Positions 1 to 64,000 of a stretch of 64,000 bases of DNA are shown piece by piece. Positions within the stretch are counted from its first letter, which is position 1. Every line of letters starts with the position of its first letter. The position numbers and the translations under genes were made by a program. The stretch covers positions 1 to 64,000 of the forward strand of contig DF236975.1 of the NCBI GenBank assembly GCA_000708835.1, read 5' to 3'. The notes beneath the pieces are model-generated. The model was not told where the DNA came from. It made no database searches and worked only from the letters and a program-made list of their open reading frames with translations. Source of the DNA: Klebsormidium nitens. Its lineage: Eukaryota > Plantae > Klebsormidiophyceae.

Positions 1-645
1 AATCATCTTGAACGGTGGCAAAGGCTTTATAAGAGCCGATCCATCCAGGACATTAAATCGACTGATTAGACAGCCCACAGAGCGTCGTTTAAGACGTAAC
101 CCCTGTTGTTTCGTTAACCTGACCGTTAACGAGAACCTGACGAGAACTAGACCGGGATCGGTCAGCTGTAATCGTCACAGAAGAGCAGCGAGCTGCGGCG
201 GGCTCCAAAGTTGCTCGGGACAGAGCCGGGGGCGGAGGTGGTGCAGTGCCGCCCTGTGCATGTGCGAGATGGCCATCAATACGTACAAAGCCGGAGGGAA
301 CGAGATATTGGGGATTGTGTGCGACTAGGCCAACTTTTTGCTGAAGCTGACAAGCCGTTCCCACTAAGCTAAGGGTGTACGACCACGCCACCCACTTTCC
401 ACAATAACCAATAGAGCGTACCCACTCTGGGCTATTGAGATCCTATAAAAGGATTAGCAATCACTGGGTACACACCCTGTGCGGAGCCTGGGACCGTCAG
501 CTAGACCACCAAAAACAGCGTGTACCCACTAGCACGCATTAGAATCTCATTAAAAAATTGGCCGGCAGTACGGTACGCAGTGCTTCATCATCTTGGCGAG
601 CTTTCTGAGTCGTGTACCTAAACGAGAACCTGCGCCACCTGACAC

Positions 646-1275
646 TTACAGCGAGAAATGCTTCGAGCAGAGGATCCTAGTCCCGCGCGACAATTGTGCT
701 AGCGTTGGCGGGCCCTGCACCGGCTGAGGAGGGGCGTGTGGGAGAGGGGGAGCTTGCCAAGGGCGAGGCCCGGGGAATACCCCATAGTAAAGTTTCTTGC
801 TGGTAGGTTTGCAAATCATAGTGAACAGGACGTGGGTTCCACAAGCAGCCTTTGAAACACAAAGCCTAATGAACTCTTTGTTAGCAGCCCAAGCTGTGTG
901 ACTGGATCTCGGCGCCGCGCTCAGCAGATCAAACTTTAGGCTGCAGCATTTCAACTCGCTACTTCTTCCAAGAGGACGTTCAGCCTTCTGCTTCTCCCTC
1001 AAGTCAGCCTTGCTGGGCGCAGTGAAGGGCTGACCTTGGGGAGTCCTGCAGAAAAACTGTGGCTCCACTTTCGGGCCCCTTACCCTCTTGCCCTGCCGGC
1101 GGCGAGGGGCAGGTATGCCATCGCTCCGCGCATCGACAGCAGCGGTCAGAATCTCTTGCCTTTCTGCACTGATTGAGATGCGCTCCCTGTACTCTGCAGC
1201 GCGTGCAAAGCGCACAGCCTGGCAGACCCTGTGATCAAACTTGGACCTGCCACAAGGCCGGCTTCTCGCCTTTCT
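646..1275 (-). CDS. Exon of hypothetical leader protein, paralog A (gene probably continues off the left edge)
   Basis: Frame reads ARSRPCGRSKFDHRVCQAVRFARAAEYRERISISAERQEILTAAVDARSDGIPAPRRR, nearly identical to the ORF at 8637..9176. A GTAAGT donor lies at ~650. The ATG of the paralog is AAG here. Confidence 0.4.
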   Translation of the reverse strand, partial: RKARSRPCGRSKFDHRVCQAVRFARAAEYRERISISAERQEILTAAVDARSDGIPAPRRRQGKRVRGPKVEPQFFCRTPQGQPFTAPSKADLREKQKAERPLGRSSELKCCSLKFDLLSAAPRSSHTAWAANKEFIRLCVSKAACGTHVLFTMICKPTSKKLYYGVFPGPRPWQAPPLPHAPPQPVQGPPTLAQLSRGTRILCSKHFSL

Positions 1276-1812
1276 CTATGAAATGTCAACTCCGCCAGTA
1301 CTCACAGCAGCAATAGACAAAAGGCCAGGACTGAAATACTCACCGCAGTTGAAGCTCGATTCGAATAGGAGCAGTACGCTCACGGCTTCAAGACAATTCT
1401 GAAGCAATGAAAAGCAAATTGTCTGCCACAGAAGCTTGCAGCCCTAAATACATGCTCAAAGAAGCATATATCCTGCAGACTTTAGTGCACACTCCTCCTG
1501 CTCTCTTCTGCCACGCTTGCTGCTGTCAGGAATCCCTCAGATTGAAGGAAGAGTTCGACAGAACACACATGCAAGTGAAAGCTGTGGCTAATACCTGAGG
1601 ACTCAGGGACCCCTTGCGTCATGCTGAAGTAGCTGCCATAAGCAAAAGCATTGCAGCCTGCAGTACTTCTGACAAATGGTCAAAGCAAGCTCCTTTAATA
1701 GCTCAGGGACGGGGGCGACCTTGCAGCTCCGCCCAAAAGAGTTTGTTGTGTGCGAAGTCGCTGCCTATGTTGTACTTTTGGCAGCTGGCTGGAGACTAGA
1801 AGTGGCAGCTTT
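1095..1812. repeat. Diverged direct repeat, copy A (paralogous to ~8998..9800)
   Basis: Colinear shared blocks, e.g. CGGCGGCGAGGGGCAGG..CATCGCTCCGCGCAT, AAGCTTGCAGCCC, GCAAGTGAAAGCTGT, GCTGGAGACTAG.AGTGGCAGCT. Confidence 0.85.
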
Positions 1813-2051
1813 CGTGTTTTGGAGACCAGGGTCCGAGTATGGTTTAAGACGGTCCAATCCGGTTCGTTACCGAAACCACGTGACCGTTCGTGAAGTCCGA
1901 CTTGGACTGGCAATGGCGTGCATGCGGCCATAATCCTCGGACCTTGCCCAGGTGCCTGGTAGACGACACCACTGGTAGGCTGCATGACCGGGTGGCTTGC
2001 TTTGCGAGGGCACTCTATATACACCACGGCGCGCTAAACAGCGAAGTCCGC

Positions 2052-2147
2052 CTCGGGGTAGCTCGGTTAGTTCGAGCGTCGTGCTTCCCGCAGCACACTA
2101 AAAAGGGTATGTAAGTGCGTGGGTTCGATACTCGAATCCGCCACCAT
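2052..2147 (+). other. Degenerate tRNA-like relic (Pol III A-box/B-box-like)
   Basis: TAGCTCGGTTAG at 2059, GTGCT/AGCAC hairpin, GGTTCGATACT at 2122, ends GCCACCA. No acceptor stem found. Confidence 0.25.
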
Positions 2148-2767
2148 CCGTTGCGGAGGGGCGACCCTTCCGTTTGTCGGTGTGCTTGAAAGCTTGTCCG
2201 AACCGGCATAGATGGCCTCCGAGTTCTCCATCAATTGCAACACGTATTTGTGCAAAAGAGCGCACGACAATGTCAAGACACGAAGTGCACCAACTCCTCT
2301 ACATGAGAAGGCTCGGAGGCCATACGTACCTTTCTACTCCTAGGTACAAAATGGCAAGCAATTTGCACCGATCAAATCTGAGCTTGAACGGCTGTGAGGT
2401 CCATCTCGATACCTCCATTGCCCTAAATATGCAGGGGGCATGGTTCTCTGCATGGTCAGCAGACATCGTGCTGCGAGCACTGTAAATTGCAGAGCGCATG
2501 GCAGGGATTCAATGATTGACAGCTTGCGATCCGACTTGCCCGCGATTCTCCAAAGTGGCGACCGACACTCATCACTTAGGGTTGCTTGAAAACGAACTTT
2601 TCCTGTCACACTACCGAAGGTTGCTCCACCTGGCACATAAATGGCGCAAGAAGCCCAAAAGCCCGCAAAATCTGACTCGTATCGGCTCTGCCTCTTCATT
2701 GCCAAATCTTGATGAACACTTGAGGTAAAGGGGCGCAAACGTTCGAAGTCCTGCCACACATGAGTCG

Positions 2768-5700
2768 TCATCTTCGACCCATGAGAAAAATTGGGTGCTC
2801 TTGGTTGTTACCATAATCTACAATAGCCTTTTCGTACTTGGAATCGAAAAAAACGTGGCATACCCCTGGACCCCTTGCCTTTCTTGGCTTCCCGGTCTTG
2901 TGGTTACGCAGGTCCACCACAACCCACGCGTCAATCTGATTGCCCAGGACCATAGGATGATAACGCCCATTTGGTAGAAACCTGCACAATGACCAGCATC
3001 CGAGTTGATGCACTTGTTTAGATCTTGAAGAGCAGCATCTCTTGCAGCTTGTGATGCATGTTCAACAGCGAGATGTGGGCATAAGGGGCAAATGCGGCTA
3101 AGCAGACCAGCCCTGCCATCCTGAAACATGATGGCATACGCTCTTCGTGCTTGCAACTGTCGAACCATTGCTTCACAAGGTTGCGAAGCATCACAAAGAC
3201 CAATTGAAGATGACGCCAGCCCTCATTTGCGCACCTGTTTAGATGCTCCCTCAGGTCCCTGCCATCGATGAGCAACTCGAATGCCCATTTCCACCCCATC
3301 CCATGCAGAACGAAATCCACATACGCCTCCAACCCGTAGATCTTGCCGACTGTTGGGGAGAAGTAAGCACCCTCCGGAAGCAAACTCGTCACCGCCCTGT
3401 TTCAGAGGAAATGTTGTTGGCTCGATTGGGGCATGGCTCTAATGCATTGAGGCGACCAGGCCGAACTCTGCGGATTGCCCCATCTGCATGATCTTCCATT
3501 TGCTGACTGAAGGCTGACAGCACTGCCCGAATGGCAAAACTAACAAGGATAGTTGGGGAGGAGTTGAGGCTACCCAATCTGAACACCGTTCGATGTGTTG
3601 GCTGATTGAAGACTAGCAGCACTGACCGAACAGATTTCGATGCACTTCACGAGTGATCACAGGACACTCACGAGTACAGCTCGAATTGGAAGTGCGACTC
3701 GAGCACACCCCCTACTACACCGCCCCTCGTGCTGAGATTCAGGCTGTTCTGGAGCATGGGCGGCTGCATCTTAGACAGGGCCTCCTCCAAAAAGGCCTCC
3801 AGGGATTGCGGCATCTGCTTGGGGGTGCCCCACACCCTCCTGGCCAGATTGTAGCGGTAGAATTCCATGTGCAATCCGCTCGTGAAGGACACGCTATCCT
3901 TTTCTAGGAGAAGGTACCCCGACTTGGCGAAATCCTCTGCCTTGTCAGCCAGCCCCGGGGCGCTGCGCCGCACCGCCTCCAAAGATTCCTACAGAGTGAG
4001 AACGTATAGGTGAGACGCTCTAAGTCGGCAGAATGGGCACTGGCTCAGATTCTTGAGCACACAATATGGACGAAAGCACCACAACGCTGGACAGGAAGGA
4101 CGCCGACACCCACCTGACCCCGAGACGCTAAGAGGCGGCTGATCAAGTTGAGCGCCTCGCGGTCCTTCACCAGCTCGCTTACGCTGAAAAAGGATACACG
4201 GGGTTAGGCGCCGCCACTGACTACATGCGTAGACTTGTGGAGCTTCAAAAACGTGACCCTATGAAGAAAGCGCGAGAAGCCAGTGCACGAGCCTAAATGC
4301 ATGCATGCAAGAGGTTTACGATGCTGCTTGAACACTTTTCACGTGGAAGCATGGGCCTGCGAACGAATAAGGGCACAACAAGATTGCCCGAATTCCTCAC
4401 GGAGGGAAGGACCGAGTTCCAGAGAGAGAATCGAGCAATCTTGGGGACGCTACGAAGTCCACCGCCTTTGCGGCCCATTCCGCGGCCCTCCCTGCAAAGT
4501 TGGACGGTGAATGGCCCTTGAGGAGGTCCAGCACGTGAAGAACACTGCCCGGGTGCCGCTCCGTTGTTGCCTCGATGACGTCACCAAGCGTCCGAAGCTG
4601 GCCCTTGTCACCGGCAAAGCCGATGTTGTGAAGAAAGGACTCAATGACCTGCTCGTACTCTTCCATAGTAAATTGAACGGCTGGCTCCGGGGAGTTGCTA
4701 TCTGCTGGGGTTGCGAAGCCAAGCCGAAGCCTGTAGTAAGGAAGAGCATATGATCGGAAGCCGTCAATTGCCTTCATCCTCTTCTGGAGAGGCTCAGCTC
4801 AACTTCAGGGCCAGATCCAGTCCAAAGCTTCCAGATACGTCAGACTGCAAAATCAGTCTGTGAAATCACAGGTACGGGCTGGCATACGAATATTGTTAAA
4901 AGCGAGCTCCTGAGGACACACAAGCTGGTCTAGTATACTCTGATCCCGGCATCATCCTTCGGGGGACATCAAAAAAGTATAAGAATCAGGGATAGGGTCT
5001 TTGTTTCTTCGACCTTTTGACAATCTATCAACTGCACAAAGCTTGACGCTTTCGACACTTCCTAGTATTGGGGAAACTCTGCTCCAAAAATGACGGCAAC
5101 TGTGCTTAGGCGGGAAGGTACATTTAATGGCACCTCAAACAAACAAGGGCGCCCACGATCAGCTAGAGCCAATGTCGTCATGCTCACCGGAGAGGGATCC
5201 TTTGATCGTCGGAGAAAGAGATGGGAGTACTTGGCAGTCCGGTAGCAGAAGGGTTCGAGCCTCGCGATGCAGACAGAATGATGTTCACTCTGCCTTGACG
5301 TGCCCCGCCAGGCTTGAACCGCGCCCCAATGTCCTTGGCGAGCGGCCAGAGGAGCGCGTGTCCCGGCCCCGGAGAGTAAAGATTTTGTACCTCATCAAAG
5401 ATCAGCAGCTTCTTTCTGAGAGGGGGCAGAGTAGCGCTTGAGCTTGCAGAGGGTCTACCTGCCTGCTTGTCCGGGCTATTTGCTGGAGACTTTGACGCCT
5501 CTGCAAAAGTAACTCCAGCTTGATCATAGAAGACCTCATCAAATGTCTGACCACCACTGCCGACGCGCGCGCAATTCACGTAGTAGACACTCTCATAGAC
5601 TGCGCTCCTCTCGGCCTCTTCATAAACAAGCTGACACAGTGACGTTTTTCCCGAGCAAGGGCTTCCTGCTAAGATTAAGACGCCCTTCTCCTGAACGCGA

Positions 5701-8401
5701 TGCAGAATTTTATGGCACGTTTCGACACGGGGTGTGAAGAAACCCCCCTTCCGTCGTTGGTTGATCCCCTCGCTCTCAGCCCCCACCAGGGGCACAAATG
5801 TGTTAAAGCTCGCGCCTGCAAGCACAGGGAGAGTCAATGTGAACAAGGTGCTATGTCACGCCTGAAGTCCCACAGGACAAATTCTACATCAAAGCTGGTG
5901 ATAACCCATGAGAGCTCCGGCACCAGAAAGCTCCGGCACACTGCCAGATTGCAGGCATGCACGATTGCTATTGCATAGGTGTTGAACTTATGAGAGCTTC
6001 CTTCCAAACCAAATCTGTCAGGCCGGGAAGCGGAGGCACTTGCAAAACCCTCCCTCCACCCTTCAAAATGAAGCAACGCCTTGCCTGACAAATGAAACAA
6101 CCTGGGAAGCAGAAGGAGCTACTCCAAACAAGCGCCGGATTGGTGTGCTATGGATCGACATAACCACCATGCGAGCAACAACGACTTCCGAAGAAGATAG
6201 ACCATTGCAACATGGGGAAAAGGTGCAGAAAAACATGTGACTCACCAGTTCCTGTGGTGCTCGGACCAGCAGCCGCTGCACAAGGCCAAAACTGAATGTC
6301 AGCACGATTAAAGCAAAGTCCATTGACAAGAAGGCTGCAGAGGATCAGACAACCAGCAGCAATGACATGCTCGAACGCGCTTTAGGCGCAGAATACTCAG
6401 CAGCCAAGACGAGACAAGCCTCCTGTGCCGCACCTGCGCGATGAGCATAGATGTACTGCCTTTGTTGACTCACAGAAAAGCAAGAATCTCGATTCAGTCT
6501 AAAACAGCAAATAGAGTCTGTATGAATGCTTCTGCCGGGCAGACTTCCATAACAAACACCGAGCTCAGGAAGCATGTGCAATCAATTTGGCCCTGACGGG
6601 TGAAACAACTCAGGAAGCAGAGGGAAAATCTCCAAACAGGCACCGCCACACTAGAGGAGTGGTGTGGATCATTGCGTCTACCATCAACCAGAAAGCTCCG
6701 GCGCTTCTGCCCGATTGCAGGCATGCACGATTGCTATTGCATCGGCCTGAGCTCCTGGGACCTCCTTTGGCAGTATATTAAGGAAGTCATCAATTGATTT
6801 TGTACTACCACATCGAACCTTCATGCCTTGAAATATTCATGATTGGGTGCACACAAAGCAGGTTGTAATTACCACAACATCATTTGTGGGACAAGAGTCC
6901 AAGTAGAGGAAACTGCTTACTTGGAACTGCTTTGAGAAAGGCATCCCAGCCATCTGCCCACTCCCCTGGACCTTGATACTCGGCTCTCCATCGGGTCAGA
7001 TATTCAATCCTGTCCTTCTCAGGCGTGGATTTCCAGACCGCCAAGTCAAACTCCTTTCGCATCAAGTGGTCCAGCAGCTTGCTTTTGATTCTTGAATCGT
7101 ACTCAAGCCAGCTCTCCCTCGATGCAAGCTGTGGAGGAAAACACTGATGATCAGCACAACAATGTATGGCCGTCTCTTTGGTAGCATCGACGCTAGAAAA
7201 GACAAACCTGCTGCAGTCTTTAAGTGCAGAACTTCCATTGTCCAGGCTCACCTCCTCGGAAGAAGGGCCAGGGTTTGGTTCGACACCGCCAATGTTCAAA
7301 AGCGTTGCTGCACAGGAGGATGACACGGTCAGATGCTGCATATGCGACCTGCTGGCTTCATCCATAAAGCAATCAGAAAAATCCAGGACAAATTGACAGA
7401 AAGGTGGTATTGAGACGAGCCCAAGAGCTCTTCACGTGTTTGCACGTTCAGATGAAGCCCTGCTGCTTCCTAACATACTGCAGATCCACAGTTGCTATCA
7501 AAGTGCCTTACCTATCAGCAACTGGCTCATGGGCATGGAAGCCCGAACCCCCTTTTTTTGAGAATCGTTCCAAGCTGCAGAGGAAAACAGCGAAAGTTGG
7601 ATTGCTTTTCTTCACAATGTGTGTGTTAAATGCACAGCCAAAGATATTATAGTGCATCAGAGGCATGACAGAGACCTCGCTGCCTTGAACTGTTTACAAG
7701 GGAACAACCAACTGGTTTACCAGAACACGCCAACCCAAACTCTAAAACATAAAATGTCAAAGCTCATCATAGTATATGGTCTTGAAGAGCTGCAAAGTTG
7801 GCCGAACCGCGGAAGATGTACCATAGCTTCTCCTTGGTACGCAACTTTTGGTACGCTAGGAACCCCTCCAGATGAACAAAAAAACAGCCATCTGAGCCCA
7901 GCGTCACCAAGCAAGAGAACTCTCTTTTCTTCGCCTTGTTGGGTGACACCTGCCAATGATTCGTGGCTCGAGCATGCAAAATAATGATTGGACCTGTGGC
8001 TTGGTGCTCACCTGCTGACCCTGCCCATGACCAAGGAGGGGCAGATAATCCCAACCCTTTTTTCTCCTGCTTGCATTCATGACAGGCAGAGTTCGCCTTC
8101 CGCAGCATTTCCTCGCGAGCCTGAACCCATGCTGCAATGAGAAAAGGGCACGATCAGTCCAGAGCTGCAGGAGCTGCAGCCATGCCAAGTCCTGCTCGAT
8201 TCAAGGTCAATCTAGCCTCCTTTTGCACACAAGCAGGGTGCGTGCGTCTTCTCTTACCTGCTCGGTCCCTGTCAATATGGAAACAACCCTTTATTGGGCC
8301 GTGCAGCTCGCAGTAGTAATGGATGTTGCCTCCATTCTTGCTTCCCCGGAGCCCCCATTCTGCTGTCAAATTGCTCTCATTGCAAAAGGTAGCATGTGGG
8401 T
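2768..8401 (-). CDS. Leader + 2A-like motif + helical header + P-loop NTPase + Crinkler-type REase-like protein (multi-exon)
   Basis: GT-AG exons with compatible phases: 8401-8258, 8131-8012, (possible extra exon ~7950), 7574-7512, 7307-7252, 7128-6921, 6275-6246, 5815-5188, 4730-4401, 4183-4114, 3988-3672, 3396-3235, 2981-2768 (stop). Walker A GSPCSGKT, Walker B LLIFDEVQ, ERHPG helix motif, ESHFQFELY, YVDFVL..KWAFELL..G.DLREHLNRF, VVVDLR. The 5' end is unresolved. Confidence 0.8.
5922..5976. repeat. ~55-bp intronic direct repeat, second copy at 6687..6742
   Basis: ACCAGAAAGCTCCGGC...CTGCC.GATTGCAGGCATGCACGATTGCTATTGCAT occurs twice. Confidence 0.8.
7264..7290 (-). other. 2A/StopGo-like motif core GGVEPNPGP
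   Basis: Codons GGC GGT GTC GAA CCA AAC CCT GGC CCT lie on a 56-bp micro-exon (7307-7252). Splicing to exon 7574-7512 gives SQLLIATLLNIGGVEPNPGP. Confidence 0.6.
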
Positions 8402-8460
8402 CTGGAAAAGAGACAAAAGGCAAATCATGGAAGCAAGGCCAATCCACCTAACACAAAGAC

Positions 8461-8735
8461 CGGCCGTGCCATCAATTTCAGGAACTCTACAAAAAGTGAC
8501 CTATTGATACTAAGTAAAGAAGCGGCCAGCACTTGGTTTCCTTTCCTGCCATGCCATCAACTTCTGGCACTAAACCAGGAAATGGCCCACTCATATCTCA
8601 AGAGATAACCGGCCATTTCTTGGCACACTTCCTACTTCACCTTCTTGCGCCCTTCTCATGTTTCAGGGCACGCCCAGCCATGCCTACAACTTCTGGCTTT
8701 GTACCAGGGAATGATCCTTTGAAGTCTCCGACTTG
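8461..8735 (-). repeat. Three degenerate ~50-bp repeats (FPG..PEV.GMAG-like peptide)
   Basis: Translate as GSFPGTKPEVVGMAG, GPFPGLVPEVDGMAG and FCRVPEIDGTAG. Confidence 0.55.
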
Positions 8736-8763
8736 AAGAAATAAGTGGTCAAAATCTGGTACA

Positions 8764-9176
8764 CTTACATGCGCACAGCCAGCCATTCTGCTGGTCGATG
8801 CTGATGAAACATCATCAATCCAATGTTTCAAACAAGAAGAAGCAAACCCACCACGTTCCGCAGCGCAATTCACAGCTTCTCTGAGCGCTCGAGCATCCTG
8901 CCGCTGTGCTTTCCGATCCGCAGCGCTGCAGCGTCCGCGTGCTGGAACCTCTCGAGCAGTCTGCCCCTCATGCTTTGATTCCTTCGATCTTTGACACCGC
9001 CGGCGGCGAGGGGCAGGGATGTCATCGCTCCGCGCATTGACAGCAGCAATCAGAATCTCTTGCCTTTCTGCGCTGATTGAGATGCGCTCCCTATACGCTG
9101 CAGCGCGCGCAAAGCGAGCAGCCTGGCAGACCCAATGATCAGACTTGGTCCGACCACAAGGCCGGCTTCTTGCCAT
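8764..9176 (-). CDS. Probable first coding exon of leader, paralog B
   Basis: ATG at 9176, MARSRPCGRTKSDHWVCQAARFARAAAYRERISISAERQEILIAAVNARSDDIPAPRRR. A GTAAGT donor lies near 8768. I could not resolve the splice phase to exon 8401. Confidence 0.45.
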
Positions 9177-9800
9177 GATCTTTCAAGCGCCAGCTCCGCC
9201 AGTGATCACAGCTGCAAGCACACAAAAAACCAGGTCTAAATTGCCTACAGCAACTAAAGCTCAATCCAGCTCAGAGCAGACCCACAGCTTCAGGACAGAG
9301 CACAGGTACGGAAGCAAAGCACAGCAGGCTTTCTGCCCCAAAAGCTTGCAGCCCCAGAAACGTGCTGAACGAAACACCTACTCTCCAGAAGAGACTTGCA
9401 CAATGTTTGTGCCTTCTCCTGCAATGCTTGTAGCTGCCAAGGGACCCACAGATTAAGCTGATTGTATCAAAGTAAGGAATCTCTCAAGCATCGCATGCAA
9501 GTGAAAGCTGTAGCAGCGTACCTGACTGGGACCTAGCTGAGGAAACCCTTCCGCCGGGCCGAATTCCCTGCCACAAGTGGCAGCATTGGAGACGCAATCC
9601 TGCTGCACAGAGACAATCGAGAAAAGCGAACTCCAGCCACAGCTCAGCCACACACTCCTTGCCTCTGACTGAATCACAAAGACCTAAACCATTTGCAATC
9701 CAAGGTCAGTCGCTATCCTGCTCTCGCGAGCTTGTGTTTGTTCGAGTTGGCACGATGCTGCTGGCTGCTGGCACAATGCTGGAGACTAGCAGTGGCAGCT
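8998..9800. repeat. Diverged direct repeat, copy B (paralogous to ~1095..1812)
   Basis: Same colinear blocks as copy A. Confidence 0.85.
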
Positions 9801-12126
9801 GAGCTGGTGACTCCTCGGGAACGGTCTGAACTGACCGTCCACGGTCACTCTCTGTCCGGGCCCCCGGCCTGCAGCGGTAACGGTCAGGTCCTGGGCTTTG
9901 TGGCACATAGCCTATGCTCGAGGGGCTGACCACTGGGTGCCCGGTAGACTGACCAGGCAGAGTTGGGTGGGAATGCAAGGTCGCGCCAACTGAGTTTCAC
10001 AGGCTGGCCCGCCGCGCGGTAGCCTGCCAGTACCCATAGCGGCCGCGTGCATGCCAGTGCGAGCGGCCGCTCGATCAGCTAGGGCCATGACTCAGGGCCA
10101 TGCAGCTAGCCAGCTGGGGATAGGGTCTACCGCGACGTCGAAAAGTTCTCCAATGTGTTTTCGATCAGAGTCACCATTGCTTCTCACTTTGTGCATGCCC
10201 GGCCGCTAATTAAGCGGGTGCAGATCGCGCTCGGCTAGGCGCTCCAGCGCTCCTTCATCCGTAGTGTGCCATTACTGCCGCCGATGGCGCGCCACGTATC
10301 ATTCATGTATCTTTGACGAAGAACTAGTCGGCTTCTTTCTATCACATTCTTGTCACGCATTACGTATGCAAATTGGATTCTGCTGACGGCGACGTGCAGT
10401 CACAGTATGAGGACAGAATGGAACTTCGAATTGTGCAGCTAATTCGACGCGGGTGCAATGGAGGATCCTTGAATCATGCTGCTCGCACTATCGCATATGG
10501 AACGAAAAACAGCGTCTACAAACCGGTCAGGCTTCTTTCCAATCCGCATTTGATCAAGCACTTCGTAGACCGCGACAGCATCCATCCTAATGTCAAGCCT
10601 CTCGAGGTCCAAACAATGAATGCATCAAGTGGACTAGTACTATCTGACCGTCAAGAATTATGATTGAAACGAAGTCCTTTGAGTCCTCGTAGCAGCAGCT
10701 GATTGTGATTCATCTGGCCCCGAGAAAGGGTCATGCCTCACGACTAGCTTTCCCACCTGAATACCATGCAGATAAGTTCAAAACAGTCCAAAGCCTGTGT
10801 TCGCCTCCCTAACAGAGCCCGCTTGAGAAACTCGAACAGCGTCCTCCAGAGATCACATGTGGGAGTGAGTACGACGTCGTCAGGACCCCTGAGCTATTTG
10901 ATACGATGGGAACTTCACGCTTGACGGTTTCGAAAAACTTTTTGTCGTTCTCGCAGAACCTTCAAACCTTGCAAATTCTGCATGTGCATGATCAAGGCTT
11001 TTCCATTGGCACAGGTTTCGCGAGCAGTAGATAAGGCTAGTACTTCCGCCAAGGAAGCTGCTCGACACGAAGACTTTCTCGCACTAACGAACAAAACGTT
11101 CCTCATTATTCTTTCATTAGATGTGGCCATCATGCTTGATGCTCAAAGAAAACACGTCAAGAATTGGAGCTGATGCTGGCAGAATGAAGCTGGCAGGTCC
11201 CTTTGGAAGCGGCCTGACGTGTCCGCAAAATCGCCGGGTTGACCTCTTACGAGCTTCGATGCATGTTGAATGCAAGAAGCGGCTGAAAAGCTACGCTTGA
11301 AAAAATGAAGTAAGAACGTCCGTTACTGCAATTGTTCCTTCTCTATGTGTTTGCCTTTATCGAACACCATAAGGCGTACCAAGAATACGAGTCAAGCAGT
11401 CAATAAGTTGGTTGAAGTCTGCAAGCCTCAAGCTAAGGCTCACTCATTCCACCGTACCCCGCTGCTGCAGTGCAGTAGAATGGCCTGCTCAAATGACCTA
11501 TAAAAGGACAGGACTAGACCAAAATCTGTCGATCAAAAAGCTGCAACATATCCAACACGTTGTAGGACTGCGTCTAATCGCGATCAGCAGTCAATAAGGC
11601 TGGACCATCGTCTTTTGAGGAGCTACTGTATGTTACAGTCCCTTTCGTATAATTGTGGTTTTCTCTTGTCGGACGTCTGTGGGTGGAAATATTGGGGGGC
11701 TGAGATCGTGTCTGTGCCCCGTCTGTGCATTTGCTGATAAGGAGCAATGAGCTGCAGGTGCGCGTTCAGGTTCAGAGGTGATGATGCACGTTCAAATCAT
11801 TTCACAGCTGTCACAGGCACTGCATCCGAGGCTCGGCGGTTGTACACATGGCAATAGTGTGAAAAGGATTGAAGTGAGCATCGATGAGCTTTCCGCCTCT
11901 GGCCAGGCAAGGTGCCGCTCTCAACTCTGATTGCTGTAAATTGAGCCCGCCATGACTATCTCCATGACTGTATCCATCGAAAACTGGCGGGTTGGGTCTT
12001 GTCAACGATCGTCGTCGGATTCAAGCCGCTGTGGCTCAGCTGATCAGGCACGTCGACTTCGGAAGGTAGGTTTCGGAATGAAGGCGGCCTCGAGCAGACT
12101 GCCGGCTGCCGACAGACAACAGATTC

Positions 12127-13563
12127 ATGAAAGTCGATGATCGAAGCTCTGCAGAGGCCGCGAAGCTATTATTTCAGTCTTTCATTATCCCTCAAAAGCA
12201 TCAACGGTTTTGTTGGAGAAGGTCGAAGGACTGCATTTGCGAACTAAGGGCATCCTATCCTACATCGAAAATGCTTTCCTGGTCCTCTTCAGCGCTGCTC
12301 TTTCTCTTGACTTGGTTGCCTTTCTGGGGAGCGATTCTTGATGGAGCTTGCAGATTGGGGCATAGCTTGTCTGCTGAGCTTGCTCAAACGCAGTACGAAC
12401 TTGGCATAAGCGCCTTGAACAAGAACCCCGCCAAAGCACTAACGTTCTTCACGGGAGCAGCTGAGCTTGGGCACTCAGAAGCGCAATACGAGCTAGGGCA
12501 GGCGTATGGTTCTGGCGAGACCGGGATTGAACAGGATTTGGGAGAGGCGGCAAAGTGGTTCAAACAGGCAGCTGACCAAGGACATCTAGACGCGCTCAAC
12601 TTCTTGGGCATCTGGTATCAAGAAGGGACAGCAGTGATCCAAAACCATCTTGAAGCTGCTGCTCTATTCAAAAAAGCTGCAGATCAGGGGTCTGCCTTGG
12701 GGCAATTCAACCTGGCAATTTGTTATGAGCACGGGATGGGAGTCTCTCGGAACGAGGCTGAGGCAACTGCGCTCTACAGAAAGGCGGCAGATCAAGGGGA
12801 TGCCTCTGCGCAGTTCAGTCTGGCAATCTGTTATGCAGATGGAAAGGGAGTTGATCAAGATGATGTTGAAGCAGTTGAACTTTATAAGAAGGCGGCTGAA
12901 CAAGGACGTTCTGACGCTCAATTCAATCTTGCACAATGTTATGCAGAGGGTCGAGGAATTGCTCAAGATGACGTGGAAGCAGTTGCTTGGTACACAAAGG
13001 CGGCTGAACAAGGAGACGTTGACGCTCAGTTCACTCTGGCAGAATGCTACGAAGAAGGCTACGGAGTTCATCCGGATGAGGTCGAAGCAATCGCGTGGTA
13101 TACAAAGGCTGCCGAACAGGGGGATGCTGAAGCACAGTGCCGACTTGAAGGTTTGCAGCGCGGGAAGGGCAAAGTAGGCTTTGATCAAGACGATCGTGAG
13201 AAGCTGGCTGTTGAACGGTATACGAAGGCAGCTGACCAAGAACACTCTCAAGCTCTCTTTCAACTGGCAGAATGCTGTGACAAGAGCATCGGAGTCAGTC
13301 AGGATAAGATGGAGGCGTTTGCAAGATCTGTCAAGGCCGCTGAGCAAGGTTGCGCTGATGCGCAATTCAGTGTGGGTGTCTTCTACTCGAGTGACGTAAA
13401 GTGGTTGGGATTGCCTCCGAATCAGGCGAAAGCAGCAGAGTGGCTGAAGAAAGCGGCTGAGCAAGGTCATGAGGAAGCGCACCTCAAGCTGATGAAAGAA
13501 TGGAAGGCTGCGGACGAAGGGGATGCTGTTGAAGGAGGTTCGCTGATGTGCGATTGGTCCTGA
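12127..13563 (+). CDS. Sel1-like repeat (SLR) protein
   Basis: About 9 repeats of 36 aa (AAEQG..DAQF.LA.CY..G.G...D..EA..WY.K), with a 108-bp DNA period across ~12700-13140. The start is uncertain (possible acceptor near 12352). Confidence 0.9.
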   Translation: MKVDDRSSAEAAKLLFQSFIIPQKHQRFCWRRSKDCICELRASYPTSKMLSWSSSALLFLLTWLPFWGAILDGACRLGHSLSAELAQTQYELGISALNKNPAKALTFFTGAAELGHSEAQYELGQAYGSGETGIEQDLGEAAKWFKQAADQGHLDALNFLGIWYQEGTAVIQNHLEAAALFKKAADQGSALGQFNLAICYEHGMGVSRNEAEATALYRKAADQGDASAQFSLAICYADGKGVDQDDVEAVELYKKAAEQGRSDAQFNLAQCYAEGRGIAQDDVEAVAWYTKAAEQGDVDAQFTLAECYEEGYGVHPDEVEAIAWYTKAAEQGDAEAQCRLEGLQRGKGKVGFDQDDREKLAVERYTKAADQEHSQALFQLAECCDKSIGVSQDKMEAFARSVKAAEQGCADAQFSVGVFYSSDVKWLGLPPNQAKAAEWLKKAAEQGHEEAHLKLMKEWKAADEGDAVEGGSLMCDWS

Positions 13564-13697
13564 GGATGTGCAGATATGCAGAAATGCTTCATAATTGTCA
13601 CATGAGCAATGACGTGGGACAGCTAAGGAGATTGATTGAAGTGCGATTTGTCTTGAGGATGCGCAGGTATGCAGGACTGCTTCATACTTGTTACATG
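13545..13697. repeat. 93-bp-period tandem duplication overlapping the SLR stop codon
   Basis: GTGCGATT.GTC.TGAGGATG.GCAG.TATGCAG...TGCTTCATA.TTGT.ACATG at 13548 and 13641. Confidence 0.8.
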
Positions 13698-15265
13698 CCA
13701 CTGCTAGCAATACAGAGTCACAAGTTTCAGGACTTCTTCTACTTTTGAGCCTCTGCACCTTTTGGCAAAGTGGCAACACGAAAGCCAGGATTCGCTTACT
13801 GTGTCCATCTAATGTACTCGGATAGGAGAGTTGCTTCCGTCCTTGTTAGAACCCAAGCATGATGGCGGCCTAGAGTCAACCTGAAATATGCTGATTCGTA
13901 TCCTTGGTACACAGGTCTCATTCTGATTACTCACCCAGGTTTGCAAGTTCTCCGTTCAAGCAGCCTCCCTTTCCTTAGATCGTGACGTGAACTAGGTTCT
14001 TGGAGGATGAAAGAGGTTCTCCTAATTTCACGTACAGAAATGAAGCGCGGTATGCAGGCTCCGGTTATGCTTGCCACGCGCCGAATCAATTCATACGCCC
14101 CAAATTGCTTGATCAGCGCGCATGGCCAATCTTTTGTCCTCCATGAGCAACCTGCTTCTGGCTCTTTTGGTAACTCAATAGGTCCATCTCAGTGTCCATT
14201 TCAATGGCCGCTCGCGATCACCAAAAAGCTTTCACTTCCTAAGCGAGCTTAATTAACACTGACGAGCTTTGTTTCAAATTTCCCCGTATTTTATCAGTAG
14301 TGGGCCTGCACAGCTCAATATATTGCTTTCAGTAGCGACATACGGTATACTAACCCTCACGTGAATCGATGCCCCGCATGTGGTTGGTCAACAGCAGCTT
14401 TAACTCTTACTGCACGTGTGTGTACTATAGTCATTGATCGAAAGCTGACTAGATGTTCAATCATGCAGGATCCGATCGCCCCGAGCTCTCTGCCCGTTCG
14501 CTTGAAGAGCTTGATTATGGATTGAGAGTAAGCTAGTCCATGCAGCTCACTAAGTCAGTGCGCGGTGGCAGAAGACACTAAGTTCAGCTCTGTGCATTTT
14601 TGGGGCTAGGCCGCGCAGCGCACGCCAGGCAGGCGCTGCTGTGCCGTCTATAATATCGCATAATCAACTTATGCACGCTCAGCCCTGAACATACTGTGGC
14701 CGGCGGGGGCCCGTATACGTAATTGCTGCAGTCGGAGTCACATGTACAAACGTCACGCTAGTTAATAACGCGTTTATAATAGTGCCAGAGCTAGTCGCGA
14801 TCAGACCGGCTTCAGATGGCCACTAAATTTCACCGCTTAACCATTGAACGAAGAAGCCAGGCACAATTGAACCTCTGTGTCGGATTGCATGTCATAGAAT
14901 CAGCCGTGCGTAAAACGGCAATGGTAAGGTGTCAACATATATCAGTGCATGGTCATCACAAATACTTCCGCCGAAGAAGGCTTGGAGCCATGCAATGCAG
15001 ACGAATCATTGAAAGTCATCTTACTAGTGAATGAATTCGATCAGAATGCAGCCACAGCCCCAGGCCGCATCAAGATGTCTTCGTTTCGCGTCATACTGAT
15101 GCCTTGTCCGTCTACTACACTGGCCGGAGTTTGGCGTGTCAGTGGCCATGGGGCGTACTAGTCAACACAATTTGATACTGCCCGGTCCTAAAAAGCAACA
15201 CTTGGAGCCAAATAGACACGAAAAGAATGCCCAATTTTGAACAACTCATTCTAAAGAATGCTCGT

Positions 15266-18200
15266 CTACCTCTTCCCCCTAGCAGAAACGCCCGTCCTCC
15301 GTTCGGTGTCTTCCAAGATCACGCCATCCTTTTGTATCGCGTGCGCCTCGATATCCGCACCCGGCTCGTATTCCGTCCCTCGGAACTCCGGCGCAATATC
15401 CTTCAGCCTCTGCTTGTCGTTTTCTATCACGTTCGGGTGACCATCGATACTCTCTTGCATCTGCTCGATATCTGGATTCGGAGCTTCCGCTTTCGCCTGC
15501 TCTTGGTTACCTCTAACCCTCCCCTCCTTAGGCCCTGACCCTTTGTCGGACGCTTGTTTCTGCCCCTCTTTGCCGGAGGGCGCCATCTGCTCAAAGATGC
15601 CCAACTCAATATCGCCCTCCAGATCATCGTATTCCCTTTGAGGATCCTGCATCGACAAACATTGCTCAGATCCTTGTGCACTGGTAAGATTCACCTTCAA
15701 GATAACACGTGTCAGCCAAGAGGCACACTGTTGCAGTAGGGATTGGCATGTGTATGTCTCAGCAATTCTTGCACTGATGAAGTTGGCTCAACGGCAGACT
15801 ACACAACGCTCGGTTTTCAGAAATGTTAGGATGTCTGCTGAGTGCTTTGTGACGGCTTTATGGACGGCGTACAATTCGGTGAGATAGAATACTCCATAAC
15901 TTACAAAAGACAATGTAGGACTTCTCGAAGATCTTCAAAGACGAAAAATATATTCCAACGCCTTCGGCTCTCATCCCGCAGAGCTCTTGGTAAAAGTTGG
16001 ACTTCCGATCAGACAAATGACGATTACGCTTTCAAACCGTCACCGACTTTGCGCGAAAAAGCACTTCCCCAATCTTTTCGATTCTGAAACCGAGAGTCCC
16101 CCTGATAAAGTTCCGGCTTTCTCGGACGTCCGTAGCCTCACCTCTTCCACCGTCATATATCCGGAAAACTCATCCCCGTCCGAAAACTCGTCGTAGTCCT
16201 CCACCTCTCCGACGGGGTCCAAGTCGGGGGATCCACCACTCCCCTCGCTGTTCTCCGCCCACACCCCCAGCTCCTCAGTCGCGCGCTTCTTCCCGATCCA
16301 CCGCGCGAGCTGCTTTAGGGGTATCCTCTCCACGACGTCCTGCACGGAACCTCTAGAGGAAATGTCCCAGTTGACCGCAGCCCTGATAAAGCCCTGGGAG
16401 TCGATCTCCGATTCTTTCACCGCCCGGTTTGGCGTCGCCCAACTCCAAATGCTGTTCTCGTCCGGTGTCGGCGCCCCCAAATCGTCGTCGACGCTCGACT
16501 GTTTCTCCTCGTCCTCCGTTCGCTTCCCCACCCAGCTCCATACGCTATCCTCCTCCTGCGCAGACCCCAGGTCATCGTCTCTCTCCGGGCCCCTTTCCTG
16601 CATTTTGTAGCCCCCGCCGCTCGAGCGGCTTGTCTCGCCCACTGTTGCGGACGCCCACGCCCATAAGGTATCGTCCGAAGTGCTGCTCTCGGACGCTGCT
16701 TCGCGGTCCGCCCATCCGGAAACGGACGGCATCGACTCGCTCGTCTCCTCTGAACGCACAACGCTTGCTCCGTTCGTCGACTTCCGGGGGACCGTCACGG
16801 CGTCTCGGTCTTGCTCCGCCGTTGAAGCGGACACCGACGCGCCGTCACCTTCTAAGGCATCTTTCCCTGCCGTCTCTCCATCAACTGATGATCCCGCCAC
16901 GCCGCTGACGTCATTAACGACGAAAGCCACGCTCCCGAAACCGCCCTGCGTGGCCAACGAGGGACCGCTCGCTCCATTCTCTGATCCCGCGCCCTCCGTC
17001 GCAGGCGCGCTGACGTCAGCAACCGCAACTGCGGCCAACGTGGGCGCCCCTGGCGCCCCCTCCGCGCTGACGTCATCTTTGACCGCCCCTTCTTTGGCGG
17101 GCACTAGACAGTACGGCCCCTGCTCGGTCCCTAACCCGTACTTCAACTTAACCTGCTCCATCTTCAGCTCTTCCAGCTGCTTCCGCAGTGCAATCTCCTG
17201 CTGCAAAAGCACCCCCTCCTCGAGTTCTCTCCACGAAGCCAGCGCAACGCCCCCCGGAAGCGGGATCTTCCCGTCTTCCGTTACCCCCCCCAAATCCTTC
17301 CCCAAAACCCGGTTTCCTGTAGCAGTAACCGGCTGTCCCCCCGTTTGCAGCACACTCGCTGCGGCAGCTGCGCCCGCCACAGCCTCGGCAGCCGGGGGGG
17401 CCGTTCTCGGGCCTCTTTCCAGCTTCGGGGGGGTGATCATGACTAGCTGCGACTCAGCGGACTCCCCCCCCTTGGCGCCCCACTCCTGAGCTCGGAACTC
17501 CATCGACTCCCTCAGAGTCCGCCGCAGAAACGTGACGTCATCCTGCCTCATCCCCAGGTCTTCCAGCAGCCGGGACCCCAACCGAAGGCTGGTCTCCGTG
17601 TTTTCCGGAACCACTTCCGTGGCGCCCGCGAGTTTCAGCTCATACGAGTGGCTCAGATCTTGCGCGCGTGCGTAGATCGGCACCTCTTTGTAGATCTCGG
17701 CAACGCTCCGCACGGCTTGAACCGCGCGCTGGCGTCCGGTGTAACAGACCATGATCGCCTTGGGTTTGGTTACCCCTGCGCTGGTTAAAATCTGGGGCCG
17801 GCTGCCGTCGCCGAAAATAACCGGGAAACCCAGGCTGCGCGCAGTCTTAACCCGTTTCGGGTCAAGATCAAACGCGACGTAGGGCCAGCCTTTGGATTGG
17901 GAAGCCTCGGCGCTGGACAGGGGGGTGGATAACAGGTTGGCCAGGACCTGAGAACAGAGAAGAAAAGAAAGGTTTCGGCGTTAGGTGATTTGCTAATCTG
18001 AGGGAAAACGTGAGAACGAAACGCATTGCCGAGCATTGCAAAATGGCCGAAAAGTACCAATTCTCTCAGAGAATGCCCCTCACCGAGTCGCTAAGCAGAA
18101 TTGAGCACGCCAGCGACAGAGTAGAGGCAAGAAGAAAATCGGTCAAGCTGTTCAATGCGGGAGCACATGTCTTCAGCTTTTGGAAACGGAACCCTTCTCA

Positions 18201-21200
18201 GTTCTTTCGTCGTATAGGAAGGCAAATCTGTGTGATCGCTCCCTTCATTCTACGTTTGAAAGCACAAAAGGACTCGACTCTCAAAGGGGTTTTGTTCCCA
18301 TAAAGAGGTTTTCGATTGTGGCAGACGTCTGTTGCCCTCGATCTACTTTTCACGTGACTTCCTCTTCCGAGCAATTTCGACACCAAGGACGCTGAGTGTT
18401 TCCGATAGTTGCGGGCTTTTCACCCTGTTCATTCACTGCTTCACCTTACAAGCCTGCCATCGCTATCTTTTTGCCATACTCCTGCCCAAGCTGTTGCAAG
18501 AAATCCTTCCAAGCCAGTCCAAGCTGCCTAAAGATCCAGAAGCCTTGAACCCAAAACCTTGATACCCATTCAAGTTCTCTGCCACTTTTCTTCGAATTCC
18601 GAAGCTACTCCAGAAGCTGTGGAGAGTAGCTTATACTGGCAAGCGCGTGTAGAAAAATTAGCATCCGGCAGACGGATGGGGTTAGACAAGGGATTAGGGT
18701 GGGTGCGGGTGCGGAGCGCATCGAGTGTCAAGGTTGGTCAGCTGATAGCTGAGATGCCTGAAGCTTCTGTCTTATTTCAAGCTGCGATGAATGCCAGTTT
18801 CTTTTGGTGTTATTTGAATATACTCCCTTCTTACCTGTCCAAGCTGCCCGAACCCAATGATGACGATCGGCTCCACCGCCTCCGTGATCTGCGACTGTGC
18901 GTCCGCGTCGATGTCGATGACTTCGGTGAATATCTCATCGATCTTGACGGCCAGCCAGCGGCCCAGCTCATTCAGCAGCGGAGTGAGGGCCATCGAGAGG
19001 ACAACCACGATGATGAGCAGCCGGTTCAGGTTGGACGGGAGAACGCCCAACCTGCAGAGAAACAATGTTCTATTATTTCGCTTTTTCTTCTTCTTTTTTT
19101 GCAACAAATCGACTTCATGTTTTGCAATAAACTGACCTCAAGCAGCAAAGAACAAGAAACGCCCTTTCCTGTGCGACTTTTCCCTTCGAGTCGCTGTATG
19201 CAACACTTGAGAAAACTTCGGTTTGGGTGCTGGTTACTGGCCAGCACGCCCACCCGCAGGTCAAAACATCGGCTCAGAGGTCATCTTCCTCCATAGATTG
19301 TCCCTCCGGAAGTTTACGAAAAACACTCAGGGAGCGGATGTTCGGTCTGATCGCTGTTCAAATCTGAGTGCAAGCACGCTCAAAAGTGGGAGGAGGGACA
19401 AAGGGGTTGTTGTCCCGAATGACAGCCCAGAAGAGAGGGTATGAAGCTGGTAAGGAACTCGGTGTCTGCAAAATGGAAAGCTAAAGCAGCAGGATCGGTG
19501 CAACTACTCGATCGAATGCATCAGATAGAGATAGAACGTGAATCAATGGACGTGGTCGGGGAAAGCGACTGCCTTTACGGTAAAGAGCACACAAGATGCA
19601 ACCACTTGATTGAGAGACGCAAGTGAAGGCTGACGCCTTCGCAGCATCTCGAAACCCCGAAACTGAATCGAGCGACCTCGTCAAAGGGAAGTAGCGCTTG
19701 GTAGACGCCGATCGAGCAACCCCTAACCTCAAGGAATCCAAAAACCTAAAACGCTCGTTTCAAGTAACAGCGGACGCACCTGTTGGCTAGAGCGAGAACG
19801 ACAAAGGCGAACTCGCCCCCCTGCGACAGCAGCAGTCCAGTGCGGACGCTTTCGGCGAGGGTGAGTCCGAACCGCGGGGCCAGTCCGGTAACGATTCCGG
19901 TCTTGACCGCCAACATGCCGAGGAGCAACGCAGTGATGTCCGGCCAGTTGGTGGCGATGAGCTGCGGAACGGAACGGGAACGGAACGGCTTGTCAGGAGT
20001 TGACAAACGATGCGGTAAGCTTTTGCGGAGCTGAGGATCTAAGCGATCGCTTATCAGGTCTGAAGTGTTCTATTCGTCCTCTCTCAAGTTCTTGTCTGCC
20101 CCAAGGTCGAACCTCGGAGAAACCCATTGAAGCCTAGACACAATTCGTAGGAAGTTTCAATTCGAGCCCCTATCGCAGTCAGAAGATCAGTGCCCTTTCT
20201 GCAGCGCTACCAAACAGGTCGGTTCTGACGATGCAGCGACCGAATTTTTCATCAGAATTGAACAGCACCGCTTACGACCGTTGGTCACCAGAAAATCACA
20301 CAAATCATCTGGCGTGATAAAAGAGATCAACAGCGCGCAAACAACCTGGGAAGGAGAATGCAGAAGGTGACAAAACCTGTAAGTAGAGGTGGGTGACTTA
20401 CACCGAGGTCGATGGAGGTCCCGGTAGTGACGAAGAACAGCCCGATGAGCAGTCCACGGAAGGGCTTGATGTCCGCTTCGATCTGCGTCCGGTAGTTGGT
20501 CTCGGACAGAAGCGCACCCGCCAGAAACGCGCCCAACTGCGGAGAAAACGACGGGCTTCATTTCCATAAAAGTGTTGAAAAGTAGTTGTCTAAAAAGTGC
20601 AGCTACTCCTCCATCAGATCACATTTGATTGACACAGAACTTGGGCAGGTTGCCCAGAAGAAGTATCATAGGTGCACGTTTTAGCTCTAGTAATATTTCC
20701 AATTTTCAAGTAGTCAGGTGCCGTTAAAGAACCTTCAACTAATCTGATGAGCCGTTCGGAATCACCACGGTATACTTGGACAACCATCGTGGCGGCATTC
20801 TCATGGTTGCAATACCAGCTTCTCCCTGACTGCAAACCTCTTGCGCGTCTGAAAGGCGGGAACAGGCAATTGGCAAGACGCGCTGCTTGATCTCCTGTTT
20901 CGGATGCGTCTGCGCATATTCGCTCTGATGGGGAGCTGCATATTTCAGAAATGAAATTTCACAAGTCCAACCCGGAAAGCTCTCAAACCCTATTGGAGAC
21001 TTTGTATGACGACGGGCCAAACTGTACTCTTCGTTGCACAGCTTAGGCTGGGCTAAACCAAGGGCCCAAGTGAAATTTGTTGTACGAAAGTCCGTTCAAT
21101 CTATGCAGTTCTTGTATACCTCGCCTTACTCGTGAGGTTGCGTCGAAGCTCACCGTGTCACTGAAGCCCAGCTTCTGGGTGAGGTACGAGGTCCCCGTGG

Positions 21201-24027
21201 CAGTCAGAAGGCTGAGGGCGATGAAGGCCTCAGTACTGCGGGAGTCGGCGACCGTCTGTAGAAGCCAGTAGGATAAGATTAGAAGACTCATGACCCTGTT
21301 TCGGACGCTTTTGTTCTCGGACGGGCAAACCCAAACTCTGATTCCGGACTCAGTCAGCCCAGTCTGCGGCTGCTCCAGCGCTTTGGTTTCCAATGTCGCG
21401 TTCAAAGTACCATCAGAAGACGAGCCCCGCGCGACACATTTTACACACGCGCGCATGCGGCCGCAGACTAGATCACCAAGTCCGAACTTGAATTCGAATT
21501 TGCCCGTCCGGAATCAAAGACGTCCGAAAGAGGGCGCAGCAGTCTTAGAACGCCCTAGCAAGAGGCCAAGCGTTCATGCCAAGAAAGCTCCGGTGCGTGG
21601 AAAGCGTCCGTACCATTCCATTCGATGTTCCAAAAGTTGAGATGCCATTTGAGGCAATACGATACAGCCCACGAATCCCGACAGGTTTTCCGCAATGTCC
21701 ACGAGCTGGCAAACGGGGAATAACGATCAAGAAGGACGAACCAACAGTCTTCAGACACCGTCTCTTCAAAGCATTCGCAAGAGAAAGAAACGACAGACCT
21801 ACAAGGGTGGAACCCAGTCAACCAAACACAGTATATCAAAGCATAGCTCCAGCTTGAGAGACTCGTAAAAGCATGAACGCTCACCTCAAACACTCGTCGC
21901 AGAAGCAAGCGGCCACCCAATAGAAGCAGCCCCAGGCCCCCGAGCGCTTTCAGCGTTGTGATACCGAGCGTCGCCCAGAGCACGCTGGGGTCGCCGCTCA
22001 GCTTGCCGCTCTCCAGGATTGGCAGGATGACCAGCAGGGGAACGACCGCGATATCCTGCAGATTTCAGGATTGATAGGATTGAGGGTTGTAAAGTCAAAG
22101 CATTTTTGAGAGGCGGAAACATTCGAGGTGTGATAAAGCTGCTGGCCCCATAGATGGAAAGAACAAGTTGACAGACACAGAGAAAAAAAAATGACACGTG
22201 GAGCAATTTCGGCCAGCGTTTATTATGTCCGTGTTCGATTTTTAGGGCGTTGAGCAGGTAGACTGAGTGCGTTCCAACCCCGATTCCGGATCAGCTTGCA
22301 ACCTCCCCTTTTGAAAAAATCAGTTGAGTGATTGCGTTCCAACCCCGATTCGGGTCAGCTTGCAACTTTCGAAAGCATCAATTGAGGAAACAGGTTTCTG
22401 CACCTCAACCCCGACTCCAAATTGCTGTGCGCCCTCTGCTCTCGAGCCCTATTGCGGGAAAGAGCAGTCAAAAGCTGGGCAGAATGTATCAACCATTTTT
22501 GAGGTCAAATAACGGAATCTAGGACGAACTCTTCAAACAATTCAAGTGGATCCGCTCCAAACAATATCTCACCTGCATCAGCAGCACTCCCAACGTCGCT
22601 GACCCAAACCGCGTCGGCAGTTCGCCCTTCTCCGCCAGAAGCTGCAGCACAAACGCCGAGGACGAGAGCGAGAGCGCAGCCCCGATGACGACAGCCTCGT
22701 CCAGGCTGCGGATGTTAACCAAGTCGGGCTTGGAGTGCAGAACAGTGGTTAGGATGCGGGTTCCGAGGGCGTTGTTGATGGGCAGCTCGAAGAAGGTGAA
22801 GGTGGCACAGCAGAGCAGGACCTGCAGGAGCGGAGGGGGGCGTTTGTAGGAGAATCCTTCGCAGCGTTTGAATGTGTCGGCAGCGTTCAAGCACTGGCAC
22901 AGTCCGAGGACAACTTCCCATCGTTTCCAGCTGTGCACGCACTTATATCCGCTGTCACCCGACCGCTCAGCTCATTTCAATAAGAACGGATTGAGAGGAG
23001 TCGAGCAAGTATCAAGCAGAGGGGAATGAAGCAACGAGCACACCAACTGAGAAAGATTGTCAGAGGAATTGAAATAAAAGGTGACGGATCTGTCATTGCT
23101 AGCCCAGGTTAGCGGCTTGCAATCGAGAGTAGAGCGGGAATAGCAAGAATATCTTGAGCATGAGGCGTCAGCTAAGCGTGGGCGGGAAAGCGAAGACTGG
23201 ACGGGTATAAAGCTGAAAGTCATCTGCGCAGCTCAGGAAAGAGTGAAGGACACAGTGAACCGCAGCAGTGGAGCATCCTAGTTGCCAAGTTTTGATCCAG
23301 CCAGAAAGGATTGCTTCAGAGGCCTCAAAAAGCTACGTGGGATATTGTCCCCCCTGCATCTATATGAACTGTCTTAAGGCCAGAAGCCCAAGGAAAGCTC
23401 AAGGCAAATTTGAAAGCCCAAACCCAAAATGAAATTGCAGATGAGAATCAGACTCACCTGTGCGAGCCCCATTCCGAACGCGAACTTGGCCAATGCTCGC
23501 AGTCGCTCGATGCTCAGCTCGAGTCCCATCTCAAAGAGCAGGAAGAGGATCCCAAGTTCCGCTAACCGCTCAATATCCTCCACGTTGCGGAACCATCCTA
23601 AGTGGTTCAGAACCACTCCTGCCCCCAGAAACCCGATCACCGGGCTAACTTTGATTGACTTAAACGCGGGGATAATCATGACTGTCGCCGCGAGGAATGT
23701 GAGTGTGTCTAACCCCAGGCTGTTTATCACGTCGATGGTCTGAGCGCAGGTGATGATCCCCTTTCTAGGTTGAGGGTTAGGAAGACCTTTGAGATAACCC
23801 GGTTTTAGGCAGCGTTCAGAAAGGGGGGTGAAGTTACCAAGGGGCTGACCCGTCCGAAGACGGGTGCCGGATAGAGGCGTAATGGGGGAGCCACGAAAAG
23901 GAGAGCGCAGTGGCAGAGATGGGCTGGCTGATGGGGTTTGGAGGTTTCGACATTGTAGAGAGGCCCGGGCTCTAGTTGAGGGGTGTGATGTCAGCGGCTG
24001 CCAACGAGCTGTTGGGCTCTGTGTGAC
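15266..24027 (-). CDS. KEA3: Thylakoid K+/H+ antiporter KEA3 (CPA2 + KTN domain) with long C-terminal extension
   Basis: Exons 24027-23458, 22821-22573, 22055-21885, 21255-21154, 20536-20402, 19961-19780, 19051-18835, 17947-16142, 15646-15266. Motifs VINSLGLDTLTFLAATV, GILFLLFEMGLELS, SLSSSAFVLQLLAEKGELPTRFGSATLG, QDIAVVPLL, SQGGEFAFVV, IIGFGQLGQ, FGDGSRP. Short transit-like N-terminus without the KEA1/2 coiled-coil. The start exon was not located. Confidence 0.93.
22262..22368. repeat. ~66-bp-period tandem duplication in a KEA3 intron
   Basis: TGCGTTCCAACCCCGATTC.GG.TCAGCTTGCAAC occurs twice, with a weaker third copy near 22405. Confidence 0.8.
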
Positions 24028-25935
24028 CTGAAGAGACACAGGTATAGACTACTGAGTCATACAGTCCTCAAAGTTCACCGCGGGGCTTGAAGCAAGATCG
24101 GGAGTAGGACGGTGTGGCAAACATTAATAGTAAGTCGCTCTACACTGTGAATGTTGCGTTTGCTTTATGACTACCTGTGTCCTCCCTTTTACGGTGTCTC
24201 AAACATCGAGTGTCGTCAGTATCCCATGTTGCTGTGATCAACGTAAGTACTTTCAGTTTGAGGACATCCAAAAAGTTGAAACATTGTTTTTTGAAGCATG
24301 ATGGTCCTCCGCAGGCTTTCCAAAACATAGAGAAAGAATTGACTTTCTTCGCTTTGCCAATTGACTTTTGCACATGGACCATTCTACCTAAGTTTGCAGC
24401 GCTGTGTGTCTCTCAAGCAACATGACCACATCTTCGTTTCTGCAACATTTCAGCACAAATTTTCCAAAGACACAATCTACAAGGGGTCAATGGCTTGTCA
24501 ACGACATTAGCCGCACAGACAGCATCACTCAATGGTGGATTGCACCAGACCGTAATGTCTCAAATTTCTCACCAAATCTCGCTCTAGAGGTCTACTTTGT
24601 TGGACCGCTCTTTAGGTCTCAATGTGGCTTCTCTTTCCATGCATCTTGCTCCAAGGGCCTCATTGACGGTTTCAGGATAGATTCACCAGAAGATTGAGAA
24701 AAAAAAAAAAGAAACGAAAGAAGAAAAACCAAGAAAGAAAAGATGGCGACCTTCTTTTTTGCAAAGCAAGCACCAGGCAGCCGCACTACAAAATCTCTAA
24801 GATTTGAAAAGCAACAACTTCTGGCGACGTGCATTCTTCAGTCGCCGAATCAGATGTGCAGGAGACTCACATTGCTGCACCGCGGACCCTTATTCATGAA
24901 ATGCTGCCCAAACCTCTGACCGCCCAGGGCATTCATGGTTGCTGATTGCATTGTCTCAGCTTGAGTCGCCAGACACAGCACTGATTTGTCAATCACACCC
25001 TGCAAGCCCCAGGTGCGAGCTGCCGCTTCATAAGAAACTTGCTGATGGAGACAGCACCATCGTTAGTGTCCTCAACGGCCGCTTGACAGCTCTTTCACCA
25101 GATGGAACCGGCTCTCCGCTGCAAGACACAATTCACAGCACGGATATCAAAGCAGAGTACTCTCAAACCTCAGCTCTGCTTTTGGCCCCTTGATGAAGCC
25201 CCTCAGCACTGCGCTTTATGAGCCTGGAGCAACAAGTCTCTGGAATTTCTCCACATTCCTGCACATCTACCTACAAGTAGCTCTTGAGGGGCTCTTGAGC
25301 TGGCTACGTACCTTCTCAAAGCCCAGTCTGCGCATCACCTTGGTCTAGATGTCATTAAGTCAGCATTCTCTCTTGTTTGTCCCTGGACTCGGAGGCTGCG
25401 TAGAGGAGAATCAGTTCTCGCAGCACGAGCTTCTGAACCATTTTTGCCACCTCAACTGTGTTTAGCGCCGTGAGATGATTTGCAAAAGAAGCGTTGGGTG
25501 AACCTTGACCTTCCGATGTATCCACGTGTCATATCCATAAACAGAACAAGAGGAAAAAGTTGCAGCAAAAACTGCTTTTCTGAACTAAACGACCATGCCG
25601 GCGACTTTCGAGTCCCCTTCTCCCTCGTCCTGGGTCCCGACTCCCTCTCTCTCTTTGAAGGTCGAGGTTTCAAGACTTGGGCGTAGGAGGACGCTCGACG
25701 GAAAGCTGCCAAGGTATCAGGGAACCGTCGTAGTCGAGGGCGTTGCGCCAAAAAATCAAAGGGCGTAGGTGAAGTGAGGAGGACGGAAGCAAGAGTTGCG
25801 GCATTGGTTACCGCCGGCGCATTATTGTTTAGGGTTTGATTAGTCTTGGTACTGATTGGGTTGCATCTTGGTGAGAGTGGAGGGGTGCAAGTGCACAGAG
25901 CAGTTCTTAGGAAGGGGTGCTGAGGGCTTCTAGAA

Positions 25936-28900
25936 ATGGCCTCGGCTCTTCTGACCAGGTCCTCGGGGTGCACTTTGGGCCTCTCCCTAAATTACGTCGC
26001 AAAGAAGCAGGCAACATGCCTGTCGAGTGCATTGACCGGGTGTCCTTTGCTTTCTCGGAGTTCGTTCAGTGGAAGCAGGCTCGCTGCGCAGAGCTTCCAA
26101 CAAAGCCGGACAACTTGCTCCACCAAGGCCGTGTTGGCCCCTGGGACGGATACAGAGTTCCTTGCATTTGCAGAGAACATTGCAGCAAAGATCAGGAATG
26201 ACCCCACCCCGGTCGACTTTGGGCTATCATATGACGACTTCAACCAAGCCCTGGACGAGAATGAGTTTACGTTTGAAGTTGGCGACATTGTAAGTGACTG
26301 ACCTTTGCTCGGAACTCAGAATCAGTCCATTTGCTTTATGCTGGCTGAGTATCACCGTGACATGCTTGCTTCACTCTTTCTTGGATTGCCGGTTTGTGGA
26401 GCTGAGCGATGCCATAGGAGCTCGTTTTCTAGGTTTAATGTGGGCAGTAAGTACAGGCATATGACAGTGTTAGCGTTTGTTGAGAAGAGAATGTAAGGCC
26501 TCAGCTAAACAGCCATCGCAACTTATTCTGAGCATGGGCCTGACAGCATGGGTGTCTGGATTGCAAAGCATTTTGGCCAAGAGCAGTCTTTCTGTGTCAA
26601 AAATGGGGCCGATAGCAACATGGTAATGGTTTCACCATGTTACCTTCTCGTTCTAGGGTTTCTGAGCATGTTTCCATCAGGGTAGCAATCATTCTGCTCG
26701 CTTAAACTGCGCTGTGCACATTGCGAGCTCCTGCTGAAACAGCATATTCACATTTGTCAGCCGGCACAGAAGTAAAAAGGCCTCCGGTCAATGCTGTTGC
26801 ACCCTGCTCAATAGTTCTATCTTTGGTGACACATTTGGTATTGTGCTTAAATGACCGCAAGCTTGCCGGTGACTTTCTGCTGCTTAGCGTCACTGGACTG
26901 CCAGCTTGGATGAATCTTTTCACACAAGGGGGCAGAACATGATGCTAATCATTTTTCAGCTAGCAGGGCACCGGTGCAGATGCAGGGCTTCATGTCTGTT
27001 ACAAATACCTCACTTGTAGTTAACTGATTTGGGGGTTTGTTTGACTGTCGCCCCAGAGAAATCCGTGGACTGGTCAAACAGATTGCTTGGACTAACAGCT
27101 GCACAAGCATTGACGCCGGAGTCCCCCAGCATTTCTGAACTGGCGGAAGTCTTGCTGATATATTAGCCTTCGTTCTTGTCGTTGACCGTTCAGCCTTTCT
27201 TCGTCAAGCCGTGAATCCAAGAACTGTCAGTCTTGTCTGCTAGAGTCCTGTCACGAACTGATTCGTCACCCTCAAAGAACCATCATGGCTTGTTGGTCAA
27301 TCTCGACCACCTTCCGGTATTCTGTTCCTGCTGATCCTTCTCAACTTCTTTCAGAGCCTTGTGGCACGTCTGAATTGTTTGACGGACGCCATCTTTTGTT
27401 CGTAGGAAACAAGTTCTTTGCTGACTTACTCAATTGTGAAAGCAGCAAACACTCATGCATCTTCCTTTGAATCTGCAGGTCCGTGGAAAGGTATACGCCA
27501 CCGACAGGGACGGCGTCTACGTCGACATCGGCGCCAAGTCGACTGCCATCTGCCCCATCTCAGAGTGCAGCATCTACAAAATTGACCACCCCGAGGAGGC
27601 CGGCATTGAGCCCGACTCCGAGCAGGACTTCATGATTCTGCGCAACGACAACCCGAATGGCGAGATGGTGCTGAGCATCCGGCGGATCCAGTACGAGCTG
27701 GCGTGGGACAAGTGCCGAAAGCTTGCTGCGGAGGACAAGACGGTGACGGGCACGGTGAGTCCATCTAATCCTGACAGTTTGGCTTTTTCGAGTCAGTTCG
27801 GGCCAGTTGCTCGAAATGGAAGTGTTGAAGGGACTCTGGTCCTACAGACTTGAAGGGCTCTTGTGTACTGAAGGAGACAGATGCTTGCAGGTTGATGTGC
27901 TCGGAACCAGCTGTCTTGGTAGTGCCATATGTGACACTGGGTATGAGGTTGGATGGCATGAGGGAATCAAAGAAGCCCTTGAGGTAGAGTGATTGATTTC
28001 GTAGTCAGACAGCTGCCTGGATGCTGTGATGCTTCATTTTCACTGGCCTTCTTGCCTTTCAACCTCTCTCCAAGACCATCAAGGAAGAACCTGACAGTTT
28101 TTAACACTTCTACGCAATCCTGTTTGCCCCACTACTTTGCAGCAGTGGCCTGACCACACACTGTGTGTGTGCTGCAGGTTGTCCAAGAGAACCGGGGGGG
28201 TATCCTTGTGTTGGTCGAGGGGCTGCGTGGCTTCGTTCCCCTGTCACATGTTGCTACTGTAAGCCACCTTTCCTTCTAACCTTACTTCCAACCTGCTGCA
28301 AGCCCTCCAGCAATCTTGTGGTCATCTGATATGTCTGCATATCGACCTGGACAGCACTGTCAGTGCTTGCGACCCCTTTAGACTTCGACGGACCTGGCAG
28401 GCTCAGCGCCACTGATTGGTTACCCTCTGAACATTCACAACTCTTTTCTGATTGGAGTATCTTGCTGATCTGGACTGCGACAGAAGGAATAGTCTGTGAG
28501 TTCCCTTCTGCTGATTTGATAAAGTGCTCGCTGTTCATGGCCTTTCGTCTTTTGGAGTGTGCAAAAGCGCTCGCCGTTCACGGTTCTCGAGTCTTTCGGA
28601 GTGGCCTTGCACACTCCTGACAGTCGTGATCAGTGCCGCCCGAAAAGCGTGTCAGGATCATGCAGCACAAGAATTCAAGACAGAAGTCAACATCCTCAGC
28701 CCCATCAGATTACTGAGGCCCGTCGTTCTCGTTTGCAGAACATCCCGCGTGAGCAGCTCCTTGGCGTGGAACTGCCCCTCAAGTTCCTGGAAGTCGACGA
28801 GGAGAATTTGCGCCTGGTTATGAGCAACCGGAAGGCTGCCGCCAAGTCCCAGATGTCGTCCTTCGGCGTTGGCGATGTCGTCATTGGAACGGTCCAGGCT

Positions 28901-30405
28901 GTGAAGCCGTACGGAGCGTTCATTGACGTTGGCGGAATCAACGGGCTGCTGCATATCAGCCAAATCAGTCACGATAGGATCACGAACGTGGAGACGGTGC
29001 TTTCAGAGGGGGACAAGATCAAGGTGAGCGTCGTCTCCCCTGAATGTCGTGAACTCAAAGTGTGCTATGTTTCCTTGAGGAGAGCATGAAATTTTGTGGG
29101 TCGTTTTTGTCTGGTAACTCATGGACGTTTGTGTCAATATCGGGTGTCTTTGCAAGGTCAACTTCGATGCGCTTCTTGCATCCGATCCGTCCTTTTTCTG
29201 CTTTATCGTCGTCGCTTTCTGTTTGTTTTCGGCTCCGTTCTGTGCTTCCGTTGTAGTTTCGCTGCAATGGATAAAGACGAGTCGGGTGTCTTGCTGGCAT
29301 TCTGCTTGCATATGTTGATAACTCAAAAAAATTGGAAAGCAGTCTCGTTTCACGGGGGTGTCATTTGTCAGTTTAAAATCAGTATCTGAGCGTCCTCCGT
29401 TGGTGCCCTCGCAGGTGATGATCTTGAGCCAAGACTCCGACCGTGGCCGCATCAGCCTGTCTACGAAAAAGCTGGAGCCGACTCCGGGTGACATGCTGAG
29501 GAACCCTCAGCTGGTGTTTGACAAGGTGCGTCTTCAGACTCTTCCTTTTTGCCACGGCCAGCTGCGGCCGCTTGTTTATTATAATGGTCAAATGTTTCAC
29601 AAAACCGCAGAAGGATTGAGTGATCAATTGATTGGTTGATTGCCTTTGATAGTGCACGGGCTGTTAGATAAGTCAACACTGAGTAGCCTCGCCTGAGGCA
29701 GGAAGCTTGGTTGTGGTCGCTTTTCTGTGCTTCATTGTCGCGGCAAAGCGGGTCTGTTGAAGCGTCACACTTGCGAAGTGAAGAAAGGTTGCTCAGTTGC
29801 TTGCAAGATGTCGTAAGGAGTCCGTCAGTCATTACTTCCGTTTGGCATCTGTTGTGGAACAAGGTTGCGCAGCAGCAAACTGCAGTCATTCGAGCAGTTG
29901 TATGGTTGAGCCCACAATTCCCACTTTACAGTGCTGGTGTCAATAAGATTTTCCAGCAATAAGCAACTCGAACGGAGTACCAGTATTGACAGCGACAATT
30001 CAAGGCACTTGCTGACTGGCGCTTTTTCTGCGCAGGCTGACGAGATGGCGAAGACTTTCAAGGAGCGGGTGGCAGCCGCAGAGGCTGCAGCACGGGCGGA
30101 AGAGAACCGGTTGAGGGCAGAGGTACGTTGCTCCAACCAGTAGAAAGGCGCTTTCCACGAGCTTCTTTGCAAGATCCTTTCTTGCCCACATGGATAGCGT
30201 TTTTGAAATCCTGCCTCATGAAGCGAGGACAATTTCCTTGCCTGTCCTTGTGGTCTGGTAGATCGATTCGAGCACTGTTTCCAAAAATATGACGCCTGAC
30301 GTCTTGTGTGTTTTTCGTCTGCAGGGCTTCTCCACAGGGCCTTTCTCGGGGGTGGAGGAACTGGGGGACTTCTTGGAGGATGAACCTGCAGCAACATCAT
30401 CATAG
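25936..30405 (+). CDS. PRPS1: Plastid 30S ribosomal protein S1
   Basis: Exons 25936-26289, 27479-27754, 28178-28258, 28739-29023, 29415-29525, 30036-30122, 30325-30405 (TAG). Transit peptide plus three S1 domains: [68 protein letters not shown]. Confidence 0.95.
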
Positions 30406-31658
30406 GTGATGGTTGTCGGAAGAGAGTTGGGGGCGTTCTAAACAGCAAACGAACTCTGATATGAAGTTTTGTGATCAGGAACAGGCTGAAGAGTATGGAA
30501 AGCCATGAGTGCAGTGGAGGGTATTCTCTGTTGGCGCAAAGTATTGATCTTTAATGAAATACAAACCCGAAGGACAAGTTGGCCTCACCATTCGTACGGC
30601 TTCACTTTCTAATATAATGCGCATTATGCTATGCCAGCGTGAGGGCCCTGCATGGTCGTAATGGTCGTCCTAAGACTCCCAGCTGAAAGTCCGGTGTTGA
30701 GGTCAGGCGATCTCATGTAGGTCCGATCGACTGCGGATTAAGTGACTACAATTGGGCATTCTTGAATTCCATGTCAATCACATGCATGTGCATGTCGGAC
30801 TCTGATCATGACATATGGCCGTGACGCCAGTATTGCGCTTGCGTTTCGGCCAGCATGATATGTAATATATACCGCCGCGTCTCTTTCTTGCATACGCGCC
30901 GCGGCGCAAAGCTGGCCTGCATGTATAAGTGCTAGAGTTAGCTAGCAAGTTCGATTTCCGATCTAGGATCGGCGAACTAGTCGGAACCCTTATTATATTG
31001 CCAGTTGAGTCCAATTGATCAACCGCAAATACACGCAGTGCACTGTGCAGCTACCGTCCTTCCAATTAGCTCTGTATTTCAATGCACGTTGTATTAACCG
31101 GCCTCGATCCATTCCCAACCCGGATCCTTAAGCTAGATCGCGACTGGAAACCCGAGTAGACCCGGATATATCGAATTAGGAAGTTAGGCTAGCCTGGCGC
31201 GGCTGAGTACCAAAGTTCCTTGATTATGATTCAATGAATGCATGGGATCGTTTGATCTGAACTCCAATCAGAGCACACGTTTCTGAGTTGCAAGCCTGAG
31301 GTTGACACTGATGATCCGAGTAACTCAGCATCGGGATAAAAAGGATCTAGAATGCATCGAAGGTTCAGAAGGTCAATACACTGAGTAGCTCATGCAAGCC
31401 GTGAGATACAGGCTACGTTGTAGACGTTGCACTAAAGAACTGGTCGCGGACAGCTGAGCATACTGGACCATATATCAAAGGCTACTTGTACACCTCGTCG
31501 TCTTTGTCAGGCAAAGGGGCTCTACCGCTTTAATAGCGCTGCACAGAACAAAACCAAAAAATACTTTGTCGTTAAATGAGTTGCAATTCTCCTTGATGTC
31601 TTCCTGTGCCATCCAAACGAGCCGAAAGGGAAAACTCAGCAACTCTTTCCTCGATAAG

Positions 31659-33560
31659 TTAAAAGAGTTGCCGTTCTCCGAGGTCGAAATATTGAAGCAC
31701 GCTAGAACTTGCAAACTGTGGGGATCAATCATCAATCACCTTGTAATCATAGCTGAACCTCGCAACTTGGGAACTGGTTACTTGAGCATGCTCGCAACAT
31801 AGTACGCCGGTCGTTTTACCTTTAGAACCTTCCACGCCGCCGCACTGACCTCAGGATCAGGGTCCTTGGTCTTCTCCAAAAGAATTCGTGCGCGCTCGGT
31901 TTTAGTCTCGTCTTCGGATGCAATCAAATTCCAGCTTAAGTCGGCCAACGAACGCATCTGCGGAGAATGTTACAATCTTTCACCCGCGCTTTTGACGTTC
32001 ATTGAAAGACGGATCACGTGACCCAAGCTGACAGCGGTCAATTTTAAGGAAGTCAAGAATAGACCTGGCCGAATCGAACCATCAAATTTGAGAAAGTAGA
32101 TCACGGAGGAGAAACATGCTACTCTAGGCAGATAAGGTACATTCGACCAGCTTTTAGGTGCTCAACATGGAGGAAGCGGCCCGGTTTCGAAGCACTTCAA
32201 TTCGCGTGTCGACCTCCGTGACAGAGATAACTTGAATGGGAAGGGATGATCAACTTGAGGGGGAGGGCGGCAGAGGGACTGTGCCGATTAGAAGAGGCAG
32301 ATTCTCTTAACGGAGATAATGCAAACTCCTACTGATAACGTGGTCGCTCAATACAAGCCTTGATCTAGAACTGTGTCTCCGTCAAGCCGCAAATCTTTGA
32401 GCAGAGTCTGTGTCCGGAGGAGCTTACGTGCTCGAGCCGCAACTCTGGACGAGGCTTGCGACGCTGCTCCGACCGCAACTCCTCTTCGCGCAATGCCTCC
32501 TGTATATATGCAAGTAATCTGAATGTGGTAGACCATTCTGGGGAGTGTTCAAGCACCTCAATGAACGTTTTGAAGGTAGCGTAGACCAAGGTCGGGCCAT
32601 TTCCACGTGAAGATAGCACCGAATCGAGTTCTGTTCCAGGCTTGCAACATTAAGGTCAAGAGAGTTTGAGCATTTGAGATCAAAAATGAGCAACCAAGAG
32701 CAGTATTGCAGACGAGTTTCTTTGTCTGTATGCAAAAGGCTTAACCTTGGGCCCCCAGCACGGCTCGGGTATTGTTCAAGCTACAGGAGTGCTTCCAGGT
32801 TACAAGACTATTTCTCGTTGAAATCCTCACGAAGAACAATGCAGAGACTTCAAAGCGTTCGCGGATTTCCACACCTTGAACCTCTCCCTCTCATAAGGTG
32901 ACCGACCTTCCCTTCCTGCGGAAGCCCGCACCAGCCAGCTTCTCCGATTTATCTGTTGTAATGCATAAAACTGATTACCATTTGTAGGAACCAAATGTTT
33001 TGTCAGGTGGCTCTTTGCGACGGCCGATTGCTTTGGCTGACGTAAGCTCATCTGTCGAGGGCAAAGAAAACACACCCCTTTCATTGAAGACCGGAAGGTC
33101 TGATTTTAATTTTCTAGATTCGTAGTAGAGACAATATCTGCTAGTAAAGTGTTCAGAAGGAGCCAGATCGGTAAAAGCCTTGCTTCGTTTCTGTTTGCAA
33201 ACATAGACAGCTTCAATTTGCGAGCAGTACGGATGGTCGCAAGGATATGTCGCATGTTTAAACACAGCAGAAGCAGGGATGTTCTTGTTCAGATGCTCCT
33301 TAAAAATGGAACAATAGTGCACAGGTTCTGAACCCGACACGTTTGATTGTGGAAGCTACACACGAAGAGCCACGAGGACAGATCAGACAAGCCTCTGCAT
33401 ACGAGACGCTGAAAGAGTCGTCACTTCCTTTAAATTTGTGTGAACCGTCTGGGTCAAGCTTGGCGTATGCCTGCAAGAATCTTGATCTGAGGGAGAGAGT
33501 TGTAAAAATGAGAAGAACGCCGCACAGGCAGCTAAGTGTCTGAGTCAGGGACATCAGCCG
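31659..33560 (-). CDS. Hypothetical multi-exon protein (Cys/His-rich segment, HEAT-like DPDPEV motif)
   Basis: Splice-flanked open segments LDSVLSSRG..RPELRLEH|GTAAGC (~32630-32427) and MRSLADLSW..KTKDPDPEVSAAAWKVLK|GTAAAA (~31958-31821), plus further open segments at 32975-33560. A TATAAAA on minus at 34516-34522. The full model is unresolved. Confidence 0.35.
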
Positions 33561-35036
33561 CACGACAAATAACCTGGAGCAAGAACAGGCTTAGCGGTGT
33601 AAACACTGCAATAAATAAAACCCGCTGGGATGCTAACTTGCCGGTTTCCTGAGTGGAAGATCGTAGCACAGACAACTGATCAGTTGATTAGAAAAGCAGC
33701 TTATGTTGGGTACTCACAACGTTTCTATGTTCCCCAATCCGGCAAGAAGAATCGAACCTGTTGATCCGGACCCCATCCGATGGAGATAGGACGTGTACTC
33801 CATCCTTCGAAGCAGAGATGAAGCTGGGCTGAAAACGAGCTACTGCTGAGTTTGTCATTGTTCCACCTCTGCACTGATCCGTGGAGAGGCCGTTCACCTT
33901 GGGGACGAGCAAAGCTGCAGTCTGCAACCTCCTGGGCAGCTTAGGCCCTCAGCAGCTAGGAGGGACTTGGATCTCCGAAGCGAAAGCTCGAAATCGCTGC
34001 CGACAGAGTCTGGAATAACTCGGGGTGGCAATACGTTGACATGTATGGCAACAGGCAAAACGATAGCTGATGTTTTATATACACGAGCAACCTGGCTGTG
34101 ATCAGCTTGCCGTGAATGTCTAGCGCATGCCTTTCTAACTAACAGATCTTTTTGGACCAGACAAGTATTGCTTGCGAGCAGGAGAAACTTGGATTGCAGC
34201 TGCTCTTCTTTTAGCCTTTTCAGGCTTGCAGCTGCCAGTACTTGTTGCTGTTTATGGCGGACTTGCAAGCGCACGCCAAGCGCGGGCACGTACAACTGAA
34301 GCAGCGCGCGCCGTTGAAAGGAAAACTGCCGACCTGCTTTGCAGAGTAGAATTGCGGTTGTTGCAAATGGCTGAAAAGCCTAAACCAGGCAGGGCTGCCG
34401 GACCGAGCCGCGCGTTCCGAACAGAGGCTGAGCAGTACGTACGTCCGCTTGCGCGCCAGATCGTGCACAGCGCGCCGCCGCGCCAGTCGATTAAAGTCCG
34501 AGCTTGTCCCGGGGGTTTTATACGAGATTTGGAGATTTGGGGTTGCGCGGCCGCCGCACAGCTGGTCCAATCGACAGCAGCCGCGCGAGTTTGCGGGGAC
34601 AGTGTGAAAAGTCGCTTTGCAGTGCCGCTTATATGCAATGACTTCGCCTCTTCTCGGTAGACGGATTTTGATTGTCACAGTCACAACGGCACAAACCGGC
34701 AAAACAGCGCGAAGAACCGTTCATGAACGTTGAGCTGAACTTAATTACACCGCTTGTTTGAGAGATGTTGATCATCCGCTGTGGAGAGCTCAAATCAACT
34801 GCATCAGAAGTGCTCCTTGGCCTTGTGCTTCAATATGGTGGCAATTCTGCAACTTTTGGCAATTCTAGAAAGGTGTGGGACCTTTTATCCCATTTGACCA
34901 TACCTCTGGTTCTATCTTCGGTCTGTGGTTTGAAGGATTAGCTTCGACCGGCGGTGGCTGGCGCCAGGGTTCACGCACTTTGTGCAGAACCTGAGGTGTA
35001 GAAAAGGACGCATGTTCGGCCTGCTCTGTGAGGACA

Positions 35037-38000
35037 ATGGATACAAAGGACGATGTCAAGCCCGCAGCAGGGACCACCGGTCGTCCCGATGTGGACCGAG
35101 CGGCAGGGTATACCACCGGCCAGGTAAGCATCAATTGAATCAATCACATCCTCATGGAGTTTTCAAATTGTGGACATCACGAGTCTTGCCCTGTACGCCC
35201 ACCTCACATAAGTGGGGATAGTTCAACCAAAGGACAGTAAGCTTTCGATGATATGGTGGTGCAGTGTCGCTGGTTATGACCCTCGTTTGGGTTCTCAAAA
35301 AAATTCTAGAGGAGCACTCAAGAGACAGCATTGCAAGCCACACCTGTTGTAACAAACTGCTTGGATTGGAAACCCTTGACTTGAACACACGAGCAGCAAT
35401 TTTGCTGCAGAAACCTTCTTTCAGGAAGCTCCACCGTTACCATGCGTCGCACCGTGCTCCTATGGCATAATTCATGCGGAATCCCGCACTTGGTGCTGTC
35501 ACACACAGGCGAATAGCTGATTGCAACAGGTACAGTCAATTTTTCCTTGTGCCCCTTTTCGTCTCTCAGGACTCCATCCACGAACAACTCTTCCTCTTGC
35601 AGCTTGATACTGGCACACGTCCCTCAACTTCGGGCCGCCCCCCCCTCCCTTCTGGGGGTTCAGGTCGCAGGGCCCCAAACCTGGCTCGCGCTCGGCCCCC
35701 CAAAGCAGAAGAAAAAGTCAAACCAGACCCTGGACGGGTTCCCGAATCAGCCGCAGCCGCTGCGGGCGGGGTGCACCCTGGGAAAGTGATAGATGGATCT
35801 GAGGACAGCAAAGCGGACGTCAAGAGTGGTGTGGATGCCAAGTTGGCGGCCCAAGACGTGCGGGCAGCTTCGGACAAGGAGCTGGAGAGAGTGCTATACG
35901 ATCCGCAGAAGCTGACGCAGCCAATTAAGAGCGCAGTGGACAAGTTCGAGCTGCTGCCGGCCTTTCTCAAGGTGAGAGAAGCCATGGTGATTTGCGAGCT
36001 TGTGGATTCTGCTCATGGGTTTCTCCAAAATTTGTTGGATTAGCAGTTTCAGACCCTGTGTTGAAAGACCGTCAGAATGTTGAATGCGCGTGCGGTGCCT
36101 TGCAAAATGCTAGTAGAACCTCTGTAGGCTGTCTTGTCCAGTTCGCTATGCAATCGGATCCAGCTATGGAATTGATTGGGTGTGACACAGATTGCAGGGC
36201 CATTCTGATTCACCTTCTGATCCTACAAGGTAGTCAGCTTCAATGCTGGCCACATCTTATGTACTGGACCGCTGGAAGAGCTGGTTGATCTGCAGCATTG
36301 AGCTGTCGTGCAACCTCGAAGGCGTCTTGCACACACAGATCATGTGAAAGGATTGGAGAGGGAGGTAAGGAGCACCCAACGATAAAGAGGAACGAAAGAG
36401 CACGAAGTTGACTGAAAGGAATCTGCACCAAATTTGAAAGTGACTGGCCCTGCTTGCAGGTTCGCGGTCTGGTGAAGCAGCACATTGACTCGTTCAACTA
36501 CCTGATCAACTGCGAGCTCAAGAACATCATCCGCGCCAAGGCCAACGTCAAAGTCACCTGCGACACCGACCCCAACTTCTTCCTGCGCTACACCGACATC
36601 TATGTCGGGAAGCCCTGCATCGAAGTGGACCTCATCCAAGTAAGTCCAGTGCTTTCGTCATGAGACTCGTGCGTTCTGCGCCTGCTTCACGGTCTAGATA
36701 TATTGTTAGTGGTTCTGACAGATGCCAGTTCCTTGTCTTTCGTTCTTTTGTGCTCCATTGATTGCTGCCCTGGCCCCTGCTGACCCCATTGGTGTTTTGA
36801 TAAGGTCACGACTTGTCAAAAGTATTTATTTGCCATTCCCGAACATTCTTATAGAAGCGTACACAACTTTCTGCTCGTCTCCTGCTGCCTTACGTGGATT
36901 AGGTTGGTAGTAGAAATCGACGCAAGACAGTCTATGAAGCTTTCTTGTGTCTGAAGACGCAACGTCAGGTACATATGTTGTGGGTAAGGATCAGGATGCG
37001 TCGACCCGAAAACTGGTGTGATCCCTATCAACGTATTTGTACGAAACTCCCCCTGCCTTCCGGCTGTCGATCCTTCTGAACCGAATAACTTTTCTTGCCG
37101 GACCACATCAAGGATAGACTGAGTTCTTCGCATTTCTGTGTATCCTTATGACAGCAGCACGCGACAGTTTTTCCTGTAGATCCTGAGAACCTTGACACCC
37201 CGATATTCTAAAATCTGAAACCTGCAACGTCCGCAGGAGGGCATCACTCCTCAGAAGTGCCGGCTGCGCGACATGACGTACGCTGCGCCCATCAGCGTGG
37301 ATGTCGAGTACACACGTGGGAAGGAACTAGTGGTGCGGAAAGGGAAGGGCGGGCAGGGCGCGATTGTGATCGGGAGGATGCCACTTATGCTGAGGAGCAG
37401 CCGATGCGTGCTGAAGGACAAAAACGAGGAGGAGCTGGCGGAACTAGGTGAGGGCCAGGTCAACGGAGGGTGCTTTAAGTAGAGTGGTTTGTTCTTCTGC
37501 GAGGCAAACATTTAACGGCAGAGAGTGGGTTCGTAACGGCTAATGAAGTCGGAAATTGCCTCGAGCGTGCTGTCTCGCCAGGTGTAACCAAGAAGGCAAG
37601 ACGCCGATCAAGCGGACATAAAGACTGATTGTGAGAAGAGATTGATGATGACGCAAAAGTCACACTTTCCGTGGTCCAAGGGACTGACAAGTATGAGGTC
37701 TTGGGAGCTGCTTTGGCTTGTCTTACACAGACTAGCGAACGGTTGTGCTTCAGATCTGACTAGCAGGGGGAACTGTGTCGATTGCCCTTTCCTCTGGAAA
37801 AGCTTTCATCTTTGTTTCTTCGTCAGCGTTCTCAGGCACACCAACTCCCAAGAAGGGTTCCTTCTCTCAAAAAGGCCGTCAAATAACCGGTCCTTCTTAG
37901 CGACAGCCAAAGCTCAGCTAAGGCTTCGCGCTTGGTTCCTCAAGAATCATGTTGGTGCAAGTTTGCAGCGACACTTGGTCCAATTTACGGGCTGTGTGTT

Positions 38001-41000
38001 ACCAAAGAGCCACGTGAGAAAAGAGCCACGTGAGAAAACGCTTTCTCAAGCCATGTCCTATTGAACTTTCCAGGGGAGTGTCCGCTGGACCCCGGTGGAT
38101 ACTTCGTGGTACGTGGTACAGAGAAGGTAATTCTGATCCAGGAGCAGCTGTCCAAGAATCGCATCATCATCGATACGGACAACAACGGCAACGTCATGGC
38201 CAGCGTCACGAGCAGCACGCACGAGCGCAAGAGCAAGACCAACATCATCGTCAAAAATACCAGGATCTTCCTGCGGCACAACACGTTCGGGGACGAGGTA
38301 AGCGGCACATTCTGAACCAAGCTCAGAACCTTTTCCAAAGGTCTTAATCAAGGGAGTCCGATGGGTCCGTTTAGTCGGCAGAGGGTTATGCTGGCCGGCT
38401 GGAGACACGCTTATAGTCCGCTTTACAAAATGATTTTAGAAAGCTCACTGCCGGAAGGCTGTCCTTCCCTGGTTGGAATGGAAGAAAGCCGACAATACGA
38501 AGTCGATCTTTTTGCGGTTGCAGACCCCAACATTGATGTAGAATATACTTCGACTTGGTTTGACACCTCCCAAGCTGATTTTGCTCCGGTGCCCTTTCCG
38601 CTCTCAGGTCCCGATCGTGGTCGTTCTGAAAGCGATGGGCATGGCGAGCGACCAGGAGATTGTGCAGATGGTGGGAATGGACCCCGTCTACGCGGATCTG
38701 CTGGCGCCCTCCATTCAGGAGTGCGCTGCTCTGGGCATATTCACACAGCAGCAGGCGCTCGAGTACTGCGGGGCCAAGGTCAAGACGGGGCGCCAGATGT
38801 GGGTCAAGACGAAGCGGCACAAGGTGAGCGGTTCAAATGACTTTGACAACCGCTCCTGTCATCTGTTACACTTGTTCCGGATTTCTGGGTCTGAGGATCC
38901 ACCCGAGCTTCTGTGGGGTTCTGATCATGACCGAAAAGCTCTTTCATTGTTCACTTTGTTTGTATCTCGAGCCCGTGGCCATGTCACGTCTTCCAGTGAG
39001 TATCGTCAAAATTGGTGGAACGAGACTTACAAGCAGACCTGCTTGGCAAGCAGGCCTGCGTTTACCTTTCAAACGACGCAGTCAGTCGATGCAGATTCAA
39101 AACTTGAAACATCAGAAAAACTCCGGAGTGTCGTGTCATGTTCCTTTGCGGTGCTGCTTACAGTCTCATCATAGCATTGTCTCTTAAGAAGCACAGATCT
39201 CACTACTGCTCTCAAGAAACATTTCGTACTCCGTTTTCAATCCCCAAAAGCTGCACTTCCTGCATTTCTTCGTCCTGTACTGTTCCGTTCTGTTCGACTT
39301 GCGCAGTTTAGTCACGGTTTATGTCGATTACCGCTCCTCTTGAGAGGAGTGGCCCCCCACTTTCCGCAACACAACCCTGAACTTGTGCATTCCGTTTCCG
39401 TTTCGTTCCGTCAGGTGGAGGATTTGCGCGACATCCTGGCAAACGTGGCCCTGGCGCATGTGCCCGGCTACCGGGTTCGACCTGCTGCAGTCCAATCGCA
39501 AGAATATCTACGAAATTAATAATAAGTCTTGCTTTCTCGCAAGGAGTGGGCCCCAATCTTTCAGCATCAAATAACCCCAAACATACGCATTCCGTTTCCG
39601 TTCCGTTCCGCCAGGTGGACGAGGCCCGCGACATCCTTTCAAACGTGGTGCTCGCCCACGTGCCGGTGAACCGGTTCGACTTCAAGGGCAAGTGCATCTA
39701 CATCGGTGTCATGATCCGGCGCATGCTGGAGGCGATTCTGAACAAGGACGCCGTCGATGACAAGGACTACTACGGCAACAAGCGGCTGGAGCTTGCCGGA
39801 CAGCTGCTTTCCCTGCTGTTCGAGGTGAGTTCTGACCGAAGAATCTGCTCACCGGTTCTTAAAATTAGGAACGTAGGCTCTTACCAAGATGACATTGTCG
39901 CGTGTTGCCCTTTCAGCGGCCTTCTGACGGGGTCTTGTTCTCTTTTCAGCGTACTTCTGACGGGATCTTGGTAGATTACCTGGGTTGGTATCCCTGCGCT
40001 CTGAAGTTAACCCGTCGGTGTATTGCTTTGGTCACAAAGTTGTCTGCAAAGAGCCTTTTATCTCGACTCATCTACTCTGTATTCAAAATCATTTCAGTTG
40101 CGGTGGAAAGACGTCGCCGACGAACTCAGGATCTGACGACAAGACCATCAGGTTCCATCGATTGAGCGGAAGAGAACGCAGACAAGCAAGCCCCTTGACT
40201 TTCTCAAATGCAGGACCTGTTCAAGCGCATGAACAGCGACCTGCGCAAGGAGACGGATAAGGCGCTGTCCAAGGCCAACCGGTCGACGCTCTTCGACGTC
40301 GTCAAGTGCATAAAGCCGGACACGATCACTAAAGGCCTGGAGCACGCGATCTCGAGCGGCAACTGGACCGTCAAGCGGTTCCGTATGGACAGGAAGGGAG
40401 TCACGCAGGTGAGAGACGTAAAGGTTGACATTCGTGAATATACAACATTGGTAGGGGATATAGAACATTGGTATTGGATCTATGTTTGGGCGAGCGTTGT
40501 GTGGATTCTTCAAGGCTGCCGCTCTTTCGTATGTACCACCTATGTTTCAATGTGGGATATTGGGACTCGCGGAGCAAGCACTTCATCGTCAAGCGTGCTT
40601 CGAAGCATCAGCATAGTTTCGACTTTGCGGACTTTCATTCGGCAGGTTTTGCGAGTCCTTTGAGCCAAACTCGCTGCACTTGCGACCTGACCTCTGATCC
40701 TCATTGTCAATGGTTGAATTGTGGCCAAACGGAGGTTCTGGGATTATATGCAGGTGCTGTCCCGGCTGTCCTTCATCGCGGCCCTGGGCCACATGACGAG
40801 GATCACGTCCCAGTTTGAAAAGACGCGGAAAGTCAGCGGACCCCGCGCTCTGCAACCCAGCCAGGTGAGCGAGTGTTTCGCAGAAAGGCGGCTACTGTTT
40901 TTTTGTCCAGTCAATATGTGTCAGATTGGCTGTGCACTTTTCCGAATGATCGCCTTTCGTCAGAATTCCTAAAGGATTAAGATTCTGCAGGGAGAGTTGT

Positions 41001-44000
41001 GAGCTTGCCTAGTGTCGTCCCTTGCTTTGTCTCTTGCCAGACCCCAGGACGTCGCACCTTAAATGTCCTCATCGAAGTCAAGTAAAGTCAGTAAGTGTCT
41101 GCTTACCGCGCTTGAGCTCTTCTGTTGCCCTCCCGCTTCTCTTGCTGTGCTTCAGGACGGTCCCTCGATCGCCCTCTTTCGAAAGGTATTTGCTCCGCGT
41201 TGCTCGATCGGTTCGTAAGTTTCAAAGTGTTTTGTACTCTCTGACCTGCTAACGTTTTCTATTTCCAGTGGGGCATGCTTTGTCCGTCCGACACTCCCGA
41301 AGGCGAGGCGTGCGGCCTGGTGAAGAACCTGGCGCTCATGACGCACGTGACCACCGACGAAGAGGAAGGACCCATCGTTAGGCTGGTAAGACGATTCCGC
41401 TTTTCCTTGACCTTTTTGGACGCCTGCAAAGGTCACTTTGAGAAATTGACTGCTCGCAAAATGTTAAGGATCTGGGATGAAAGCGCGGAGTAGCGTTCAT
41501 GGAAAACCTCACGAAAGGTCCAATCTAACACATAAGCCGCACTCGAGGGTTGCGGTGTTTGCTCGCTTCTCCTAAGCCCTGTGTTGAGTCGTCATATTCA
41601 ACTCTGTAACTGTTTCATATCAGCGGATGAACTGGGAAAATATCCAATTTTCTTTATATTCCGTGATGCCCGCAACGCACTCCATTTGCGACGTTCTTCA
41701 ATCAACTCGAAGTTTCGCCCCCTATTGACGGCAGGCCTCCTTTCATTCAAGACCCCGCAGCTTTACAACCCGGCTTTGGAGATGTTCACGACAGGCTTCA
41801 GCGGTGGGCCTGGAAGGGCTGATGACACAACAATACCCGCATCTGTTGACCAGCATTCTGACCCGGCCCCTTTCTTGCGATGGCAGGCTTCAACGCTGGG
41901 GGTGGAAGAGCTGGCGCTGCTGTCCGGCGCGGAGCTCCACGCGCCCAGCAGCTACCTCGTCTTCCTCAACGGAAGCATCTTAGGTGTACATAGAAAACCG
42001 CACAAGCTCGCAGGTAAGACGCCTCCGCTAAGAAAGGCAAAAAAGGTATCGGTGGACCTTCTTGAAAGTGTACGTTGTATTCAGCCTCGCATAGCAACTG
42101 CATTCGTCCCTGGTGTAATGCAGTTTCTCAAAGCTTTGAAAGCGAATGAGAATTCCCCTTGATGCCAGGCCCTTCTTGCTCAAGCTGATAGTACATGAAG
42201 TCCCATATGACTGCTTTCCTATTTAGGTCCCTCCAAATCCCTTCAAATCCGGAACGGAACATGCAATATTTCACCCTCTCGTGATAGCTCCGAGATCCGG
42301 TTCGCACGTTGTAAAGTAACCCCTGACAATCTCGGGAAAGACTATTACAGCCTTTACTCCCCCTCCCCAGATGCCATTCGGAGGCTCCGGCGTGCGGGTA
42401 GAGTAGGAGAGTTCGTGTCCGTCCATGTACATACCGGACAGAAGTGCGTCTACATCGCGTCGGACGGCGGCCGCGTGTGCCGCCCGCTCGTGATTGCGGA
42501 CAAGGGGGTTTCGCGCGTCAAGGCGCACCATATGGAGGAGTTACGGGAGGGGTATCGCACGTTTGACGACTTTTTGAGGGAGGGGCTGGTGGAGTATCTC
42601 GACGTGAACGAGGAGAATAACAGTCTGGTGAGTTGTTCTGGGGTTTCGGATTAGGCAGTCTGGGCAGATTCTTTTCTAAACCGTATGGAGGAATTTCGGG
42701 AGGGGTACCGCATGTTTTACGACTTTCTGAGGGAGGGGCTGGTGGAGTATCTCGACGTGAACAAGGAGCTGATGTCCGTTGAGTCATTTTCTCATCGCAC
42801 GAGTTCTCAGTCTTGCTGCCTGGGCGGTGAAGGCTTTCTGTCTTTTTACATCTTTATGGAAGGGCTATTATGCGGCTACCAAACATGGTCAGAGAAGGTC
42901 CAAGTTGGACAGCGGAGTGTGAATTAGAATGTGGAGATGGGGCCATGCTTTCTAGACGGCTTTCTAGACGATACTGGGCTTTAAGAGCGGGGAGAGTGGT
43001 TCTGCTTTTACTGACGCTCGACCAACGCCCCCTTTTTGCATCTGCGCAGATTGCCATGTACGAATGCGACGCCGGCCCAGACAACACCCACATCGAGATC
43101 GAGCCGTTCACAATCCTGGGGGTCTGCGCCGGGCTGATTCCATACCCCCACCACAACCAGTCTCCGCGAAACACGTACCAGTGCGCTATGGGCAAGCAGG
43201 CGATGGGCAACATAGCGTATAACCAGCTGTACCGGATGGATACGCTATTGTACCTCCTGGTATACCCGCAGAGGCCGTTGCTGACCACCAAGACGATCGG
43301 CCTGGTAAGGCGCAGACAACAGGTTGCGCTTGCATCTACTTATCCGGCTTTCGCATCCCCGTTCCGAGGGCATCGCTGCCTGGCTTTGCAAGAAGTTTGT
43401 TTCATTTTAGGCGGCCACGAAGGTGCATCAAGAACTGTCTGATCCTCAAAGCGGACCCAATCGACCAAGCGTTTTGGCTGTGTCATCTCTTGGGACCATC
43501 CTCGAACAGATTATTGCAAGCGATAATCGAGCTGTTAAGCTTCGCAGACCCACTTCAAGGTATCAAGAATATGTGATTGAGTCAAGATGATATCTGGAAA
43601 GGAATACATTCCAACGCAAGGGAAGCGCTGAAGAAATCCAGTGCATGCGGTTCGATGCTTAAAGAGCGCCTCAATCGCTTTCGGCAGCCCCGATCCTTAA
43701 CCCGTCCACAGAGAAGCCTCGACAGAGCCGGTGAATGCCAGGATGTCACGTCGGCTGCTGGTGTCATGCACTGAGCTGATCATCTGAAAGTGACGATCTT
43801 GGAAAAACAAGCCGATCCGCACCCCTCCGTGCAATTGGCCTTGACAGATCAGTGGGTTATTACAGTTAGCTTCAGTCTCTCAACAGGGCTTTGCTCACCT
43901 TTTTCCGCAGATTGGCTTCGACAAGCTAGGTGCGGGGCAGAACGCCACCGTGGCCGTCATGAGCTACAGCGGGTACGACATCGAAGACGCGATCGTGATG

Positions 44001-46465
44001 AACAAGGCGTCCCTCGACCGCGGGTTCGGCCGGTGCATCGTCATCCGCCGCTATGCAACGTCCCTCCGAAAATACGCGAACCGCACGCAGGATCGGATCG
44101 TCGCGCCCCCGGGGGGATCCCTCGGCGCGAGCCAACGGTACGCGCTGCTCGACGCCGACGGGATCGCGGCGGCCGGAGAAATGATTCGCCCGGGTGACGT
44201 GTACGTGAATAAGCAGAGCCCGAAGAACACGCGCGAGATGGACGTGCCGAACCCCGCCAACCTGCCGGACAGGTAAGGACCGCCGTCCGAAAGCGTCCGA
44301 ATTGCCTGGTCACTTTGTCTGCATCTCCGATATGTTTCCTCGTGACTTGAGTTGTATGTGACCGCTCAAGAGTGGGTCCACCTTGTGTACGCAACGCTTC
44401 GGCCAATATCGGAACGAGCCTCGACTCTCCAAAAGCGTCTGCAAAGTGGTTCTCTGTATATCAGAGCGCTGTGGTCGAGAGTAGAGGACCCGAAAAGGAA
44501 TTGCCGATGTTGGACCGGATCATGCGGCGCGTCGTAGATGGTATCCACCTTGAAGGACCTTGAAGGCGCTTCATCGAAGACATCACCGCTGTCTCTACAT
44601 TTGAACAAGATAGAGAATTCTATCCAGGACCCATTTGAGTACAGGAACTCAGTCTTAAACTGTTCTTTCCTTTGCAGCTTCTTCAAGGCCACCCCCCAAA
44701 CGTACAAAGGCCCCGCCGGCGAGACCGCTGTCGTGGACAAGGTGCTGATCACCAGCAACGACGAGAACCAGTTCGTCGTCAAGGCCTTAGTTCGCCACAC
44801 GCGGCGCCCGGAAGTGGGCGACAAGTTTTCGAGCCGGCACGGGCAGAAGGGCGTGTGCGGGACGATCGTGCAACAGGAGGACTTTCCGTTCTCGGAGCGA
44901 GGGATCTGCCCCGACCTCATTATGAACCCGCACGGCTTCCCCAGGTCCGTGACCACCTTTTCCTCAGGGAGCTCTTCCAGCTAGTTCTGGATGCTTGGCT
45001 CCACTGCTGTCTGTTCGCATCCCCGTTTTGCTTGCGTCCGTGCCTGTGTTTGCACTGCTTTTGTGACGGCAGAAAGTAGGATAAAGGTAGGCAAACAGTA
45101 GGCGCGACAGGAGGCGTGCTACAACCCAGTCTCCCGCTTTGCACTTTGCGTGCCTGAGAGGCGTCACAGTTCCTGAGGTTTAGAACGACTTTGAAAGTCT
45201 TGACGTTGCTGTCATTCTGGTTCTTACCAGACCGGACAACTGGCTCTGAGCGGCTTTCTTTGTTGTCACATTCCGCGAAGGTCGGATTTTTGTTCGAAGC
45301 AAGCTACTTTCAACCTGTCTTCTGGAATCGAAAAGCATAATATGTATTTAAAGAGGGTACAACGCAGTACGCAGGACAATCAACGGAGATTACCAGCTTT
45401 TGCAAAGTGGCCGACCTTGAGTAACCCGATTCCCTTGTCCTCTTTCGCAGCCGCATGACTGTCGGCAAAATGATCGAGCTCCTGGGCTCTAAGGCGGGCG
45501 TCTGCAGCGGCCGGTTTCACTACGGCACCGCGTTCGGTGAACCGAGCGGTCACGCCGACACCGTCGAAGCGATTAGCGCGACTCTGGTGCAGCACGGGTT
45601 TAGTTACAGCGGCAAGGACTTCCTCTACTCGGGGATCAGCGGGGAGCCGCTCCAGGCGTACATATTCATGGGGCCGGTGTATTACCAGAAGCTGAAGCAT
45701 ATGGTGAGGAGTGTTTGGTGGCCTTTTGCTTTTGCTACAAATGGATGCTTCTTCGAAACCTTACGGCGGATGCTTCTTCGGAACGTTACGGCCGAAAAAT
45801 TCGGTGAGACTGCTTCTTGGAACAATAAAATTAATCGATTGCGTGCTCATCACCTCCTTCTTGTTTGAGAAAACGAAGGCGTGGCAGATTTTGCCGGAAA
45901 TAGCTGCCAGCTGGCTAGCTGTGCTCCTCAGCTCGCTTCCGTTTATTGATCAGGTCGATCTTGAGCTTTGGCTTTCTTGTCGCTCAGGGTTTGCGGGCCT
46001 GCTTCGTCCATTTGGCCAACTTATCAATGCGGAGTTCATATGACCTGAGCCCCCTGGAAATTGAAGTCTCAATCTTACACATCCTTGTACCCCCAGGTTC
46101 TCGATAAGATGCACGCGCGCGCAAAGGGCCCCCGTGTCGTCCTCACGAGACAACCGACCGAGGGGCGCAGCCGCGACGGCGGGCTCCGGCTGGGGGAGAT
46201 GGAGCGCGACTGCCTCATAGCTTATGGGGCGAGCATGATGATCTTGGAGCGGCTTATGATCTCCAGCGATCAGTTCGAGGTGCAAGTGTGCACGAAATGC
46301 GGGTTGCTAGGGTACTTCGACAAGAAGCTGAAAGCCGGCTTCTGCTCGTACTGTAAGAATAGCCAGAATATAGCCACGATGAAGCTGCCGTACGCGTGTA
46401 AGCTGCTGTTCCAAGAGCTGCAGTCGATGAACATCGTGCCAAGGCTAAACCTGACAGAAGCGTGA
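35037..46465 (+). CDS. NRPC2: DNA-directed RNA polymerase III second-largest subunit
   Basis: About 18 exons. Motifs [132 protein letters not shown], ends [24 protein letters not shown]. Confidence 0.97.
39385..39519 (+). pseudogene. Diverged duplicate of the 5' half of the RPC2 exon starting at 39615, including its acceptor
   Basis: Lies exactly 200 bp upstream. [17 protein letters not shown] vs [18 protein letters not shown] 1-nt insertion is followed by TAA at 39517. Confidence 0.75.
42685..42768 (+). repeat. Intronic duplicate of RPC2 exon segment 42532..42615
   Basis: 153-bp offset. [28 protein letters not shown] vs [28 protein letters not shown]. Confidence 0.9.
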
Positions 46466-46595
46466 AGAAAAGCTATGTCATCGAGTAGCTTCGTATCTGT
46501 GTCAAGCACGCGCGGAGGATCTCAGGATTTCAGTTTCTTGATCATCTTGCTCTATATTCTTGAGTCCTTGTGTTTGGTATCGGTCACCGCCCAGG

Positions 46596-46658
46596 CAAGG
46601 GTGCCGTCAAACCCTTGCAAGGGTGCCGTCAAACCCTTGCAAGGGTGCCGTCAAACCC
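46596..46658. repeat. 22-bp tandem repeat x~2.9 of a self-complementary unit in the RPC2 3' region
   Basis: CAAGGGTGCCGTCAAACCCTTG; each unit has CAAGGG/CCCTTG arms. Confidence 0.9.
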
Positions 46659-47827
46659 AGTCAAGATGCATCTAGGGTATCAGCCCTTGCAAAAGGAACC
46701 GGTCTAGGCGATAATCTTGTCCCAAGCATCATCGTATGCTTCAATTGGCACAGTAGTTGTGCTCATGATATTGAACATGCAAGAGTCCACGTAATGCATG
46801 ATTCATATATCACCTGCATCCGACAATTCGAGATCATGTCAGTCACAGGCTATAATGTAGGCTTTGGGCCCGCGTGTTAAATGGTACTAGCCTGCTGGAC
46901 GCTGACGTAACCTTCGATTCGCTTGGGGATAGATCATGCGCATAACCGGGCGTTATGTCAGTTCATCGTGCAACTTCGATCGAGTGACGGAGCCATGGGT
47001 CCCCGCTTGACATGATAAGCTGCATGAACAAACCTCTCGCACAATGTGACGACAGTGATCGAAGGCCGGACGCGATCATTTACGGAAGCTAAAAGCCGTG
47101 ATACAGATCTAGGCAGTGCAAGATAGTCAATCTTCATCAAGCGTGCGCCGCTTCTCAGCTAGCTAGCCTCAAAACAAACCGCAAACCCATGCACCATGCC
47201 AGATGTCGCTGTCTCAAGACTGAAAGCGCGACCGTTTGATCTGGTAAGCTCCGAGCTTCGTTCGGCTGTTGCATTGAACGGATTGAGCTGTCAGCGGCAA
47301 ATGATTGAAGCTTAAAACTTGTTGAGTTTGTACATCAGGCTTATGGTGGAAACTTCGCCGCGTTTAGCTGAAGCAGTGAGAGCTTAAGCATCGTGCACCT
47401 ATAGCATTGTGTGCGTTGAGGTGAGCTCATGCGCTGCCAGCCGTCTGGCACTTAATTGAAGCCTGCACATACGGGAATTATATATGTGAATACCTGGAGA
47501 CTCGCCCGGGCAGCGCGCGTTATAGATGCTCTTACCAACTCAGCACATGGCTTCGCAAGCCTGTGTTAAGACACACATGCTCATTATACCCATTCCAACA
47601 AGGATCGCCATTGTTACGGAGAAAGGATAACAGCGGGGCATGCGGTACATGTCTATTGTACCGGTTATAAACGATGGGTTCTAGGGTGTACTCAAGTTAT
47701 ATACAGCAACGAGGACCAAGGCTGTTGTTAAAAAAAAAACGAAGCAGTCTCACAAGGACGATTGCTACCCGATCGTAACGTGCGTGTAAATGCTGGACAG
47801 GAGCACTGCAGATTAAAGCTCCAGATC

Positions 47828-50800
47828 CTACTCGACCTGCCTAAAGATCTTTTCGCGCTCTTCGCCCCACTTTGGCACGGTTACGAGCATGGCCGCCGCG
47901 CAGTAGTAGTAGTTGATGCTCGGCTCATTTCCCTCCGCCACCCCAAACTTGCCCACATCCCAGAATTTGGAATGGCCGATGCACCACTCGATATCTTTCT
48001 GACGCTCCTCGGTCATCGAGGTGAACGTATACCTGAACTCATGGGCGTGGGCCATGTTGGTCCGATGTGTGTAATCCAATCCAGACAGCGGGGCCAAGAC
48101 GTCGATCAGCCCGTTTCCGTAGCCTGTGACGCGACCCTTCGTAAAGCGCCTCTGCGTGACCGCCCCTTTTGTCTTCCTAACGACCTTGAACCCGTCCGCT
48201 TTCAGCTCTTCATCTTGCGAAACGACGTCCGCTCCCGTTCCGGTCTGCGACGTCGCCGGAATCCTGCGAGGCGCCACCTCTTCGCCGTCCGAATCGGCGT
48301 CCGTTTCCGGTTCCTCCTCACCTTCCGTGTCGCCCTCCAGCTTGTACAAGTGTACGAATCGGACGTGGAGTCCGAGCGTTTTCGCATCCGCGAAGAGAAC
48401 GGCGTCCGCGCCTTTCAGCAGCGGCGCGGGGCGCTCGGCGAAGGCGTGGCTCGTGTGGGGGTAGCGGTGCTGAAAGAAAGGAAAGCCTTAAAAAGCCGTT
48501 GATCTGGGGATAGTGAAATAGTAAGTGCCAACTAGGGGCGGGTGTGGTTAGTCTGATGATTAAGGGTAAGTACGCATCGTAGTATGGAGGTGGAATGGAG
48601 GGTTCCAATTTCAATTCTAAAATGTAAAGGTTCCGACGTACATAATCCAATTTTTCTTGCAATCCTGTATGTTGCTTCACATCTGAATTGAGTCAACAAG
48701 GCCGTCACGGTGCTAGCAAACTGTTCTTGGGTCTCTCCTAAAGTCGTAAAGAAGGCTACTGCAACGCGCAAGTCACCTGTTCACGAGTCAAAGAATCAGA
48801 ACCTTCAAGGGTCAGATTTGAGGGTACAGCACTGACGTGCTTGCACTTTTTACTTTCGCTGTCAAAGTGGCTGTACGACATCGAGGCGCGACAGCGTTCC
48901 GGTCCCTTGACTAGGACACGATCGAAGGATAGAGCGAACGCCCCTTTTGGACCTTACCCCTACCCTAAAACCATCAGAATCCGACAAACTCTAAAGCCAT
49001 AAACCTGCACGGAGAAGGGAGGAGGCCTGCCTCAAAATGATAGCAACTCTTGTCAAACACAGATTTCAGAGAAGAAAGAAAGTTGGACAGGGGGCCAGAC
49101 CTAACCAGAGATCCAAACAGCTCGTTAAGCGGGAAGGGTTGGCACTTACCTGGCACATAAAGCCCAGCCTGCCGCCGTCATACATGAAGCTCTGCTGACT
49201 GAGAGAATTCAGGAGCGTCTGGTAAAGGCGCACGTGGCGCATGTCCGACGATGGTCCGAACGGCCTCTCTGGCGCGGGGCGGGCGTCCGCGTAGAGATTG
49301 TACGTCAGCGTGACGCGGTAGTGGCGGGTCACCTCCTTCACCTGCAATCGTGCACAGAGTTTGATGTCAAGCCCACAGAATCCCTTTTGTTGACCAGGAA
49401 TCCTTCCTCCCTAAACTCAAGTCTGGTGCTTCAGAGCAAAGGTAATCACGTCTTCTTGATGAAGGAGAACAACTTTCGTCTAGATATGCAACCAAACAAG
49501 TGTTCTTGGGAAAAGGGCGTTGGAGCAGCATTTCGATTCAATAGCATATTGTGACGAGGACGAGACTCTGATTCTTGCATCTGGAAGATCCTAATCTCCT
49601 GGCGTCTGAACGGTTCGTAGGTTTGGTTCTAGGGAACAAATCACCTCGTGTTCACAGTCGGAGTAGAGCGCGACCCATTGGATCGCGCTCCCTGATTTGC
49701 TGCTCCAGTCAATGACTGACGTCACGCTGCCGCGGCGGATGTGGAGCTCCCCGCCTTCGTGCTCAAACGGCAGGCACACCACCAGCGAGCCGAACATGTC
49801 CTCGCGGCGCGGTGTGTCCACGTGGCTCTTGAAAAAGTCGCCAGTTCTGTGAGCAAATAGAGATTTAGGTATACGAAAATTTTTGCCAGGATAGGCTGCT
49901 CACTCTTTAATTAAAACTGCAGCAAATGCGAAGCCCTTTTTGACGCAGCTAGATTGCATCCGTATGAGGAACTTGCTGAGTTAAGGGGAGTGCATAGTGC
50001 CTCAGTCACATCCGTCCTCAATGAGGACTTGGCTGGATCCAATGGATTGAACAATGCCTCCTGGATCAAGGTTGCGCATTTGCTCCGGTTGCCAGCCTTT
50101 GAAGAAACATGTTGATAACTCTCTAATCCGTCAGTTCCAAACAGATCTTTGAATCATGCATAAAGAGAACGATATCCGAAATATCAATCACAGCAGGTGG
50201 AGCAGCTTCCTTGCCTGTAGACGTTCAGTTTGTGGAGCTCCGCCCTGATGCCAAGCGCGTCCGGAGCCATCACCCGTTGGATTTCGGACAGGATGCTGTA
50301 TTCGGACAGGTTGAAAGTGCAGCAGTAATCTTCACCCAGCTTGAGAGCTTTCCTGCAACATTAGGTCAGATTATCGATTTGAGAAACGCTTTCGTTCAGA
50401 TTAAGGGGACTTTGAGTTGAGTGCCTCGGCTTTGGTTATGTGGACCTATAGCGAAACTCGAATATTGACTGAGTGGTTCGCAATGCACTAAGCCTTGTTG
50501 TTTCCAGAATCAGCAGAATTTAGGGGAAGCAATGCAAGTTGTGCTCTTCGTAACTCGTGGACAAACGGAGTGGTAAAACGAGTTTGCTGAGAATCTTGGT
50601 TTTAGAGGAGAATCAAAGGCAGGTCGTGATAAAGCAAGAGATTTACCATTCAAAGACTTAACGGCTCTTGCAAACTTCCTTCGGCAAAGAACACCTTCAA
50701 GTTACCTGTATGAAGGATCCAGAACATCCTCCTTCATTCTTCCAAAGGTTGCCTCCTCACAGGCGCTCATGAGGTCTTGGAATTCGTCCTCCTTCCCTCC

Positions 50801-51312
50801 TTTAAGGGGAACGTCCAGCATCTTGGGTTGACCCATACCATTCTTGGACTGCGCAGAAAAGAGAGAAGCAACTGCGTTGGAACTGCTTTTGTTTTGTTTC
50901 GAATGATTTTAGGTAGTTCAAAACTGTTCGAGCTGGTTGTTGTGAGTACATCCATATGAGGAAACGGTGTTTTGACAAGTTCTTAAGTACCCTTGTACAT
51001 GTTCTTCCAGGACCGTCTGACGACACACTCAATGGAAGCCTGTGTGCTGAGGCCTTAAGTTCGCCTTCGAATGAGATGACATCATTTCATTTCACAAGGG
51101 AACGAAAGTGACAACGGCCCTACCTGCACGTAGAATATCTTCAAACCACCAGACGGAATCTCCACAGCACCAGCATAGCAGAATGTCGCTGTCAGCTTTT
51201 CAGCGTCGCTGCCAATCTGATCCAGCAACGCGTCGCAGCACATGTCCAACAGCTTTGACGGGCCTTCGCCGCCACCTGCTTGCGGTTTAGTTTTGACAGG
51301 GTCCGGCGCCAT
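47828..51312 (-). CDS. 2OG-Fe(II) oxygenase superfamily protein
   Basis: Exons from ATG 51312: ACEEATFGR..EDVLDPSYRKALKL, AELHKLNVYRTGDFFKSHVDTPRREDMFGSLVVCLPFEHEGGEL, WVALYSDCEHEVKEVTRHYRVTLTYNL, LGFMCQHRYPH..LKGADAVL. HxD...H triad and the R-x-T 2OG-binding motif are present. Confidence 0.88.
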
Positions 51313-53000
51313 GTTCAATCTTCACTTTCTTGACAGTGACTTGAAGCTGATTTGCTTCCGTGGCTGCAGATGCAACTAATATATAATGCATCTACTGAAG
51401 AGTGTGAGAACAGAGCATCATAATCTTGAGTTGGTAGCTTCATAGAATGAAGCCACCGGCGCTCCCGTCAATCGATATATAGGATTTGATGATCAGACTA
51501 CCGATCGAGGCCGGCGGCGCGGGCGGCTTACCTGGCCCGCACCGTAATGCTTCAGGGTTTGGGTTTGGTCGAGTCTTCACGAAGTGACACCTGGCAACTT
51601 GGCGACACGCCACCAAAACCCGACACTTGGCAGCGTCTGATTGCTTGAAAGTGTCCGCCATGGCGCCTCACTTTCCCCTTGCCGGTGCAGGAGCATCTTC
51701 TTTCCTGGCGGCTGCAGCCGGGCCCCAGCAGGGCTGCAGCAACATCATCATTGGTTCCTGCACATCATTTCTTCCAGCCTTACATCAACATTGAAACCTT
51801 GACAGCCCCTGCATCTGTTTGTGAGCACGTCAGCCTAGCATTAGCGAGCGGCCATGCCACCAGCTGATTGCCTCTTGGCTCAAACAACTTCCAATCAAAT
51901 AAGATTATGCTTTGGAGTTATTGACAGACTACCGCGATCAAATCAGGCATGCTCAAATGTCTGTTGCACACTTAGGAGGCCTCTGAAGTTGGTTGGTAGT
52001 TGCAAGCTTCGCTCTGGTGCATTTGACCTGCATAAAACGGGCCAACTTCGGTTGCACAGCAGGACGTTTGGACAAAAGCAGCAGGTGAAGGGGACAAGGA
52101 GCATTGTGGGACAGAAAAGTAACATGGGAGCCTCAGAGGCTGCGGAGGTAAGCTTGAATAAGGGGTTAATAAACCGTGCCGAAAGAGAGAGTTGCAATGT
52201 CCTGCAGACTCTACCTTCAATATCAGCTGTAATGTGGACACGTGCTCATATGTCGACGTCTCTAGTAGCGTAAACACTTTTTTTTAATATATGAATTTCG
52301 TCAATCTCTGTTACATGTGTAGCAGTACCAGCACTCCACCTGGTACGCTCAGATCGTGCACTTGAGAATTTCTCTCTCTTTGTTCGGAGGATTATGCATA
52401 CTACTATGCAATTTTGAACAAAAAAGTTAGAATCTTCCAACTCATGGCAGTTGGGCAGTAAGGGCGCCTTCTTCTTTTCGATTCAGACTTGCATCCTTCT
52501 AGATCGTTGTTGGGTAATGTCCCGAAGTAACGTGGAGTTGATCGGTACGCAGCCTGATGCTGGCTGGCTTTCAGTGTGTTCTCAAGATTTTTGCATTACC
52601 ACTCTCGTCAAACCTTTGCTTTTTAAAACCAATCAAAGTGCTCCTTACCGCAACGCCCTTGAAAGCATCCTTGATGAAACCTTCTGAAATGTTTTAACTG
52701 CTAGATGTTGTTGCGATAACTCTGGCACATCTGTGGAAAAGGAGGAGATATTGACCTTCGAATCTAAACCCACCTGCTCTTCCCATAGGGGTGGAAGCTG
52801 AAAGCCTAGAATCTGATCTCGAAAACAGCAGCTACGTCCCTCCTCTCACGTTGGCCTTATCTGGTTGGCAATCAGCCGACATCTCTTCTTTTGGACGTCA
52901 TCTATCTGACTTGGAAGGATGCAAGGATGTTGAGTGGTAAACTCAATTTGATGATTGGGCAGGCTATATTCAAAAAGCTTAAAACCACATTCCTGTGCAG

Positions 53001-56000
53001 ACGGATCGCAACATGGCCATCGGGGCTGGGGTGACGCCCCTCTTCCCTGGGTTCAACGACCTATACTACAGTGACACCGCGACATGCGAGTCGAGGTTTC
53101 GGAATGGATACTTCGACGAGTCGGACAAAGACCCGTTGGCGTTTATGACGCTGCGAAACCAGGTTCAGTTGAGCACGTATGGGAACAGCATTGGGAAGAA
53201 CATGAAGGATCTGTATCGGTTTGTCAGCGACCACTTGAGAGGTGAGTTTGCAAAATTGACTAAGCTGTCCAACTGGAACAAATCCCTTGATTCTGCTCTG
53301 GCCCTTCACTTCAAAGCTTGGCTTGCATTGGTTGAGCTGAAAGTACGCTACTTTAGTGATGTAGATAGTGCTGGGAGCTAGACGGAAAAGGCAAGTAGTC
53401 ATGCAAGTAGAACATGCTGCCACCGGTAGGGCTCATCTTGTTCTGAAATAGGAGATATAGTTGCTCTCCAGCCACCAGTTCCTATAGCCAATGAAAGCAC
53501 TTGAGATTGGAGTTCTATTAGGGATGAATAGCTGCATTAGACTGAACATTTTGATGGGAGGGTAAAGACTCAGGAGAAGTATGTGCAAGCAAGACTTCGA
53601 GCTGACTCTTCTGCCTTGCAGGCGCCATTGGCAGTGTCCACTTGCTGCCGATCTACCCCTCCTCTGGGGATGGCGGTTTTGCACCGATAGCTTATACGAG
53701 CGTCGACCCGGAGATGGGCTCATGGGATGACGTCAAAACGATTTCGGACCGCTACGATCTGTGCGTGGAATTCATGGTCAACCACATATCGCCGGAATCG
53801 GACCAGTTTAAGGACTTTATCCAGAAAGGGGATGACTCGGAGTTTGCGGAGATGTTCATTGACTGGGACAAGTTCTGGCCCGAAGGTGAACTACATTGGC
53901 CATTCTTTCAATTCCTGAATGATCCGGACTCTTTCTGTACCACGTAGTTGAGAATGCAGGTGTAGCAATCTTCTTAGGCAAGCTTCCTGTTGAGCGCAAG
54001 GGAGTCACTCGTGGAGACTATACTTGTGGTATTGAACCAAATAAAGGAGGCGTACTTGATTGATCTTGAAAAGCTGAAGGTGAAGTCTCTCCCGAGTCCG
54101 TTTGCTTCGATCGAATTGGAGGGAGGGCTTAAATATCTGTCGAGGCAGACTCATCAAGACGTTTTTCAGCCTGAACCTTACGGGCTGACTCAAGTTCGGT
54201 CAAACTTCGTGTGCCTGATCAAGGTGTGACAGCAAAGAGTGCAGATCCGATGATGAAGCTAGAGCTTTTGGTTCCTTTTCAGGACGTCCGACCAAGGAGG
54301 ACCTAGCGCGAATCCGGACGCGCAAGGGAGAGGCGCCCGTCTTGGAGGTAGAGATGGCGGACGGGAGCAAGCGGCGGGTCTGGTGCACCTTTGGCCCGCA
54401 GCAGATAGACATCAACCCAATGACTCCCGCGGGTAAGAAAAGTTTCTCTCGTCGTCATGGGGAGGATTGGAAGGGGCGGTCGTGGCTGTTCGTTTGGTGA
54501 GAACTTCTCTCACTTACAATTTGCTCGAGAAGCCTGGCGCTCGCAAGTCGCTAACGGAAAGAGTATTTTGGATGAGTTCAGTTGGGTGTGCCTCAGTCGG
54601 GGGACGGAAGCAAGCGCGAGCTGATGCTCGTTTTGGGCTTGCTTCATCCCCTGATCTCTAACCGAAAGACAGAAGATTGAACACTCCCGTTCCGTCGGGT
54701 TTTCAACGTCGAGGGAACTGATACCAAGCTCTGCTATTGGGAAACGGAGGGCAAAGGAGCCTGCCTGATTCTGACGAACGTTACCTACTGCTGACGTGCG
54801 GGTACGCTTTTTGTATCGTGCAGGTTGGAAGTTCGTGCACACGTCCATCTGCAGCCTTTACAACAAGGGGGCACGTGTCATCCGCCTGGACGCCTTTGGG
54901 TACTTCACCAAAAAGCTGGGAACGCGCTGCTTCTTCGAGGTGAGGAGGCTCCTTTTGGCAAAGTACCCCGCCTATGGTGGTAAATTGTAACTGCGGCTCG
55001 GGGTAGAGATCCGCTGTCAGGCGTTCTGCTTTCTCTCAGAATGACCTTATCCGGTAGTCTGGGCGCTTCGACGAAGTTTATACAGAGAGCGATTGATAAG
55101 AGGCCTGCGCTGGGCGGGGGGGAGGGAGGCCAAGCCACCGACCGACATTTTCACGAGCCCGCCCGCATAGAAGACAATGAGTCATGCTGGACTGCGGTTT
55201 TCCCGGAGCGGCCGTTTAAAGTTCAAAGGCGACATATGCTTGTGGTGTTCCACTGCTTGGATCGCTTTGAATGGTTATTGTTCGGACCTTCTGATTGTTA
55301 CTTCAAGGAATGGCGCTTGCGGCTGGTCATGATTGTCTTTTCGACCGTATGGACCGACAAGTGGCGATAATTTCAATGGTCACTTTCACCTATGGTGCCA
55401 CACGTCATCGGTGTCAGATAGACTGTACGGTTCGCCTGACCGCGGATGCTGCGCGTGCAGGAGCCGGAGAGCTGGGAGCTGTTGGAGAACATCGAGAAGC
55501 TTGTAGAGGAACGGGGCATCAGGTACGCAAAATCTTCGCCAGTCTGAAGATTTCAGGTTTGGTTGAGCAGCGGACCCCTGTCCTTTGCAGGGTTGAATGC
55601 CATGACAGAACCGCGCCTGTCAAACCAGACTCCTGGTGCTGAGTACCTGGTCCAGACAGAGCAAATCCTTGTAGATTCCATCAAACTCGAACGGTTGTGG
55701 TTGCGCAGCGCTACCTAAAACATGACCCTGGCCAGCTAACACCCGGCAGCTTCTGAGTTCTCTTAAGTTCAACGGCCGCTTTGAGAAGCTGAGACTCCGG
55801 GCGCTCGATTGCAAGCTTCTGGAATCAAGAGATACGCCGCTCTGTGTCTCGGCTCTGCATTCCCAGCCGCTTGTGCAAACGATCACAAAATTAACTCGCT
55901 TTACGAGTTCTTCGATAGTTCGATCTTTATCTGACGATCGCACGGTCCAGATTGCTTTGCGAGGTGCACGAGGAGTACGAGACGAACCTGAAGATCGCGG

Positions 56001-57410
56001 AGCGCGGCTACTGGGTGTACGACTTCGCTCTCCCGCTCCTAGTTCTCCACGCCTTCCACTTCCGGACTGCCGAAAATCTGAGACATTGGCTCCACATCTG
56101 CCCGCGGCGGCAGATCACCGTTTTGGATACGCACGACGGGATGGGGATTGATGACATTTCGGGACTGGCTACGGTGAGCGGCATGCGTACTTTGCAGTCT
56201 GGATCTGGTCTCGTGTGCTCGCGCTTTCGTTTGGCTGGTTGGTCTTATTACCCGGACAGCCTGATAGTGCCGTCGAAACCTTTCATGGCTGTAGAGTGCG
56301 GATGATAATATGGGGGACAGGAAGCGCCGACATTCTTAAATCAAATGGAAGACCTCTGCTTCGTGGGACCTCGTAACGGTCTCTTCGTTTGTGCGTCTTT
56401 GCCTGGGTGTGCCAGTTCTTTCGCCGTCCCCCTTCTTTGTAAGAGCCTTTTGTCGTTTTTCACCCGCTTCCAGTGGATAGAGATTCTTTGGAAGATCTCG
56501 ATGCCGTTGCGTCATTGACAAATTACTTGCCGTCAACTTTGCGAGCGGGGGCTCCTTCATGAATGCCGATCACGTAGTGCGCTTCGCTTCCAAAAACATC
56601 CCAATCCGTCGGCATCATTGCAGTCAGGCTGAAACATGCACATCTCAGAAAGGCACGACCAGTCAGCACCGAGAGAGACTAGTGAACCCCCTGAGGCCGT
56701 GCAAAAGCTTCTTTCTGTTTGCTGACCATCACTTCGCTTCGCAGGTGTGCGATACGGAGGAATTGAAAAAGATTGCGTCCGAGGCGCAGTCCAAAAACCT
56801 TGCGTCTATCACGCCGAAGTTCCTGTACGACCCGGAAAAGTCGGTCTACGTGTCCAACCCGCACCAAATCAACTGTACATACTACTCCGCGTGCGAGCAA
56901 GAGGACCATCTATACCTTTTGGCGCGCGCCATACAATTCTTTTGCCCGGGGATCCCGCTAGTGTACTACGTCGGGATGCTGGCCGGCAGTAACGACCTGT
57001 GCCTGGCGAAGAGAACCGGCAGCGGACGGGAGATAAACCGGCACCGGTACTCGTACGAGCAGGCGGTCGAAGAAGTGCAAAGACCGGTCGTGCAGACTCT
57101 GCTAGAAATGTGCCGGTTCCGGAATCAGCACCCCGCGTTTCGCGGGCGGATGCACGTGGAAGATGACGTGCCGGGCCACGTGCTGGTGGTGACGTGGCAG
57201 AACGGGGAGGCGCGCGCGACGCTGACCGTCGATTTCCAGACCAAGGCGTACAACATAGCGCATACTGGGCACGATCATAAGGAGGGGGACGAGTTGCGGG
57301 TTGTGCGGTTTGAGAGGGGTGGGGAGGGGTCTCACGAGGACAGCATTCTGGGTTTGGATACGACCGTGCGAATGGCGCCAGAGCGGGGGGAGATGGTTGT
57401 CTCGGCCTGA
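53001..57410 (+). CDS. GH13_18 glycoside phosphorylase (sucrose / sucrose-6'-phosphate phosphorylase-like)
   Basis: Exons 53001-53241, 53622-53885, 54283-54432, 54824-54939, 55461-55522, 55951-56173, 56745-57410, all GT-AG and in phase. NQVQLSTYGNSIG, VHLLPIYPSSGDGGFAP, FMVNHIS, VWCTFGPQQIDIN, IRLDAFGY (nucleophile), CEVH (acid/base), TVLDTHDG, HQINCTYYSA, ARAIQFFCPGIPLVYYVGMLAG, REINRH. Confidence 0.93.
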
Positions 57411-58029
57411 AGGAAGCATAAAGTATTGCAGGCGCGCGCCGCAACCGTCAGGTCGATTGGCCTTATTGTATTTATCTATTCTCGAATCGCAAGTATTGAA
57501 TACTTTCAGTTAAAGCAGAGGAAGCATGAGTTGGGCAGTTGTGCCTGTGTATGAACAGTTGGTGGTCGATAAAAGCTAACGGCGCTTCTGCGAATTCTTG
57601 GTCAAAAAGGAGAGTATAAAGCATGCAGATTTGGACAGCGTGAACGATTCATCAATGTATTATCAATTGACGTACATTGTTCCTTAGCCGGTTGTAACAC
57701 ACACCATCGACAATTGATCCTAAGTAGCATGAAGCTGGGAATGAGTTCATCGACGAGAATATTGGGACGCTAATTGAATTGTATAAGGGCATAAACATCA
57801 CCTCTAGACTTCTCTTTTCCTGCGGCCATGTGAAAACAGAAATTTTCACGTCTGCCGTACGACTTCAGAAGCCCCTCCCTCTTCAAGGTGGGGCAAGGGG
57901 CACCGCCTACATAAAATGGCACACCGTCTACATGAAATGAGGGGGGATACGAAAATCGGACGAAAATCTGCAAGCGGCAAATGGTACACTGCTAAGCAAT
58001 TTATCACATTGAAGTTCAACAAACTCAGC

Positions 58030-59747
58030 TTATGAGAGCTTGCCTCTGCGCCAACCTACTGTAAACCCCCAGACCGAAGAAGCCATGTTCAGACACAACA
58101 ACCCCGACCCTGGGAACCTCTGCTTCTTCAGCTTGAGACGATTAAGACTTTTCAGCTTGACCAGGTGTGGCGCCAGAAACGCTGCGCCCTCATTCGAAAA
58201 GCTGTTACTTGCCAAATCTAATGAAGTTAGCTCTGTAAGCTTGCCTAATTCTGGCGCCAAGGCCGCTGCTCCCCCATCCTTGAAGGCGTTCCACCCCAGG
58301 TCAAGGTAGGTGAGCTTCGTGAGCTTGCCTAACTCAGGCGCCAAGACCACCGCGCCAGCATCATTGATGTAATTCACCCCCAGGTCAAGGTACCTTAGCT
58401 CTGTGAGTTTGCCTAACACTGGCGCCCAATGCGCCGTGGATTCTTTCTCCTCGTCCTCGGATTTTTCCTCCTCGTCCTCTCTCGGTTCTCTCCAGGTGTT
58501 TTTGCGCAGGATGAGTGAGGTGAGCCCAGTGAGCTTGCCCAACTCAGGGGCCAATGCCTCTACACCCTCATCGTCAAACCAGTTACGTCCTAGATTGAGA
58601 TACGTGAGCTTCGTAAGCTTGCCCAACATAGGCACTAAATCCACGGCTTCTCCAAAGTCATTCTCCCATAGATTCAGTGAGGTAAGCCCACCGAGTTATC
58701 CCACCTCAATCAGCTCTTGCATTTCATGGTCAATTAGATTGCCCAGAGCGTTTTCGCTCAGAATCAGACTTGTAAGCCCCTCATTCTTGCCTAATCCACG
58801 GGCCATGTGCGCTGCCCCTACAGCGGAAAGACGTGTGTCCCGCAGATCCAATGAGGTGAGCCCAACCAGATTCCCTAACTCAACCAGATTTTCTTCCCTC
58901 TCGTTGAGTATGTTTTCGCTAAGAATCAGAGTAGTCAGCCCCGTATTCTTGCCCAACCCGCGCGCCATGTACACTGCCCCTAAAGTGGAGATTTTTGTGT
59001 TGCTGAGATTCAACATAGTAAGCCCAGTGACCTTGCCTAGCCCGGACGCCACGGCGTCAGCGCCCTCGTCCTTGAGACTAGTCCCATGTAAATCCAGGAC
59101 TGTGAGCTTAGCGAACTGCCCCAGCTCAGGCGCCAAAAGCTGCCAGAAACCCTTGTGGTCGCTGCTGGGATACTCAGGGTCATAGCACCTTAATGGTGAA
59201 GACGACCTCGGTCGAACAAGAAGACCCCCCAAGCTAAGAGACCTTAGACCTTGCATATTGTGCAGCAGAAACAAAATCTTCTGAACCTTACAGCTATCAC
59301 TTGGGGTACACTCATCAGGATCCGCCACCAGACGAAAGTGCGAGCTGGTAGATTCAATTTCACTTAAAGCCTCCTGATCGGCAGCATGAGTGAACAGCGT
59401 CCAGCTCTTGCTATTGACACTCTTGTAGATATTCCTGAGCTTCTTGCTCGTGGATGCGAATGCGACCTCATCCCCACCGCCATCTTTTGCTACTTCCCCC
59501 ATAATTCTTCCGAGCACGTCGTCTGGCAGACTTTCAATCTGCACAACACAGTCCGTAGATCCAATCAGATAACTTACCCGAACAAGAAGGAGAATGGTAC
59601 TGAGCCCTTCTGAACAACAGCCGGCAACCTAGGGATCGGAATATCCACAAGCAAGCACCACAAGCACCACACTGAGCACCACTTAGTGCTTACCTCACTC
59701 TCCTCGTCGACCCCACTCGACAGATGCCTTCCTTCCGTGGGCGCCAT
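58030..59747 (-). pseudogene. F-box-like + ribonuclease-inhibitor-type LRR protein with an in-frame TAA
   Basis: Exon 1 59747-59694 (MAPTEGRHLSSGVDEESE) splices to IESLPDDVLGRIM at 59538. About 11 LRRs of ~28 aa (LGKLTxLTxLxLxxN). TAA at 58698-58696 with the same frame continuing in LRRs. Confidence 0.75.
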
Positions 59748-59901
59748 TTTGACTTGTACCTTCCCTCCTATGAATGTTCAATGACAAAGTATTCAGCCAA
59801 GCTGTAAACTAGCTTCGATCTGGGCGCGAGATTTTAAACTCAAGTGAATTCACTAAGAGTTTCCGAGCTTTTTCACTAGAAGGAAGCTTAGAAGGTGTTT
59901 A

Positions 59902-60355
59902 GGCCCCTCTTCCATCTAGCGGTCGGTCTTCGTAAATTCAAAAATGGAAGACCAGCTAGAAAGACCGGAGGAATGTGAAGCTGGCCAATAGGAATTTAGA
60001 GAATTGAATACCGACCGCTACTCAATGGAAGAGGTCTCCGGTCCTTCTTCCGGTCGGTCTTCGTGTTGAAAAGGGAAACACCAGTGGAGACTTGTACTCA
60101 ATCATTGGGTTTCGAGCCCCCACGGTGCGCGCCCCCTTCTCATTGGCCGAGTTCACCGATCAATTCGGAAGACCGGTGGGATTATTTCAGTACCGGCGGA
60201 ATCCAGCGGTAGTAAAATAAATACTTCTTGACCGCCGACGTGGCACGGAGTTTTCGGAAGACCGCTCAGTGTAAGACCGGTTTTCCGTATAAAAAGGGGT
60301 TTTGGCCAATGGGAATTTAGGAAAGGAAGACCGACCGCTAGATGGAAGAGGGGCC
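59902..60355. mobile_element. PIF/Harbinger (Tourist-like) MITE, 454 bp
   Basis: Perfect 30-bp TIR GGCCCCTCTTCCATCTAGCGGTCGGTCTTC (59902-59931 / 60326-60355), TTA on both flanks (59899-59901, 60356-60358), internal GAAGACCG/ACCGACCGCTA subrepeats, no coding capacity. Confidence 0.9.
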
Positions 60356-60864
60356 TTAGTAGCGCTTGAGCTGAAAAAAGTCTTGAGAAGTTGCTGCCTC
60401 AGTCTGAGATAAGGAAAGACGCGGTGGAAAGATCCACCTTTATAGTGTTGAGCTAAGAAGTTCATTTTAGGGATGCAACTATGCAAGGAAGCAACGCAGA
60501 CTCAGAAGCAAGTACCGTAGGTATAGGTAACGCTCAAACCAAGCAAGGTGACCGTTATCTGAGCTGAATCAACGCCCTAGATCTCATAGGTAAAGCCCTA
60601 CAAGGGTATCGACGGTAGAATTGGTGGAATATGCAATCCGACTAAGGCAGTCACGTGCTACAAAATTGCTGTGTGCTCATCGACCGTCCGTCTTACGGAT
60701 TATAACCGGCAGTACCGGCCGATAAAACTTCAATTCATCCAATCTTCACCGTCGATGACTGAGCGCGAAGCCCTAAAAAAGTGGTCAGGTCACACATATT
60801 AAAATCATATGTGCCCATTGAAGAGGTTTGCCTAAATTGACGGCCAAAGATGAGACAGTTTTGG

Positions 60865-61010
60865 GAGGCAATTCTATGGTGACTCGGAGGCAGTTTCAGG
60901 AGGCACTTTCGCGAGGCAGTCTCACCGACTTCTTGTGGGCCTCCGACAGGGTCAAGTTTGTGCCCTTAGGAACTGCCTCCTAAAACTGAACTGCCTCTTG
61001 AAACTGCCCG
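60865..61010. repeat. Imperfect inverted-repeat cluster of GAGGCAGT motifs
   Basis: GGCAGTTTCAGGAGGCA (~60888) pairs with TGCCTCTTGAAACTGCC (~60993), with extra GAGGCA/TGCCTC copies on each side. Confidence 0.55.
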
Positions 61011-62740
61011 GCCCTCCGGCCCATCAGATCATTGTGAGAGGACTGATCGGCGGGTATTCATCGGTCAGATCGGTATCGTGAATCCGATCTTCAGAAGTGG
61101 TCGACCGTAGCCTGCTAGGTCGTATACGGATCATAAATCTAGCACTCTTTGAGTTTGTTGTCATGGAATTCTGTCTGTCTTTCTTCTCTTGTACCTTGTA
61201 TCTTTCATGATTCGTTTCTTATATTGTACGGCATGAGATTATGGTGCATTCAGTGCGCACAAAAGATGCTCTTTCTCCCGATCCAAATGCCTTCACCACA
61301 TGGCCGGACGGTCATTGTAGCGCACAACTTGGTCAACGTTTGAGCCTTGATTGAAGTTCCGGCGGACGACCCGCTAACTCACCTGAAGCCAATCAGAGCA
61401 GCGAAGCCCTTTGACATCCATTGACCAAATGCAGTCAAGCCGACGGTTAAGGGCGGCTTGAGGCTTCTCTCTGGCTAGCTAGCCGGGCTATACAGTCAAG
61501 AAAGTTGAATTGCACTCCCTTGAAAAGCCGGGACACTGTCTAAGAATCTAACATATTACTAGTATTACCGTGTCGAGAAAGGTACGTTAACTGCATATTG
61601 TAGCCGGGTTGTAGCCGGCCTGGAAGGCAGGCTGGCCCGGGGCTGTCTTTATCACTCCCAAGCATGACCGGAGTATGCTGGCCGACCTCGTATGCATAAT
61701 CAGGCCCCATTGGCAAGAAAATGGCCAGTTTTGTCTTTTTGTTGCAATAGGTAGATAACCTGAACACACCCTGCCTCTTGTACCTGCCTCAGTACGTCCA
61801 AATTTGATGGTCAGTGCAGTATCAGTTGTCAGACCTCCAAAGATGATTCAGCCGTTATGAGAACAGGTTCTACTAACTTGTCAGATATCATTTCAATCTG
61901 AATATAGGTTAAAAGAAGGTTAAAAGGGAATGCAATAATACCGAAGCAGTATCTTCGAAGCAGTACACTCAGTGGATCAGTACTCTCTGCCCGCGGCCGG
62001 CCCGGCGTGGTTGAATTGGTACGTGCGCTAGCTGCGGCTGAGCGCGACAAGTACGGGCGGCGGCCGGCTGGGAATACCCGGGCGGCCGCGATGGGTTTAT
62101 GGAGGGGTTTAGATCTGGGGGAAGGTTCCGTTGCGCTGATCGTGCTGTGCTGACGCGGCACGGAACTGAACCGTTCATTCCGCGGGTGTGCGGAAGAGGA
62201 AGGTGGTCAGATGAGAACTGACAGTGAAGCGGAACAGCATCGGAGTGGGGGCGCAATGGCGGTCTGCTAGAGCAGGTCAGGGGGACAGGGGGCTTCAGAA
62301 GGGGCTTTGAAAGCTGCTTGTTCGCATACAACCAACCTTCCAGATCTGCATTCAAAGTTGTCAGGCTTGCGGCAACTTTGACAGCTTGAAATCAGCTGCA
62401 ATTATTGAGATCTTGGGTCTTCTTGGGTACATTTTTTAGGGCGCAAAGCGCCTGATTTGAGCATAGGCAGTGGGTTCCTGGTACAGTGGTAAATAAAATC
62501 TGTCTTTGGCCTGATTCAAGGTCATTTCCCTTGCAGTTCTTGCTAAGAGCCCTTCTAAAGAAACTTTGTTGGCGTACTCTCAAGATGTCTAGCTGACGAG
62601 CAGCCATCTTTGGGCCGCTTGTGGGGAATCATGCCCCCTGGAAGAAGACAAAAGTACTCTCCCAGCCCCCCACGCTGGCTTCATCAAGCCCCCCAGTAGA
62701 CCCGGCGACTTTTAACCCACTCGCCGAGATTGGTTTCAGC

Positions 62741-63353
62741 ATGGGTGAGCCAGATCCCGTCAAGTTGGAGCCGCACCTGGTTGCGCAGCCTGTGGCAGAC
62801 TCAGAGCCGCAGGAGCAGTTGCACCAGGCCACAGGGGATGATTCACACCAGGCCATTGCGGACGGTTCACACCAGGACATGGCGGACGATTCACACCATA
62901 CCATGGCGGACGAATCACTTCCGGCCATGGGGGACGATTCACACCAGGCCATGGGGGAAGGCTCACACCAGGCCATAGGGGCCAATTCACACCTGGCCGT
63001 AGAGCCGCAGGAGAAAGCGGAGCCAGAGACAGAGCTGCAAGAGAAAGAGCTTATGTTGCTGGAGCCCCAGGAGAAGCTGTATGCATCGCCGGACTCGCAG
63101 GGGCAAGAGAAGGCTTACTCAGACTCGCACGAGAAGGCGTACAACGAGCAGAACTGGCAGATTGTGGCTCTGGGGAGCGTGTGCCAGCTAGAGGGGTGCA
63201 AGTATGCGGGGGAGAACGGTGCCTCACGGCGAATGCACCGGCACTGCCTGCAACTCACGCCAACGGGGGCGAGGTGTACGTACAATACGGAGAGGACGTC
63301 GAACTTGCCGGGGCATGACCGGGTGCATTTGAAGGGGGAGTTGGAGAAAGAGG
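62741..63353 (+). CDS. Repeat-rich protein with degenerate tandem C2H2-like zinc fingers (exon; ends unresolved)
   Basis: ATG 62741, 8-aa repeats, then CQLEGC...HRHC.......RCTY.........HDRVH. A GTAAGT donor follows 63353. Confidence 0.65.
62820..62996 (+). repeat. 24-bp coding tandem repeat (HQA[M/I/T][G/A]DDS) x~7
   Basis: CACCAGGCCATGGGGGACGATTCA-like units in frame within the ORF. Confidence 0.9.
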
Positions 63354-64000
63354 GTAAGTTACTGTTAAGGTTCCTCGTGTTTCGAGAAACTTGGTAGCAG
63401 AGGTGACGCAGTGCGAGGTTTGATGCCTCGGGGGGTGAATGCTTCAGCACTAACGGGAAGGGAGCTTAATGAAGTGGGTGCTACCAACATTGGTACTTAC
63501 CACGTCTTTCTTTCCATCTAGGAGGCCATGCTTCTTGAAGATTCTGCGCAGATCACTGATCTATTGCGGAGAAGGAGTTGCAGGTTTAGATAGGTGTCCT
63601 GTCGAAGGAGAGTCACACTTTTAGCATACCCTCTGCAGTAGTTTTTACTTGTTGCCCCAGTAGGAATGTGCCCCCAACTCGTCATGCGTTGCGATTCATC
63701 AGCTCTTTACCCGGACAAATGCTTCATGAGCCAATTTTGTTGTGGCTGCAGAAAAGCATGGTTGGAACAAGTGTAGCTCTTTGAGACTCTATGACGTTTT
63801 AAGGTTTCAAAGGCTTTTCTCATCGTTTCTGGTTGCCTGTCCATCTCGTACAAGTCACTTCTCATGCTGATTTGCACCCGTTCTGACCCGTTTTGAGTCT
63901 GTTCGGCACATTCAATTCGTCCTTGGGTGAGCCTAAATGAACTAGGGCCTTACAAAGATGCTCTTTTCGTATTAAAGATCTGGTCGTTGTGAGCACCTCC

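Follow-up and report, generated by a model that had tools for sequence, protein, structure and literature searches.

The stretch of Klebsormidium nitens DNA analyzed here (the window, the first 64,000 nucleotides of contig DF236975.1) carries a gene that encodes a complete GH13_18 glucoside phosphorylase of bacterial type, with predicted activity, and this gene is a second Klebsormidium copy, distinct from the annotated one. It is quite probable, judging from sequence comparisons, that the product is a functional retaining alpha-glucoside phosphorylase of bacterial (Firmicutes-like) descent that entered the green lineage a single time; from the same comparisons we infer its catalytic activity, its substrate, its cellular location, which is probably cytosolic, and its physiological role. 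The bacterial origin was already known, and what our results would add is a single early gain in green algae and an acceptor pocket that matches no tested enzyme.

The gene lies on the forward strand at 53013-57410 and was delimited by sequence reading and a script as seven exons with GT..AG borders at all six introns (phases 1,1,1,0,2,0), giving a coding sequence of 1710 nt that consists of 569 codons followed by TGA (Table 1). Rereading the sequence upheld the original prediction of a complete 7-exon gene, including every coordinate for the catalytic acids and loops; the loop A histidine is encoded by CAC within SNPHQINCTYY, and exon 3 carries loop B as IRTRKGEAP. Upstream of the gene are exons of an RNA polymerase subunit, downstream are LRR open reading frames, and the GC content is about that of the surrounding sequence. 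An Rfam search of the whole window gave no matches.

Table 1. Exons of the GH13_18 gene and the features they carry, in window positions (P0152 is the contiguous ortholog).
Feature	Position	Strand	Content	Basis
Exon 1	53013..53241	+	ATG at 53013; ~46-residue alga-specific N-terminal stretch, then start of the GH13_18 core (LRNQVQLSTY); phase 1 end	Weak TIGR03852 match (profile 1-27); alignment to P0152 residues 1-64
Exon 2	53622..53885	+	Subsite -1 residues (SSGDGGFAP, MVNHIS)	TIGR03852 1.5e-34; PDB GH13_18 matches down to 7.9e-30
Exon 3	54283..54432	+	Loop B (domain B), RIRTRKGEAP	
Exon 4	54824..54939	+		
Putative catalytic nucleophile Asp (exon 4)	54889-54891	+	GAC, within IRLDAFGY	
Exon 5	55461..55522	+	Short linker exon, 20 codons + 2 nt	Corresponds to P0152 residues 242-261
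Exon 6	55951..56173	+		
Putative acid/base Glu (exon 6)	55961-55963	+	GAG, CEVH	
Putative transition-state stabiliser Asp (exon 6)	56135-56137	+	GAC, THDG	
Exon 7	56745..57410	+	Loop A (YVSNPHQINCTYY); Arg399 equivalent (GREINRH); C-terminal beta domain; ~45-residue Klebsormidium-specific tail	
Loop A His codon (exon 7)	56862-56864	+		
Stop codon (exon 7)	57408-57410	+	TGA	

The exon structure is borne out by a contiguous 556-aa ortholog (P0152) that covers all six exon junctions without a gap. The 556-aa open reading frame runs uninterrupted through the transcript contig of this ortholog (L010), and in the genomic contig (L002) it is split at these same six points, so that all six splice junctions are confirmed by an uninterrupted metatranscriptome sequence of an ortholog with ~70% identity. 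Alignment of the window to L002 is confined to the exons, with no synteny seen outside the gene. The dN/dS ratio between the window gene and the ortholog is ~0.13, and the gene is under purifying selection. Together with the spliceosomal introns and the eukaryotic neighbors, this agrees with the earlier view of a GH13_18 gene of bacterial type that has been domesticated in a photosynthetic eukaryote. Within K. nitens, the gene is a paralog of the annotated protein P0162 (40 to 74% identity per exon), and matches to K. nitens contig DF237122.1 are limited to the paralogous exons. A word search of the protein collection with the ortholog returned P0162 (59% identity) and not a full-length product of the window copy.

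Membership of the GH13_18 family was examined exon by exon for the window gene, with the ortholog as the full-length proxy. Six of the seven exons gave colinear matches to the NCBIfam sucrose phosphorylase profile TIGR03852 (profile positions 1-27, 30-116, 118-161, 169-204, 227-298, and 333-468), which amount to ~442 bits against a cutoff of 334.4 (334) as a rough, simple sum over single exons. With Pfam, single exons gave only a sub-threshold Alpha-amylase match, in exon 2. The complete GH13 catalytic triad is present, and its columns align with the same columns in all bacterial members. The top PDB relatives are without exception GH13_18 phosphorylases (7qqj, 6s9v, 7xdq, and 1r7a), and a careful maximum likelihood tree, in which exon 7 alone represents the window gene, places it inside GH13_18 among the characterized clades.

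The introns and this tree together argue for an old acquisition. All six intron positions and phases are identical in the K. nitens paralog, Coccomyxa C-169, and Myrmecia bisecta, and three of the six coincide in Tetradesmus. Since the six introns are common to the paralog and two trebouxiophyte genes, a single ancient acquisition is indicated and not a recent one, with the gain placed at or near the common ancestor of chlorophyte and streptophyte algae. The algal clade, with the window gene inside it, has a support of 100/100, and it groups with Paenibacillus-type sucrose phosphorylases and the bacterial pair P0007/P0063 at 99/97. This pair, the closest bacterial one that is not of the sucrose phosphorylase type, carries MEKLYQ in loop A and is without named relatives; when P0007 was scanned against GTDB, one Firmicutes MAG came up (44% identity), and the contig of P0007 also carries a sugar ABC transporter and a second GH13 gene. 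The donor lineage can be narrowed as far as "Firmicutes-like." Named algal carriers are Klebsormidium, Trebouxia, Coccomyxa, Apatococcus, and Myrmecia, and no land plant homologs were among the search results here. The acquisition had been put forward as a novelty in the original prediction, which does not hold: a bacterial origin of "sucrose phosphorylase" in K. nitens NIES-2285, Coccomyxa, and Sphaeropleales is reported in a 2026 paper (PMC13315243). A paralog named "sucrose phosphorylase [Klebsormidium nitens]" is also already in NCBI. Nesting within a widespread, already characterized eukaryotic clade had been named as grounds for refutation, and this applies in part: the green algal clade is widespread and described, yet biochemically uncharacterized, and no assays of any enzyme from it were found in the searched literature.

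Five motif classes have been described in GH13_18 (PMC7178133). Among 20 full-length algal homologs, loop A has His-Gln in all 20 and Pro-His-Gln in 16, and loop B has Arg-Thr-Arg-Lys in 18; the window copy retains both of these clade motifs. The nearest bacteria have NLDIYQ in loop A and IYKRKP in loop B. In the PDB alignment, NPHQINCTYYSA of the window stands opposite DVHQINCTYYSA of 6s9v (the sucrose-6F-phosphate phosphorylase TtSPP) and DIYQINCTYYSA of the sucrose phosphorylase 7qqj, so that the loop A alignment originally given, with a His at the sucrose phosphorylase Tyr position as in TtSPP, was correct. This His aligns with His344 of TtSPP, and the second Arg of IRTRK, before the Lys, is the equivalent of Arg134 as traced through the ortholog and the multiple alignment. 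In TtSPP, these two residues hold the 6F-phosphate (PMC6720575). The first Arg of IRTRK stands where sucrose phosphorylases have Tyr. In the numbering of the Bifidobacterium adolescentis enzyme BaSP, the pocket replacements are Tyr132 to Arg, Asp342 to Asn, Leu343 to Pro, and Tyr344 to His; the equivalents of Gln345, the loop B Arg, His234, and Tyr196 are kept, and the subsite -1 residues are intact. In BaSP, Asp342 and Tyr132 matter for fructose affinity and Tyr344 matters for phosphate affinity (PMC7178133).

The sucrose phosphorylase motif N(L/V)D(I/L/V)YQ is replaced by V-S-N-P-H-Q in the window gene, and D-x-Y-Q occurs in 0 of the 20 algal homologs. Gly, Phe, and Asp of the TtSPP motif GFDVHQ are all missing from VSNPHQ, and the strict-SPP loop A motif KxxYYQ (Ilumatobacter/Ruminococcus type) is absent. 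The same is true of the GGoP marker VGAIYQ, with PHQ in loop A of the window gene, and of the GGaP markers, where (T/S)ETN at beta-5 and a loop A Glu for Gln are represented by CEVH and PHQ. The clade signature x-P-H-Q plus R-T-R-K matches no characterized GH13_18 specificity. The sucrose-6'-phosphate-type loop of the original prediction is thus supported in its TtSPP-type His and its Arg134 equivalent but not as the full GFDVHQ motif, in place of which there is an alga-wide x-P-H-Q, nor by the best tree, which does not group the algal clade with TtSPP-like bacteria. The Asp before the loop A His is indeed replaced, as had been pointed out, and a noncanonical specificity is therefore possible.

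We propose that a bacterial gene of the sucrose phosphorylase type entered the green lineage once, where it would have gained introns, been inherited by Klebsormidium, Trebouxiophyceae, and Sphaeropleales, and been duplicated within the Klebsormidium lineage, the window copy being the one that would have retained the alga-wide acceptor site. By analogy with the family, the Asp of IRLDAFGY would attack C1 of the glucoside to form a covalent glucosyl-enzyme, with the Glu of CEVH as the acid/base and the Asp of THDG stabilizing the transition state, and phosphate would then free alpha-glucose 1-phosphate (G1P). The aglycone pocket would be rebuilt relative to that of bacterial sucrose phosphorylases and, through the four replacements with the loop B Arg kept, more basic, from which the natural substrate is most likely either sucrose or sucrose-6F-phosphate (Suc6P), the two being about equally likely. 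Either substrate would connect the pool of sucrose that serves as an osmolyte with the metabolism of G1P and starch, with no nucleotide spent.

The name of the relatives in databases implies an ordinary sucrose phosphorylase (EC 2.4.1.7) that converts sucrose and Pi into G1P and fructose, which we regard as quite possible but short of probable. In the PDB, the ortholog is matched best by the sucrose phosphorylase 7qqj (508.9 bits versus 421.4 bits for TtSPP), the nearest bacterial homologs are Paenibacillus proteins of the sucrose phosphorylase type with ~48% identity, and it is with these that the algal clade is grouped in the tree. The four kept residues point the same way, TtSPP is still active on sucrose despite having the same His (PMC7178133), and algal transcripts named sucrose phosphorylase shift with sucrose metabolism genes in two reports (PMC6691101 and PMC13315243). 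This is countered by the pocket itself, where the diagnostic motif is missing in 20 of 20 algal proteins and other residues stand at the three BaSP positions that matter for fructose or phosphate affinity.

Green algae naturally form Suc6P as an intermediate, and a Suc6P phosphorylase (EC 2.4.1.329-like), catalyzing Suc6P + Pi <-> G1P + fructose 6-phosphate (F6P), carries the same weight for us. Pull by the sucrose-phosphate phosphatase could then drive Suc6P synthesis, by which G1P released from starch would be turned into sucrose with no need for UDP-glucose. The gene has counterparts of both His344 and Arg134, which are conserved throughout the algal clade, and an extra loop B Arg in place of Tyr, with the Lys kept, makes the pocket more cationic. 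The loop A motif is nevertheless incomplete, having lost the Asp that TtSPP retains, and the strict-SPP motif is missing. In the best tree, the 99/97 clade with the algal genes also does not include the TtSPP-like bacteria, and the His therefore looks convergent; this is the reading of the best tree, and the alternative of forcing the algal and His-Gln bacterial sequences together costs 14 lnL and is not rejected by the AU test (P = 0.086).

Klebsormidium, Trebouxia, Coccomyxa, Apatococcus, and Myrmecia are for the most part lichen or aeroterrestrial algae with abundant compatible solutes, which would suit action on another glucoside (glucosyl-polyol, glucosylglycerate, or glucosylglycerol) or a transglucosidase or hydrolase, a new GH13_18 specificity either way. 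The loop signature lies outside all five described motif classes, and new loop A motifs have repeatedly led to new specificities in this family (PMC7178133). We nonetheless consider this unlikely, as the GGaP and GGoP markers are missing, the present data indicate no candidate substrate, and the logic of gene neighborhoods is inapplicable in eukaryotes. The gene could otherwise be a bacterial contaminant, a recent transfer into a single lineage, or a pseudogene in decay, for which the bacterial type of the family and its patchy distribution in eukaryotes are the sole arguments. This reading is refuted and extremely improbable given the six GT-AG introns shared with chlorophyte genes in position and phase, the eukaryotic neighbors, the matching GC content, the intact 569-codon frame with a dN/dS of 0.13, and the monophyly of the algal clade (100/100).

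Among the relatives of land plants, Klebsormidium branched off early. It withstands drying and cold through sucrose buildup, and in K. dissectum, a "sucrose phosphorylase" transcript goes up on desiccation (PMC6691101). A phosphorylase interconverting sucrose or its phosphorylated precursor with G1P would connect starch and the osmolyte pool by a shorter route that saves energy. Our results do not overturn current knowledge, the headline claim being already in print, but they would replace a picture of several recent transfers by one of a single old gain with many losses. For a whole clade with a conserved pocket, "sucrose phosphorylase" is an untested database name, and the clade could yield a new biocatalyst. 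That the green algal clade with x-Pro-His-Gln and Arg-Thr-Arg-Lys represents a new GH13_18 specificity, the first in eukaryotes, is a tentative and somewhat doubtful suggestion. If true, its most interesting version would be a Suc6P phosphorylase that joins starch-derived G1P and F6P free of UDP-glucose, by which a sucrose precursor would be made or drained, an ancient route of osmolyte control in the green lineage that was lost by land plants.

Among known systems, BaSP (PDB 1r7a/2gdu) serves as the mechanistic reference. The window gene has equivalents of its Asp192, Glu232, and Asp290 and of Arg190, Tyr196, His234, His289, Gln345, and Arg399 and differs at the four pocket positions given above, and BaSP is more distant overall (341 bits to the ortholog). 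The highest overall similarity is to the Firmicutes sucrose phosphorylases (7qqj; Paenibacillus, ~480 aa), for which no papers on the structures 7QQJ/7QQI were found. Their subsite -1 is identical to that of the window gene, whereas NLDIYQ and IYKRKP stand against the algal x-PHQ and IRTRKP, and the algal proteins have extra N- and C-terminal extensions and are encoded by intron-containing genes. TtSPP from Thermoanaerobacterium thermosaccharolyticum resembles the window gene in its GH13_18 fold, its triad, the His-Gln pair whose His occupies the Tyr344 position, and the Arg at the Arg134 position but has GFDVHQ versus VSNPHQ in loop A, where the Asp is lost, and FLRR versus IRTRK in loop B. 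The green algal clade in PMC13315243 (Nat Commun 2026; K. nitens NIES-2285, Coccomyxa subellipsoidea C-169, and Sphaeropleales) is the same gene family, and to the account in the accessible main text, where the shared introns and the acceptor loop signature are not mentioned, we add both.

The window contains a complete GH13_18 gene with seven exons, as read from positions 52800-57700 with a script check. Its six introns (380-571 nt) all have GT..AG borders and lie in phases 1, 1, 1, 0, 2 and 0, and the coding sequence of 1710 nt consists of 569 codons and a TGA stop. The positions originally predicted for the three catalytic acids, the loop A His and loop B were all right on re-reading and in the script check. 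The GC content of the gene is like that of its surroundings.

Exons of the GH13_18 gene and neighboring features in the window
Feature	Positions	Strand	Content
Exon 1	53013-53241	+	
Exon 2	53622-53885	+	
Exon 3	54283-54432	+	loop B IRTRKGEAP
Exon 4	54824-54939	+	nucleophile Asp codon at 54889, in IRLDAFGY
Exon 5	55461-55522	+	
Exon 6	55951-56173	+	acid/base Glu at 55961 (CEVH); transition-state Asp at 56135 (THDG)
Exon 7	56745-57410	+	loop A His at 56862 (SNPHQINCTYY)
RNA polymerase second-largest-subunit gene, several exons	about 43950-46465	+	upstream; ordinary eukaryotic housekeeping neighbor
Two long ORFs (204 and 282 aa)	58030-59544	-	directly downstream; leucine-rich RNI-like repeats (LGKLTxLTxLDL...)

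The gene was searched exon by exon, with the natural contiguous ortholog P0152 as a full-length proxy. Pfam detected almost nothing in single exons, and the NCBIfam sucrose phosphorylase model TIGR03852 matched six of the seven exons colinearly, with a sum of ~442 bits against a cutoff of 334. In the PDB, exons 2, 3, 6, and 7 gave significant E-values for GH13_18 phosphorylases only, with additional weak matches (E ~1e-4) to other GH13 enzymes in the exon 2 list. The best matches were the sucrose phosphorylases (SPs) 7qqj, 1r7a, and 7znp, the sucrose-6F-phosphate phosphorylase of Thermoanaerobacterium thermosaccharolyticum (TtSPP; 6s9v), the glucosylglycerol phosphorylase (GGoP) 7xdq, and IcSPP (6s9u). 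The window copy very likely keeps the family mechanism, a double displacement yielding alpha-G1P.

Exon 7 was used in an exhaustive HMMER search and P0152 in a word search, and the nearest relatives were all green-algal: the ortholog from JGI samples (P0001/P0152; ~70% identity to the window copy), the annotated "sucrose phosphorylase [Klebsormidium nitens]" P0162, which is the nearest named relative, and proteins of Coccomyxa (three species), Myrmecia bisecta, Trebouxia, Apatococcus, Tetradesmus obliquus, and Scenedesmus sp., along with an MMETSP transcript. Paenibacillus-type bacterial proteins came next at ~48% identity, and no land-plant protein was among the matches of either search. The word search of the protein collection did not find a full-length product of the window copy. 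Since P0162 lies on a separate K. nitens scaffold (DF237122.1) and shares only 40-74% identity with the window exons, the window copy is a second paralog. The annotated P0162 model omits 120 nt after residue 292 (L001:9361-9480, on DF237122.1) for which no GT/GC..AG solution was found, and the gap is either a noncanonical intron or an annotation patch.

The ortholog is transcribed and spliced as the window model predicts. A 2063-nt JGI contig carries P0152 as one unbroken ORF, and the protein crosses every junction of the window gene model without a gap. When this transcript was aligned to L002, a 125-kb genomic contig from the same organism group, seven blocks were obtained, with breaks at ORF residues ~65, 153, 203, 241, 262, and 337, the six intron positions of the window copy. 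Between the window and L002, the exons alone align (72-85% DNA identity), and the pooled exons give a pN of 0.158, a pS of 0.635, and a dN/dS of ~0.13; the window copy is under purifying selection. Intron 6 of the ortholog gene (L002:6392-6915) holds four degenerate tandem copies of the exon 6 3' end (80-88% identity by blastn, each about 55 nt long, at intervals of roughly 150 nt), each of which stops where exon 6 stops according to the blastn coordinates. The end of window exon 6 also matches one of these copies. The copies might act as decoys or as alternative donor sites.

Annotated proteins were mapped back onto their own loci for intron comparison. Each of the six window introns has a counterpart at the same alignment position and in the same phase in the genes of P0162, of Coccomyxa subellipsoidea C-169 (6 of its 9 introns), and of Myrmecia bisecta (6 of its 13), and three of the six have one in Tetradesmus obliquus. 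With ~1500 possible position-phase sites, the probability of chance coincidence is negligible. In a maximum likelihood tree (LG+C20+F+G4, 50 rows, window copy entered as exon 7), the algal sequences form one clade (100/100), within which the window exon pairs with P0152 (98/92) and is then joined by P0162 (100/99). The shared introns and the single algal clade thus point to one intron-bearing ancestor gene, which either predates the chlorophyte/streptophyte split or moved between algae with its introns and which was later duplicated in the Klebsormidium lineage. The original interpretation is supported in part; its main point, a horizontally acquired eukaryotic GH13_18 gene, is not new, as the bacterial-to-algal transfer has already been published (PMC13315243). 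The shared-intron argument was not found in the main text of that paper. The window copy contributes a paralog that has stayed conservative, makes the case for a single ancient gain a clean one, and sharpens the description of an uncharacterized clade-wide pocket.

Descent from TtSPP-type enzymes is a less probable source of the loop A His than convergence. Paenibacillus-type SPs and the bacterial pair P0007/P0063 (loop A MEKLYQ) share a 99/97 clade with the algae in the best tree, and the His-Gln bacteria lie elsewhere, with a GGoP-like sequence. A tree constrained to group the algae with the His-Gln bacteria is worse by 14 log-likelihood units, and the AU test (p = 0.086) does not formally reject it; the His has probably arisen by convergence. 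P0007, the bacterial protein nearest the algal clade, has no SP motif in loop A, and its gene lies immediately after a second GH13 gene on a metagenome scaffold (L008:4418-7461), flanked by two sugar ABC-transporter/two-component modules.

The Klebsormidium proteins have only ~36-46 residues ahead of the core, a stretch that does not obviously look like a transit peptide; a cytosolic location is predicted for the window copy. They do not have the N-terminal extensions (90-200 residues) and C-terminal low-complexity tails (up to ~340 residues) of several chlorophyte homologs (P0153, P0155, P0163, and P0177), which may reflect different targeting or regulation.

Characterized classes have distinct loop A motifs, N(L/V)D(I/L/V)YQ in SP, GFDVHQ in TtSPP, KxxYYQ in strict SPPs, and VGAIYQ in GGoP, and glucosylglycerate phosphorylases are marked by a loop A Glu plus (T/S)ETN (PMC7178133). 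A multiple alignment and motif count of 20 full-length algal homologs gave Y-x-x-x-[P/A/V/D]-H-Q for loop A, with His-Gln in all 20 and Pro-His-Gln in 16, and [IV]-R-T-R-K-P for loop B in 18. Both features of the consensus are present in the window copy, and P0152 (IRCRNN, IDHQ) and P0162 (IITHQG, AVHQ) have drifted. Loop A reads VSNPHQ in the window copy, NLDIYQ in the nearest bacteria, and G[FV]D[AV]HQ in TtSPP-like bacteria; loop B reads IRTRKG, IYKRKP, and IFLR[KR]P, respectively. In the PDB alignment, NPHQINCTYYSA of the window stands opposite DVHQINCTYYSA of TtSPP and DIYQINCTYYSA of 7qqj, in agreement with the predicted TtSPP-type His. As a sequence motif, the clade-wide algal loop fits no characterized class. 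P0017, a "sucrose phosphorylase" of Oerskovia jenensis (WP_387486714.1), also has Pro-His-Gln in loop A (ASMPHQINATFAA); it is an actinobacterial member of the clade of enzymes like that of Bifidobacterium adolescentis (BaSP), far from the algae in the tree. The substitution has thus occurred independently in bacteria, and for assays P0017 could be a convenient stand-in.

Arguments for sucrose as the substrate are the overall similarity and a co-regulation with genes of sucrose metabolism (PMC6691101, PMC13315243); no assay of any algal GH13_18 member was found in the literature. The pocket residues, namely, the loop A His, the loop B Arg, and an extra Arg, favor sucrose-6F-phosphate. This compound is a native intermediate in green-algal sucrose synthesis, and the enzyme could therefore provide a connection from G1P and F6P to sucrose that needs no UDP-glucose. 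Mapped through P0152, TtSPP Arg134 corresponds to the second Arg of IRTRK, and Arg134 and His344 of TtSPP bind the 6F-phosphate (PMC6720575). Some third glucoside is possible, as the loop motif lies outside every characterized class. Compared with BaSP, the algal pocket has an intact subsite -1 and keeps Arg135, Tyr196, His234, Gln345, and Arg399, while the equivalents of Tyr132, Asp342, Leu343, and Tyr344, positions important for fructose and phosphate affinity (PMC7178133), are replaced.
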